DNA of 63,257 bases, the filler included. It is 14 parts of 14 records of this genome, joined end to end, with 100 filler letters (N's around TTAATTAATTAA, not from the genome) between each part and the next. Parts side by side here need not be neighbours in the genome. Positions count along the whole stretch, not along the records: positions 51,607 to 57,133 come from SRR7504441_13837; 13 more parts are not named here. The stretch is one strand, 5' to 3'. The notes below the pieces were generated by a model, which was not told the origin of the DNA, ran no database searches, and was given only the letters and a program-made list of their open reading frames with translations. Every line of letters starts with the position of its first letter. Position 1 is the first letter of the stretch. Of the stretch, positions 1 through 63,257 are shown one piece after another. A program made the translations under genes and the position numbers.

Positions 1-1
1 G

Positions 2-1486
2 GTGGCGAATCCCATCGTTGCGGCCGAGACCAAGCTACAGCGCGCAATACTCAAATCAGATCCGGTCGGCATCGGCGCAGCACGCAAGGAGATTGAGGCA
101 GCAAAGGTGAATGCCAAGCGGGGCGAATTTGAGCTGGAGATGCTTCGTGAAGCCAATCGGATCGCCGAAGCGCGTGCAGAAGCACTGGACAGCCGACTGG
201 ACGCGCAGGCCGCTCGAGCAGCTGAGGTCGATAAGGCGCTCTCTGTTGGCGAAACGGCGTGCAACCTGGTGAAGGTAACGCTGCCATCTTTGCAGGCCTT
301 TCAGGAGGAGGTGAAGGGGACTTTAGCCCGACAGTCCGCCACTGTAAGTGAGCTGGGTGCGAGTCTCCCCAGTATCATCCAAAAGCTGGAACACAAGGTC
401 TACCAGGAGCAGCAGCTTTGGATCCAGCTGGAATCTTTGGACAGCAGAGTGCTGCAAGCTGACAAGGACATCGAACGGGCTGTAGAGAACGATCGGTGGA
501 GCGCAGCCAAACTCAAGCAGGCGAGCGCTCAAGTGGGTGCGCTGCAAGATCAGCTGAACGCCGAGGTTGCCAAGAGCCGCGAGTTGGACGCTCAATTGAA
601 GCGGGCAACGGACAGCACCAAAGAGGCGATTAGGGCCAAGGAAGAAGATGCTTGGAAGGCTGCGTGCATAGAAGAAGACGAGCGCCGGAGTGCATCGGAC
701 CTAAAGCAAGCTAGCGCCCAAGTGGATGCACTGCGCGACCAGCTTGACGCCGAGGTGGCTAAGAGCCGCGAGCTAGAGCTCCAATTGAAGCGAGCAGTGA
801 ACACTTATGAATCCGCGATCAGGGACAAGGAGGCGGAGGCGGTCCGCTTGGACTTCAAATTGTCGTCAGAGATGGACCAGGCAAGGCGCGAGTTGGAAGC
901 GGAGCGGTTTCAGAGGCGTCAGCTCGCGGAGCAGCATGCGGCTGAGCTCGTTGTAAAGGACGAAAAGTTGGTTGATGCTAAGGGGGAACTGAAGCACGCG
1001 AGCTTAGAGCTTACACGGCTGCATGGCGATCTGGATCAGGGACTAGCCAAGACCCAGGAGCTGGAGGCAAGCTTGAAGGGTCTACGGGAATTAAGGTGCT
1101 CACAATTGGATGAGATTGATGAGGATGAAACGCAGTCAACGGACGGCACAGTCGTGCTTTCCTGCCTAGAAGACGTGCTGAGCAACATCCAAACAGCCCA
1201 GCAGAAGGTGAAGCATGTACTACAAGACCAGCCCGCGGGACGCGCTGTCAGTAAAAGCAGTCCTCAACGGAGTAAGAATGTCACGAAAGGTGTTAAGACT
1301 GGGAACGAGTGGCTAAAAGAAGCTGGTGACGGTTCGCCTTTGGGTGCGATCAGGCGGGATCTCGCGAGCCTAAAAGATGATATCGATCCGGAAGGATTGG
1401 AACGGTGGCAGAGGATGGAGCGAATGAAGTTAGAAGATATCTCACGCAAGCTTACGGACTCTGACATTGATCTCATTCTAAAATGA
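2..1486 (+). CDS. Coiled-coil protein, 5'-truncated, with an internal ~63-aa duplication
   Basis: Open 494-aa frame rich in E/A/K/L/Q/R heptads. The segment LKQASAQV..L.DQL.AEVAKSREL..QLKRA occurs twice (about 515-606 and 704-795). Confidence 0.65.
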   Translation: MANPIVAAETKLQRAILKSDPVGIGAARKEIEAAKVNAKRGEFELEMLREANRIAEARAEALDSRLDAQAARAAEVDKALSVGETACNLVKVTLPSLQAFQEEVKGTLARQSATVSELGASLPSIIQKLEHKVYQEQQLWIQLESLDSRVLQADKDIERAVENDRWSAAKLKQASAQVGALQDQLNAEVAKSRELDAQLKRATDSTKEAIRAKEEDAWKAACIEEDERRSASDLKQASAQVDALRDQLDAEVAKSRELELQLKRAVNTYESAIRDKEAEAVRLDFKLSSEMDQARRELEAERFQRRQLAEQHAAELVVKDEKLVDAKGELKHASLELTRLHGDLDQGLAKTQELEASLKGLRELRCSQLDEIDEDETQSTDGTVVLSCLEDVLSNIQTAQQKVKHVLQDQPAGRAVSKSSPQRSKNVTKGVKTGNEWLKEAGDGSPLGAIRRDLASLKDDIDPEGLERWQRMERMKLEDISRKLTDSDIDLILK

Positions 1487-1729
1487 CACAAGCATGTAAA
1501 AATAAATCAAAGCTACTTATAACTAAGTCTTATACAATGACTGATCTAGATCTATGTTTAAGCAGTTAGCTTGGTACTAGCTTGGTACATGATTGTTCGA
1601 GAGATCTCGTTTGAAATTTAGTTCACGAGCTCATCGTACAAGTACCGCGTGATTACCGCGTGGTTTATGGGGCGCGACCCCTCAGAGCGTCACGCGTGAT
1701 TTTTGTCTACAATGTGTGGCCATCACCGC

Positions 1730-2774
1730 TCATTGGTACCCGGCCGCAACGATGGATGCCATCACTGCCGAGTCCGCCTGATCCGTCGAGAAGCCCTTGG
1801 TCATCACTCCCTCATAGAACAACCCCCCCCGCCCACGGCGAGTTGTCGCCGCCGATCCCAAGTATGATCGCGCCCTGCTTCTTCATTGGGACGTAGTTGC
1901 TGTTCGGGCGCGGCCCGTCATACGTCGTCTTCAGCGAGTTGGCCACCTGTGCGTTCCCCGCTTTAATTGCAAAGTGGTTGCCCGAGTTGCCCTTCAGAAT
2001 GGCCGTGACAAACGGGTAGTCCAGCGCCTGTCCTTGGCCGTAGATTCCATTCTCCAGGTCGGCCCCCACTCCAAACGGCTTGTTGCCACCCGCACCGCCC
2101 AGCCAGATCGCTTCCATTGTACCATCGGTGCACACGCTGCCCGATACATTCCAGGTCTCAGCGTTCCCATAGTCGAAGCAGCAGTTGCTGCTCCCCTCGG
2201 GCAGATCCCGGCCGCCCAGCACAGCTAGAATCGTCTCGGGCTCATCATTCTGGGCAGTGCCGCGGGCCGACCGATTCGAGTATCCCTGGCCGATCCAGGG
2301 CTTGCCATTGTAGCCCGCAGGCGCCCCGGCGAAGAATGCGGCGTATACCGGCTGGCCCCGCAGGCTGGCCTTGCTCCGGGGGTCAGTGAAGTTGACTCCG
2401 AGGTCCTGGATGTTCCTGAGCGGGTTGATGTTGTGCCCGCGCTGGGCTGGCCCCTCCAGACCCAGGTGGTTCTGCCAGGGCGACTGATCGTAGATCGCCT
2501 GGACCGTGCACGCCGAGCCGGCGCAGAAGGCGTCGTGCGCGGCGGCATCCGCGACCCCGCCGGGAGCTCTGACCTTGACATCCATGGTTTGGTTCTGGGG
2601 CAGCTTGTGCAGCCGGTAGAGAGATCCGTTGTAGCCGGCGTACAAGCTGCGGGTCATCGAGTGGGCAGCCACGCAAGGCGTCCCGGCCTGCAGGTAGATG
2701 TCGCAGACCTCCTGCCCGTCGGCCAGCGCCGCCAGGGCGACCGCCCAGCTGATCATCCCCCTCGCGATGTGCAT
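1730..2774 (-). CDS. Secreted GH54 alpha-L-arabinofuranosidase B catalytic domain (no CBM42), with an apparent +1 frameshift in a G8 run
   Basis: Signal peptide, then CDIY..AGTPCVAAHS.TR.LY, IYDQS, CCFDYGNAE, TMEAI, ADLENG and GIGGDNS. The conserved tail LFYEGVMTKGFSTDQADSAVMASIVAAGYQ* continues in another frame after the C8 run at 1823-1830, ending at TGA 1732-1730. Confidence 0.9.
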
Positions 2775-2922
2775 GCTGACTGGCCTCACACCGCGAGCAC
2801 CTCACCGCGGCCGCGAGCACCTCAGTTCCGTTGTTATTGAACCCGACGGCTTTTAGCGCTTATCACTCCGGCAGACCACGCTGGATCGCCCCGACAAGCG
2901 AGCTCGCCTCGCAGACCCAGCA

Positions 2923-4523
2923 ATGGGGTGTGGGGCGTCGATGCAGCCCACGCCGGGCGAGCAGCCGCTGGACCCGCCGAAGCCGATGCACGCGAGCAGC
3001 CGGCTCGCGGCGGTGGGGGCGGCCAACGGGGCGGGGTCGGGCGAGCTTCGGGCCTGGCTCGGGTTCGTCAAACTGGACGAAAAGTTCCCCTCAAAGCCGA
3101 TGCTCGAGACCCTATTGTACAACAGCAGCCAGGGGAGCGCCGAGGGCTGCGACGTGATCGCGCTCAGCCTGACCGACCTCAAAATCACAGAGGAGACCCT
3201 CCCAGGCACCCGGCACCTGCTCAAGAACGCGCTCAAGAACCCCGGCGAGTACGTGTTCAACGAGGACGACGACTCGCTGGTGTTCCGGCACGTCCCCGCC
3301 CAGCTGGTCAAGACGATGGGCGGTGGAGGCGCCCGGTACTGCTCTCTGCACGTGGCGGTGCGCAAGGGGCTGGTCAAGGACACGGAATACGACATGGACC
3401 GGGACCACTATGACTGCTTCCCGGTGCCGGTCCAGCTGGCGTGCAAGTCGTCCCGCCGGAATGAGTTCTCGCCCACCTTCAAGTCAGTGCTCGTGCAGGA
3501 GATCGTGTTGTGGCAGGGCGAGAAGGAGGTCGATCTGATGCTGATCGGGGCCAACTTTGACACCAATGACGTGGCCAAACTCGGCCAGATCGAGGCGCTC
3601 GAGCGGCTCATCCGGCACGAGCAACGGACCCAGTGCGACGGGCATCCGTTTGTGGCGCTAATTTGGGGAGACTTTAACAACCGGCTGGTCGCGTGGGACG
3701 GGCTGCAGAAGCAGCACTGGCAGCCGACCAAGAAGGGGGGCGAGCTGACGGACAAGGGGACCGAATTGCTCGGGCAGATGATCAGCACCGCGCAGGGCCG
3801 GCGGTGCCTACCTGCTGCGGGCTTGCTGAGTCGGGGCAGGGATCTGCTCACAAAAGACTCGATGTGCTACAGCGGGAAAGACATGCGCGGGGAGCCGTTC
3901 GTAATGCCGGCGTGTAACGTCAAGCTACAGGAGCTGTTCAAGCTGTGCACTGACGCTGGGCCGGAGCTGGAGATCCCAATGCCGTCGTATAAGCAGATTC
4001 CGTTTGATGTGCGGCTCTCTGAGCAGCTTGGGGTACATGTTAAACTGACCGATGCGATCTCGTTGCACCAGGTGGCTGGCGGCCGGCCGGTGGCTGGAGC
4101 GCGGGAGCAGGTCAAGGAGCTGCATGTGAAGGACCAGAAGATCAACCGGACCTACTTCAGTTGGCAGGACCTGCAGGGCAACTACCCCCAGGTGCCTAAC
4201 TGTCAGCCCGACTGAGCCCATGCCAGCGGGTGATTCGGGAGGAGCCGGTAATCTCGGGCGAGATGGCCCAGCGCCGGCCTTCGCGGCCCGGGACCGGGAC
4301 CAAGGAGCCGGCCGATCCAGAGGACCGGCCGACCAATGTCTACCTGCAGCTCGGCTGGCTTGACGGGGTCGGGATATACAAGGAGAGCACCGCCAAGGCC
4401 ACCATGCTCCAGGTACCCGCCGGTGCTCCCAGGCTAAAGCCCGTGCAGGTCTGGGAGACCGAGAAGGAAGTACAGGCGTTTGACCATCTACCGCTGCGCG
4501 CGGTGGTCTCAATCGATATATGA
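2923..4523 (+). CDS. EEP-superfamily, inositol polyphosphate 5-phosphatase-like protein (spliced); N-terminal MGCGAS myristoylation/palmitoylation-type motif
   Basis: IWGDFNNRL, PSYK, LGWLDGV and FDHLPL resemble the IPPc motifs GDxNxR, PxYK, PxWxDRI and SDHxPV. GT-AG introns at 3804-3839, 4072-4110, 4192-4226 and 4413-4448. Confidence 0.6.
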
Positions 4524-4697
4524 TTCACTTGACGAGTACATACGTCCGCTTTCCGCGCTCCACGAGTGTGCAAACGGGCAATCATTCTACATGTGTGCTG
4601 ACGGTAGCCACATGTGCTTCGTGTGCGCAAACGTCACAACACATAGTAGAGTATTTATACCAAGTATCGTTTCAACTTTAAAAAATTCATCAATAGA

Positions 4698-4797
4698 NNN
4701 NNNNNNNNNNNNNNNNNNNNNNNNNNNNNNNNNNNNNNNNNTTAATTAATTAANNNNNNNNNNNNNNNNNNNNNNNNNNNNNNNNNNNNNNNNNNNN
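4698..4797. other. Artificial contig linker N44-TTAATTAATTAA-N44 (first of 13; others at 11196, 15346, 19573, 23178, 26336, 30053, 34953, 39199, 42979, 47084, 51507, 57134, each 100 nt)
   Basis: Identical 100-nt N-padded six-frame-stop spacer repeated 13 times. Confidence 0.98.
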
Positions 4798-4799
4798 GA

Positions 4800-7284
4800 G
4801 TGGCCCAAGCTGCGGATGAGGCCGAGGCCAAGGAGAGGCAAGGAAGCCCTCGTTACGACCGCTGCGGCACATTTGGCTGCATCCTGAAGGATCGACACGA
4901 AGGTCTGCACGTGTTTGAGGTCGCTGGGCCAAGACAGGCGGCGGATTGCCAGCGACTGCCTCGACCAGCGGCTGCTCGGCCAGTTGTTTTATCATCTAGT
5001 GATGACGACAATATGGTGCAACCAACAAATGGCCAACCAGCCGCAGAGCCTGCTGCGCCGGCAGGACGGCCGCGGCCACGCGCAGCCAGCCCCGAGCTCA
5101 GGTTGAACGAGCTGCTGCTTTTTCAAAAGATCGAGATTCGCGGCCGCGGCCCGGGGCTTCCGGCCCGTTGGCTGCTTGTCACTGTAATAAGTGCAGAGTA
5201 TGGCCGTGCAAACTGGCGGTGCTTATATTGTGCAGGGCCCGAGACGCTGTCAAGACCACTGTGGCAGTGTGACAATGGCAACGGCTGTATTCATGGCGTG
5301 CACGTAGATTGCGTGGGCGAGCTGATTGTGGAAGGTGGCCAAAGCTGGTTTTGCAGCCCAGAATGTGCAGAAGGCGCACACTATACGATGCCAATTGACG
5401 GGAGAGCCGATCAGTGCCAGCTGGAGGTCATGGCTGCAAACGGGACTCAGTTTGAGATCGACCTGTTTGACAACGCCGTGCAGTGGCGCTGGCCTGTGGA
5501 CCAATGCGAGCAGCAGCGCTTAGAGAGTCAAGCAGCCGTGGACAGCAGCGATGAGCCTGCCTACGTCGAGCTCAACTCGAGTGACGAGGAGCAGCCAGAC
5601 AAGCCCAAGCCCAAGCCCCGGGCAAAGCAGCTCGGCAAGAGGCCGCACCGTGAAGAGCGGGCCCCGGCCCCAAAGTTCGCTTCGCTGCAGTGCCATCAGC
5701 CGGTGGATATTGGCCAGTTGAATGGACCGTATGCGATCGCAGACTTTTGCTGTGGCGCAACAGGAGGATTTTCTGCTGTAGCCAGGCGGCTAGGCTTGGT
5801 TACAAAGCTAGCGGCCGAGATAGACACAAATTGTAGAGAGGTGACCCTAACCCTAACCATGACTGACTGACTTACTGACTGACTGAGGTGTATGAGGACA
5901 CCTACCCAGAATTTGCAGAAAATTTCCCGCGCGACGTGCATCAGATTTTGCCTGAGGACATCCCCAAGGAATGCATCATATGGTGTGCTGGATTCCCATG
6001 CCAGGTACCCCCTTAAATGTAAAGCTTTCGCAAGGCCAGAGGCTGAAGTAAGGCTGTGCAGCACTATAGTCTCAAGGGCAAAAGAAAAGGTCTGGATGGC
6101 GGCCCTCAGGCACATGTTTCCTTCCACCTCATCGATTTGGCGCGAGTCTGTAGGCCGCCAGTGCTTCTGTTTGAGGTTTGCACTCCCAGCTGCTTCTGCC
6201 GCCTGAGCCTTGGCTGTCGCTTTATTGGCCGCCTCCCTAGCACGACCCTGCATCGCTGCCCCAGCCAGCACTCCTTCACGCAGCAAGCCCAATCCAGCCT
6301 GTGCTCTAGCGTTGCTGTGGTGGTCGCTTAACTGGTTCTGCAGTGTACCTGGAGCGCACCATGGCAGATCCTGAAAGAGCGACTGAGAGCCATTGGCCGC
6401 AGCTCCACATTCATGGAACTCCCACCAGGTGCGCTGCACCCTACTGGATCTGCCTGAAAGCTGGAGCAGTGGCTATTGGCGTCCCTCAGCTTCGAAAGCG
6501 GCTGTATTGTATCTCGTTTTTAGATGCAGTGCATGCTCAGGCTTTCGAGCAGTCAGATGTCGTCTCCTCAGCTGCGCGAGTCTGCAGCTGCGGGATCAGC
6601 GAAATTGTGGATCACATCTGCAGAGAGAGTGACGTGTGCAAGTCTACCAGCAAGTGGGGCAAACGGTACGTCATCCGGCCGCTCGACTCGTCACTCCCAT
6701 CTACATGCCTCACGCGGAGGTAGCCTAACTACTACTATGCTACTACTACTAGTATCCTTGCGTACCACCCCTTGACTCCAACTCAGATACATCGGAGATG
6801 GATATGATGTAACCTATGTGGTTACCAAGACCTCCAACGAGCTTTCGACGATGGCTGGATTCGAGATCTCAAGAGGGGAGAAACTCACAGGAGCAAACTT
6901 CCAGGAGGGCGGCAATCTGAGCCACTTGAAGGATCAGGTGGCATTCCGACGATTCTCACCAAGAGAATGCTACCGCCTTATGGATTTCCGCGAGGAAGAA
7001 GAGATGAAGGTACCTACGCTCGGTGCTCACTTACTCACACCTTGGGCCAGATCCAGGGGAACGTGTGCAAGAACTTCAAGAGCGAAGCCATCGGCAACTC
7101 TATTGTGCTTGGAGTGGTCGAGGTGATTGTTGAGCAAATCTGTCATGCTCTTGGTTTGGCTGTCACACCTAATGACAAAACACAAACACGCCGCGACCAA
7201 CTCAAACAACAATACCCAGAAAAGCTACGAAAGCTGACAAAGAATCACGACCAAGGCTTCTCTTATACCACATTCCATATATAG
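4800..7284 (+). CDS. C5 cytosine DNA methyltransferase with N-terminal PHD-type finger (5'-truncated, multi-intron)
   Basis: After splicing: motif I DFCCGATGG, motif II AAEID, motif IV CAGFPCQ, HYSLKGKRKG, RPPVLLFE, motif VIII GVPQLRKRLY, motif IX RRFSPRECYRLMDF, motif X AIGNSI. PHD-like CLYC...CDNGNGC..VHVDC...WFCSPEC upstream. Introns include 5841-5887, about 6005-6061, about 6176-6343, about 6429-6469, about 6720-6786 and about 7010-7050. Confidence 0.85.
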
Positions 7285-7612
7285 ATATATTTATCCGTGA
7301 AGTCAAGCCTAGCCCGCGCGACATGTGCTTCTACTAAATCCTTTGGTGGTTTAGAGTTGCTAGCACACTATACATGTACACTGTAGTCTTAAGCTTCCAC
7401 ACCGACCGAGGCGAGTACCGACGGCATAGGTAACCGGCACAGTACTCGTACATGTAGTATACGGTGGACCTTGTAATACTTAGATCGCCGGATAGACGTC
7501 TACGGTGTACAACGGCATGTATGACTGACATTGTGCGAGTACGCCGGATGCGTATTACAAGTAGTTTATTATGTTTTGAACAGGTAAACCACTCGATCTA
7601 AATAGTCGATAG

Positions 7613-10600
7613 TCAGATTCCATCTCGCTTGATCCCATTGAGCACATTTCGGAGGAACTCGATGTGGGCTGCCTGCATCGATGTCGACGCCATGTTTCCC
7701 TCCGTCTCATCCGGGTGTCCTGTCCAGTGCACGGCACAAGACCTTTCCCCCGTGGCTTCCACGACTATACGTGACCCCCCCGTAAGTGGTACAGCGTCAT
7801 GAAACTGGTATGCAATCACCATGTTCTCCTCATCGAGTTCTTCACAAGACTCCCAGAAAGTGATCTGGCCGTCGTCGCTCTGAATAAAGCGCTTTGCCCC
7901 TAGTCCGTTACCCTCTGTGGTGGTAACATTCATGGAACTGTACCGCGTGATGTAAGGAGCCTTCCAATTCTGCCGCAATCTAATCAAACAAGCCTTGGAG
8001 CTATAACTAAATTAAACAGTAACTAAAGAGGGGTGCGGCCGGGACCTTGATGTAGGACCACATCTGATTTGCAGGGTATGGATAGTCCATCACGTGCTCC
8101 CATCTAGCGGGTCCCAAGGAGGCAGTTGGGTTTGGCTCCCGGGGCGAGCCTGGATCTGGCCCAGCCATGATGACATCGAGCTCCGATGTGATGAATTGCG
8201 TGTACAAGGCCAGCCTCTCGAGAATCGTTCTGCGTCGAGAGTGGATCTCGAGCTCGGGGTTTACATACAGATTGCATTCTTTGAGCTTTACACTACAGTC
8301 AAAAGCGCTTTCCGTATTGCGAAGCCACAGGTTGGACATGGCTTCGATCACTTTTAGACTATCAAGGTCATCAAGTAGCTGCATGTGGTCTGTCTCTACA
8401 TCTATGACTTTGACAATTTTCGATTTCGAAGCCCAGATCGGGTTCGTTCTTTGAGTTCCATCCACATTCAATGTTGCGTTGAAGAAAAGCACACGGGTGC
8501 ACTCACCACTTTCAAGGTTTGGGAAGAATCCGTCCAATTCATTCCACTCATCTGGGAAGCCCATGGTCGGGGCTTCTGTCAAAGAGAGCAACCGCGTGAG
8601 CTCATCAGTCTGATACTCGACAAAGTTCCTCAGTGAAACTGGCATATTGGTAGGCTGTGAACGATGCATCCACTTCCTGATTTCACTTCCTGCATCATGG
8701 ACCTGAAGAAGCAGCTCCGGAACCCCGTGTGCAAGCAAGTAGGGCTCTAGAAGATTCGGAATGTGAACTGGATGAAATGCATCCAAAACAATCACCGAGA
8801 GTACAGGATAGCCATCCTGCTGCAATAGACTTGCAACTCGGACAGCTACCCACCCTCCGTGACTGTAACCACCCAGGTGGACAGGACCTGTTGGCTCAAG
8901 TTGCCGTATTGAATTCTTGTGGTGAACTGCCAATGCTTCCACATCAAGAGAGTCACCCCTTTCCAAACCATACACATATCGAGACTCTTGCAGGCCAGAG
9001 ACGAGATCCGCAAAGGCAGCAGTGGTGCCCATCCCAGCGGCTGCCAGGAACAGCGTGGGTTTCATTTCCTCCGAATGTTCTGGACCTCGCAGAGTCACGC
9101 ACAGATCTGGGAGCGTGCGTTTGATGGCAGATGTGGAGGTAGGTTCTGGGAGGAACTGCTGGTCAGGTGATAGGCTTTGGCTGCCAAGGAAGGTGACAAG
9201 CTGTCCGAGGGTGGGATGGTCTAGGAGCAGGCTGTTTGGTAACTTCGCGTCCAGAGCCTGAAACAGAACCGGTGAGCTATGCAGGACAGGCCCATCATGT
9301 ATTACCTGTGATAACTTCCGAGCTATCGCAATCGCGTCGTTTGAGGTGATGCCATGCTGACTAAACGACGTCGTTTGAGGTGATTTGGTAGCTGCCAAGC
9401 CAAAATTGACGAGACCTGTTTCCCCATCAATGAACGCAATAATCTTGGAAGCAGTACCTGTAGTTGCTTCGATCGTTTTGAGAATCAACTCATCGAGACC
9501 CTTGGTAGAAACTTGCTTCACCTTGCTTGAAAATGGCCGCTTGGACTGTAAGGCAGCTGAACGCTTAGGCTGCCAGGCATCAACCCAATAGTCTCGCCCA
9601 AGGTGGCGCTCTGCTTCGCTATCACGGTGCATTAAAATGTGGATATTGTCTCCACTTGCACTTGTGCCACTTAAGCCAGCGAGATGCTGACACTTCACGT
9701 CCAACTTTGCTGGAAGGTTGACAGGTAGCCATGACATTGGCCAGCTTGTAATGCCTTGTGCTAGTTGTAGTATGTTGCTGTGTGGGGGCACCTCGCAGTG
9801 GGTTAGGTTCAGAATTGCCACCACAACTCCGACAATCCCTGATGCACTGACAGTATGGGCAAAGTTGGCCTGAACCACACAAGACATCAACCAGGCCGAA
9901 CAAGGAGACCACCTTATGACCAGCCAGCACCAGTGGGCGAGGACGAAACTCCAAGAATGCATTTCTCATGGCTTGGATCTCTGGCCGGTCGGAATTTTGG
10001 CTTCCCATGGCTGCAAAGCAAGACACTTATAATTCCAATAGGCTGATCAAACGAAGCACCGTGTAAGTGCACGAAGTCTATCGCTCCAGGATCCACCTGG
10101 GCTTCAGAAAGTGCAGCTGTTGCAGCGAGTTCCATGGCATCCGCATCAGCAAAAGCTGGCGGCAAGAGGGTGCTGGTCTTGTTCGTTGCCCGGCCGACTA
10201 CACTACCATGCATTAAGGTGGAGCTGACTTGCATTGCAATGGCAGCACAGCCCTCTGCAATGCACACACGTCAGTTAGCATGTTGAATGGGTTCCAAGAG
10301 GGCTATATAAAGGCGCTATAAAATACTTACCACCCCAGATCAGTCCGGTGGATGCAGCATCGAGTGGTTGCATGACGCCGGAGTCACTAAAGAGGCGCAT
10401 TTGAAGGGCACCAACAGCGAAATGAGGTTGAAGCATGAGGCTGATACCAGCGGCTATTGCAGTCGAACATGCACCCTTGTGGATGTTTGCTACGGCCTCA
10501 CAGACAGCAAGATATCCTGAGCTGCACACTGCCTCGGTATTTGTGTGCGGGCCGTCCAGCCCTAATATTGACAAAGTAATTCGGGAGACCATGTAAGGTG

Positions 10601-11195
10601 CAAGCTTTACTGCAAAGTCAGTGCATGCTGCTGCCGTAAAAACGCCTATCGTCTCAAGGCCAAGATCAGACTGCAACCCAGCATCAGTGAGCGCTGCTGT
10701 TGCATAGGAAGTGAGATAGTGTATGTGTAGGTCATGTGCTTGATTCACATTATCGCCATTGGATAGGTAGATGTCTTCGAGACAGTCGATGAATGCACCC
10801 ATGAGTAACATGGAAGAAGTGTTCGCTTCTTGCCAGACTTTCTTCCAGCGAGAGGGCGGATTCTCAGTTATATGACACTGCTTTCTGGATAAAGAGGACC
10901 AGAGATTATGCAGCGTGCCTGTATCATTGGCCAACTTATGTGCCAATCCAACGACCCCGATTTTCACTTTTGGTACGGGAGTTGCTCTACCCAGGGCTAT
11001 CGAGATCGCCTTTGCATTTTCCCGTGTGTTGACCGGATCACTCTGCTTCAGTTGGACACACAGAAATTCTGTCAATCTTGCTACAGTTGGATGCTCAAAT
11101 GAAAGAGTGGCTTTGAGTTTCAAAACATCGCCTAGTTCGTGTTGCAGCAGGTTACGCAGCTCGGCGGCTGCTAGAGAGTCCACGCCATTCTCCAT
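7613..11195 (-). CDS. 3' part of a modular type I polyketide synthase: ACP-KS-ACP-thioesterase-SRPBCC (polyketide cyclase-like), 5'-truncated, spliced
   Basis: ACP GVDSLAAAELRN...FEHPTV. KS with EAVCSSG, HLHAMG and HKANFAH (Cys-His-His after intron removal). Second ACP GITS...LDHPTL. TE GGYSHGG/VLDA/DHM. Intron 8045-7970 joins YPANQMWSYIK to NWKAPY...AKRFI...WESCEELDEENMVIAYQF (START/SRPBCC-like). Confidence 0.85.
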
Positions 11196-11340
11196 NNNNN
11201 NNNNNNNNNNNNNNNNNNNNNNNNNNNNNNNNNNNNNNNTTAATTAATTAANNNNNNNNNNNNNNNNNNNNNNNNNNNNNNNNNNNNNNNNNNNNTACGA
11301 GTCTAGTCGACGCCGCATAATTATGTACTGTACAAGTCAT

Positions 11341-11356
11341 GTACTCGTACGAGTAC
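11341..11356. repeat. Perfect 16-bp palindrome GTACTCGTACGAGTAC (two overlapping copies of the recurrent 10-mer)
   Basis: Read directly; it equals its own reverse complement. Confidence 0.9.
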
Positions 11357-11614
11357 GTACGCACGAGTCTACGCCATCAAGTAGCCATCAAGTACATACA
11401 TGTAACATTACTATGAGACCATCTGATAACCATCTAAGCTTAAACCGTGTTAGAAATGAACAGAGTCACACATTTGGACAGTGATTACCAGCCTCACAAT
11501 ACCATGGTGCATATGAGTAGAGTCTACGTAGTACATTCACGCCCAAACTGATGACTAGAATCACTCCCAATCAAGTTGACATTGCATTTCCCTCAGCGTG
11601 ATCAATTGAGCACA

Positions 11615-13661
11615 TCAGTAAGCCATTTCCTTCACGTCGTCCGCCACTGTTAGCTTTGCACCGGTTGCAGCTTGCACGTCGTCAGTGCTGAGTCCAGGTG
11701 CCACTTCAGTCAGCACCAGCCCCTTCCGCGGGTCCACCTGCGCGCAGTGAGCCCAGTGCGCGTGTTGCGCCATGCCTGGATAGTGGCCATGTCGGTGATG
11801 ATCGTGTTCACCACTGCTTTGCCTGTGAGAGGCAGGGTGCACTTGTCTAGGATCTTATGAGTGCCGCCCTTGGCTACATGCTCCATCGTGACCACAACCC
11901 GCGAACCCGAGCCCACGAGGTCCATCGCGCCGCCCATGCCCTGACCGGCCAGATGGCCCGCGCCCGAGGGGGGGGGGGTCACCTTGACCATTTTACCTGG
12001 GATGATCCAATTGGCTAGATCGCCTGCTGAAGAGACCTGCCATTAACACTCAGACCGGCTGATTCAGCCAGGCGCCTGCAGCCCTCCCAGGATGGTGAGG
12101 TCGATATGCTTTCCTCGGATCATCCCAAAAGACGCCGCCGAAGAGAACAGTGACGACCCTGGCAGTGTCGTCACTGTCTCCTTGCCTGTCCATGACTGGT
12201 CAGCTCGTACTCGCTCGCTGCGCGTGCCTGCGTTGATCATGTCGGCGTCCTCCTGTCCAGCCAGCGGGTACGGCCCCATCCCGAGCAGCCCGTTCTCCGA
12301 CTGTAGTTCTACTACAATCCCTGCCACCCGGTCGGCTCGCACCTCGAGCGCTCACACCGTCAGGGATATAGTTAGAGGCGAGCGTCGGGATCCCGATCCC
12401 TAGATTCACGTACATCCCATCGCTAAACTCCTCAGCCGCCCGCCGCACAATCCGGTTCCGGCCTGCAAACGGCTCGACGGTTCGCGCCCCGGTTGACCTT
12501 CGCTGAGCTTGACTTCATCAGCTCCATCGGCTGCACTCACAGTGAGCTTCTCGATCCTCTTCTTGCTGTGCGTCGCTTTGAACACCCGCTGCACGAACAC
12601 CCCCGGCGTGTGGATCTCGGCCGGGTCCAGCTCACCTGCCGCAGGCTCTCGCGGGCCGGCTCTGCCAGCCCGCCTGCTTCGACAATCTCCTCGACCTCCG
12701 CGATAGTGATTCTCCCGGCAGTCGCCATCACAGGATTGAAATTCTGGGCGGTCCCCCTGTACACCAGATTACCCCGGGTGTCCGCCTGCACCCGCTCGGC
12801 CGGGCCGACCGGTGGGTCACCTTCCAGGCCTTGACCAGTGCAAAGTCGCCTGTGATAGCTTCCTCCATCACAAAGTTCCGGCCTCCGAACTGTCGACTCT
12901 CGCGAGGCTGCGACCCCGCCTCCGGCCACAGCCGCCCGGTGCCCTACCTCGCTGCCCAGCGCCACCGAGCCGTCCGTGTTGAACCGGATCGGGTTGTTGC
13001 CTGGGGTCGCAGGTGGCGCCCGGCCGTGGCGGGGCTGCACCTTCCTGGATCATGGTGCCATAGCCTGTCGGGGTGAAGAAGGCCGGGATCCCGGCCCCGC
13101 CGGCCCGGCAGCGCTCGGCCAGCGTGCCCTGCGGTGTGAGCTCAACTTCGAGCTCGCCTGTCAGATATTGCCGCTCGAATACTTTGTTCTCCCCAACATA
13201 CGACGAGATCATCCGGCGGACCTAACCGCACTCGACCCCGGCCCCGGCCGGCCCGGCCGCCTGACGGGTGGCCAGCAGCAGCCCGATCCCCTCGTCGTCC
13301 ACCCCAGCGTTGTTGCTCACCATAGTCAGCCCGGCGGCCCCCTGGTCCCTAAGCGCCTGCAGCCCGGGCTCGAACGCCCGGCCGGTAAACGGGTCCCACC
13401 TCGATGGCCCGCTCCGGGATCCCGCAGAGCCCGAACCCGCCCACCAGCACCGTCGCCTCGTCCGGAATGTCGGCCACCTGCCCCCCGGTCCAACGGGGCT
13501 GGCCAGGCCGCACCGCCGCCCCGGCGGAGTCCCAGATCTTCTGGGAGCTGCTCGCGAACCGGCGGGCTGCCCCGGGCTCAGCGGCGGGCGAGCGGGGGGA
13601 GGGCACCGCGGGGGGTGCAGGCCAGCCGGCGCAGCGCGAATTGAGTGAGAGATCCGGCCAT
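11615..13661 (-). CDS. OXCT1: Mitochondrial succinyl-CoA:3-ketoacid CoA transferase (SCOT), 15 exons
   Basis: Spliced product reads [58 protein letters not shown] (catalytic Glu) and GMGGAMDLV. Arg/Ala-rich presequence from ATG 13661. Fourteen introns of 35-43 nt traced base by base. Confidence 0.96.
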
Positions 13662-13747
13662 TATGCGAAGAGATCGGTGCCCGGAGCTCGAAGTAACGGC
13701 AACTGAAGCCACCTGCCGCCACCGCCAGCACCTCGAGCTGCCTCGAC

Positions 13748-15178
13748 ATGTACTGCGGCAGCGAGGAAGAGTGTGTGAGCGAGGAGTGCGTGAGCGAGGA
13801 GGAGGCGCCGGGAGACGACAGGTGGGACGGAGTGGGGTGGGGCGGGGACGGCGAGGAGGACGCCTCCGACTGCGAGGAGGAGTACGAGGAGGAGTACGAG
13901 GAGGAGTATGCCGAGGACGAGTGCTGCGACGAGGGGGAGCAGCGGCGCCAGTTCCTGGCCGACGATATCGCCAGGGTGAGTATTCAGTTCAAGCAGGCGG
14001 ATGGCGAGGGCGGCTGGGACTCTGTCGAGCTCTGGTGCGAGATTGAGCTGGACGACGACGAGCTGGACGACGAGGACTGGTGCAGCGAGGAGGAGGCCGT
14101 CTCCGAGTGGGACGAGGAAGGCTGGAGCGAGGAGGACGAGCCGGTGGAGGAGCCGCCGGACCAGGACTGGCAGGAGCAGCAGGAGTTGTTCGAGGACGAC
14201 GAGTTCCCAGCCGAGGAGCAGAGCGTAGGCCAGGCCAGCGGCGACACCGCCTCCGGGGTGCTCTTTCAAAGCGTCGAGTGCTGGCGACGACTGCCCGAGC
14301 TGAGTGATGAGGCCAAGCTGTTTGGGACGATCGCTTCGGACGATATCTGCCAGGGCGAGGTGGGGAACTGCTGGTTCCTGGCGGCGTGCGCGTCCGTCGC
14401 AGCGTACCCGAGCTGGATCCGAGCGATGTTCTCCAAGAGCCCAGACCTGCAGCCGGGTGGAAAATACCAAGTCCGGCTCTACAATCCAGCCGTACGGGAG
14501 TTTCAGTACATTACAGTGAGCGACCAAGTGCCGTGCAAGTCGGGCGATACGGCCAGCTTCTGTGGACTAACCGAAGACGGAGAGATATGGCCGGCGCTGA
14601 TCGAAAAGGCGCTGGCCAAGATGTGCTGTAGCTACGCAGCGACCGAGGCCGGCTACCCTGCTTGGGGTCTCACCTACCTGTGCGGACAAGAGAGCGAAAA
14701 GTGGGACAAGCAGGATAACGGAAGCTGGATGAAGAGCACGGTGTGCTGGGACTCGGAACATCCTGGGCGGGAGGCCGAGCGGTTCACGGAAGATCCTGAC
14801 GAGCTGAACAAGAGCACACTCTGGGCGGCGCTGCTGGCGTATGCAGCCAAGCGGTATCCGATGGGCTGCAGCATAGGCTCGGCGCTGCCTGAAGATACCG
14901 GGCTGATAAGCGGGCACGCCTACTCGCTGCTCACTGTGCGGGAGCTGAGGGCGCATTCGGGGAAGAAGCTTAAGCTGCTTAAGATACGCAACCCGCACGG
15001 CGAGAGCGAGTGGACCGGCAAGTGGAGCGATGACTCGGACAAGTGGCAGAAGAACCCCAAGGTGGCTAGGAAATTAGGATTCGTCCAGGCGGATGACGGC
15101 TCGTTTTGGATGTCGCTCAAGGATTTTGTCTTGTACTTTGATACGTTCTCGGTGTGCAAGCGCGCGATGGCCGAATGA
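13748..15178 (+). CDS. Calpain-family cysteine protease (CysPc domain only) with a ~150-aa acidic N-terminus; intronless
   Basis: DICQGEVGNCWFLAA (catalytic Cys), WPALIEKA.AK, GHAYS (His), IRNPHG (Asn), W.G.WSD, DDGSFWMS. Confidence 0.93.
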   Translation: MYCGSEEECVSEECVSEEEAPGDDRWDGVGWGGDGEEDASDCEEEYEEEYEEEYAEDECCDEGEQRRQFLADDIARVSIQFKQADGEGGWDSVELWCEIELDDDELDDEDWCSEEEAVSEWDEEGWSEEDEPVEEPPDQDWQEQQELFEDDEFPAEEQSVGQASGDTASGVLFQSVECWRRLPELSDEAKLFGTIASDDICQGEVGNCWFLAACASVAAYPSWIRAMFSKSPDLQPGGKYQVRLYNPAVREFQYITVSDQVPCKSGDTASFCGLTEDGEIWPALIEKALAKMCCSYAATEAGYPAWGLTYLCGQESEKWDKQDNGSWMKSTVCWDSEHPGREAERFTEDPDELNKSTLWAALLAYAAKRYPMGCSIGSALPEDTGLISGHAYSLLTVRELRAHSGKKLKLLKIRNPHGESEWTGKWSDDSDKWQKNPKVARKLGFVQADDGSFWMSLKDFVLYFDTFSVCKRAMAE

Positions 15179-15777
15179 TGTGTCACTAGTCTCGAGCTAT
15201 CAATGAATACGTACGAGTACTTGCGCAATCAATACCAGTACGTACTCTTGAAATAGTCTTACGTATACGCAATAGGCGGCGTGAACTTGATAGTAGTTTA
15301 GGGTACAAGTTTTCCAAAATAAGTCGGTCGGTCGGTCGGTTAAATNNNNNNNNNNNNNNNNNNNNNNNNNNNNNNNNNNNNNNNNNNNNTTAATTAATTA
15401 ANNNNNNNNNNNNNNNNNNNNNNNNNNNNNNNNNNNNNNNNNNNNCGTCGACAAAGCCGGGGCCACTTCGCCCAGCTGTGCGATCGCCTGGTCCGGGCGG
15501 CTCAGCGGCCGGGGACGCGGGCGGAACCTTCAGGCAATCCTCACGAACGACGGCCAGGTAGGATAGTAGGCCAGCCGCGTTCTGGGCCTTGGCCTACCCC
15601 CGGCCGGGCTGGCGGCGGGCCGGTGGGGCGATAAGCACCGTGTCCTCAGACTGGAGGGCTCGGACCATGAGCTTGATGTCGGGGAGCGGTCTAGCGCGCG
15701 CAGTCTTGCCCATCTTGGTATCACTCAAATAGCGCACCCGGCTTGGGCCAACTGACTTGCCGTTGTAAACTCATGAT

Positions 15778-16152
15778 ATGAGTGGCCACAGTGGCCAGGC
15801 ATCAGGCTATGAGTACTCCTACGAGCCTCCAGCCCGGCCGGTGGTGGTCCGGGCCCGGGACCCGTTCGACTGGGTGCCCCGGCTGCGCGAGAGCCACCAG
15901 CAGCGGGCCGCGTTCAGGGCCGAGTGCGAGAGGGAGGAGGCCGCTCTCCGGCGCGAGGCAGACCTGCCGCACAACCTGTTCAGAGCGTCGACTGGGGGCC
16001 CGGGGCCCGTTCGACTGGATGCCCCGGCTGCCGCATCCAGGGCCGAGTGCGAGAGGGATGAGGCCGCTCTGCGGCGCGAGGCAGACCTGCCTCACGATCT
16101 GTTCAGAGCGTCGGTGGAGGCCAGCTCGCCGCGGCGGGGCGAGCACCGATGA
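15778..16152 (+). CDS. Small hypothetical protein made of two imperfect tandem units
   Basis: RAECER.EAALRREADLPH.LFRAS occurs twice. DNA repeat 15915-15990 versus 16038-16113. Confidence 0.45.
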   Translation: MSGHSGQASGYEYSYEPPARPVVVRARDPFDWVPRLRESHQQRAAFRAECEREEAALRREADLPHNLFRASTGGPGPVRLDAPAAASRAECERDEAALRREADLPHDLFRASVEASSPRRGEHR

Positions 16153-16630
16153 CATGGCCTGCGCCGGACGAGCTGGACGGTGCTTGATGAGGACGTGCAG
16201 CACTTCGCATGTACAGTAGATCGCAAGATGCCCGTGGCCCAACCGGGCAGGGGGTGCCGTGAGTACAGCATGGCTAAACCGCACATATACACCATAGATC
16301 GGGTACTGACTGGTTTTGATGGCTGAACTTGGGCCATGGCCACGCTTCGTCATCGAGCAGCCGAGCTACAAGGCTCAACCGAGCCACGTCCGCGCGTCCC
16401 CACACCGCCATCAAAATACAGTACGAGCTACAACAGAGGAATACTTGGTCCGGCAGTGTATTTGGTTAATGAAAACTAGAATGCTAATGCGCTCTGGTTA
16501 GACCCTCGCATAGACAATTATGTTGTCGTCCAGTCAAAGAAGCGGCTACCACGTTGCTCGCGAACATACACTGCCTTGCTTACGTGGCGTGGCGCCTTGG
16601 CGGCACGGGTGGCGTAGATCATTCGGGTAC

Positions 16631-17818
16631 TCAGAGGTCTGGCATGAACTGCTCTTGGTGCATCAGTTGATTGATCGCAAAATAAACTCTCCGGACAAAC
16701 GCTGCCGGAGTCTCGCCCTGCCTAAAGCTGATTGCCTTCCCGAGCACCGTAGTGAGCGGGACAGGAAATGGCCCAGCAAACAGCGCAAAGGGCAGCTTGG
16801 TGGTGTGATAGAGCCACTGGACCAGCCGGGTGCTGGCGAGCAGTGTAACGAACACGTGTCGGATGTTCCTTGTAAACATCGGCACCACAGGCACACCGGC
16901 CTGCTGAGCGACCTCAGCGAACCCTTTACGCTCCCCCCACTGGAGCATGTAGTCTTTACTCGCCCCAGATATCGCCTCCGCCACCTGCAGCCCCAGTCAG
17001 CCGCCGCCGGCCATCCGGCGCACCCCGCCAGGAGAGACGAGAACCAGCTCGCCCTGCCCAAGCAGCCGGAGCGCCGCGTCCCTATCGGCGGGCACCCCGC
17101 CGCACTCGCGGGCCAGATACCCAAATATAGGGATCTGGAACACAAAGTCGGCCGCCAGCACTTTGGCAAGCCGCCCGGTTTCTCTATATAGTCGGCCCGG
17201 CAGCAGGTACATGTCGCTTGGAATGAAGCCGTGGTAGCACACTATGAGCGCTCCGCCCCGCTTGGGCACCGCCGACGCCCCGATCAGTTCATACCCGTGC
17301 CACAGGCTGGCCACCCGGTCGATTAACCCAAACAGCGCCCGGCGGGCCTGATCGGCTGATGCTATGAACCGCAGCCAGATCACAAACGCAACCAGCCCGC
17401 CGCCCAGCCCGAGACCCGTCAGCTTGGCCGCACGCCAGACCCGCGCCCACCGGCTGGGCCGGCTCTGGTCGGGCTCCGGGCTCAGGTCGGGCTGGGCCGG
17501 CCGGGCGAGCCGGCAGCCGAGCCACAGGGCGAGCAAGTGGGAGCACAGCAGCAGCAGCCGCGTGAGGTTCTGCCGCAGCGCTGGGCTGATCCGGTCGAAG
17601 CAGAGCGCCAGGGTGAACTGGAGCTTGTGGAACCACTGGAGCTGGTAGAGCACCCCGAGGCGCAGCCGGAGGCTGAGCGGAGACGAGCCGAACAGCACAC
17701 CCTCGGTCGGACGGGCGCCGGCATCCCAGTAGTTGACGGGTCGGCGGGGCCGGGGCGGCCGCGACACCCCGAAGAAGTCGTTCAGGTAATGCTGCTCGGG
17801 ACGCGTAAGCCACTCCAT
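16631..17818 (-). CDS. TMEM68: TMEM68-like (DGAT2/LPLAT-superfamily) acyltransferase
   Basis: WHGYEL.G...VP..GGALIVCYHGFIPSD, SPGG|VAEA, W..RKGFAEVA..AGVPVVPMFT.NI, GPFPV.LTT.LG. Intron 16985-17023. Confidence 0.85.
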
Positions 17819-18115
17819 GTCGGTGAGCAGCCCCGAGACGCTATCGACCAAACACCCCGTGAGCAACCCGGCTAACGACTCTGGGTTAACACGGCAGCGA
17901 CGGCTCGATGTAACAGCTCGATGTATAGTCAGGTAGATCTACCGTACCAAGTACTGCTACCGTACTGCATGGTGGGCGCACCGCAGTAGTCAGGCACGCA
18001 CAGGTATTAAATGATTTAATGCTACATGTTACATATGACCGTGAGGCAATAAATTTGACCAAAAAGTGCGGCGCCCAGCTGCGGAATTAGGCGTGCCCGG
18101 CCGCCCTGTAGGCAA

Positions 18116-19572
18116 CTAGGCAACGATCGAGTCGGTGCACCCACCGCTTGTCAAACTCTTCATCGCTGATGTCGGCCGTCTCCTTCGCAATCCCTGCGCG
18201 CAAAACTAAAACAAACTCCTACTGGCAGTCGCACCGTCGACCCATTCGTCGATTGTGATAGACTTGCTCTTATCGAGGTCGCAGTTGGCTAGAAACTGGC
18301 GATGATACTGCCCGAACACCAGCCGAAGCTCCGGCACGCTCAGCTCGCCATCCTGATCGTGGTCAATCTGCGTAAAATAGCTCCGCAGCAGGTCCTGCCG
18401 GCTCAGCGCGACCTGCACACGGGTGACGGCTGGCCCGGCCGCATGGCGCCACATGGTTGGCCGGCTCCTGGTCAGAGTCGCCACTCGAGTAATTGAGCAG
18501 CAGGCACTTCACCAGCTTCATGTGCACAGCAGCTGCTTCCACATCCGTTAGCTCAAAAGTGCCGTCTGCCGCCGCGTTGAGCGTGGATGGTTCGCCAAAC
18601 AGCGCTGTGGCCACCTGCGCACCGCCTACTAAGTCTACCTACCTATGCTCGCGAAGAGTTTACCCGGCCGGCGAGAGCGTTTATTTCGGTCTTTGTAGCT
18701 GGGATTGCAAGGGCGGCTCGCCAGTGCTTGAGCAGCGACCAGAGCAGGGCTCGGTGCGCCGGATCCACGCTGCTGCGGAGGGCGCTGTTAAACTCCTCTG
18801 GGTCGCTGGCCGCATTGTACAGGAGCAGGGCGAGCTCAGGCCCAATCAACGGCTGGGCGAGCGACCGCATCAGACGGAGCAGCAGGCTGGCCACTTTGCG
18901 AGGCTCGGTGCCTGGCACAACCCCACTAACTTGGAGCTCTTGCGACTCTCCGCCGTCATCCCTCCAGAGCCCGGCCTGCACCAATCAACTCCGTCAATCG
19001 CACAATCAACGGGCACCTCTCCGAGGCCGTGCCGGTCCAGGAAGGCCAGGCACTCAAACACTGCATCCGGTATTGCTCCCGACCCGGCCGGTCGCCGCCG
19101 CTCATTGGACGCTCGAACGTCGAACGGACTTCGAGGGGCCGGTTGAGTATCGGCAGAGACCGGAGATAACTGGTTGAACGCATCATCGCCACGCTCTGCA
19201 GCCAAATACCACCGCGGTTTGCTGACAGCGGGGCTCTTTCTTGGAGCTTGCTCGAGAGCAGGCCGGACTGATTCGGTCGGCTGCTCAGAGACTTGGCGCT
19301 GGGCCGCTTGCTCTATGGTTTCGTCCTTGATACCCAGACGCGCCAGCTCCAGCTTGATTGCGGGTTCCATCAGCGAGCCAGTTTTTCGCGATTGTTTCTC
19401 TGCCTTGCTGCGCCCAGGTGCTTGCGTTGAGTGTGCTGCATTCTGGCCTAGCGAGGATGGCTGATCGGCTGATGACTCTTCTGATTTCCGTTGCTTGGCG
19501 CCGCTAGACGGGTTGGCTGGAATACTCCTGGCAGACTCCACCTCCTCTGCTGCTTTGGCAGCCACCGCTGCA
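18116..19572 (-). CDS. RhoGAP-like domain plus C-terminal EF-hand pair (5'-truncated, spliced)
   Basis: IPDAVFECLAFLDRHGL, GLWR (Arg finger), VASLLLRLMRSLAQPLI, ATALFG. EF loops DHDQDGELSVPE and DLDKSKSITIDE. Confidence 0.7.
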
Positions 19573-19705
19573 NNNNNNNNNNNNNNNNNNNNNNNNNNNN
19601 NNNNNNNNNNNNNNNNTTAATTAATTAANNNNNNNNNNNNNNNNNNNNNNNNNNNNNNNNNNNNNNNNNNNNTATGCAGACAACCATGTATTATCATGAC
19701 TTAAG

Positions 19706-22645
19706 CTAACGTTCCCCATTGCTCACGTTCTTGTAGTAGCCAACAATTACCTCGCTAAAGGACAGCGCGTCGACACTTTGCTGTCGAAAGCGGGCCTGCA
19801 CTGCCGAGAACCGAGCACTATCTACAAGACCCTCAAGAGAATCCCAACCACGAGCATGTTGGCGCGCCTCTGCGCGAGCTTCTTCACTTCGGATCTCAAC
19901 GTATTCGACGAGAGGCACCCTTGACCCGTTTGCAAGGGAGATCGGATGGCTCCACGGGAGGTTGTGAAAGAAAAGTAGCAGCTCCTGTGGACAGGTGCTA
20001 ATGTTATTGTACATCTCTGCCACAGGTGCTAGATATCTGGAGGCAAAGTTCGTGCCAGTGGAGACGCGATTGCAGCCTAGGCCGTAGGCACTCATATTTT
20101 GGGTGTCATAGTTAGCGCAAGGATCCAAGAAGTAGTGCCAGTGCTGGTGACCGTCTTCGAGCCCCTGGGGATGACCAAAGTATGGGAACTCCAAGTTACT
20201 CTGCAGACAGTCATAGTTACACTGTCGACTGAATGGGCACTGGCTGCCATCAGGCCCAGGCCCAGGGCCCAGCGTCTTAGGTGCACAACCAAAGCCACTG
20301 CCCGGCGCATCATCGGCCGAGTAGGAGCCGCAGCCCGCACACATCCAGCCGATTCCTAGAGGGCTGGTGTATCCCTCATATGTAGTCCACGACTGGTCTA
20401 AGATGTTCACGATCGTATCGACGAGCTTGGCTCGGCCAATTGGCTGTACATGCGGCGACGAGAAAGTCATTGCTGCCCACTCGCGATGAATCTCTGTTGG
20501 GTCCTGCTGCGGGTCCCACGACAAGCGACCACACCCGAAAGCAGAAGAGGCCGCGAATACATGCCCAGTCACATTTCGCCACAGGCCAAAGTTGGATATG
20601 CACGCCATTCCCTTGCCTTTGTACTTGTGGTGCTTTGCGGACAGCACGGATGCAATCGTTGTTCCATTTCTATCAAAGTCAAAGTCAAGATAATGCTTCC
20701 ACTGTGGCGTCAAGGCGACTGCATGTATCTGCTGGCCCGTGTCACAGTTACCGGTGTATGTCTCCATCATCATCTTCGTCTTGGTCAAACCGCCAGCAAG
20801 CAGCGGATGGATCGGGTCCCGAATCAAAAAGTCCATCGGCGTATGCTTAATCTGTACAATTACATTCTCGTCGAACTGTCCATCCAGCGGATGAATGGTG
20901 TCATACTCTTGCTTTGCCTTCTCCTCGTGTGCATTAGAAGTATCGCCGCCATAGATAAAGGCACGCCACAGCACCACCGCGTCATTGATGGGCTTGAGAG
21001 CACGAGCGAGCAGATTGGCTCCTTCGGCTTCGGTCTTGTTGAAGGTCTGTGGCCCCTAGAAGGTCTGACTCAGAATGGCGCTGATAACGGGCAGGCACCT
21101 GGTTGCCTTCACAGTCCGCCTTGACGAGGAATCCTCCAAATGTTGGGAACAAAGATTTAATCTCTAGGGCTTTCGCGGTCCACCAGCGCTCAGCCTCGGG
21201 GTTGTCAGGGTTGGGACTGATGCCCGCAAGCAATCCTGGAGCAGCATAGCAAACTGCACGTGATCAGCGCCGATATTATGTAGGGCACCTGTCCAGTATG
21301 GCTTGATACTGTACTGAAGGAAGAGTTGACCCACATTCTTGGAAATATTCTTTAGCGATTCGCTTTCGAGAGTCATGACGTTGTCGCCCACACACGCGTC
21401 CACATTCAGGATTGCTATGCCGTTGAACCCGACACTCTTAATGCTTCGGAGCATATGAGCAAATCGAGTGCGGTAGGCTCCTGGGCCGTTGGTATCGAAT
21501 GGGTCCAACCCTATTTCAGTCGGCTGAACGCTCTCGACCGAGAGGCACTGGCCTCCATCGGCGGGACTCGAGATCTCGGGCATTGTCCTGATTTGCTGGG
21601 TGGCTTGATCGTAAGCAAACATCTGTTTTCGGATGTAAGCCTCCTCCACAGGGTCGCGGCTGGTTTTAGGAAGTTTACAAGAGCTGAGCTGGATCACTGG
21701 ACCCTCGCCCGATTGCACGTCGATGCACCGCCCGAGACTCCAAGGAGCGCCATGTGGCACCACAGGCTCGCGACTCCATGCCGATATGGTCTGGTTTCGG
21801 TTGAAGCTCCAGCCCGTGCACGCCGACTGATTGCCCGTGGTCTCCATCGGATTTTGGGGAGTTTCGCTGGACAGGCACTCACGGCTGGCAACGTTTGTAA
21901 TACTGACGCGACTGCCAGAGCCCACAGCCGCGACCGCCCACCGCTGCCAGCTGTCTGTGGCGTTGCACGCGCGCAGAAAGACTTTATTCCGAGGCGGCGG
22001 TTTGCCATCAGCGAGTAGAGCATAAGGCCAGAGGATCGACCGGCCGGAGAAGCCCTGTTCTATCGACCCATCGGCGTTATCCCTGTCACAACGGACCACG
22101 CGTCAGCGCATGGCGGGAGAGGCGACTGACCAAAGGTTCCAGACCCGCCGCTCCATGGCGGGCGCACTCTCATAGTCGTGTGGGATCGGTCTGTGCTGCT
22201 GGAGCAACGACAACAGTCGGAAGGTACCGTAAAGCAGCCCCGAGCCGTTGGCCGCCTCGACATGGACCACGCCCGATGCCTGCCGAATCCGGAAGCCCTC
22301 TGCGCCTAGCGTTGCCGAGCCCGAGGCGCCCACCACGCTGGCCACAAGCCTGACCCCCGCAGCAGCGGGCGCCGGAGTGACGGTCGCAGTGTACGCAGTC
22401 CCAAGCAGCCCGCCGAGACCGGTTTCCAGCTCGTCCGCCACTGCTGAAAGCTGCAGCCGGGAGTCGCTGCAGCCTTCCGGAGGACAGACCACGGCGGCCG
22501 AAGAGCCGAGCAGCGACCTGTACGTTGCCAGCTGGCTACCTGACACGAGCGGGTACCGAAGCCACAGCGGATCGAACCCGACCGGTGAGCCGGAGCTTGC
22601 AGCTGCTGCGAGCAGGGTGGCAGCCAAGAGCCCAGAGCCCGGCAT
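19706..22645 (-). CDS. Secreted GH67 alpha-glucuronidase-like protein with an internal ricin-B/CBM13-like insert (spliced)
   Basis: Signal peptide, LWLRY, LGAEGF.I, GLLYG.F.LL, DNADGSIEQGFSGRSI, SVGFNGIAILNV, FGGFLVKADCEG, GANLLARAL, VVLWRAFIY, LDGQFDENVIVQIK..PMDF..RDP, GRLSWDP, CPQELLLFFH. Confidence 0.9.
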
Positions 22646-23601
22646 CTGTTCCCACCGATTGGCTGCCGATTCTCCGGAGAGCCGGTTGTCGTTCTGTGTG
22701 GGTCGGTTGGGACTGCCGCTCACTGTGCTCAGGCGCAACTCCAGGCACAGCACAGCAGGACGAATCGGAATGCTACACACGGTGTGTCTCCGACTCGCCT
22801 TGCCGAGAGCCCCGGCCGCCCTGTTGCCCCGGCTTGTTTGCCCGCTTGCTTCCCCCCTTCAAGCACGCACTCCAGCCAACACTCCCCCCCCCGCCCCTCA
22901 TCACCGCACCGACTCGTCACCAAGCCCCGACCAACCCGCCGGCTCACCGGGTCTAGCAGGCGCGCGGCTTGATCTACGCCACCCTGCTCGCCGCCCTGGC
23001 CCAGGCCGCCCTCGAAGCCCAGCCGGCATCCCATCGCCATCAGCTTCGCCGTTCCACCGAGATCGATGAGATGTTTGCGAACGAGCCCGACGAGGAGCTC
23101 GAGCCTCCGCCCCGCACGGCAACGCTCAGAAGGGCTGATCCAGCCGAGTGGGCTCAAGCCGTCCACCAAAACCAGACNNNNNNNNNNNNNNNNNNNNNNN
23201 NNNNNNNNNNNNNNNNNNNNNTTAATTAATTAANNNNNNNNNNNNNNNNNNNNNNNNNNNNNNNNNNNNNNNNNNNNGGGGAAACGGCTAGTACGCGCCG
23301 GTGTGCCGGCTAGAAGGCTTCGTTCATCTACTTGTATCCGGGCCACCACCGAGCCTGCGCTGAAACTGCAGCTGAGCGCAGAGCAGTGCTTTTACGAGCA
23401 ATATTAGAGCAATATCGTGGCGTCGCCCACAATTGTGGTTCCATACGTGTCTCATATCACACTAGTAGCTTTTTAATATTTTGAAACGTCTTTCTATGCT
23501 ATAGTCAATGTTTGGTTGATTTTGAAACAATGTACCAGTTGTACTACCAGGAGTGTGTTTACGGGAAGGCTCGGGAGTCAAACTTTGTGCGCGCGCTCTC
23601 A

Positions 23602-26145
23602 TCAGCAGTGAGTGCTCTCCTGTGCCATCTGAGCGCGGAAATTTGCAAGCTTGTCCGGCATCATCGCGACTGTGCCTTCATCTACAAAGTATAATAGCTC
23701 GTGTTCAATGAGGCGCCGAGCCAGGCTGTCAGCCTCAGCTAGTCTGAAGCAATAAGGAGACTGCTCATTGATGACATGTACCACTTGCGCTAGTCGAATC
23801 TGGGGCTCCATCGTAGACGGAGTTATTGTGATCATCTCTGCCATGGTGTCTATCAACTGGCCCTCGAGGGCGACCTCACGGGGTGCTTGGCCAAGCTCGG
23901 GGACCAGATCTGGAACCACCTGTCTAAGCACCTGCAGTGCGGACTCATTCGCATCTTCCTCGGGATGGAATTCACATAAGCAACTGTCTATCTGCGCTCT
24001 TGTTTGTCCGCCCATGATGGCAGCGAGAGTGAGAGCTTGGTGATGTCCAGCGGTGAGGTAGCCGTTGGATCTCAGGTTGTCGAGCCGCTTCGAAATGGTG
24101 GGTGCCGCTTGGACAGCAGGTGCCGCCACGGCAGGTGTCGCTTGCTGTGGCGCTGGTCGCATAGCGCTCGCCCCAATAGAAGAAACCGCCCAGCCTGGGC
24201 AGAGCTTCCGTTGGACGTCGAACGCCATTTTCTCTTGGTCTCCAAGCTGATGTTCATTGCCTGCCACCGTTATGCTCAGGCCAGTCTGTTTCGCACGGGG
24301 GCGGACCGAGAAATGGCGGCGTCTCCTTCCAGTGAGAGATGATGCCATGAAACATGCAATTGCCGAGGTATGCCGCCACCAGGTTCCAACCGCCAGACGG
24401 TGTCTCCTCCTTCCACCCAAAGTACTTTGTTCCCCAGCTGTGTTTGAGGAAGAGCTCCTCCGACTGGCGGAGGCATTCCGCGAGTGAGATTTTGCTGGCA
24501 TTGTCAGAGTGAACAGCCGGTCGCTCCGCCGCCTGGCTGGTCTGCATTGTGTCGCCTTCGCTGGCGAGTGTGAGCACGAGGTGCACCTCGTTGAGGGTTT
24601 TCAGGAGTGGGTCCCGGTTGCCCTTGCTTCGGATGAGCTCAGATTGCAGCCACGGGTTGCTGAGCGCTTCGCCCACCGCTTGTAAATGTATCTTCCGCAC
24701 TGCCCATCAATACTCACTGGCCAAGCATAGCGTTGCCGCTCACCTGGCTGAGACTTGCCACCCGCTGGTGTGCCTATATATAACCCGACTATGCGGCGAG
24801 CCTGTCCCCGGCTCGCCGCAGCCCGCCCGCCCGCGCACTCACCAGCTTTCTCATGGTCGAGGCATAGTGTCGCTCGAGGCCGCTCTTCGCTTCGAGCAGC
24901 TCCCGCTCCATCCACGCTGTGATTCGATCGTTCTCTTTGAGCCCCGACGGTCTCTCCAGTTGGGCGAGAGGCCAGGGCGTTCCATTGTCTGGTGCCCTAC
25001 CGCCGTCCCCCAACTGGAGGACGGACAGCCGTACCTTCACATATCTGATGTCGAACTCCAGGTAGGCCTGTGAGTCAGCGATTAATTCAATTATTTCAAT
25101 CAATCACCTCCATGTACTGTAGGGCGAGGCTCGCGATGTTGTTGTCACTGCAGGCTTCCGGGTAGGCGCGCATCAGCCAATCCCGATCGTCAGCTTCAAG
25201 GTGCTCCAGTCGGCGCATGTAGTCACACACGTGGCGCCCTTCCTCGACGCCGTCTGTGTCTTGGGCGCTGTCGGCAGCCTGCTGCTGGCTCGGAGCTTGG
25301 TGCAGTTGGAACGACAGGGTCAGCTTGGTGTCTCGGGCCCTGGCCACGCAGGGTCAAGCCGGCGGGCGCACACCCACCTGAAGGCAGCAAATGCAGCTTG
25401 AACATCTCCGGTGTCAGCCAGCTCGGACTCAGCCTGCACCCTACAGCTCAACCGCTGGGGCAGCCGCCCGCACCCGACTCAGCACACCAGATTTCCCTCG
25501 ACCCTTGATCGCATGGACGAAAAGAGGCCCGAGCTGGGGGTGGGATGGAATCCCCGGCTGTCCTCCCAGCTTTGTCGTGATCACAGCGCGGAGAGAGCTG
25601 CGCAGCTGCCCAGAAACCAATCAGAGGCACGGCCTGGCGGGGGCACTGGGCGGGCGCACCTGCTGGAGCGTCGGACCGGCCTCCTTGCCGAGCCACATGA
25701 TGTCGCCGCCGTATAGGGTTCCAGTGCCTTGCAGCTCGGGCCGCTGGCCGCTGGTCCGCCTCATCTCGATGTAGAACGCCACTGGTTCGGTGTGCTGGGC
25801 GTCGACCTCCTCTGTGTCGACGCCCTCACCGTCCGTGCCCTCGAGAGCAGAGGAACGGCCTTGGGGCCCACTCTTCGCCGGAGGCTGGTTCGGCCCGGCG
25901 TCCTCGAGACACAGCGCGCACATGAAATCCCCCTGGCCGGTGTAGTCGTTGCACTCCGCATGAGCCCAGTGATCGCAGCCCTCGCAGAGCACGAGCACTC
26001 GCCCGTCCTCGTCGTAGTCCTCGCCGCAGATGCACGCCCACTGCCAAACCTCGCCGTTCGGAGGTGCCGCATGTTCAAGGCCGCCCTGTTGCCCGGGGGA
26101 CCTGCGGCCAGGGGTCAGCCGCCCGGAGCGCCAGGCAGGCCGCAC
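23602..26145 (-). CDS. PHD-finger-containing protein of unknown function (several ORF fragments joined by introns)
   Basis: CICGEDYDEDGRVLVLCEGCDHWAHAEC...FMCALC is a C4HC3 PHD finger. GT...AG junctions plausibly link ORFs 25621-26145, 25096-25347, 24789-25103, 24254-24700 and 23602-24501. The exact model is uncertain. Confidence 0.55.
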
Positions 26146-26661
26146 CCGGGCTCGAGCACCTCCGCTGCCTCCTGGCGGGGCTGTCCCGACCGCCTACGCT
26201 TCCCGCCCATTACAGCCTGCCATTATGGCTTCCCGAGCAGAGCTCAGCTGCGGTGAGGTTCTCCCGAAACCACAATAATAACGGAAAGGAGCCGAGCTCG
26301 TCGAGGGATGCCCGCTGCGTGGGGCCCATGTCGTGNNNNNNNNNNNNNNNNNNNNNNNNNNNNNNNNNNNNNNNNNNNNTTAATTAATTAANNNNNNNNN
26401 NNNNNNNNNNNNNNNNNNNNNNNNNNNNNNNNNNNTCAGGTCACAGATTGCGGCGTTGCGGTGAATGCAGGGGACCGGTTTACTATGTAGTGCGTTCACT
26501 TGTACACGTGTGCATAAGCACCCGTGTGAAGGCCCGAGTTGCTCCGCGTGGCAACCAAGCCCGTCTCTGTTGTATAGCATGAACCTTGTTCCACCGAACA
26601 CTTCATCATCAAACTGATCAAAGTCGAGATGTGTAGGATGATCTGCCGTTACGGAGGTACC

Positions 26662-27840
26662 ATGCCTGGCGCTTACAACCCCTCGCAGTGCGGCACTGTG
26701 CTGGTGGTGGAGGGGCTTCCGGAGGACTGCACCGTCTCGGAGCTCCGGCAGCACCTGATCCGGGTGTATAAGCCGGTGCACGGCAAGCAGCTGTACGCCG
26801 CCTCCTCCAAAACGGCCGCCGTCCTCCCATCCCAGCCCTACATCAGCCTAACCGTCGACCGGTCTCCCTCCCCCTGTCCCCGACGCGAGCTGGGCGGCCA
26901 GCGGGACGGCGCGGATCCAGATGGCAGACGCCAGCGCGGCCGGCCAGTTGTGGTGCTCGTTTCCGAACCCGTTCCGCGGGCACAAGGTCAGGATGCATCG
27001 AGAGGTGACGCCGGCCCGCCCGGCCTGGGCTCAGCCCGGGCGCAGGACGTCAACCCGCGGGCGAAGCGGCCACCGCCGCCGGCGTATCAGTGCAAGGACC
27101 CGCCGATCTATACGCAAGACATTAGACAGAACAACGTGCAGCTGGCCACAGGGCAGTGCGAGCGTTGGATGCCGGAGCCGGCGCCGCTGCTGGAGGCGGC
27201 TGGGGACGGATTCCCCGAGGGGTTCACCAAACACGATATTCAACGCGGGTTCATATCGCGAAACCGGCTGATCGACCATCCAGAGCAGTCACGCGAGCAT
27301 GCTGACACACATGTTCCTGAGAATCCGGGGCACCTGAATCATGGGCCGCAGCCACGTGAGCGGGCGGGCCGGTGCGGCTGGTTGAGCTGGTGGGTGCAGT
27401 GCGATACCTGTGTAACACGAGGAAGAAGTGGCTTACTTCAAGCCTGGATCTGACAATGGAGGAGACTGTGCGTGCCGCCACAGCTTGTACAACGGTTGAG
27501 TGAGGGGGCAGTTGAAGGACCCAGACTACTATGTTGCTGTTAACCCGGGTGGGGTCAACCCAGGGAAGATCCGGCAGGATTCAGTTATTCCAACGAATTA
27601 CTCTGGGCAGCTCGAAGGCGTTCCTATGGGGTATACGGGGCGTCGTGGAGATGTTACAGGCTCGACGGTGCTGCGCTTAGCCCGTGGCTGTATGCTGATC
27701 GCTGTGGGCGTTGTATCAGTGTGAGAGGCTCAATCCAAGATATTGGTCTTCGTGTTATGAAAACTGCACGTTGGATTCAGGCTGTACATTCAAACCCCCT
27801 AGTCTTCATGACGACAGCGATGAGTACACTTTATAGAGTA
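26662..27840 (+). CDS. Hypothetical spliced protein with a possible RRM-like N-terminus
   Basis: TVLVVEGLPEDCTVSELRQHL resembles RRM beta1-alpha1. Several short GT-AG-like interruptions. 3' end approximate. Confidence 0.35.
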
Positions 27841-27927
27841 AGTCGGGTACACCGACGGAAGTCTCGAGAGATCGTCGCAATTGAAATGGATTTCATTTAT
27901 GTATCACTTATATTGCGGCATCATTGA

Positions 27928-29945
27928 TTACTTCTCTGTTAAAGTAGCTTGAGTTGCCGTGCAAGGTCCAAAGTCAGCCCAGATATTCACCGTTTCAAAC
28001 TGCATTTGACTCACATCGCTTACACTAGATTTCTCGGATGCAACTGGGACATGGCAGTCGTTCAGGTTTTGAACCCCTCCTAGAACGTGGAGCTCTCCGT
28101 TTATCACAGCAGCGCCGCACCGCGCATGCGGCCATCTGAGCAGTGCGACTTCACACCATCCTTGATTCATTTGTGATAAATCCAGAACTTCTACAGAACG
28201 CCCAGCTCCACCAACAGCAAACAAGTTGCATCCAACGAGACAAACTGCAAATTCTGACCGCGGATTACATAAATGAGGACCGGCTTCCCACTGTTCGACG
28301 AAGCTTCCGGTGCCTGCGTGATAGACCTCCATCGAGTCCAAGTCGCTATCATCTGCTTCGTTCAATATCTCAGGTCGATTGAGGCGCAACGCCAAGTGGT
28401 TATCATGCGTTTCAGGCAATCATGAAATCGCCGAAGCATACTCCGTATGATCTGCTGAGCACCAACACGCTGCTGAGTGAGGAAGTTCAACTCAATAATG
28501 TCTGCCCAAGACTCTTCATAAGACATTTCAGTTTCACTTCGCGTTTTCCACCGTACGAGGGCAAACCGAATCAAAGCCTTACCACGTTGTCCGACGACCC
28601 TTGTCAGAACTCGTGCAGCAGCTACCTGCATCATCGTAAAGACAAAGCAAAAATTCCGGCGCTACCTGAGTCACAGCGCGCTCCTCAGCCAAATGAACAA
28701 GATGATGCATTTCATTGACCGTCTTCTGAAGCTTGCCAATTTGTACCTTACTGCGCTCCCAGGGCAAGACCCTTCCACCATCTTCTCTACTGGCTGTAAC
28801 TCCTGCAGCAAGAAACATGTGATCCATCGTCTTCTTCATTTCTTGTTGGATGCGCCCATTTTCTGTCAACATGTCCTTCCCGATCCAAGTTGGTTTGCAA
28901 CTCAGAATTGCTCTTCTCATGCTGTCTGAGCAAATCGCTCATTCGTGCAAACTCAGTCTCTAGATCTCTTTGGCCCTGGGTGTCTGAATCCATCTTCATT
29001 TGCACTGCCCGGCCTTTTTGCTTCTCCTCAGTTGCAACTCTGCGCATTCATCTGTTTTCCTGACATTGCTCGTTGTAACCAGCCCCGCAAGACTGCAGCA
29101 ATGCTATTCTGTCGTCGTTGCCACGAAAAGAGAACTATATAGCAAATATTCTGCTTCAGCATCAACTCGCGTGTTCCCTTGCTGTGTTCATCTAGTTCGC
29201 TTTTGTTCACCTGATCCTGCCGGCAGACCGTATTTCGTGCCCAGCGCTGGATGCAATGGGAATAGAATTGCCGGTGCAACGCTTGCTTGACGTGTCGCAA
29301 GATTCGGATGCCTGTATTACCACGAGTTGTGTTGGCAGAAGGACTCCAGGCTTGGCGCGAGGATTCCAGGTATTCCTTGGCTCGCTTCTCATCGCAATCT
29401 CTGGCCTGATTTGCCCTAGCCAGCTCGTCGGCCACACGGGTTTGCTCATTGAGCAGCCGCATCGAGTCCTGTCTCAGCTGCTGGTTGGCCTCCTCCTTGT
29501 CGGCAACCTGCTGTTCCATGTCTTCCAACTGCACCAGCAGCCTCGCTTCACGGCACTTGTGCCACCACAGCACGATCGCCGACCGGCTTTCAACCCCAGC
29601 GCTCCGCGGTCGCAGGATCTGCACCGCCGCTCTGCCCCGGAGGCGCTCAGCCTTGCCCCTGGCCCGGAGCCCAGCCGTCTGCTCGATGATCCAGCGCTGC
29701 CAGGCGGCCACCATGTTCCTGCGCAGGCTGGTCACCGCACGGGACAGCTGCATCAGCTCTCGCCGCTCCAGCACCGCGCAAATCAGCCGGACGCCCATCC
29801 GGCGGCGGGCGGCCTTGGCCTCCTGCTCGATCTCGTCCAGAATCGGCTTGGCCGCCTGCCGCCGGAGCCGCTCCATCTCCGGGTCTACCTTCTGGCTGGT
29901 TGAGCCACGCCGGCTCGACGAGCCCCCTGGCCGGGCAGCCTCCAT
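27928..29945 (-). CDS. Coiled-coil protein with Trp-ending helical (Sfi1-like) repeats and C-terminal Kelch repeats (spliced)
   Basis: Kelch: WEAGPHLCNPRSEFAVC.VG.NLFAVGG...VEVLD...W.EVA.L..P....GAAVINGELHVLGG. Upstream helical repeats such as HCIQRWARN, AVLRGW and FALVRWK. Confidence 0.6.
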
Positions 29946-30419
29946 CCTCGGCCGCGCCGTCACCCGCCCTCACCCCCTGCAGGGGAGCAGCACTTCATGC
30001 ATGAGTGAAGCAAACTTCGAGGCTTATGTCCTCAACTCGCAACGGACCTGCGNNNNNNNNNNNNNNNNNNNNNNNNNNNNNNNNNNNNNNNNNNNNTTAA
30101 TTAATTAANNNNNNNNNNNNNNNNNNNNNNNNNNNNNNNNNNNNNNNNNNNNTGCAGGGACGCTGTACCTTTGGGGCCTGCGCACCAACGCGCCGGCCAA
30201 TCAGCCGGGGTAGTTGGGGATAGGCTGAGAACCTTGTTTCACACCCCGAGTATCTCAGCATGAGAACCTAAACGTTACACTCTTAAAATGGTCGAGAACG
30301 ACTATACTACGTGTACTGCGACCGGCAGGTTAGCGGGTCTCGACTGAGTGTGGACATTTAAATTTGTCAAATTTTTCCCCTTTCGGGCACGCTCCTTAAC
30401 TTTTGCGCCACCAACCCAC

Positions 30420-32679
30420 ATGCTGTCCTCCAAGCTGCTCCTGCTTGCACTCGCCCTGTCCACGCTCTCGATTGTGGACGCCGGATCCACCTCAGTCAAA
30501 GGCTCATCCATGCTGCATACCATCCACGGCCGCCCGGATCCACTGAACGCCCGGATCCACGGGATAGACGAGCCGCTGGGGGGCGTCAGCGACACGCCCG
30601 GATCCACGGGCGATAGCGACACGCCCGAGGACCTGACTGAGGGCGACGACGAGCCTCCCCGTGCGGGAATCGCGCACGGGAAGATCCAGAGATCACCGCG
30701 ACTTCGCCCTCTGCGTGTTCGACGAGAGGTGCGGAAGCTTTCGCCCGAGGACTGGGACAACGTTGTCCACGCAGTGTGGACCATGAAAAACACCTCGACC
30801 ACGGATGGCCAGAAGAAGTACGGCCCGAAGTTCCACAATCACGACGTGCCCGCACCGCACCGCTCGGGCACTGACCGTGTGCTTGTCAGGACCTGCTATT
30901 CCTGCACGCGTGCGCCGTCCAAGACCCGCGCTGCGACCAGGTAACGGGCCTCGGATCGCGCGGTGTTCTGAACCGGTCCGCAGGGTCACTTTGGACCGCA
31001 GTTCATGCCCTTCCATCGTGCATTGCTGCTCCGGTACGAACAATCGATGATTGCCGTGGCCGAGGGGGATCATCGCCCTCTTGGAGAAGGCAGATACCAA
31101 GCGATGCCGTACTGGGACATGTCCTTGGACAGCTCGGGCGGCAAATACGACCAGAATTCGGAAGACTTTATCTTCAGCGACAAATATCTGGGCGACTACA
31201 ACGGCAACCCTGACGAGAATTACATCGTAACCAACGGGCGCTTTGCCCGATGGCCCATCGCTGAGTACGAGCAGAGTCGATTTGGAAGTACCAGTCCGGC
31301 TGCCACATACGCGACATGCGCGGCCGCGGAAGACTTTGTCCCCAAAAAGCAGACCATATGTGAGAAGTGCTGTGGTCAGCCAAAGGATTCGTGCACTTGC
31401 GGTGAGGGAGACCGGTACACGCAATTCATGAGAACGAATAACGACCTCTGTCAGCCTTACGTTGTGCGCAAGCCGTACACATCCGCTCCTGCTTTGGGCG
31501 GGACCCAAGAGTACCTGATGACTGCGGAGGACTTTGCTTCGTGCACCGACACCTCCCGGGTGACAAATTGGATGCATTGGCAAGACTGCGTGGAGTTGTC
31601 GGGTTTGCATTGCGATGCCGAAACAGTCGACGCCGCGATGATGATGCAGGACAAGCTGGTGCCTGAGTGGGTCGAGGCCAGCAGGAGCCAGCTAGACGGC
31701 ACAGGCGGACGCCAAGTCGAGCTGCTCGAAGAGCCGACTAAACTGCCCCCTGAGCAGGCCGGCGCTGCCCTGCTTGCTGCAAAGCTCGCTGGAGCTTCGG
31801 ACACCGATGTGGCTGACAAGATCAAGGACAGCATGGTTAAGCTCGTCGACCAGACTAAGACCAAGCTAGGGGAGGACGCGCACCAGCTCGAGGCGAAGGT
31901 CAAGAATGGACTCATCAACTCTACCAAGTTTAAGGAGAAGATGAGTGACCTTGTCTTCCAAAAGTGCAAAATGATGATGACCGGGTACATTATCAACGAG
32001 GATGGCTCTCGAGACCACCCACCCTCACTCCACGCTCAGGGGCACGTCAGGCTCGGTCAGTCAGGGTTGTGGCCAGAGCTTGAGGCCGGTGACTGCAGGC
32101 TTCCCATCAGACTTTGAGGATGTTACCACGAGCCCTAACGAGAACATGTTGTTCACCGGTCACCACGCCAACGCAGATCGCTCCAACATGATGTGGGCGG
32201 CCAACATGCACGCAGACGGGAAACTGTATGACCAGCTGGGGTACCCGTTGAGCAACAGCGAGTCCTACGTGGAAGAATTCAAAAAGACAAACAAGCCTCC
32301 GTATGGGATCTCTGGGCCACACGGCATTTACGGTATCGCGTGTGCTGGGCTGGGCTGACCGTTTGGTGCAGACCTGCTCACTTGCAAACTTACCGACAAA
32401 GCGGGTCACTACAAGGACTTTACTGGCAGTGGAGCGTGGCTTCCTGGGACCACCTTCGATGAGGTCTTGACGTCGCGGTATCCATTCACGGATTTGTTTG
32501 ACTGCAAGAGCGTCGACGACGCCACTGCCAACGACATGAACTGTGATGGCCACAGGGCTAACGACTCCGGTTATACACACAGGCAGATGCTGTATTGGAC
32601 ATCGCCCGAAAGAAGTCCGTACACGTACGATACCATTGAACACCTCTTTGATTCGGCTGCATTTGAATCCGAGAATTGA
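30420..32679 (+). CDS. Secreted tyrosinase / type-3 copper protein (spliced)
   Basis: Signal peptide, VRREVRKLS..DW. CuA: LHACAV...GHFGPQFMPFHR, MPYWD. CuB: LHAQGH...TSPNE..FTGHHANAD. Four short GT-AG introns (about 30846-30889, 30941-30983, 32056-32098, 32332-32371). Confidence 0.88.
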
Positions 32680-33187
32680 TTTGATTTCGAGTTGAGAATC
32701 AGTCCGATCCCCCACATATCGGGTTCAAGTCCGGCATTGATCCACCCAAGCGCGGAACGAAATCTTACAATAGTACGGTAAAAAAACGAATTCAATTTAA
32801 AAATGAATTGAATTTCGAAAAATTCTTGTTTTTTTTTTGGACTCGGGAACAGCTTTATTCAAGTAAAGGTCCCAGTGAGCCTATGCATGCAGAGAGCAGC
32901 GCTGGTAGGACGAGGCATGTGCATGGGCATGTGGCGCATGTGGCTGAGGATCTCAGGGCTCTGGTGAACGTGGGCAGCCTGCTCACGTAAGTCAGGTTCT
33001 TTAATGAATTCTTGGTTCCTTAAGCATCTCGCGGGCCGGCTTGCTGCTCAGTGGGACGACTGACTTATCACTAAGTCTTTCCCCCGTCCCCGTTTCCCCG
33101 GACGACAGCCACTGGCAACGGCGTCCGCAGCGGAGCGACGGACGATTGAGCACAGCTGCAGCTGGTTTGGCGGCCCAGCTCGCACGG

Positions 33188-34717
33188 ATGACCGGCGGGA
33201 GCTTTGTGCCGCAGCTTCCGCTGGAGGAGGCGGTGGCCGCACTCTCGTGTGCCGCGGAGCGGCAGCCCCTCCAGCCGAGTACGGCGCCAGAGCTCGGCCA
33301 GCGGTGCGCTCAGTGCGGCGCCCGGTTTGGCACCCCGATGCAGCTCAGGGCGCACAGCCTGAGCTGCACCGGGCCGGCCACCGGCTTCGTCCCCACCACC
33401 CCACTGGCCGACTGCCTCGACGCCATAGCCCTCCACCCGGACGAGCCGCCCCGTCCAGCGGCAGACCCCGCCACTGACTCCCTCGGGTCGCCAGAGCGAT
33501 CGGGGATGGTCGACCCGGCCGAGCCCCAGGATCAGCCCGGGCGGTGCGCAGTGTGCGGGGCGCCGGCGCCCAAGCAGTGTGGGGTGTGCAAGAGCGTGCG
33601 GTACTGCTCACGGGCGCACCAGAAGCAGGATTGGAAGCGGCACAAACCACACTGTAACGGACCGGCCACTCCCGCCCGACCGCCCCCGGCCGCTGCGGGA
33701 CGGCCGCCCGGGGGGTTACTGATCGAGCTGGCCGACTTGCTATCCGGCAGCCCGGGCGCGCGGGATCAATTGGTGGCTTGTCTGCACTTGCACGGCTACG
33801 CCCTGCTTGAGACTCATGGCCTGGTGGCCTTGCCAGACGGGTCGGTGTGGGACTACGAAAGACTGGTCAGTACAGTCTATCAGAGCGCCCGGCGCTTTTT
33901 CGGGCGGGGCGGGGCTGCGAAGACAGAGTATGCCGTCGGGGTGGGGCGGCAGCAGGGCTACTACGAGTTGGCTCAGTTTGGGTATGAGAGCTTTGAGACA
34001 AACAATGTGTGCAGCCCTGAGTTTGAATGGCCGGACGAACTGGCTCAGTGCGTCCCGGCGGCTCACATGCTGCTGCGCCAGCTGAGCCAGGCGCTGCTGG
34101 CCGAGCTGGCGGTTGGGATGGGCTTGGACCCGGATTGCTGGACTCGGCAGCTCGACACACCCGACAAGCTGGACCTGACCAAATGCTCGAATACGGCGCT
34201 CAAGGTCTCGCACTACAACGGGCTGCCCAACTCAACCGGCACCTACGCTGGAGTGCACACCGACACTTCTTTGCTCACGCTTGCCCCACGTGGCACCAGG
34301 CCGGGGCTTTTTGTCAAGCGAGTGCTCGAGCAGGACTGGCAAAACATTGAGCTGGCGATGAGCCCGAGCCATATGCTCGTGTTTGCCGGCGATGTGCTCT
34401 CCCGGGCGACCAACGGATACATCCCGGCGCTGCTACATGCGCCGGTTGCGCCTGCAACTGATGGTGACCAGGAGGGCACCCGTCTGTCAATGCCGTATTT
34501 TGTTAGGCCTCGTCCGGATGTGACGATAGATAGCTGTGCAAGTCCGTTGATAGACTGCAGCGTTGCTCCAGGCCCACCGGTGTTGATGGGTGATTTGATG
34601 CGAAATAAGGATTCAGTCCGTGATGGCTGGCCTTGGAGGCACACAAGCTACTTCACCACTCACCGGTGCCCACCGCAGCCCACCGACTCGACTGAATTCA
34701 TGAGATTTCTGCCATGA
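33188..34717 (+). CDS. zf-MYND plus IPNS/ACC-oxidase-type 2OG-Fe(II) dioxygenase; intronless
   Basis: MYND CAVC...CGVCKSVRYCSRAHQKQDWKRHKPHC. Oxygenase motifs HGYALL, ARRFF, HTDTSLLTL (HxD), FAGDVL..ATNG, LH and RLSMPYF (RxS). Additional C2HC-type finger CAQC...F.....L.AH...C. Confidence 0.88.
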   Translation: MTGGSFVPQLPLEEAVAALSCAAERQPLQPSTAPELGQRCAQCGARFGTPMQLRAHSLSCTGPATGFVPTTPLADCLDAIALHPDEPPRPAADPATDSLGSPERSGMVDPAEPQDQPGRCAVCGAPAPKQCGVCKSVRYCSRAHQKQDWKRHKPHCNGPATPARPPPAAAGRPPGGLLIELADLLSGSPGARDQLVACLHLHGYALLETHGLVALPDGSVWDYERLVSTVYQSARRFFGRGGAAKTEYAVGVGRQQGYYELAQFGYESFETNNVCSPEFEWPDELAQCVPAAHMLLRQLSQALLAELAVGMGLDPDCWTRQLDTPDKLDLTKCSNTALKVSHYNGLPNSTGTYAGVHTDTSLLTLAPRGTRPGLFVKRVLEQDWQNIELAMSPSHMLVFAGDVLSRATNGYIPALLHAPVAPATDGDQEGTRLSMPYFVRPRPDVTIDSCASPLIDCSVAPGPPVLMGDLMRNKDSVRDGWPWRHTSYFTTHRCPPQPTDSTEFMRFLP

Positions 34718-35056
34718 GAGTTTAAATCTTAGGCTAACAATAACAAAAAGCGATTCAAAAATCGAATGAGATCGACGCCTCCGGATCCGCCGGAGGCTAT
34801 CAGTCTATTCGATGTCTTGCGGCGCGAATATCAATCATCGGCTCAAAGAACTTAGTACGCGACAACACGGCCGATTCACATCCGGTTCTAGCACCACAAT
34901 ACGGAACCTTGTATTCTATACTAGTGCGCGCCGAGGCAATCCGCTGCGCGTTNNNNNNNNNNNNNNNNNNNNNNNNNNNNNNNNNNNNNNNNNNNNTTAA
35001 TTAATTAANNNNNNNNNNNNNNNNNNNNNNNNNNNNNNNNNNNNNNNNNNNNCAAA

Positions 35057-35082
35057 GTAACATTTTTAATTAAAAATGTTAC
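35057..35082. repeat. Perfect 26-bp palindrome GTAACATTTTTAATTAAAAATGTTAC
   Basis: Read directly; it equals its own reverse complement. Confidence 0.9.
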
Positions 35083-35299
35083 ATCCTTAATTAACAATGA
35101 ATTGACAATAGCATTAAAAGCGAAGTGCGCTCACTGGCATCACTCTTCCTCGAGATCCATGGTAGCAACCTCTTGCTTGATCTGCCAACAAGGCTCAGTC
35201 AAACCGGCACGACCAAGCCAATTCACAACACTCAATCTATGCGCTCTATCTTGCTTACAAATTCGCAAAACTTGTCAAATCCAATCCCAGACGAGTCCT

Positions 35300-37885
35300 C
35301 CTCTTCTATCATGTAGCTATCAAATTCTTGTGCCAGCTCGGTCTTGTCACTGGCAGTGCAACCTAGTTAGCTGTGCAGCAGCGGTGCGGTCAAACCTGAA
35401 AAACCAGCTGACGTCAGGCGAGATCATTCTCTCTTGCCTCAACCCAGCCACAAACTCCTTCAAACGACACTTTTGAGAGGGTGGCATCTCGACCTCTCTG
35501 GTCTCTAAATTCTCAGCACCACAGCAGCACATGACAAGCACTCTGAACATGGTGTCCATCACATATATGCGATCGTCGTTCTGGTGCCCGTATAAGAGTG
35601 CCTTCCGAGACAGAAACAGCTGCTCATGGTCAAGCTGCTCGAGCGAGCTGAACGCAGACAGCCTGGGGTACAAAGCTCGAGCGAGCTGGTCTGGAGGCAT
35701 CGCCCGGAACAGCCATTGGGCCGCAACTCTCCGGTCAGGGTTCACCTTTGGCGAAAGCAGCGGAGATACCAATAAAGAGTAGACGAATCTTGGGATTTGG
35801 AGCGAATTAAGCACTTCGACACTTGGAAAGTGTTTGGCTCTATTAAAGCTTTGGAACTGGGCTGTGAGGATAACTAGCCAGTCCTGGCCACACAGTGGTC
35901 AAGGTCAATTGATAAGTGTTCCAACCTGAAGCAGAAGCTGGGCATCCTCGATGCCCTCTTCTATGGAGGCTGCAATAATCTGTACACATAGAAAATGTGG
36001 GCCCACCAGCATGGCAGCATGGTACCTTATGTACTAGCAGAGACAGCACCACCGGCATGTCAGCTGTATCACAAATCTCCCGTATTGACCTGCCACTAGC
36101 AATTGTACACATCCTCAAGAGGCGTCACCGTGAAACTTTCTGCTGCATCGTGCTGATTCTCTGAAACCGGCGGAGTTTGCCCTCGTGCAGTCGTGTAAAC
36201 GCGAAAGCCACTTGAACTATTCCCTTCTGCTCTGCAGCGCTGCCCCCGGGCTCGAGTCCAAGCAGGCTGGGTGGCAGTTACTGCTTAAACTGCGCCAAAT
36301 TGCTGAACTCAAAGTCAAACCCAAACGTCCGTTGCTCGTCCACTAGGTTGATGTGGTACAGGTTGTCGTACTCACTGCCCAGCGCTCACAGACGGTAGCA
36401 CAGACAAGTGCTCACAGATCTGACATCAAGGTGCCGTACGCCCGGGCCACTTGTATTGCTTCAGAGCACCTCAAGCGCAACATTCCGCGGTAGACCACCG
36501 GTGTGCACATGAGCTTATATCTACCACCCGATCTGGCCCGCGGGATCGGGCTGCTTACATGTCGTCTGTGATGCGCGCGGCTTGAGGGTCTTCGTAAAGC
36601 ATCAGCGTTCCACCAGTCGGCTCGACCATCCCTCTGAGAGCACATCTTGTCACCGGGCCATAGCCCGCTAGCTACCTCAGTGCTGCGAGTGCACAATAGG
36701 CGGCTGAGCCTGCCAAAAGGTCGAACGCAAGCCCCTCAGCCGCAGCCTCGCTCCCCTGGGCCCGAGATAACTGCCGGGCAGCTCGGAGCCCACCAGTCGA
36801 TGATAGAACATGTCCTGCGGCTGCAGCTCGTTATCCGCATCGCACTTAGTGTCCAGAGCCCCGACCCCAAAGTTTGGCAACCCAGCTAGAAAGCACGACA
36901 CGCGGGCTGCACCAGCCTGTCACCCGTGGCCACGGTCTGAGGCTTCACCAGATGAAAGCGCCGGCTCGTTGACAAAGAACTGCGAAACTGCATACAAGGC
37001 GGCACCGAACCCGCGTCGCGGGCAGTTCGGTTCGTTGGGGAGGCCGCAGTCGGGCTCAAGGCAGTCGATTGCGTCCCGGATCGCCGTGCGGTGCGACGAG
37101 AGCTCGGCGAGCATGGCAGTCAGCCCGAGCACCTATCAGCAGCGTCGGCGCACTGGGGCGCAAGCCGGACCTCGGAGAGCTCGATCTGCGGTGCCGAATC
37201 GGCCGGGATGCTGATAGTCTTGACGTGTGGGAAATCGCTCCTCAGATCAAAGGCCCCAATCCGGTCAGAAAAGGTGAGCAACCCAACATACGCAGTGTCC
37301 GGCATCGAGTCGATCGCCGCGAGCAGCCCGGCCTGCTCCGGGGGTGGGCTGGGCCGGCAGGCGGGCACCTTGACCATCTCCAGGAACTGGCCCTCACCGC
37401 TGGTGTCCACCAGCAGCATGTGCACCGGCTGCTCCTGAGCCCATTCCTCGCCTGCCACAGCTCGGACAACCCCACAAAACTCCGGCCACCGCCCAGCAGC
37501 AGCTCCAGCGACGGGGCAGCCAGCTCCGGCAGCTCCCGCCGGAGCATCGGTGTGGCGTATCGGGCGCTGATCGGGTTGTAGTGGTTGCAGAAGCAGCAGC
37601 GCCACCGGCGCCGATCGAACAGCACGTACGGGTTTATGTACCTTGCCCCCAGCTTGCTGGGCCGGCTGGCTAGCACCCACCCGAAGCACTGCTCGCACCG
37701 GCCCAGTTCGCTGAGCGCCAGCGCCACCGACCGCTGGCCGGGCGCGAGCGGGGCCGCAGGCTGCACCGAGGCTCCGAACGGCAGTCCAGCGTTCTCTTTG
37801 ACGCCTGCGTCCTGCGGCAGCGCCTGCCCGCGACCTGAGTGCCGCCCCCCCCCCGGGAACCGACCGAGCAGAATCGCACTTTCAT
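35300..37885 (-). CDS. Sec23/Sec24-family COPII coat protein (atypical, plant SEC23D-like), multi-intron; 3' end approximate
   Basis: MKVRF...LPFGASVQP. Zn finger RCEQC..YINPY.....WRCCFCNHYN. vWA trunk HMLLVDTS...VGLLTFSD, RGFGAAL, LAGLPNFG.G. C-terminal LYPRL...IYVMDT and RQER...P. Confidence 0.85.
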
Positions 37886-37964
37886 GCTGATCGCGCACCT
37901 GAGGCACCAAAAGTCGTTGGACGCTAGATCTAACGGCAGGCAGCTTGCGGTGGGCGGTGGCGAG

Positions 37965-38549
37965 ATGTTCGAAGAGGAGTCGGACTCGTGGGAACTGGGC
38001 GTGCTGGGTGGGGCGCTGCTCAACCGGCTGGAGCCGCTCAGGGCGGCGCTGCAGCTCGAGCAGGCGGATCCATCCGCCAGGGTGGAGCGGGCCGGCACCG
38101 GCGGCCTGGCCGCCCGGTACGCCCGGAGCCAGGCCCACCCGGAGGAGCAGGCGGCCAACGGGCTGTTCTACGGGACACTGGCGCTGCAGGCGATCGAGCG
38201 GTACTCGGACCCGTCGCTGCACGCGGCGGTCTGGTGCGACAGCGACCCGGGCGAGTGCCTGCTCGGGCCGGGCGAGTGCGCGCTGGAGATGGCGCTCAGC
38301 CGGGAGCACGAGGAGGCGGCCTGGCTGCTGGTGAGCGCCGGGGCCGACACAGCAAAGCCGGGGCTCTCGGACTGCCAGTTGTACCGGCGAATGGTGCACC
38401 GCAAGCGGATGACGCTGATGCTCTGCCTAGACAAGGTACGCCGTGGGGAGGCAGCTGTGGCCAGCCAGGGCCCAGCGTTCATACACTGGTTGGCCAAGAT
38501 GCCGCCAAGCCTGTCCGAGCTTATAGTGCAGCAGATGACGGTGTTATGA
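37965..38549 (+). CDS. Hypothetical protein with one ankyrin-like repeat
   Basis: CALEMAL...HEEAAWLLVSAGAD resembles the ankyrin consensus. Start placed at MFEEE. Confidence 0.45.
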   Translation: MFEEESDSWELGVLGGALLNRLEPLRAALQLEQADPSARVERAGTGGLAARYARSQAHPEEQAANGLFYGTLALQAIERYSDPSLHAAVWCDSDPGECLLGPGECALEMALSREHEEAAWLLVSAGADTAKPGLSDCQLYRRMVHRKRMTLMLCLDKVRRGEAAVASQGPAFIHWLAKMPPSLSELIVQQMTVL

Positions 38550-38766
38550 TATACAAAGAGTGCGGTCAGATCGGCGACATTTAACACTTACTCGCACACC
38601 ACACTCGAATTACGCTAGTCCGACTATCGTGTGGCGTACACGTGTAATGCCGAAGCAGGGCGCAGGGCACGCGGCGGCTCAGCGCACGGACGGATCGACC
38701 CAAGCGAACCGTATCGCCAGCGTATCGCCAGCGTACGAGTATATCCTTATTGCTCCGAGTAGTTGT

Positions 38767-39188
38767 TTATCCAAAGTACTTTTGCAACCCGGCTGCGATC
38801 TCCTCCTGGGCCTGCTGCTGCTGCTGCTGAGCCTCCATCTGCGCCTGCTGCTCGAGCTGGAAGTCTTGAAGCTTCTTAACCACCTGCAACCGCCGCTGCC
38901 CTCCTGGCCCCAGCCCGCGCACCTTCTTTTGGGTGTTGGAGTACTTGAATACGCATCGGTCCAAGCAGCTCATCTCGCCCACGTGCAGATCGGCCTGCAG
39001 CGCAGCCTGAGCCGGTCGGGCCGGCCGGGCACCTCGCTGAAGTCGGTGACGCATTTCTTGAAGCACGACTCCATCATCCGGCCCATCGCGTCGGCCATCA
39101 TCCTCATCTCCATCCCCATCGCCGCCGCCTCCATCGCCTTCTCCTGCTCGCTCTTCTGCTTCCGCCCGAACAGCCCGCTCGCCGCCAT
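38767..39188 (-). CDS. TIM10: Small Tim mitochondrial intermembrane-space chaperone (Tim10-like), 2 introns
   Basis: Spliced: EMRMMADAMGRMMESCFKKCVTDFSEADLHVGEMSCLDRCVFKY (twin CX3C). Confidence 0.85.
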
Positions 39189-39446
39189 CGGCCCGCGCNN
39201 NNNNNNNNNNNNNNNNNNNNNNNNNNNNNNNNNNNNNNNNNNTTAATTAATTAANNNNNNNNNNNNNNNNNNNNNNNNNNNNNNNNNNNNNNNNNNNNCC
39301 CCCCCCCCCCCCCCGGCCGCCGCCCACCGTCATCATCTCGTTGGTCACCTCCAGCTCGGTGAGCACCCGCGCTCGCGACTCCTCCCGCGCCGTCGGGGAC
39401 GTCACCGAATGAGGCAATCAAGCCGCCGCCTCGAGAAAAAATAGAA

Positions 39447-40058
39447 ATGGAAAAACTAGAGAAGCTTCGCGGCGATCTGAAGAAGGCGTTAGCTGCCAAC
39501 AAGGAGGAACGCCAGCAGCGAATGAACAAGATTGCAAAGCTTCAAGGGAGGAACAAGCAGGAGATCAAGGAGGCAAGCAAGCGTGTCAATCAGAAGGACG
39601 CAGAGACCGAATATGATCAGTACCTGAAGCGCTCGACGTTGTCTGCCATCAAAATGATGCAGAACGCCACCTCACGCAACAAATTCCTAAATTCGTGTGA
39701 GATGCAGGTTAATTGCCGTGCCCTCGGCACAGCAGAAAAGGGGACCTGCAACTCAAAGACTTTGACGACCCTTGTCAGGCCAGCTTCGCAGTCAATGCCA
39801 CAAAGCCAGGCTGACCTTGCAGAATGTACAGTGGAAAAACAGGTTAGCTGCCGAACTGCATGTCGGCTCAAACTGGACGGACAAATTTGCCAAAAAGGAG
39901 ATCCCACATGCAAGTCCATGCGCTCGTGGTCTTATAACGAGTTCCAAGCCATGCAGAGCGAAATTAGCAAGAGGTCGAGTTTCGATCTCGAGGGCCTCGA
40001 CTGCGACAGCGCACGATGCGCGCCGGAGATGTGTCAGACCATAGCGATGTCTTTATGA
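39447..40058 (+). CDS. Hypothetical protein (coiled coil then Cys-rich region), probably 5'-truncated
   Basis: 203-aa ORF followed by an AT-rich 3' region. No family recognised. Confidence 0.4.
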   Translation: MEKLEKLRGDLKKALAANKEERQQRMNKIAKLQGRNKQEIKEASKRVNQKDAETEYDQYLKRSTLSAIKMMQNATSRNKFLNSCEMQVNCRALGTAEKGTCNSKTLTTLVRPASQSMPQSQADLAECTVEKQVSCRTACRLKLDGQICQKGDPTCKSMRSWSYNEFQAMQSEISKRSSFDLEGLDCDSARCAPEMCQTIAMSL

Positions 40059-40443
40059 TTTGCGGAGATGGTGCCAATATAGATGCTTTCACCAAGATTA
40101 GTTGCAACGGCCTCTAGTTCGACGTGTTGATTAGTGTCTCGAGAGACTTGTAATTATCAACACGTTCCATAGTAGTTCCAAATATAAACCTTGCCGTCTC
40201 AAACATGTCTATAACAATTACATGTCTAGATCCAGCGCTGTACATGTGCATGCGGTAAAATTAATGTATGCCATGTTGATGCCATGCGGGACCAATGGAT
40301 TTGAATCAGGTAGCTATAATAAGCTATAGATGCCGACAAAAGCCTGAGCAAAAGATAATTATAATTCTACGGTGTAGTAGAAGTTTTGGCTGTTTTGAAT
40401 TACTTGTATCATGCGCATTATAGTTGTGTGGATGGTATTGCTC

Positions 40444-42978
40444 TCACTGGAGGATGAAGTTCAATGGCCCGTATGAGGTATCTAGGTCACTGCCGTTGGT
40501 TTGCTCTACCCAGTCGTGAGGGCCATCGGCCCTCATCACCTTGCCAGCAACAAGCGACATTCCAGCTGCCACGCCATGCTGCTCCCGAGGATAAAAGGGC
40601 GGCAGAGAGTAAGTCATCAATGTGTCGCCATCACGGTAGTTGCCGTAATCGGCTCCCGTTGCAGACTTGGTCATTGCTACAAAACTCTCTCCGGCCATCT
40701 CCTGACTCACGAGGTAGTAGCGCCTGCCGCTCTTGAGCTGTATTGGCGAAGCTAGCGTGTCCGAGTAGCAGAAGCCCAACACATCGGCAGCGCAGTTCAT
40801 ATCTACGGTCGTATTGGCAAGCCACTGAGAGACAGTGGTGTCCATGATCCCGATTGTGTGCACCATTGCATTTGCAGCCGTCTTGAACCGGCCAAGTCGA
40901 GTGACTACGAGCGGGGGTCCCGAATAACGCCCGTTTGACAAGTCGAGAATCATCCCAGCAAGGCCGGTGAAATTACTGATGTGCTGCTCGGAAGCAAGCA
41001 AGTCGAAAAGGAACGAGCCTGGTACAGAGGTGTGCTCATGATGCACAGACAGATTCAATTTGGAGAAGGACGCTGTGTTCCAAGCAGTACCAAAGCCTGC
41101 AACTCCTGACGACAAAGTTGTCACCTCTGTAGCAAGTGACAGGCCGTTGACGCTGGCTTGGACAGTTGCCTCACTGAATGTCAATTCGAGGGTGTCCCAA
41201 TGGTCGGCTGCTTTGGCTACAGTCCCATTGGCAAGAGTCCTGAACGAGTGGCATCCAACTGCAGAGTATTGATTGTGGGCCTCGGTGAGCCGCCACTGGA
41301 AGGATTCGCCGCTTGTGCCTATCAGCGTGAGGCAGACTCCAAGCGAGAAGTCCTTGGGTTGGCAGGCACTCGGACTCCAAATGGGCATCCGTCCACACAG
41401 TGATACAGCCGTTGGGCCGGGTCCTTGCTCGGGCTGCTGCATCTGTGCATCGACTCTCACCATGTAATTGGCGAGATTGGAACCGCTGGGGAGAGTGGCA
41501 ATCGGCCAACCATTGGTTCGATGGGTCCAGGCGTTGCCTCCAGGGTTGGTTGGCGCCGCCTGGCGGCAGACACGCCCGCGAACCGGGTCGTTGGCCACCT
41601 CGAACGCCCCATAGATGGAATTGGCACTGAGGCACGGTTCGTCGAGCGGCTGTTTATCCCAAGCCGGTGCATGCGGGAGAGGGAACCGGACACGCTGAGG
41701 GACAGCCGTATTGGCCCAGCCACCCCGCTGTGCACGATTGCTGATCGTGCTAACAGATGCAGGTGGCAAAACCAGCCTCAAGACCCCGCTGGCTGGCACA
41801 ACGACTGCAGGCTGGCTTGCAAAATACTGGGTTTCCACTGTCACAAAATGTTGGAGGGGCTTGCCGCGAAACTGCTGGAACGCTCCTGTCAGTGTAACGT
41901 TCAATGTGAGGGCCCGGTCTGCTGTGCTCACAACGATCAGCGAAAACTCCGACATGTCAGGAGAAGCGAGCGACGCCCAAGTCAGATCACAAACTGGCAT
42001 ACCAGCCGGGTTGGTGGTGCCGTTGCACTGATAACTCCCAACTCCATCCACAATAAACTTCCAGCCTATCTCTGTAAACTGTGTGAATTGAGCTTGTGTG
42101 AAGAACGGCGCCCCGAGCTGGTAGAATCCCGACCAGGGATCGTTGAACCAGGCCGGGCCGTGGTTATGCCTCCCGAGATTCATTGACCACCCATGAAATG
42201 CCGGACACAGCATTGTGGCTGTACCGTTGGCTAGACGGAAGTTGTTGATGAATGCCAATGGCCAGTTGAGTGCGGGCTGCATTGTCTTACCCCACTGTGG
42301 CATCGCACCGTCTACAAGATCGTTCTCGGTGTTGAATAGAGGCTTGCTGCCTGACCATTTAGCGATCTCCGGCACAGCCTGGAGAACGTGGGTGTGGATC
42401 CCAAATGAACCAATCGCGTCGGCAAGCTGCTTTGATTTGGCCGCAGCAACAATCACATCCGGTCCCCCATCGGCGGCTGTGATCTGAACGTCGCGCAGGC
42501 CTGCCGCATCCAGAGACTTGCGGAGCATTAGGATATACTCGGACGACCACGGCGCTTCGTTCCAGATCCCAATCCAGTCGAAAGAAATATTGTGAACTCG
42601 CCGGGCTCCTAGTAGGTACTGCACATGGTAATCGACCCCGCCCTGACTGAGCGTGTGTCCACCACCGACCCACGCGGGCATTCCCCAGCTGAGTGCCATC
42701 AAAGGGAGTGCCGGGTTCCGCTTTCTTGCCTCCTTGATCAGCCACCATTGGTCGCCTCGGTCAAACCGCCAGGTCGTGTTGTCCTGCACATGCGCGTACG
42801 AGGCCATCGAGCCGTATGAGCTCTCCACGTCGCCCCCGATCTCCACCTTGAGCCCTTGCCATCGGGTGCCGGAGGCCGGCGAGAACATTAAGTCCATGAT
42901 CTCCGAACGCACAGGCTCCGGATACTCAAAGAGTAACCGAGCGGCCCCGTTGGCGCTCATCGCCCACACCCCCTGATA
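40444..42978 (-). CDS. GH59 galactocerebrosidase-like glycoside hydrolase with C-terminal beta-sandwich (DUF4082-like) extension; 5'-truncated, intronless
   Basis: RLLFEYPEP.RSEIMD.MF, LKVEIGGD, RG.QWWLIKEARKRNP...L..L.WG.P.W, IGIWNE (acid/base), P.FNTE (nucleophile), PWSG.Y, TQFT..GW. Confidence 0.9.
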   Translation of the reverse strand, partial: YQGVWAMSANGAARLLFEYPEPVRSEIMDLMFSPASGTRWQGLKVEIGGDVESSYGSMASYAHVQDNTTWRFDRGDQWWLIKEARKRNPALPLMALSWGMPAWVGGGHTLSQGGVDYHVQYLLGARRVHNISFDWIGIWNEAPWSSEYILMLRKSLDAAGLRDVQITAADGGPDVIVAAAKSKQLADAIGSFGIHTHVLQAVPEIAKWSGSKPLFNTENDLVDGAMPQWGKTMQPALNWPLAFINNFRLANGTATMLCPAFHGWSMNLGRHNHGPAWFNDPWSGFYQLGAPFFTQAQFTQFTEIGWKFIVDGVGSYQCNGTTNPAGMPVCDLTWASLASPDMSEFSLIVVSTADRALTLNVTLTGAFQQFRGKPLQHFVTVETQYFASQPAVVVPASGVLRLVLPPASVSTISNRAQRGGWANTAVPQRVRFPLPHAPAWDKQPLDEPCLSANSIYGAFEVANDPVRGRVCRQAAPTNPGGNAWTHRTNGWPIATLPSGSNLANYMVRVDAQMQQPEQGPGPTAVSLCGRMPIWSPSACQPKDFSLGVCLTLIGTSGESFQWRLTEAHNQYSAVGCHSFRTLANGTVAKAADHWDTLELTFSEATVQASVNGLSLATEVTTLSSGVAGFGTAWNTASFSKLNLSVHHEHTSVPGSFLFDLLASEQHISNFTGLAGMILDLSNGRYSGPPLVVTRLGRFKTAANAMVHTIGIMDTTVSQWLANTTVDMNCAADVLGFCYSDTLASPIQLKSGRRYYLVSQEMAGESFVAMTKSATGADYGNYRDGDTLMTYSLPPFYPREQHGVAAGMSLVAGKVMRADGPHDWVEQTNGSDLDTSYGPLNFILQ

Positions 42979-43420
42979 NNNNNNNNNNNNNNNNNNNNNN
43001 NNNNNNNNNNNNNNNNNNNNNNTTAATTAATTAANNNNNNNNNNNNNNNNNNNNNNNNNNNNNNNNNNNNNNNNNNNNGTCGAGTTTGGGGCCCCTGATC
43101 TCAAAGAGATACATCTTTCACGACGCAGGCTTTCAAAACAGCTTCGCTTTGGACCAATTTACAGCCCAGATTTTCCCTACAGTGTCATCACCGAGGAAGA
43201 CGACTTCATAGCATATTAATCAAGCTTGTCTCTGCGTACTAAACAAGTGATCACGGTAATATACGAGAGAATCGAGATCCGTGTTTCTAAAGACCGTATA
43301 CGTACGCTTTTAATTACAAGTAATTATTTCCAACTAATCTCTTTATCTTACTATATAGCTTTGACTCACTGCCGGTCACTATCTCGTCGCACTTGCAGTA
43401 TACTTAAGCTTGCCATGCGT

Positions 43421-46307
43421 CTATAAATGAACCGATGAAACAGTCTTGTCATTGAAACCTACTTGAAAACAAAGAAACATTCTTGAAAAGTTACTCGAGC
43501 CGCGTATTTTGCCACTAATCTGCACATGAGCATCGAAGGTTATTGCAACCCTGACACACAGTTTCGACAATGGTTTGCCAAGAGCTCGTGAACTGATCAA
43601 TCCACATGAGCTTCTCCTCTTCGTCTTTGGCTTTGAACACAAACAAGCCTTGGAAGGCTGTCATGACACAAAATACTCCGCTCGAGTAAGTCTTCAACAC
43701 TGTTTTCTCATCCTCACGTGGCTTCCTCAATAAACGCCTGACTAAATACCGCATCGAGGATATTTGCTTAGGCTGTCGACCGCCCTTGCGGTATCTTGGA
43801 TTGTTCACTGAGATTTGAATTGGTTCACACATCAACGCCAAGTCACTCATTAGCACCAGATGGCACGGCTCCGTTAGCTTGTGTCCGATCCATTCACAGC
43901 ATCCTTGGTCCTGCTCATCCCGCTTAGGCGAACCCAACTCGGAATCACGTACGCGTCCCAGCGTGTGCAGGTCACCAACAAAGTGCACACACCGCTCTTC
44001 AGAAACGAGATACTCTGCAGGCTGATACAGAGAGTCGTGCACTTTATGCAGCTCTTTGTAGGCGTGTGAGGCTCGGTCCATCCGCTGATTCATATCACCA
44101 ATTGCTGCCATTGCGCCACTCAGCAGCTGAATGGACACATGCTCGCTAGGGGTTAGCTTATGCAACCGCTCGAGCATCCCGTGCCAATTGGTTGCAGCCT
44201 GGAGCACACCGAATAAATAAAAATCAATCGGTTTGAGCTGGTTCTCCGACTTGACCTTCCATAGAAAATCTTTCATCTTTGTGCCATCTACGGCTTTTGC
44301 TAGACTCTTATCCTTCAAAAGCCTCATCACAAATGCCAAGCGATTCATGTACTTGACTAGTGCCTCGTATGAGCTCTGCGCCACCTCTTCGTAGAATCTA
44401 CTTATTGCCGCGATTCTGCACTGTGGCGAATCTGACTCCAGCTGCAACTTGAGTGGCCCTACGCCCTTGCTGTGTGCCTCATGCAACTGGACGACCGCCG
44501 TTTCAAAAAGGGCAAATTCATTCAATATCCAGCCGTTGGGATCGGAGTCGGAGCCCGCGCCCCAACCCCCACCACTGAGATACCTTTGTCTGATTGGCAC
44601 CAGGAAGCTGTAAGCTAAAGTGTGCAGGTCGGCTGGGAACCTCTCGGCCTCCTGCAACATCTCACCAATCACGTGCTCCTGCGTCACCATGCTCTTGATC
44701 CTCTTCTGAAGACCAGAGCCGCTCGATATGAGCGCTTTGACTGCGTGTCGCAGCCGCCAGAGCCGTGTCCAGCGTCGGATCATTGTGAGCGCCTTGAGCC
44801 TCTTATCGCCCATGATCCGACTGAGCTCATCTACCTTATCTTCAGCATCGTTCCCTGATGCCTCAGCGTGGCTCAGCTGTTGTTGGATCTGGTGGATACT
44901 CTTCAGGAACCCGCTGGCCATCTGCGTCTTGGTCTTCCGGTGTGCCTCGATGAGCAGCTGGATCAGTTCAGTAGAAGTGTCCGCGTCGCGTACTCCCCGT
45001 TCGAATGCTCGTACCTCCTCTAACGAAACGCTACCCAGCAGAGTCTCCAATTCAGCGCCTTTAAACCACCGTCCGTCGCCATACCCAATCGACCCATCTG
45101 CTTGCCTCTCGTCACCCGGAACCAGATCCCGGACTGGTATAGTCCAGAGCCCGGACTGAACCATCTCTTTCTGATGGCTCAATTGATCCTCCTCAAACAG
45201 CTCAGCTGCGTGCTCCAGTTGTCGTACATTCTCTGTCTGCCGAAGCAGCGCCGCCTCGGCTGAACACTTGCGTGCATCTTGGTAGTTCATTTCCCAGGCC
45301 CGGATCAGAAGATTCAGCCGACGAGTCTCCAAACGGTAGGCACACCGCACTAAAACCCTCGCCCTCTGTGACTGGCCGTCAGTCCGTCTGTGGTCCTCCA
45401 GCACGTTTGCTCCCCAGATCCGGAGCAGCTGGTTGATCCTGCGGGTCTCGAGCCGCCATGCGCACCTCACCAGCACCCTAGCCTTCTGCGCCCGGCTCAG
45501 CTCCGCATGCCGTTGAGCTTTGGCCTTTTTGCGGGCCAACTTACCCTTCACTTGCTCCAGCTCCTGCTCCAGCTCGGCACAGCGGCTGTCTTGCTCCAGC
45601 GACGGGGTCATCATCTCGGCGCACCGTATCATCAGATCGGCCTTCTCGTCCGCCAGCTCCGCATTCTGGCTTTCAAGCAGATCCACCTCAGCCAGGAGCT
45701 CACAGATCCTTGAATTCGCTGACGCCACAGCGCAGTCCCGGGCCTCCAACTGCTGGAGCAGCCCCGCAAGCTGGGCGGACAGTGCCTCCACGCCGGGCCC
45801 CGCCGGTGCCGCCGCTGGTCGATTCTTGGTCAGGTCGGCCGCCTCAGCTGCGGGAACGCCGTTCGGCGGCATCTCCACCGCTGGCTGAGGCTCGGCGGCT
45901 GCGGCCCCCTGTTCCATCAGGCGGCGGGGCTGGGCCAGTGCCGCCCGACCGGATGGCGGCGAGCACGCCCGCCCGGCCGAGGGCTCCACGAAGAGCTGAT
46001 CTGCGCCCACCGCCAGTGGCCTAACTACGTGCCAGGCGCCGCCCTGCGGTGTGGCCAGCCAGACCCGGGAGAGGACACCCGGGACGAAATCGCCCTTGGC
46101 CTGCACCGGGCGCACTGGAACCCCGTCGGAGCGGCTGGTGCCGTCGGCGACCACCACACACTCCGGTCCGAGCCCGGCGACTCTCCCGCCATACAGCGGC
46201 TGGCCCAGCCAGTACTTGCCCGAGTCTCCCGTCCGGTAGCGCCGGTACTCGACCGGCCGGGCGGCGCTCCCGCGGGAGGCCAGCAAGGTCCGATCGAACC
46301 CCGACAT
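43421..46307 (-). CDS. Coiled-coil plus DH-PH (RhoGEF-like) protein; both ends approximate
   Basis: DH-like HVIGEMLQEAERF..DL..L...FL.P...MLERLHKLTP.EH...MNQRMD. PH-like HLVLMSDLALMC...FVFKAKDEEEKLMWIDQF. Duplicated RARVLVRCA.RLETRR.N.L.R.W unit. Confidence 0.7.
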
Positions 46308-46463
46308 CCCACCGCCCGCGCACCAGCCCGGCGCGTCGTGCAAGCCACTACACTGGTGGTCGTGCGGCCGAGCTGCGCAGTACAGTAACGGCAGCCGCGC
46401 GGCTGTTGCGATCTGCCTTGCTGCCAGTGCTGGTGTGCAGTCGTCGCCGCCTGGGACCTCGTG

Positions 46464-47083
46464 ATGGAGAGTCCGCCGCGGCGCCAGTCGGTTATCAGCA
46501 GAGAGAGCGGCCCAGTGCGGTGCCGGTGCGACCGGGACATCCACGGCCGGATCGCGCTGGCCAAGCAGCTGCGCATCGTGCTGCAGTGGAAAACGTTCGG
46601 TGCGCGGCTCCAGAGTAAATCTGGGTGCTGGAGCGGGCTCTGGCGGTGCGCCAACCTGTTGATAGACCTATTCGGGTACTATGTGCTCTACAGCCTTTAC
46701 ACGAGCTTCAAAGCCACGTGCTATACCCTCGAGTCGCCCAACAACGCCCTGTCCAATCAGTGCAAGGAGCTGCTCGGAGTGCCCCAGTGCGGGTGCTCGT
46801 ACCCCATCACTTACTACAGCGACAGCTGCGGCGGAAACTTCCCTGAGTGGGGCTCACGAGGCTGGTATTGGGCGGATTTGACCTCAGCCATGTTCCTGTC
46901 GCTGATGGCAGTGATCGTGCTAACTGAAGAGGCGGCCAGAGTGCTCTGGAAGGGAGCCTACCGCTCTGTGCTCAGGGACAATGTGCCGAACGATCCGTTC
47001 CCACTGGAGCCTCCTCACGTGGATCGTGCTGAGCTGCTTGAGCGAGGGGATTCAGCTTTTAGTGGAGCAGAGCAGCGGAGACT
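46464..47083 (+). CDS. Membrane protein, 3'-truncated, function unknown
   Basis: Two hydrophobic segments flanking a Cys-rich loop. Runs into the linker. Confidence 0.45.
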
Positions 47084-47183
47084 NNNNNNNNNNNNNNNNN
47101 NNNNNNNNNNNNNNNNNNNNNNNNNNNTTAATTAATTAANNNNNNNNNNNNNNNNNNNNNNNNNNNNNNNNNNNNNNNNNNNN

Positions 47184-48526
47184 CCGTCGGTCCCTCCAAG
47201 CTGGTTCTGGCTGAGATTGACTTCGACCAAGTCGGTGCATATTCCGATCCCGTCCAGGGAACTGATTCTGTTACCCGGCATGCTGACACTCAGTAGCCCG
47301 GTGTACTCGTTCAGCCCAGCCATGTCGCACACCTGCTCGTATGCTAGCGTCAGCTGGGCCGGCTGATCCGATGCCCAACAAGCCGCTGCCTTGTCCAGCT
47401 CCTCACACACTGGGTGCCGCGCCAAGCAGCTTTCCATCTTGGAATTGGCCCAGCCGGCGCACCAATCTCGCCAGTTGACCCCAATCCCCGCACTCCCGGC
47501 CTCCGCACGGCCGCGCCCCCACTTATACAAGCCAAACAGCTGGTCGCGCCCGAGCTCAGCTGCAAGCTTCACAGTCTCAGCATGCCGCTGCTCCTCTTCA
47601 AACCGCCGTGCGGCCTCCCGCCGGCTCGCTTCAAGCTCCGCCTCGAGCTTAAGCTTGGCAGCCGCCCGGCCCGCCGCCGCTCGATCCTCGGCCCGCATCA
47701 TTGCGCTCTCAGCTTGCTCAGCTCGCACCTGCAGCCGGACCTCTTCGGCAAGCCTCTGCTCAGCTGCCATCAGGTGGCGCTCACGCTCGCAGTCACGCCG
47801 CTCCACAGCCACCAGGCGCGCCAGGCGCTCCTCCGCTGCCATCGCGAGCTGCTCACGGAGACGGCTGGCGTCCTGCTCTGCAGCCTCCAGCATCTGCTGG
47901 CTCTCCGCAACCGCGATCGCTATCTGCCGCTGCTCCTCCTGCTCGGCCTGCTCGCACTCGGCCGCCTTCCGGCGGTGGTCGTCCTGCCAGGCCTCCACCG
48001 CCGCCGTCTCCCGGTCCAGCTCGGCGTTCAGCTCGGCCAGCCGGGCCTCCGCCTGCTGCTGCGCCTGCTCCTCCTCAGCCGCCGCCGCCTGTCGGTCCTG
48101 CTCCCACGCCTGCTGGTTGAGCGCATCCCGTCGGGCCCGGGCCTCCTGTGCGGTGGTCCCCTGCTGCTCCCGCTCCAGCTCCCCGGCCGCCGCCAGCGAC
48201 CGCTCGGCCAGATCAAGCAGCGCCAATCCGTCCGCCTGCTCCTCCTCCGCCGGCTCCTCGGGGGCCGGCGCGGGGGCCTCGGCGGCGAGCGCCGCGCTGG
48301 TGGAGGCGGCGATCTGCTGGAGCTCCTCGATCCCGGAGGCCGCCCGGGCCAGCGCCCGGGCCAGCTCCGGGTCAATGAACTCGCCCGGCTCGACCGGCTC
48401 GCCATCCGAGTCGGAGCCGGAGGAGTCGGAGTGCCGATCGGCGATCAGCGCGTCGAACTCGGCGAAGATCTGGACCGCGCTGGTCGGCTCGTCCAGGTCC
48501 TCGAGCGTGACCGCGCCCTCCTCCAT
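47184..48526 (-). CDS. Coiled-coil protein with SDS22-type leucine-rich repeats, 3'-truncated
   Basis: E/A/R/Q-rich helix, then LLSVSMPGNRISSLDGI..CTDLVEVNLSQNQL. Confidence 0.75.
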
Positions 48527-48731
48527 CACGCCGGGCCTACTTCATTGCTTCCAAATGCATTCTACAGGGAGTCCTCAGATTCAGGCGGTTTCGGCAAAAT
48601 TAATCCTGCAAGGCAATCACTCGTCGCTCAACCCATAGGCAAGCCAGGCTTCGCACGCCAACACCGCGGCGGCCCAGTTTTGCAACGTTCGGCTCGGACC
48701 GGCCCGAGCGGCCTGCTCCTCGCCTGCCCCG

Positions 48732-50414
48732 ATGGATTTCTCGGTGATCTTGGCGCTCATCCTCTCGATCGTGGGCAATATCATCAACGCATGGGGCATG
48801 ATCTGTGCGCCCCCCCCCCCCCGCGGCCAGCCGACCAGCGAGCCGGGTTGGGGGGCAGTCATGAAGATAGGGCACGAGATTGTCAACGCGCGCAAGCTCA
48901 AGGACGCGCTACAACGGTACATGGACTTGCGGGCCAAGGAAGAGGCCGGCGAGAAACAAGACATCACGGCCGCCGCGGACGGCGGAACCGGCACGGCCGA
49001 GCTGCGTTCCGATTTCCTGCGCGAGCCCAAGTGGTGGATTGGGATGGCGTTTTACGGCGTAGGCAGCCTGGTGCAGCCCCCGTTGCCCTGAGCGCCGACT
49101 GAGGGGGCGCGCCAGATGCACGTAGCCTCTCTAGGATTCGGGCCGTCGGCGCTGCTCAATCCGATGGAGGGGCTGACGCTGGTGGCGAATACGCTGTCGG
49201 CCCCGCCGTGTCTCGGGGAGGAGATCACGTGGTATGATATCTGGGGCACAATAGTGATCCTGGCGGGCACGCTCTTGGTGCGAGAGCCCAAGCCAAAGGC
49301 GAGTGCTGATCAACGGCCAACGGCAGGTGGTGTTTTTCGGGCCGCACAACTCGGAGGAGTACACTGCGGATGAGATTCTGGAGAAGTTTGCGGGGATTGC
49401 TTTCATTATTTGGAGCGTGTGCATCTGGGGTGCCACCATCGCATGCTACTGCATCTCCAAGTATATAGAGCACATCAATGCACGCGATGGCGTCAAGATG
49501 GACGGCTCGCTCAACCCCAGGGGCTCGATCTTCCTGGCGCTCACTTACACCTCCACCAAGGGCGTCATGGGCGGATATACGGTGCTGCCTCCGCCGGAGA
49601 GAGACCAGGCGACTGACAGTGCGGTGTCCAGATGCTGTTTGGCGCCATGTTCGCCAAGGTCTGCACTGGGGGGGGCGACTTCTACGCCATGTGGGAGACT
49701 TACCTGTTCTTTGTACTCTTTGTCGTATTCAATGTCCTGATGGAGTATTGGCGCCAAAAGGCTCTCAACCTCTTCTCAACAATGTACTGTGTCCCGCTGT
49801 TCCAAGTCACACTGGTGAGCGCCCGACTAGGCCCGGCTCGATCCCCGGCTGCAGGTCATATTCGCTGTGTTCACGGGTGCGATCTTCTTCAATGAGTTTT
49901 CGCAGCTTAACGCACTGGAACTCTCGCTTTTCTTCCTCGGGATTCTGGTGATCTGCGGCGGCGTTGTGATCCTCTCAATCATGACCGAGTCGCGCGCCAT
50001 CACCCCTCCGTTCATGAAGATGAAGGTGCCTCTCTGCAGCTCGAGCTATTGTCTGACTGCCCTTGCCAGGCTGCTTTTATAGCTGTGTTTGCTGTGTTTG
50101 CTCTCAAGGCCGCGATCGACCCCAAAAAGACCAAATCCATTGCGGTCGGTGTCAAGGACGGCGACGAACATCAGCGTGAGAACAACCCTCTTTTGGACAA
50201 GGACAAGGACGAGTTGAGTCCCAACCCACTTCATCCTGCAAACACTGCGACCACCGATTCCGTCGAACTGAAAATCACCGACGGGTCCATGGGCAAGGTC
50301 AACAGCACTCCCCGGAGCACTCCCCGGAGTCAACCATCTGGCATATTTGTTGGCAAGAGAAAGGCGGATCCTGCGGTCGAGAGGCTTTTCAAGCATCTCA
50401 CGCCCGTCGGATGA
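48732..50414 (+). CDS. NIPA-family (DMT superfamily) Mg2+ transporter, multi-intron
   Basis: FLREPKWWIG, ASLGFGPSALLNPM..LTLVAN......LGE, G...ILAG.LL|VV.FGP, KALNLF.....VPLFQV, TGAIFFNEF. Confidence 0.9.
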
Positions 50415-50699
50415 AGCACTCTGTCGCTCTACATGTACATCAATCTAATTCTCTGCTGGAATTTATTCAAAGCCAATGGGCAATATTACAATATATGACT
50501 ACTAAAACTCGTATTACATTGATCACGGCCAAATACTCGTACAAACTCATGACACTTTGACCAATCGAATCTGAGTGTTCAAGCGAGCTCCAACCGCCGT
50601 CCTCTCCCTGCAGCACGCCCCGTCAGCCAGCCCCAAGCCCGGCACCGCACCGCCCTCAATGCCCTTACGATACGCATTGTGCTGAATCTGCCAGCCACT

Positions 50700-51298
50700 G
50701 GTCAATTCCCGGTCTAAGCTATGCTCGTTACCTCCAGCAGCTCAGCCTCCAGCACAGCCATCTCCTCAGCATGCCGCGCCTCCATCGTGCGCGCCAGCCG
50801 CGCATAGTCCTGCCCAGCCTGAGCCCAGGCCCAGGCCAGGCCGGCGCCTCGTCCCAGTCGACCTCAATCGCGTCGGTGTCGTCGGTGACCTCGCTGAACT
50901 TGAAATTGACCCGGACGTCGCCAAACTTGGAGTTGTCGCCCAGTTTGAGCCGGAGGTCGTGTATGGCTATCTGGAGCTCCCGCACCTCCCGCCGGTGCCG
51001 CTCTTCCATCGATTCTATCAGCATCTGGCCCCCCGTGAGCCCCCCCAAGCCCCGATCCCACCAGAAGCCGCTCTTCGTCCGTCAAGTGGGACATTTCCAT
51101 TTCCTGCCCGCCAGCCTCCAGCCCGGCCCGGCCCGGCACGCGCACCTCCTCGTACAGGCTCTTGCCGGACTCGCCCTTTGTTGTCTTTTTGAGCCAGGCG
51201 CGGGCGGCCAGGATCTTCTGCCGGGTGACGAAGTCGCCGGACGAGTCAATCTCGGCCAGCTTGCGCAGCGCGGCCTTCTCGTAGTCCCGATAGCTCAT
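50700..51298 (-). CDS. Small spliced hypothetical coiled-coil protein (3' end approximate)
   Basis: ORFs 50864-51298 and 50728-51048 linked by short GT-AG introns. Confidence 0.45.
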
Positions 51299-51629
51299 CG
51301 GGACCGCCCGAGTGTAGGCCCGGCTGGTGTAGGCCTGCCCCCAGCTCTCAGCGCACCCTACTCAACGGCTCACCATCGTTACGCAACGCAGCAACGGACT
51401 CGTACAACGGTCACTTCGACACCGGGCCGGAATCCCTTGGAAGATGGAGCTGGGTGGGGACACGCGGACTCCGCTGTTGACCGAGGATTCGGCGGGGGGG
51501 CAACCCNNNNNNNNNNNNNNNNNNNNNNNNNNNNNNNNNNNNNNNNNNNNTTAATTAATTAANNNNNNNNNNNNNNNNNNNNNNNNNNNNNNNNNNNNNN
51601 NNNNNNCTGGGGCTGCAATTGCAATTCCT

Positions 51630-54600
51630 ATGCAAGATGGGCGAGTTGTGAGCAGTCACGATGTGCACAGGCTGTCGGTCTGCTTGCCATGCATATTGGG
51701 ACTACAAAAGCAGGCCATTGCAGGCAGCAAAGGGAAGAATGTTGTGGCGATGCCACCGTCAGCAACAACGTGGGGGGCACGGCTTCGTTGGGAATTTGCT
51801 CTGGTGCAAGCGTTTGGCGTCACCTACCCCAATAAGGAGGTCCAGCGACTTCCTGTGAGTGCCATGCTCTTCGAAGTATTGCACGCAGTGGCAGAGTACA
51901 GGGATAGCCGTGATACAAAGACGCTTCAGGTGTTTAGTTCTCTGTTGGGGGTATACGAGCAGAGGATGGGTACTCTAATCCCGGCGCTGCGTGCAGCCGG
52001 GGATGATTCTGAGAGACCCGAGGACTTTCTGCTGGAGGCCCGGCCCTGCGCAAGCTTATTTTCGTCGTCTTGCTCTCCGAGGTACATTGATCAGCTGATG
52101 CAATTCATGGGCGTCACGCTCTCTGACCCACCATTGTATCACGATACAAAGTGCGTTCTTCAAGATGGTCTGGGAATGCTGCAGCTTCAGACAGTAGGCT
52201 CTCGAGATCGAGCCAGCAGCGAGCTCTTTGGCGAAGGTCACAACGAGCAAGCGGCGCCACCGGAAGAGATGGAGACAGATGCAGAGTGCAATCCAGAACA
52301 CCACGATGCTGATGATGACCAAGCAATGGCGCCCCCGGAGGAGGCCGAGGCTTGTGATCAGGCAGTGTGGGAGGTGCTCTCTTCCGTGTTGGGCTTTCGG
52401 CATTCGTTCCATCCCAGCCATTGCCCATGGGTTCTGTATTCTGCACTGACCCCAATGCTTTTGGATGGGCAAAAAATGACAAGCACCGCTGAGCATGTTC
52501 AGCCGTTCCTCCGCGAGTTGGCAAGAACAGCAGTAGCGGAGAGCAGCGCCGAGATCTGGGCTCACGCTGAGAAAGCGTCTGGCTTTTGGCTTGACGATGG
52601 CTTTGAGCCATTGGATCGATGTGTCTGGGGGTGCTCTGGCGACTCCCCAATCTGGCGTGCTCTACTTGCTATAGGCTGCAGGGCTGGGCCGGTGGTGGCG
52701 CTGGAGCCTGTTCTGCGTGGCATGATCGGGGAGACTTCGTCCTCAGTCCTGTTGCCGCTGGAAAAACGCTGCCTAGCCGGGCTGCCGCATGCAACTGATG
52801 TTGAAATGATGCTGAATGGTACTCTGCCGTGGCTGCTCGAGCTCAGCAGCGTGCCTGGCGACGAAACGGTGCCGCAGCAAGAGTACTGCTGGTCGGAGGA
52901 GATCAAGAGCTGTTACTCAGCAGTGGTCGACACCATTGTGAATGGCGGTTTCCCTCGTGGCAAACGCTTGGAAGTGCCTGTGCTCTCCGCCAACCTGAAC
53001 CTGTGCCATATTGTGGTGGATGGTGGCTTCAACCGGTTACTCACACGTGAGGCAGAGGCGCTCGTTGTGCTACCAGACGCGCATAACTGGCCGGCTTCGA
53101 CTGAACTCGTGTTGGCCCACTTTGGCTCCCGTTGTCTTCATCCATCTCTCGCAAGCCTGTTCTCTCCGATTGCAGAACGACAGAGCGTGAGCCTTGAGTC
53201 CCCCAGAGTCCGCGTCCAGCGCTCCCTGAAGAGCTGTCTGCGGATCGTTGCTACGAACGAACAAAGCACAGACGATGAGATGTGGAGTCTAATCGGCGAG
53301 GTACAGGGCAGGTCCATTTCGCCTGGTGCGTCCGACTTGGACTGGAGCAATCGATGCTCAGATGCTGACAATTGGGATTTGCTTCTGTGGGCAGCCATCA
53401 GGTGCGCTTCTCAATGGCACCGCATGCAGACCACAGGGGCGCCACAAGACGCCAGTCGGTACCAGGAGACGCTCTCACGCACCCGGCGCATGGTGCCCTT
53501 CATCACTGAGACTTCGTACGCAGACCCTGACGGCGAGCCTTGGTCTTTTATCGACATGCAGCCGGTAGGTGGAGCTGTGGTGCTCCTGCGAACTTTATTT
53601 GGCTTCAATCTATGGGGTAACCTCGACGGACTTTCGCTTCGTGGCCACCCCCCAAACTGCACTGCCGATATTCCTACAGGGATCCTCTTTGCTTGTGCCG
53701 CTAACCGCAGGATAGAAGATACCTTCCCTGCCTTTCCCGAGCACGTCGACCGTGAGTTGCTTACTTTGATCTGGGAGTGGTTTCTCCTAGAGGTGGCGGG
53801 AGCTGCGCCGCCTGCCGTGCTTTGGGCGACCTCCCAAGAGCCTGTCGCAAGCTGGGCTCGACCAAGAATTAGAGCCGCTGCTGAGGAGTTGGTGGGTGAA
53901 GATAGCAGCACCAGTTCAATCGAGGCCGCATTGTTGGAATCGGTATTGGCCCACACCCAGATCGAGGTGCTCCTCGAGGATATGGACGCTGCAGATGAGG
54001 CGCGGCGTGCAACGGCGCGGCAGCAGGCCGAGAGGCGCCGTCAGGAGCGGGAGGCAGCCGAGCTGCATCGCAGGCAGGAGGCAGAAGCTCGGGCGCGAGA
54101 TCAGGAGGCCCGGCGTAGCCAACAGGCATCAGCCCGTCAGCAGCGTCAGCGTCGCCAGGTCCAGCTACAACGCGAGCGAGAGGAGCTTGAGGAGCAGCTT
54201 GACGAGCTTGGACTTATCCACCAACAGGCAGCCAGCTCGGATCCGCCTGCAGCCGCCGCCATCCAGCTCGTGGGAGCTCATGCCCGCCGTGTGGTTGCAG
54301 CCAGTGGCAACAGCGAGCCAGTAAGGCAGCACACTGCAGCTCCGATGATGCGCGAGTCCCAGGTGCGGGGCAAGCTCATCCGATTCCTTGCTGGGATGCG
54401 GCATTATGAGCGGCAGCAAGCAGACATCGACAAGCCGCTACCACCAGTGCTTTGTGATTTTATCGCGTGGTCTGGGAATTTCCTGGCTGCGGGCGAGGGC
54501 AGCAGCAGACGAAACAACAGCTCTGGTTTGGTTGAACGTCAAGACGATGTGGCGAGTGTTCACTCGGCAGCGCGGCGCTTTGTGGGGCGAGGCGGCGGTG

Positions 54601-54833
54601 GAAACGATGGGGCTGCTGCAGAGGGGCTAGAGGCGGAGGTTTGCCCTATTTGTCTTCAGGATCTTGCTGATACTTCTGCCTATGAGAATCTCGGAGAGCC
54701 TGTGTGGACGGGCTGCCGCCACAGATTCCACGCTGTATGCTTTGCCCAACACATGGAGAGTAGTCTTCAAGATCCTTGGTGTCCTGTGTGTCGTGGTACA
54801 GACGTTACGATCCGATTCAAGGCTCCCAGCTAG
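51630..54833 (+). CDS. Large protein with C-terminal RING-H2 finger (putative E3 ligase), 5'-truncated, intronless
   Basis: CPICLQDL...CRHRFHAVC.......PWCPVCR, preceded by a coiled coil. Confidence 0.8.
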   Translation: MQDGRVVSSHDVHRLSVCLPCILGLQKQAIAGSKGKNVVAMPPSATTWGARLRWEFALVQAFGVTYPNKEVQRLPVSAMLFEVLHAVAEYRDSRDTKTLQVFSSLLGVYEQRMGTLIPALRAAGDDSERPEDFLLEARPCASLFSSSCSPRYIDQLMQFMGVTLSDPPLYHDTKCVLQDGLGMLQLQTVGSRDRASSELFGEGHNEQAAPPEEMETDAECNPEHHDADDDQAMAPPEEAEACDQAVWEVLSSVLGFRHSFHPSHCPWVLYSALTPMLLDGQKMTSTAEHVQPFLRELARTAVAESSAEIWAHAEKASGFWLDDGFEPLDRCVWGCSGDSPIWRALLAIGCRAGPVVALEPVLRGMIGETSSSVLLPLEKRCLAGLPHATDVEMMLNGTLPWLLELSSVPGDETVPQQEYCWSEEIKSCYSAVVDTIVNGGFPRGKRLEVPVLSANLNLCHIVVDGGFNRLLTREAEALVVLPDAHNWPASTELVLAHFGSRCLHPSLASLFSPIAERQSVSLESPRVRVQRSLKSCLRIVATNEQSTDDEMWSLIGEVQGRSISPGASDLDWSNRCSDADNWDLLLWAAIRCASQWHRMQTTGAPQDASRYQETLSRTRRMVPFITETSYADPDGEPWSFIDMQPVGGAVVLLRTLFGFNLWGNLDGLSLRGHPPNCTADIPTGILFACAANRRIEDTFPAFPEHVDRELLTLIWEWFLLEVAGAAPPAVLWATSQEPVASWARPRIRAAAEELVGEDSSTSSIEAALLESVLAHTQIEVLLEDMDAADEARRATARQQAERRRQEREAAELHRRQEAEARARDQEARRSQQASARQQRQRRQVQLQREREELEEQLDELGLIHQQAASSDPPAAAAIQLVGAHARRVVAASGNSEPVRQHTAAPMMRESQVRGKLIRFLAGMRHYERQQADIDKPLPPVLCDFIAWSGNFLAAGEGSSRRNNSSGLVERQDDVASVHSAARRFVGRGGGGNDGAAAEGLEAEVCPICLQDLADTSAYENLGEPVWTGCRHRFHAVCFAQHMESSLQDPWCPVCRGTDVTIRFKAPS

Positions 54834-54990
54834 CTAGTTTCACCTCTAATATAACGTAAGTACACGTATAGAACTCAACCGCTATTAACACCGTCCTCGT
54901 TAGGATAGTGTTGCATTCCGTACGAGTACCGTACGAGTACTAGCTATTAGTACTACATGTACCGTAGCACTGTGCGGTTAGAATACGACG

Positions 54991-55110
54991 GTATGATCAA
55001 TAATCACGTATACGTATTAATGTAATCACGTCTATTTGCCAAAGCATTTGACACTAGTTTGACACAGAATTGCCACTCACCTGTCTCCACAATCATCATA
55101 CGATATTGAT
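54991..55110 (-). repeat. Degenerate duplicate of the last ~20 codons, stop and 3' UTR start of the PAS-S59 gene (source about 55411-55490)
   Basis: ATCACGTCTATTTGCCAAAGCATTTGACAC is identical at 55025 and 55423 and continues GAATTGCCACTCACC.GTCTCCACA. Confidence 0.9.
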
Positions 55111-55429
55111 CCTATAGACTCTTCGCTTCAAGAGACAGATTTTTTACAGTTTGTTTCATTATTCTTTATTACAAGTACTTGTATCTTATTACAGTACCTC
55201 TCAAACTCAACTATCCACCTCAGTTCGGTGTACTCGTACCAGTCCTCGTAGGGACAGTGAGTGTCAGGCTGTCAGTGTTGCATTAATTTTAGTCCCTAGT
55301 ACTGCGTATTCCATAGTACCGGTACGTATACCGGCCGGCATAGTCACTACCGGCTCAGTCAGGCTAGCAGTGCTAGTACTACAGACTTCGTAGCATTATG
55401 TTGTAATATCGTATGATCGATCATCACGT

Positions 55430-57133
55430 CTATTTGCCAAAGCATTTGACACGGAATTGCCACTCACCAGTCTCCACATCATACGCTATCAAATGTGCCT
55501 TGGCTTTTGCGGTTGCAGTTCGAACTTTTTCTGCAAACCGTTGCTTGTCATCTCGGGTGACGGTTCCAATCCTCTTTGTTGGCACGATATTCTCTAGCGT
55601 AATAACGCACGGTACGTTCAGCCCTTGTCCCCGTGCTGGCTGTTGGTCTCGAGGAGTACCATTCACCTTTCTGTCATAAACAGCCACCTTTCCATGCTCA
55701 ATGGACACATCACGATCGAGGTTTTGGCCATTCAAGTTGACCATGGCCTGGAACTCTAGCATACCATAACCAACTCGCCAAATTTTGAAATTTTCAACAT
55801 AACTGCGCTCATCTGGAGTCATGGACTCGAGCTCAGCAATTGTAGGTAGACAATTGTAACCGCTCTTGGTTAAAACTGGTGCCCGCTCCGAGTTAGCTTC
55901 GGGTCGATGCCGTTGGTTAGAATGGGAATGGTGGCCATCCTCATTAGTTGAGTGGACCTGCAGAGAGTGCGCGACGTCTTGAGCGTGCTGCACTTTGGCC
56001 TCGTCACCGCTCTTCATCGGACTTACATTCATGACCACCTCAAGTTCAGCACCGTCGCTAGTCTGCAGGGTGGACTGCATTACAGACAAGGGGTCGCCTT
56101 TCACTGCCTCACGTAATATATGGCGGGCATCCTTGCGGCATTCTGGCCTCATCAGGGGTCCAACAAGGGGCACTCGGTCCATTCTACTGTGCTCAAAGCC
56201 GAGCGTGTCGGCAGCAAAGTCATTGCAGCCTAAGATTTCACCTCGGTTGTTGGTGACCCATGCCATCACCTCAGTGTCACCAACCAAAGGAGCAACATTT
56301 GCCATATCCATAGTAACAGCACTCATAACAGTCTGGGTTGGCTTGAGGATGACACCAATTACTCTCTTGAACCAGGCCATGCCCTGTGCTTTGGACCACT
56401 TTGGCATAGTATCCACATTTATTCGAGTTACGGCTCCCAAGCTGTTAACAAAAGGAATGCTTGCGCCGTGTGTGCTATGCCCCTGTGATGTCCACTCAAT
56501 CAATTTCTGTACACTCTCCCGCCCGGCTAGAGACACAAGCTGAGCGTCAAAATGCATCCCTATCAAGTCCGCGGGCTTCTTGTATTCAAGCCGACGGCAT
56601 GCTCGGATATTACAATCTACTACAATTGAGGACATGTCAAGCTCCATCCAGACGGAAGAGTAGATAGATGAATCGATTTCACTCGGGGTTACCACCACAG
56701 CAATCACAGACGAGCCCTCGCCATTAGTCCACCTTGGAGCAAAGTCCACATCCATGTGAACAACTTTTCCAGGCTTGGTCAAAAAGGGTGTAGGCACATT
56801 TTTCAAGGTATTCCCTTCCAGAACCGCCTCAAACTCTTTGACTAATTCCACAGTACCCTCAGCAGGAACAACGTCTCTATCAAACTGAAGACCAATCAAT
56901 TGGTCTTGACTGCTGTACTCAAGCTGCGTACAAGCAGCGGAATTACACTCTAGAACTGCGAGCGCAAGGTCGACGACCATCCATGCTGAAAAATCACCTA
57001 AATCATGATCCTCGGCATTCTGAGGATCAAGAATATCTGATACAACTGCAACAGTTGGCTCGCCGTCATTCCAAGGGGTAGCATCATCTGTTGCCAACTT
57101 CCGATCCATCACCACCACCACTCCTGGATCGCC
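55430..57133 (-). CDS. Multi-PAS protein with C-terminal Nup98/Nup145-type autoproteolytic (peptidase S59, Nucleoporin2) domain; 5'-truncated, intronless
   Basis: Three PAS-like repeats (e.g. VDLALAVLECNSAACTQLEYS..QLIG). APD motifs PVLTKSGY...PT..EL..M, VENF.I.R.GYG...F, LD..V.I....V.VY, G.GLN....ITL and YD..TG.W.F.V..F. Confidence 0.85.
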   Translation of the reverse strand, partial: GDPGVVVVMDRKLATDDATPWNDGEPTVAVVSDILDPQNAEDHDLGDFSAWMVVDLALAVLECNSAACTQLEYSSQDQLIGLQFDRDVVPAEGTVELVKEFEAVLEGNTLKNVPTPFLTKPGKVVHMDVDFAPRWTNGEGSSVIAVVVTPSEIDSSIYSSVWMELDMSSIVVDCNIRACRRLEYKKPADLIGMHFDAQLVSLAGRESVQKLIEWTSQGHSTHGASIPFVNSLGAVTRINVDTMPKWSKAQGMAWFKRVIGVILKPTQTVMSAVTMDMANVAPLVGDTEVMAWVTNNRGEILGCNDFAADTLGFEHSRMDRVPLVGPLMRPECRKDARHILREAVKGDPLSVMQSTLQTSDGAELEVVMNVSPMKSGDEAKVQHAQDVAHSLQVHSTNEDGHHSHSNQRHRPEANSERAPVLTKSGYNCLPTIAELESMTPDERSYVENFKIWRVGYGMLEFQAMVNLNGQNLDRDVSIEHGKVAVYDRKVNGTPRDQQPARGQGLNVPCVITLENIVPTKRIGTVTRDDKQRFAEKVRTATAKAKAHLIAYDVETGEWQFRVKCFGK

Positions 57134-57726
57134 NNNNNNNNNNNNNNNNNNNNNNNNNNNNNNNNNNNNNNNNNNNNTTAATTAATTAANNNNNNNNNNN
57201 NNNNNNNNNNNNNNNNNNNNNNNNNNNNNNNNNTGTTTGCGGAAGTAGCGATGTACAGTCAGACATCGAGCGCATTGCAGAGCTCTGGAGTTCTACTGGA
57301 CGTGCAGGCTGGGCAGCTCCGAAAGGTGCATGCGGACCTACTCAAGGAGTGGGTCAGGCTGAAGCGGCTGCACCAGGTGGGCCGGCAGGTCATGGGCGCG
57401 CTCAACCAAGTCGCGTTAGAGCTCAGACATGAAGCGTAGTGCCTTGAAACCATAAAAAATAAATGCACTGCTCTAGCTCCCACAATGCACAGTCGTATAC
57501 CGTACGTACATTTACTAGACATACTAGGCGCAGCTGCAGCTGCTTTTTTTGCGCGTGCCCACTTTTCTGTAGATTTTTACATTTAGGTGTGACCTGGTAC
57601 CTGGTACTTGTAAATACATAGTACTAAAAATACCTCAGTTCGCTCAATACGCGCTTCATGATCAGTGAAAGTTGATGAAACTTGCAGGTTCATTGGGAAG
57701 AACGTGCGGACCTGGACCGGAGGCCG

Positions 57727-60700
57727 ATGCTCGGCACTGTCGCAGTCGCTGCGCTCGTCGCAGTCGCCGCGGCAGCTCCTGTGGAGGATCGTTGGCGCGA
57801 GGCGTCGTCGGTCACGGATCAGTGGGAGCAGATGGCCGACGAGCAGTACGTCACGGGCGTGTTCGACGGGTGGTGCACCAATTGGAAGCAGCGTGGGGAT
57901 AAATCCTTCTTCACCGGAATCACCACGGGCCAATGCTTCAACAAGTGCCGGGCCACCCCAGGATGCTGGCAGGCTGTCGCGGAGGTGGCTGATGCCGATG
58001 GCGCCACCCAGTGCTGGCTGGGAGGCAATCGAATGACACAAAAGCCGACCGGCTGGTCACGGGCAGGCGCCAAGAATCAGTGCCTGGCGGTGGCCGAGGC
58101 GAGTATCACATGCGCCCAGTTTGACGCCACCAACGGACCGACTTGGCAGAACTTCGGGTCTTCCGGCGGATGCTACATGCCTGCCGGCGAGCTGATCCTT
58201 CCGCTGACCGGAAAGAATCAGCTGGCGACTCTGGTGCGGCTGACTGACGGGGCCACTACTGTGCCGATCGCACGCAGTTACGACGGCAACAGATGGGAGT
58301 CGCTCCATTCGGACTTGGTCTTGATGCGGCCTCGGCACGATCCTTTTGGCAACTCGGGCAAGTCCAGAGTGGCCATCCCAGACGACGGACACATATACCA
58401 GCTGCGAGGCAAGGACATGGCTGCAGACCCGCAATATCGGGTACCAAATGCGAAGGTGAAGGCGGCGCGGTTCCTGATGCAGGCAACGTTTGGGCCGACT
58501 CGCAACGAGCTCAAGAGCTTCACGAATCCGTCTGCTTGGATCAAGGCCCAGATGGCGCTGCCTGCAAGCTACGTCCGGACTCGATGGCGCAAACGCATCA
58601 ATCCACGGACATTCACAGATGGCGGGCTGCGTACAGGGGCTGAAGTCGGCCCGTGCGACGTAGGTTCATATTGGAATAAGTACGCCTTCAATAGACGTGA
58701 CCTGTTCAAGGCAATTCAGGTGACCAACCTGAGGAACAACGTCGTTGCATTGACAGTCGAAGGGGTCGTTCGAAGTGAGGTGCCAGCAGCAGATCTGGGG
58801 ACAGTCGCTGCGGGCCAGACTGTATATATTTGCGAGGTGTCAGAACGCCTCGGGGGACGAATCAGGGTGGAACCCGGCAAAGCATGCTCCGGCAATGGAG
58901 CTAACCGGGTGGAATTCAGCAACCCGATCATTACAATTAGCCGGATGGATGCCTCTCGCACACTGCGTTTGACGCAGAGTTCAGGCAGCGTGAAAGCAGT
59001 GGCTAACGATGCAGAGTCTGTGGTGCTCACTCGAATGAGTGGCAGGTGCGGGGTATCCAATATGGGAGGTGTCAGCTTCCTTGTGTTCAGCGCAAATGGG
59101 GCCACCACCACATACCGGCTCGACGCTCGGGTCAAGCTCCTCGAGAACACGCTCGAGGCACCAGGCAGGGAGAAATCGTCTGCTGGCGGTGGGACCTGTC
59201 CTCAAGTGAGGAAAACTTTCATGAATGCGAAGACATGCAAAAGGTCCACAAAGTGCTCGGCGGCTACGTTCACAAGCGCCTCGATTACGCTCAATACAGA
59301 TACACTGCACAAGTGGTATACTAGAAGCAATAAGTTTGTTTACTACACAGACGGGCTGAAGCTCGAAGGAAGGTTCCGAACCTCCCCATGCAAAAGGGGG
59401 GTGGTGTCTCGTTGGATTCCTGTGACAGGAGCCTGCAGTGAGAGCGCATTGGACAGTCGCACCAAAGCTACACTGTTGGAGGCTTTGAGGTGCGACCAGT
59501 CGTGTACAGGCATGTAGTTGATCTTGTTGTGCTTGCAGATCTGCAAATGACCCGAATCCAAACATATGGGATGTGAATGTGCGAGAGGTAAGCCAAGAAG
59601 GGGCCACCTGCAATGAGGGTGCTACAATTGGGGCTGTGGTCAAGCTGGGTGGGACGTGCTGGCAGCACGTGCATCCAAATCTGTACGATGTCTACGATCA
59701 CACCAAATGGGTTGAGGAGTTCGATCCACGGCCATCATATGCGCCAAATCCGGCCGCCAAGATAGCTATCGAGGGTGGGTCCCGACTTCATTGGGACAAT
59801 ATGGCTGATTGGGAACGGAACATCCTGAACGCGGCAAGATTCAATCAGGGCATTCAGCGGCTGGGACGTCTGGGTGACACTTTAGACTTTAAGGACCTGC
59901 CTGCCACGGCACAGACCAAGGAAATGGCAGAACTCGTTGGTGCCACCGGTTCCTCAGCAGATGAATTCTTTGAAGCATGCGGAAGTGCGGGTGAGGCAGG
60001 CAACGACCCCACGCTGGGACATCACTATAGAGTTCTTATTACGTCTAGAAATGCCGCTGAAGAGGAGTTGAGGAGGCATCACTTGGCGTGGAATGGGAAG
60101 CGGATGGCTTGGACGATGAACTCTCTGTATGCAAAGGATCAGCTGCGGCAGCGAATGGCATGGGCGCTCTCGCAGATCTTCGTCATTGCAGACGTAGATA
60201 CTGATACCAAGCTGCTTACCGAATATTGGATTCACTACTATGACATTTTCGTTCAGCACGCTTTTGGAAACTATCGTGATGTGATGCGGGAGGTTGCCTT
60301 CAATCCAGCGATGTCGGACTATCTCACATACAGGGACAATAAAGCCAATGCTGAGTATGCCTCGCGCACGCCTACTTTCCCTGATGAGAACTTTTCTCGT
60401 GAGGTAAAAACTCTGAGTGATAGGCTGTGTGCACTGACTGGGTTGGTTGTAGATCACCCAGCTGTTCAGTGTTGGATTGTACAAGCTTCACATGAATGGG
60501 ACCAAAGTGTTGACATCAGACGGCGAATTCGCACAAACATTCAACACTGATAACATCATGAGCATGGCTAGAGCATGGACAGGATTCTATTCCAGATTTG
60601 GAGAGGGATTTCGTTCAAACCTAGAGAGTTTCAAGGGCTACGTGTCTCCTAATCTCATTGATCCTCTCGAGATCAATCCTCGCGTACGCGACATCTTCCC

Positions 60701-63257
60701 CAAGCATGATCTAGAAGGAAATTTCATCGGGGATGGTTATGCCCTTTGCAATGATCTTCCAGACCGAGCCTTTCTGCGCAAAGGAGCAACGTTCAAGTTC
60801 ACAAGTACTGAACTTTCACAGAACTGGGACTCTCACATCACGTTGTCTACATCATCTCCGCTCTACAAGAAATTGTGTAGTTCACGGGGTGGTAAGTGTT
60901 CATTCCCGAGGGACGTTGTGTTGGATGGCACGCTGCAGTGCCATGGAAATGAGTGCGACGTGGACGAGGTTTCTATGGTGAAGCTGTCTGATGGCACCAA
61001 CACAGTCTACTACATGTGGAAGAGACCACCATGTGTATCATTCACATTCTATGAGGGGGGGCGCCAAGCTGTAATTAGAGACGAAGCTCCGCAGAGCGCG
61101 ATATGTGCCGATCCAAGGAGTGTGGCAGGAGGCTCGACCTGTTGCCATATATACAGCTCAGACCGTATTCAAATGACTTGCGTAGCTTCTTACCGTAAGG
61201 AGATGGTCAAGTGGCAGACTAATGTGGATCGCTGTAACGCTACTGTGCACCAATACGCAGATGTGCAGCAATGCAGCAAGATTTTAGGCGGTGTGACCAA
61301 CTTTGATGACTGCAGGTACAGTAGAGATACTCCCAAGTGGTCTAATGCAACATGCTCTGTCAAGGTTCTGGTCAACGCTCGAGGCTTTGTGAACGTTGTG
61401 CATGACACCTCTCCAACCACTGCTGCCAAACATTTCCAGCCAACCAATGAGGTCAACTTTTACGTGCCGTGGAAAGGAGGAGCTTATCCGCGGATCAACG
61501 GCAACTCTTGTGCTGGCGACTCCTGCACCTTGTACGGAGCAGATTCGTGCCTTTGTGGGGCAACAGTGAGCGAGCAGGCAGTATTCTCAGTGACAAGCAT
61601 GCCGAGCAGTAGCGCCGAGGTGCTCGATAAACTAAAGGTCAAACCGCCCGGTCCGAGCTCTAAACTCATCTACTGCTCTGGTCTCAGGTGGGTGCACCGC
61701 CCCTTGAGATGCTTGATGGAGACGAGGCTTACAAAATATGTAGAACCAACACTTGCCGTGGGATTGAGGGTGTCACGGTGCCGAGTCTTTGTGGCTCATT
61801 CTCATCCTCTGATCTCAGGTGTACACAAGGCGAGAATCAGCGGGGACTATCGACACCTCTACAATCTTCCATGTAGAATTGCACGGTGCTTCTCATTACC
61901 GCCGCAATATGGCGTCAACAGTGTCAGTCGGTGCGCACTCGTTCCGTAACCCAGTGCAGTTTATGCCACCACACCGACCTATCGACCTCCCATCTTCTGT
62001 GCAAGACGCGGAATACGAGACTGAAGCTCTGCTTGATCACCTTTTTTACCATGACAACACGGCACCCTTTGTCTCTCACTTGCTTATCCAGCGACTTGTT
62101 ACTTCGAATCCATCACCACGATATGTTGAGACCGTGGCTACTGCGTTCCGAACAGGAAAGTACGGCGGACATGGATCTCGGAGATATGGAGATCTCGGAG
62201 CGACTGTGGCCGCAATTCTATTGGATCAAGAGGCACGATCAGCGGTCTTAGATCTCGACCCTGCTTGGGGGAGAATGCACGAACCCATCCTAAAAGTACT
62301 CCACCTGTTGCGATCCATGGAAGTGAACACAAAGGGCAACGAGATGGAGTTGTTTGATATGGCCCAGTTGATTGGCCAAATGCCTTTCTCCTCTCCCAGT
62401 GTCTTTAACTTCTATCTGCCCGACTATCAGCCAGCTGGCGCTGTCAATGCTGCTGGACTCTATGCACCCGAGGCACAACTGGGTACCGCTCCATTTGTTG
62501 TAGGCTTCCTGAATGGGGTAGCCTCTCTGGTCAATAATGGGCTCTCGAATTGCAGGAACGGATTTGGAAGCCCTTGGCTTGATGACGGGTCGGTAAAATA
62601 TGGAGGAGACTACTCTTGCAGAGGTTATGATCTTGTAGGGTCCACTCATGCCTGGCTCACCTACGTGCCAGAGGCCACAAGAGCACCTGATGTGGTGGCT
62701 GAACTGGCGACACTCCTCACTGGACGCCATCTGAGCTCGCACTCCGCAAGTCTACTAACGCAGATTTATGAAGATTCAGCCAAGAAAACGCCTGACATAG
62801 ATCCCAAAAATGGAGTGGTGACGCCTGGTTGCTATTATCGCACTCCTGCTGGCTGTCACTTGAAAGATATCGTCTATGCTCCGACTTTTTTCCTCCCAGA
62901 CACGCAGTCTACGAACGTCACCTTTATGCAGAACGAGCAGGCGTGTTTGGTGGATCGCAAGCTGGAGCTGAATAATCTATGCCGACGGCAAAATGTCGAG
63001 ACCAAATTTGTTCCAGATGACGGCCTCAGAAAGGTGCCTCGTACCCCCCCCCACACACACACAAGCCATACTCTGACTATTCTTTTGTCCAGGTATTGAG
63101 GTTACTGATGGCATCACCTGAGTTCCACGCCACAAACTACCACACACCAACTGCTGATGATCGCACAGCAATACCAGCTGAGGCTGGGAGGGGTCGCAAG
63201 AGGAAGGCGGTGGTAGTGCTTTTTATGAATGGCGGAGCTGATTCTTTCAACCTTCTT
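57727..63257 (+). CDS. Large secreted DUF1800-DUF1501 fusion protein with N-terminal PAN/apple-like Cys domain; spliced, 3'-truncated
   Basis: AARFLMQATFGPT, DQLRQRMAWALSQIFV, AFGNYRDVM.EV...P.M..YL, PDENFSRE, APFVS..LIQRLVTSNPSP.YV, EP.LK, PSVFNFY.P and LMASPEF (DUF1800). Then in frame KAVVVLFMNGGADSFNLL (DUF1501 start) after intron about 63033-63091. Confidence 0.9.

Follow-up and report, generated by a model that had tools for sequence, protein, structure and literature searches.

A transcribed multi-PAS gene of an uncultured marine eukaryote ends in a Nup98-type domain with a degenerate cleavage motif

To our knowledge and in the literature searched, the Nup98-type autoproteolytic and pore-targeting domain (APD; Peptidase S59, PF04096) occurs almost only as the tail of FG nucleoporins, and we know of no APD of studied function that is not part of a pore protein. 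Its described forms include the domains of human Nup98 and of yeast and Chaetomium Nup145N (1ko6, 2q5x, 3kep, 5hb6), as well as the C-terminal domains of the yeast GLFG nucleoporins Nup116 and Nup100, which have the APD fold, do not cut and serve as anchors only. Here we describe a gene for a multi-PAS protein that carries the APD at its C-terminus, in a form that retains the core of the domain but has lost catalytic residues. This architecture was not recognized from described proteins in the first-pass annotation, and we likewise found no description of a PAS array joined to an S59/Nup98 APD in the literature searched on this and on odd S59 architectures.

The fold of the new APD is that of the Nup98/Nup145N domains (TMt 0.75-0.86), with which it has the LN motif, the Phe of HF, most core residues and the C-terminal position in common. 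It differs from them in having Gly for the Ser at +1, Cys for the His and Gln for the Lys of KP..G.LN, in lacking a Nup96 part and, as far as the contig reaches, in being preceded by PAS rather than FG repeats. The pore-targeting domains of Nup116 and Nup100 (3nf5, 3pbp, 2aiv) are structural matches to its model at Foldseek ranks 19-22, but in sequence it is closer to the cleaving forms than to this type (3nf5, E 7.5e-4), and no FG region is seen in the part of the gene at hand. Stand-alone Nup98-like genes (P0009, P0013, P0008/P0158) also end at or just past the Phe without a Nup96 part, but have low-complexity sequence or GLEBS upstream instead of PAS and do not group with the new APD in the tree. 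Non-canonical use of the domain is likewise seen in the tandem-APD proteins (dinoflagellate P0052, P0137; P0082, P0054), several of which have degenerate motifs (NFG in P0082), although these carry two APDs and no PAS and fall in separate clades. Long rows of PAS repeats are otherwise found in PAS-array hybrid histidine kinases (P0002 of Paulinella micropora, with 32 PAS stretches; P0003; P0119). These are the best matches to the PAS part, with E-values of 1.8e-47 and 2.8e-41 that stem from many repeats, but at an identity of 21-23%, and their arrays lead into HisKA, HATPase, receiver and sometimes Hpt domains, whereas the array described here ends in an APD.

The truncated frame and its PAS repeats

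The window, by which we mean the whole stretch of 63,257 nucleotides analysed, filler included, consists of 14 contigs joined by 13 linkers of the form N44-TTAATTAATTAA-N44, and joining contigs in this way can make truncated genes appear complete. The gene is encoded by a minus-strand frame (55430-57133) of 567 open codons, which runs without a stop into the linker at the end of its contig. On re-examination, the frame, the motifs and the coordinates were all as first described. The features of the locus are:

51607-57133: gene-bearing contig, 5527 bases
57134..57233, no strand: artificial joint N44-TTAATTAATTAA-N44, directly upstream of the open frame
57011..57133, minus strand: last strands of another PAS repeat further upstream, interrupted where the contig ends
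56687..56986, minus strand: PAS1
56336..56656, minus strand: PAS2, a divergent repeat of the PAS1 type, 34% identical to PAS1
56000..56269, minus strand: PAS3, a second repeat type (starts ...VMAWVT..G)
55865..55999, minus strand: linker between PAS3 and the APD, pLDDT below 50, with the His-rich run HHSHSNQRHR at 55904-55933
55436..55864, minus strand: APD, identified by Pfam, structure search and model
55430..55444, minus strand: C-F-G-K-stop, aligned in place of the canonical cleavage site H-F↓S-(K/R)
55025..55091, minus strand: duplicated 3' end of the gene in degenerate form (its last 56 bases: CDS end, stop codon and 7 bases past it), lying in the spacer 387-398 bases further downstream

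The first 41 residues of the frame resemble the last strands of PAS1, with residues 3-41 aligning at a score of 45 that is reached by 4 of 2000 shuffles. Because this PAS1-like remnant lies in a frame that stays open to the last base of the contig, the gene lacks its N-terminus, being truncated at the 5' end within a fourth PAS repeat. The original count of three PAS repeats must thus be raised to at least four. The accompanying remark that no FG repeats are visible carries no weight as evidence, since the frame leaves the contig without its N-terminus; the missing part could change the picture, for example by contributing FG repeats, a kinase or a membrane anchor.

In the Pfam scan of the whole frame (as a 563-aa ORF), PAS_4 (44.3 bits), PAS (41.2 bits) and PAS_9 (37.8 bits) exceed their cut-offs of 23.1, 22.6 and 27 on two to three stretches, with PAS_4 and PAS_9 each reporting three. 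Scanned alone, PAS1 passes with PAS_4 (27.1 bits against 23.1) and PAS3 narrowly with PAS (23.3 bits against 22.6), whereas PAS2 alone gives no match at E<=1; matches to the PAS fold (a five-stranded sheet flanked by helices) and to the PAS clan together identify the array as PAS domains. An AlphaFold2 model of PAS1, run alone, has a pLDDT of 82.7 and a pTM of 0.73, and the structure ranked closest to it by Foldseek is 5iu1_A (TMt 0.88, rmsd 1.4 A), the matches listed being PAS/LOV domains, of which the LOV domains are just 13-17% identical. PAS3 can be aligned to repeats of its own type in P0037, P0039 and P0114. A BLASTP comparison of the frame with itself returned the identity match only, and the repeats are evident by alignment instead. 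In the AlphaFold2 model of the whole frame, for which the alignment was shallow, the PAS part stays below a pLDDT of 50; a sequence search of the PAS part against solved structures gave 0 matches at E<=0.01, and the ESM Atlas returned only bacterial single-PAS clusters (0.92-0.93). LOV domains are marked by a flavin-binding Cys motif, which was not seen when the translated frame was read by eye, and the PAS repeats yielded no cofactor signature; they may bind other ligands.

As to the source organism, a calpain encoded on a different contig of the window is matched best, at 49-55% identity, by a metagenome protein and an MMETSP transcript, and a search for the dinoflagellate spliced-leader motif gave 0 matches.

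A Nup98-type domain with a degenerate cleavage motif

The PF04096 profile (Nucleoporin2) matches the frame at E 3e-29 and 102.5 bits, against a cut-off of 28.4, over profile positions 2-144 of 148. A sequence search of solved structures gave 22 distinct chains at E<=0.01, 20 of which are Nup98, Nup145/145N or Nup116 (best 9hcj_U0, 1.2e-18), while the remaining two are designed SAKe proteins (E 0.005-0.008). The APD was modelled with block-mean pLDDT values of 89-98 (AlphaFold2, about residues 421-567), and Foldseek found 22 matches to the model at E<=0.001, including 1ko6_C (TMt 0.86, rmsd 2.3 A); among the matches listed, all are Nup98, Nup145N or Nup116 domains. With the APD fold and a PF04096 score over the curated cut-off, the domain belongs to Peptidase S59. 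The initial description of a single frame that combines PAS folds with a His-rich linker and a whole S59 domain is borne out, and the profile search proposed along with it found both PF04096 and the PAS models above their cut-offs in that frame.

At the 57 conserved APD columns, the window sequence is identical in 41 and similar in 49. Four changes at otherwise conserved columns (L443R, R468N, A509C and G545K) are common to the window and its relative P0152, and the residue after LN, which is R or K in 125 of 147 other APDs, is V in the window. In the APD tree, the window and P0152 share a long stem of 1.24 changes per column within an unresolved polytomy, a pattern that would fit a changed function. 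Among canonical APDs with a named source, those of diatoms are nearest (38-40% identity), but the tree does not place the window APD among them.

The end of the gene, ...FRVKCFGK-stop, aligns to the human ...FKVSHF-A/S-K. Counted over the same 147 other APDs, the His column has H in 119 and the Phe column F in 133, and the window has C in the former and keeps F in the latter. At +1, S is found in 104 and T in two, 28 sequences end before this position, and both the window and P0152 have G. In place of an H-F↓S/T site with a Ser or Thr nucleophile at +1, the window thus has C-F-G and P0152 has H-F-G. The Asn of KP..G.LN, present in 147 of 147, is kept, whereas the Lys (K in 123) is replaced by Q, and QP instead of KP is also found in all four relatives that cover the site (P0152, P0004, P0154 and P0007). 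The alignment confirms the degenerate catalytic motif of the first-pass annotation, together with both of its substitutions, His to Cys and Ser to Gly. However, the His to Cys change is private to the window copy: P0152 ends in HFGK, and the only other matches with Cys for His are P0008/P0158, which end in ACF. What the relatives share is instead the Lys to Gln change and, in P0152, the only one extending to the C-terminus, the Ser to Gly change.

A preprint on Entamoeba names matching Lys, Asn, His and Phe residues and an HFS/T motif as the residues of the autoproteolytic mechanism. With the nucleophile, the Lys and the His all lost, we infer from the known mechanism that the window APD would be unable to cut itself. 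A stop codon follows two residues past the Phe, all three frames of the 596-base spacer beyond it are full of stops, and the next gene downstream is a convergent RING-finger gene; no Nup96/Nup145C moiety was found beyond the cleavage site. The degenerate copy in the spacer consists of direct repeats, D2 (88%) and D3 (94%), which match 55423-55478, and its frame is broken by an 11-base spacing difference between the pieces.

Recurrence of the PAS-APD junction

Several further contigs match the locus: X2, from an RNA library, covers 55785-56164 with 7 differences, X1 covers 56004-56337, and X3, from a polyA library, covers 55425-55848, with no joints or indels reported for any of the three. The stretches 54834-55424, 56338-56504 and 56666-57097 lie outside such cover. 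The junction itself is bridged by separate contigs from an RNA library and a DNA run, and X2 spans the interval 55880-56000, at which a check of continuity had been advised. Three other distinct marine sequences, 43-63% identical to the window, have the same junction. These are P0152 (191 aa, source label 'merc'), which comprises the end of PAS3, a His-rich linker with a five-His run at the matching position and the whole APD at 60-63% identity; P0040/P0153, in which this junction is also present; and P0045, with a whole PAS, the linker and the start of the APD. A word-index search with the whole frame and with residues 368-567 gave no match at E<=0.001 among proteins of 311-993 aa, longer and shorter proteins being covered by an exhaustive search, and scans of metagenome contigs with the protein and with a 3-row family alignment gave pattern matches but no relative.

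These observations bear directly on whether the gene could be a chimeric metagenome contig, or a decaying Nup98-tail pseudogene joined to an unrelated PAS gene. The contig is only 5527 bases long in a fragmentary assembly, the catalytic residues are lost, and the degenerate copy of the 3' end about 390 bases downstream indicates that local duplication has occurred. Against an artefact stand the bridging contigs, the recurrence of the junction in the three other sequences, the 567 open codons with intact and confidently folding domains, and the conserved APD columns kept by the window. We consider an artefact extremely improbable and largely refuted already: the PAS-APD gene is no chimera, RNA libraries contain it and its architecture is recurrent.

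Possible docking at the nuclear pore

We favor the hypothesis, to which we give an even chance, that this real, transcribed and 5'-truncated multi-PAS gene of an uncultured marine eukaryote uses its APD as a non-cleaving docking module, most plausibly at the nuclear pore. The visible part encodes the tail of a PAS repeat, three further PAS domains, a disordered His-rich linker and the C-terminal APD, which keeps the fold and most of the conserved core residues. This APD would not cleave itself and would act as a passive docking module, like the non-cleaving domains of yeast Nup116 and Nup100. Since no Nup96-like tail follows, the groove to which that tail binds in canonical proteins would not be filled in cis. 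By way of the APD, the multi-PAS part may be held to a partner with a peptide resembling the Nup96 N-terminus or the Nup88/Nup82 loop, the nuclear pore being the most plausible site, and the PAS array could supply ligand sensing or protein-protein contacts there.

In a preprint by Bley et al., docking of the APD at the pore is described as involving a K/R loop and a hydrophobic groove that takes the FGL loop of NUP88. By eye, the K/R loop varies among the few homologues listed. Modelling of the complex with a Nup96 N-terminus had been recommended at the outset, and it was run for the window APD with residues 913-960 of the diatom Nup98-96 protein P0012. The outcome, a score of 0.39 against 0.02 for the best of three controls, was rated 'weak support', and lies in a band in which a pass is wrong more often than not if the guess was not already a likely one; the partner, moreover, is that of another organism. 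In the calibration of the score, 5 of 78 solved complexes reached the mark at or below 0.60, as did all 4 passing mismatched pairs (of 180). At least 62% of contacts are common to the runs and the partner has a pLDDT of at least 41, but like complexes have already been solved, so that the pass may stem from this likeness. We infer that the APD probably docks at the nuclear pore.

Alternatively, the domain may have left the pore context and now mediate peptide binding or oligomerisation more generally, within a multi-PAS signalling scaffold of the cytoplasm or nucleus. Such a role would fit the long stem and unresolved position in the APD tree, the substitutions at conserved columns that are common to the window and P0152, and the existence of other non-canonical APD architectures, such as the tandem APDs of dinoflagellate P0052 (Effrenium voratum) and P0137 and the two NFG-type APDs of P0082. 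We nevertheless think it somewhat unlikely, considering how well the core and the LN motif are kept and that the one binding model points weakly to a fit of the canonical Nup96 N-terminus. It is more improbable still that the frame is the C-terminal part of a true FG nucleoporin, that is, a Nup98 paralogue with FG/GLFG repeats (and perhaps GLEBS) upstream and a PAS array inserted before a non-cleaving APD. As the contig ends in the middle of a PAS repeat, there is more protein upstream; moreover, canonical APDs follow FG repeats, as in P0157 (GLFG repeats) and P0009 (GLEBS), and many of the matches are stand-alone Nup98-like genes ending at HF. Yet, with the N-terminus beyond the contig end, neither an FG-rich stretch (runs of at least five FG motifs) nor GLEBS was found in the 567 residues, in any frame of the window in the case of FG or elsewhere in the window in the case of GLEBS. 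In P0045, which among the relatives reaches furthest upstream of the APD, a PAS repeat is preceded or followed by the beginning of a further repeat rather than by FG, and the proteins that match the PAS part best are PAS-array proteins in which no FG is annotated.

Under the favored hypothesis of docking at the pore, the protein could be the ligand-, redox- or light-regulated pore module that was suggested from the sequence at the outset. In its most specific form, to which we assign a small chance, a family of proteins of marine protists would place a PAS sensor array at the pore by means of a decoy Nup98 APD, uncut and without a tail, which would vie with Nup98 itself for binding to the Nup96 N-terminus or at the Nup88/Nup82 site. 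Ligand, redox or light signals perceived by the PAS repeats, with the His-rich linker perhaps binding metal, could then directly alter the composition of the pore or the transport through it.

If the APD docks elsewhere, the gene would point to a reuse of this domain as a general binding module in eukaryotes. If it still docks at the pore, it would represent a rare example in which a protein of sensor type is anchored at the nuclear pore complex, and a natural decoy with which the contacts between Nup98 and Nup96 and between Nup98 and Nup88 could be probed.

Domains and setting of the PAS-APD frame

The window consists of 14 contigs, each about 3-6.5 kb long, set apart by 13 N44-TTAATTAATTAA-N44 linkers, and open reading frames (ORFs) that abut a linker, including the PAS-APD frame, have an end that reflects the assembly rather than biology. 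This frame, with PAS repeats, a His-rich linker and a C-terminal Nup98-type autoproteolytic domain (APD), sits on the contig at 51607-57133, which holds two convergent genes separated by a spacer of 596 bases.

Features of the contig at 51607-57133
51630-54833, plus strand: RING-finger protein of 1067 aa, convergent neighbour of the PAS-APD gene
55025-55091: copy of the last 56 bases of the PAS-APD gene (55423-55478: coding end, stop codon and 7 bases beyond), 88-94% identity
55430-57133, minus strand: PAS-APD open reading frame
55904-55933, minus strand: His-rich run, in the linker between PAS3 and the APD

The translation reads as the first-pass annotation described it, and both of the domain types that it named were recovered with Pfam profiles. 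PF04096 (Nup98-96 autopeptidase S59) matched residues 420-562 of the 563-aa ORF at 102.5 bits (cut-off 28.4, E 3e-29), spanning profile positions 2-144 of 148, and four PAS-clan models scored above their own cut-offs. A sequence search of solved structures gave 22 distinct chains at E<=0.01, 20 of which were Nup98, Nup145/145N or Nup116 (best E 1.2e-18), the remaining two being designed SAKe proteins (E 0.005-0.008). The AlphaFold2 model of the whole frame had block-mean pLDDT values of 89-98 across about residues 421-567, and all listed Foldseek matches (22 at E<=0.001) were Nup98, Nup145N or Nup116 domains, with 1ko6_C at the top (TMt 0.86, rmsd 2.3 A).

Scanned by itself, PAS1 exceeded its Pfam cut-off (PAS_4, 27.1 vs 23.1) and PAS3 did so narrowly (PAS, 23.3 vs 22.6); PAS2, which is 34% identical to PAS1, had no Pfam match at E<=1. 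The PAS1 model, built from a 9-row alignment, showed the usual strand-helix-strand order (pLDDT 82.7, pTM 0.73) and was most similar to 5iu1_A, a PAS domain from a MAP3K of a moss (TMt 0.88, rmsd 1.4 A); PAS or LOV domains made up the further listed matches. All three PAS repeats of the first-pass annotation are present, with the remnant of a fourth at the contig end, where the first 41 residues align to the last PAS1 strands with a score of 45, equalled by 4 of 2000 shuffles. Since these residues match PAS1 and the frame is free of stop codons from the first PAS repeat to the linker at 57134, the contig ends within a fourth PAS repeat, with the N-terminus lying off the contig. A GTG listed as the start was rejected, since the ORF lister assigns starts mechanically. 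The earlier remark that no FG repeats are visible carries no evidential weight, because the frame leaves the contig before its N-terminus. No FG-rich frame was found anywhere in the window, nor was a second copy of the PAS part or the APD in tblastn searches of it. The last 36 bases ahead of the contig end (57098-57133) are a GGTGGTGGTG-type stretch, covered by many short, high-depth contigs from the DNA run X4 (depths 40 and 27); four records noted alongside extend past the ends of the compared stretch. A repeat at this place may have caused the assembly break.

At the other end of the gene, stop codons abound in each of the three spacer frames, so no Nup96 part follows the APD. The copy of the gene's end lies 387-398 bases downstream, in the spacer, with an 11-base spacing difference, and may be what remains of a duplicated tail or of an adjacent gene copy. 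A contig from the polyA RNA library X3 ends at 55425, near the edge of this repeat.

The remaining contigs carry eukaryote-type genes for a calpain, a Sec23/24 zinc finger, a MYND finger, GH59, GH67 and polyketide-synthase pieces. The GH67 alpha-glucuronidase is divided between two adjoining minus-strand ORFs (19709-22102), probably separated by an intron or a frameshift, and the upstream ORF has a weak ricin-B lectin match. The polyketide-synthase pieces lie together on one contig (8007-11243):

8007-9965: thioesterase ORF
10278-11243: PP-binding and ketoacyl-synthase ORF, reaching into the linker

On the contig at 57234-63257, four long ORFs follow each other end to end on one strand (57682-63099), two of which bear the N- and C-terminal halves of DUF1800, a mostly bacterial family (59522-60547 and 61813-63099). 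They may represent a single gene disrupted by frameshifts or introns, or else sequence of bacterial type within the bin.

The fusion in sequencing libraries and relatives

Parts of the stretch were found in 20 of the 24 listed public runs, 14 of these recorded as RNA; all were marine, seawater or aquatic metagenomes or metatranscriptomes, with small shares each. Four runs were compared along the stretch. A 383-base contig from the RNA library X2 corresponds to 55785-56164 with 7 differences and spans PAS3, the linker and the APD, and a 327-base contig from X4 corresponds to 55859-56182, while the cover was 56004-56337 in the RNA library X1 and 55425-55848 in X3. Continuity across 55880-56000, for which the first-pass annotation had sought read or transcript evidence, is borne out by the X2 and X4 contigs, which run through the PAS3-APD junction, and no joints or indels were reported across the contig cover of the four runs. 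These assembled contigs are a record of presence and not of expression level, and DNA carry-over into RNA libraries is possible. The PAS-APD fusion is genuine, and RNA libraries contain it.

Of 1.84 billion representatives searched exhaustively, 1707 matched at E<=0.001. Among the 150 matches listed, 11 matched best in the PAS part and the others in the linker or APD part. The cluster member P0152 (191 aa) contains the last PAS3 strand, a linker with five consecutive His and the whole APD, with an alignment-dependent identity of 60-63% to the window protein. P0040 and P0153 have the PAS3 end, the linker and the APD start as in the window (54-56% identity), and P0045 (235 aa) has a complete PAS2-type PAS, the linker and approximately the first 45 APD residues (32.9 bits), followed by unrelated sequence. 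P0154 and P0007 cover the middle portion of a similar APD; P0154 and P0045 are each recorded on a contig 3291 bases long, which would be compatible with a single gene interrupted by an intron. PF04096 was found in none of the 11 PAS-type matches scanned with Pfam, the full-length ones being PAS-array hybrid histidine kinases, and no long protein with both parts was among the 150 matches listed. The PAS-APD family so far consists of fragments only.

Catalytic site and ancestry of the Nup98-type domain

HMMER pairs the terminal FRVKCFGK-stop of the frame with FKVSHF-A/S-K in the human protein. The window APD was compared with 147 others taken from the matches and their cluster members, a set picked by likeness to the query and not unbiased.

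Residues at key APD columns in the 147 other domains and in the window
His of the cleavage site: H in 119, C in 2 (P0008/P0158); window C
Phe of the cleavage site: F in 133; window F
Position +1: S in 104, T in 2, G in 3 (P0152 and both P0082 domains), 28 sequences ending earlier; window G
Lys of KP..G.LN: K in 123, Q in 2; window Q
Asn of KP..G.LN: N in 147; window N
Residue following LN: R or K in 125; window V

A glycine at +1 is unable to initiate the N-O acyl shift. Among the relatives only P0152 surely extends to the C-terminus; it ends in HFGK, and the loss of the nucleophile is thus common to the sole relative that covers the site. Of the two changes behind the dead motif proposed in the first-pass annotation, serine to glycine was confirmed, and so was the replacement of His by Cys, which is private to the window copy. 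QP occupies the Lys site in all four relatives that cover it (P0152, P0004, P0154 and P0007). A 2026 Entamoeba preprint assigns the autoproteolytic mechanism to the HFS/T motif and to the counterparts of these Lys, Asn, His and Phe residues. Outside the catalytic sites the APD is well kept: at 57 core columns, each with at least 60% agreement among the other APDs, 41 residues are identical and 49 similar. The window and P0152 share the changes L443R, R468N, K498Q, A509C, G545K and S566G. The only other Cys-for-His APD among the matches, P0008/P0158 (427 aa), has a Nup98-like tail ending in RVACF and is 43% identical to the window APD, yet stands apart from it in the tree.

A quick maximum-likelihood tree was built from 146 APDs. 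In it, P0152 and the window form a fully supported pair, whose long stem (1.24) attaches to an unresolved polytomy of 112 rows. Of the named canonical APDs, those of diatom Nup98-96 precursors (Thalassiosira minuscula, Pseudo-nitzschia pungens and a Bacillariaceae MAG) come nearest, at 38-40% identity. The tree did not place the window APD among these; the domain is thus a divergent paralogue and not the ordinary Nup98 tail of the organism. Tandem pairs of APDs occur in P0052 (from the dinoflagellate Effrenium voratum), P0137, P0054 and P0082, several with degenerate cleavage motifs (NFG twice in P0082); they are another little-described group of non-canonical APD architectures.

A putative docking module and its alternatives

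The window protein has the fold of the S59 family and fails to match its cleavage features, and is a non-catalytic S59 relative. With an intact fold, changes at three sites named in the mechanism and no Nup96 part, the domain would not be expected to cut, and the groove for the post-cleavage N-terminus of Nup96 would have no occupant in cis. The APD of model organisms is a pore-targeting module, and the non-cutting copies in yeast Nup116 and Nup100 serve as anchors. The simplest reading is therefore that of a docking module, through which the multi-PAS protein may be tethered to a Nup96-like or Nup88-like site. The domain is nearest in logic to Nup116 and Nup100, and unlike the Nup98-Nup96 precursor, which it is not. 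According to Bley et al., the human NUP98 APD contacts the NUP88 propeller by a K/R loop and receives the NUP88 FGL loop in a hydrophobic groove. A complex model of the window APD with residues 913-960 of the diatom Nup98-96 precursor P0012, just past HF|S, reached a score of 0.39, the best of three controls standing at 0.02 (contact agreement between runs at least 62%, partner pLDDT at least 41), a score to be read with the facts that the peptide is not from the window's own organism, that solved complexes of this kind exist, so that the pass may reflect memory, and that passes at 0.60 or under came from 5 of 78 solved complexes and from every one of the 4 pairs that passed among 180 mismatched ones. 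The model lends weak support to docking to the Nup96 N-terminus, raising the odds only slightly.

As to a signal that the PAS repeats may sense, no LOV-type motif was seen when the translation was read by eye, and the PAS part had no match to solved structures by sequence (E<=0.01). Many eukaryotic PAS repeats serve protein contacts only. The His-rich linker is common to the window and P0152, a hint, though a speculative one, of a role such as metal binding.

The main competitor to docking at the pore, an APD reused elsewhere in the cell, seems rather unlikely to us, although the long stem in the tree, the substitutions shared with P0152 at conserved columns and the other odd architectures, such as the tandem APDs in the dinoflagellate P0052 and P0137 and the NFG-type pair in P0082, all point in its direction. 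We consider it still less probable that the protein is a true FG nucleoporin with its FG part past the contig end, given that the sequence upstream in the relative P0045 is PAS and not FG. A chimera or a pseudogene is very improbable, as contigs bridge the PAS3-linker-APD junction, an equal junction occurs in three other sequences and the domains are intact.

Full-text literature searches on PAS together with Nup98, an APD or a nucleoporin gave no description of this architecture among the papers listed, judged by titles and abstracts, in line with the first-pass annotation, to which it was not known from described proteins. Nor did it appear among the papers listed by searches on odd S59 architectures, autoprocessing and protist paralogues, judged in the same manner, and PAS is not mentioned in the passages seen of Bley et al. 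and the Entamoeba preprint. Co-occurrences of the terms, as far as the abstracts and titles tell, concerned plant Nup96 and phytochrome B, or unrelated contexts. To judge from these literature searches, the architecture is not in print. The case is fragmentary and its functional steps are all inferred. The PAS-APD architecture is nevertheless real and unusual, and it provides a testable hypothesis about the nuclear pore.
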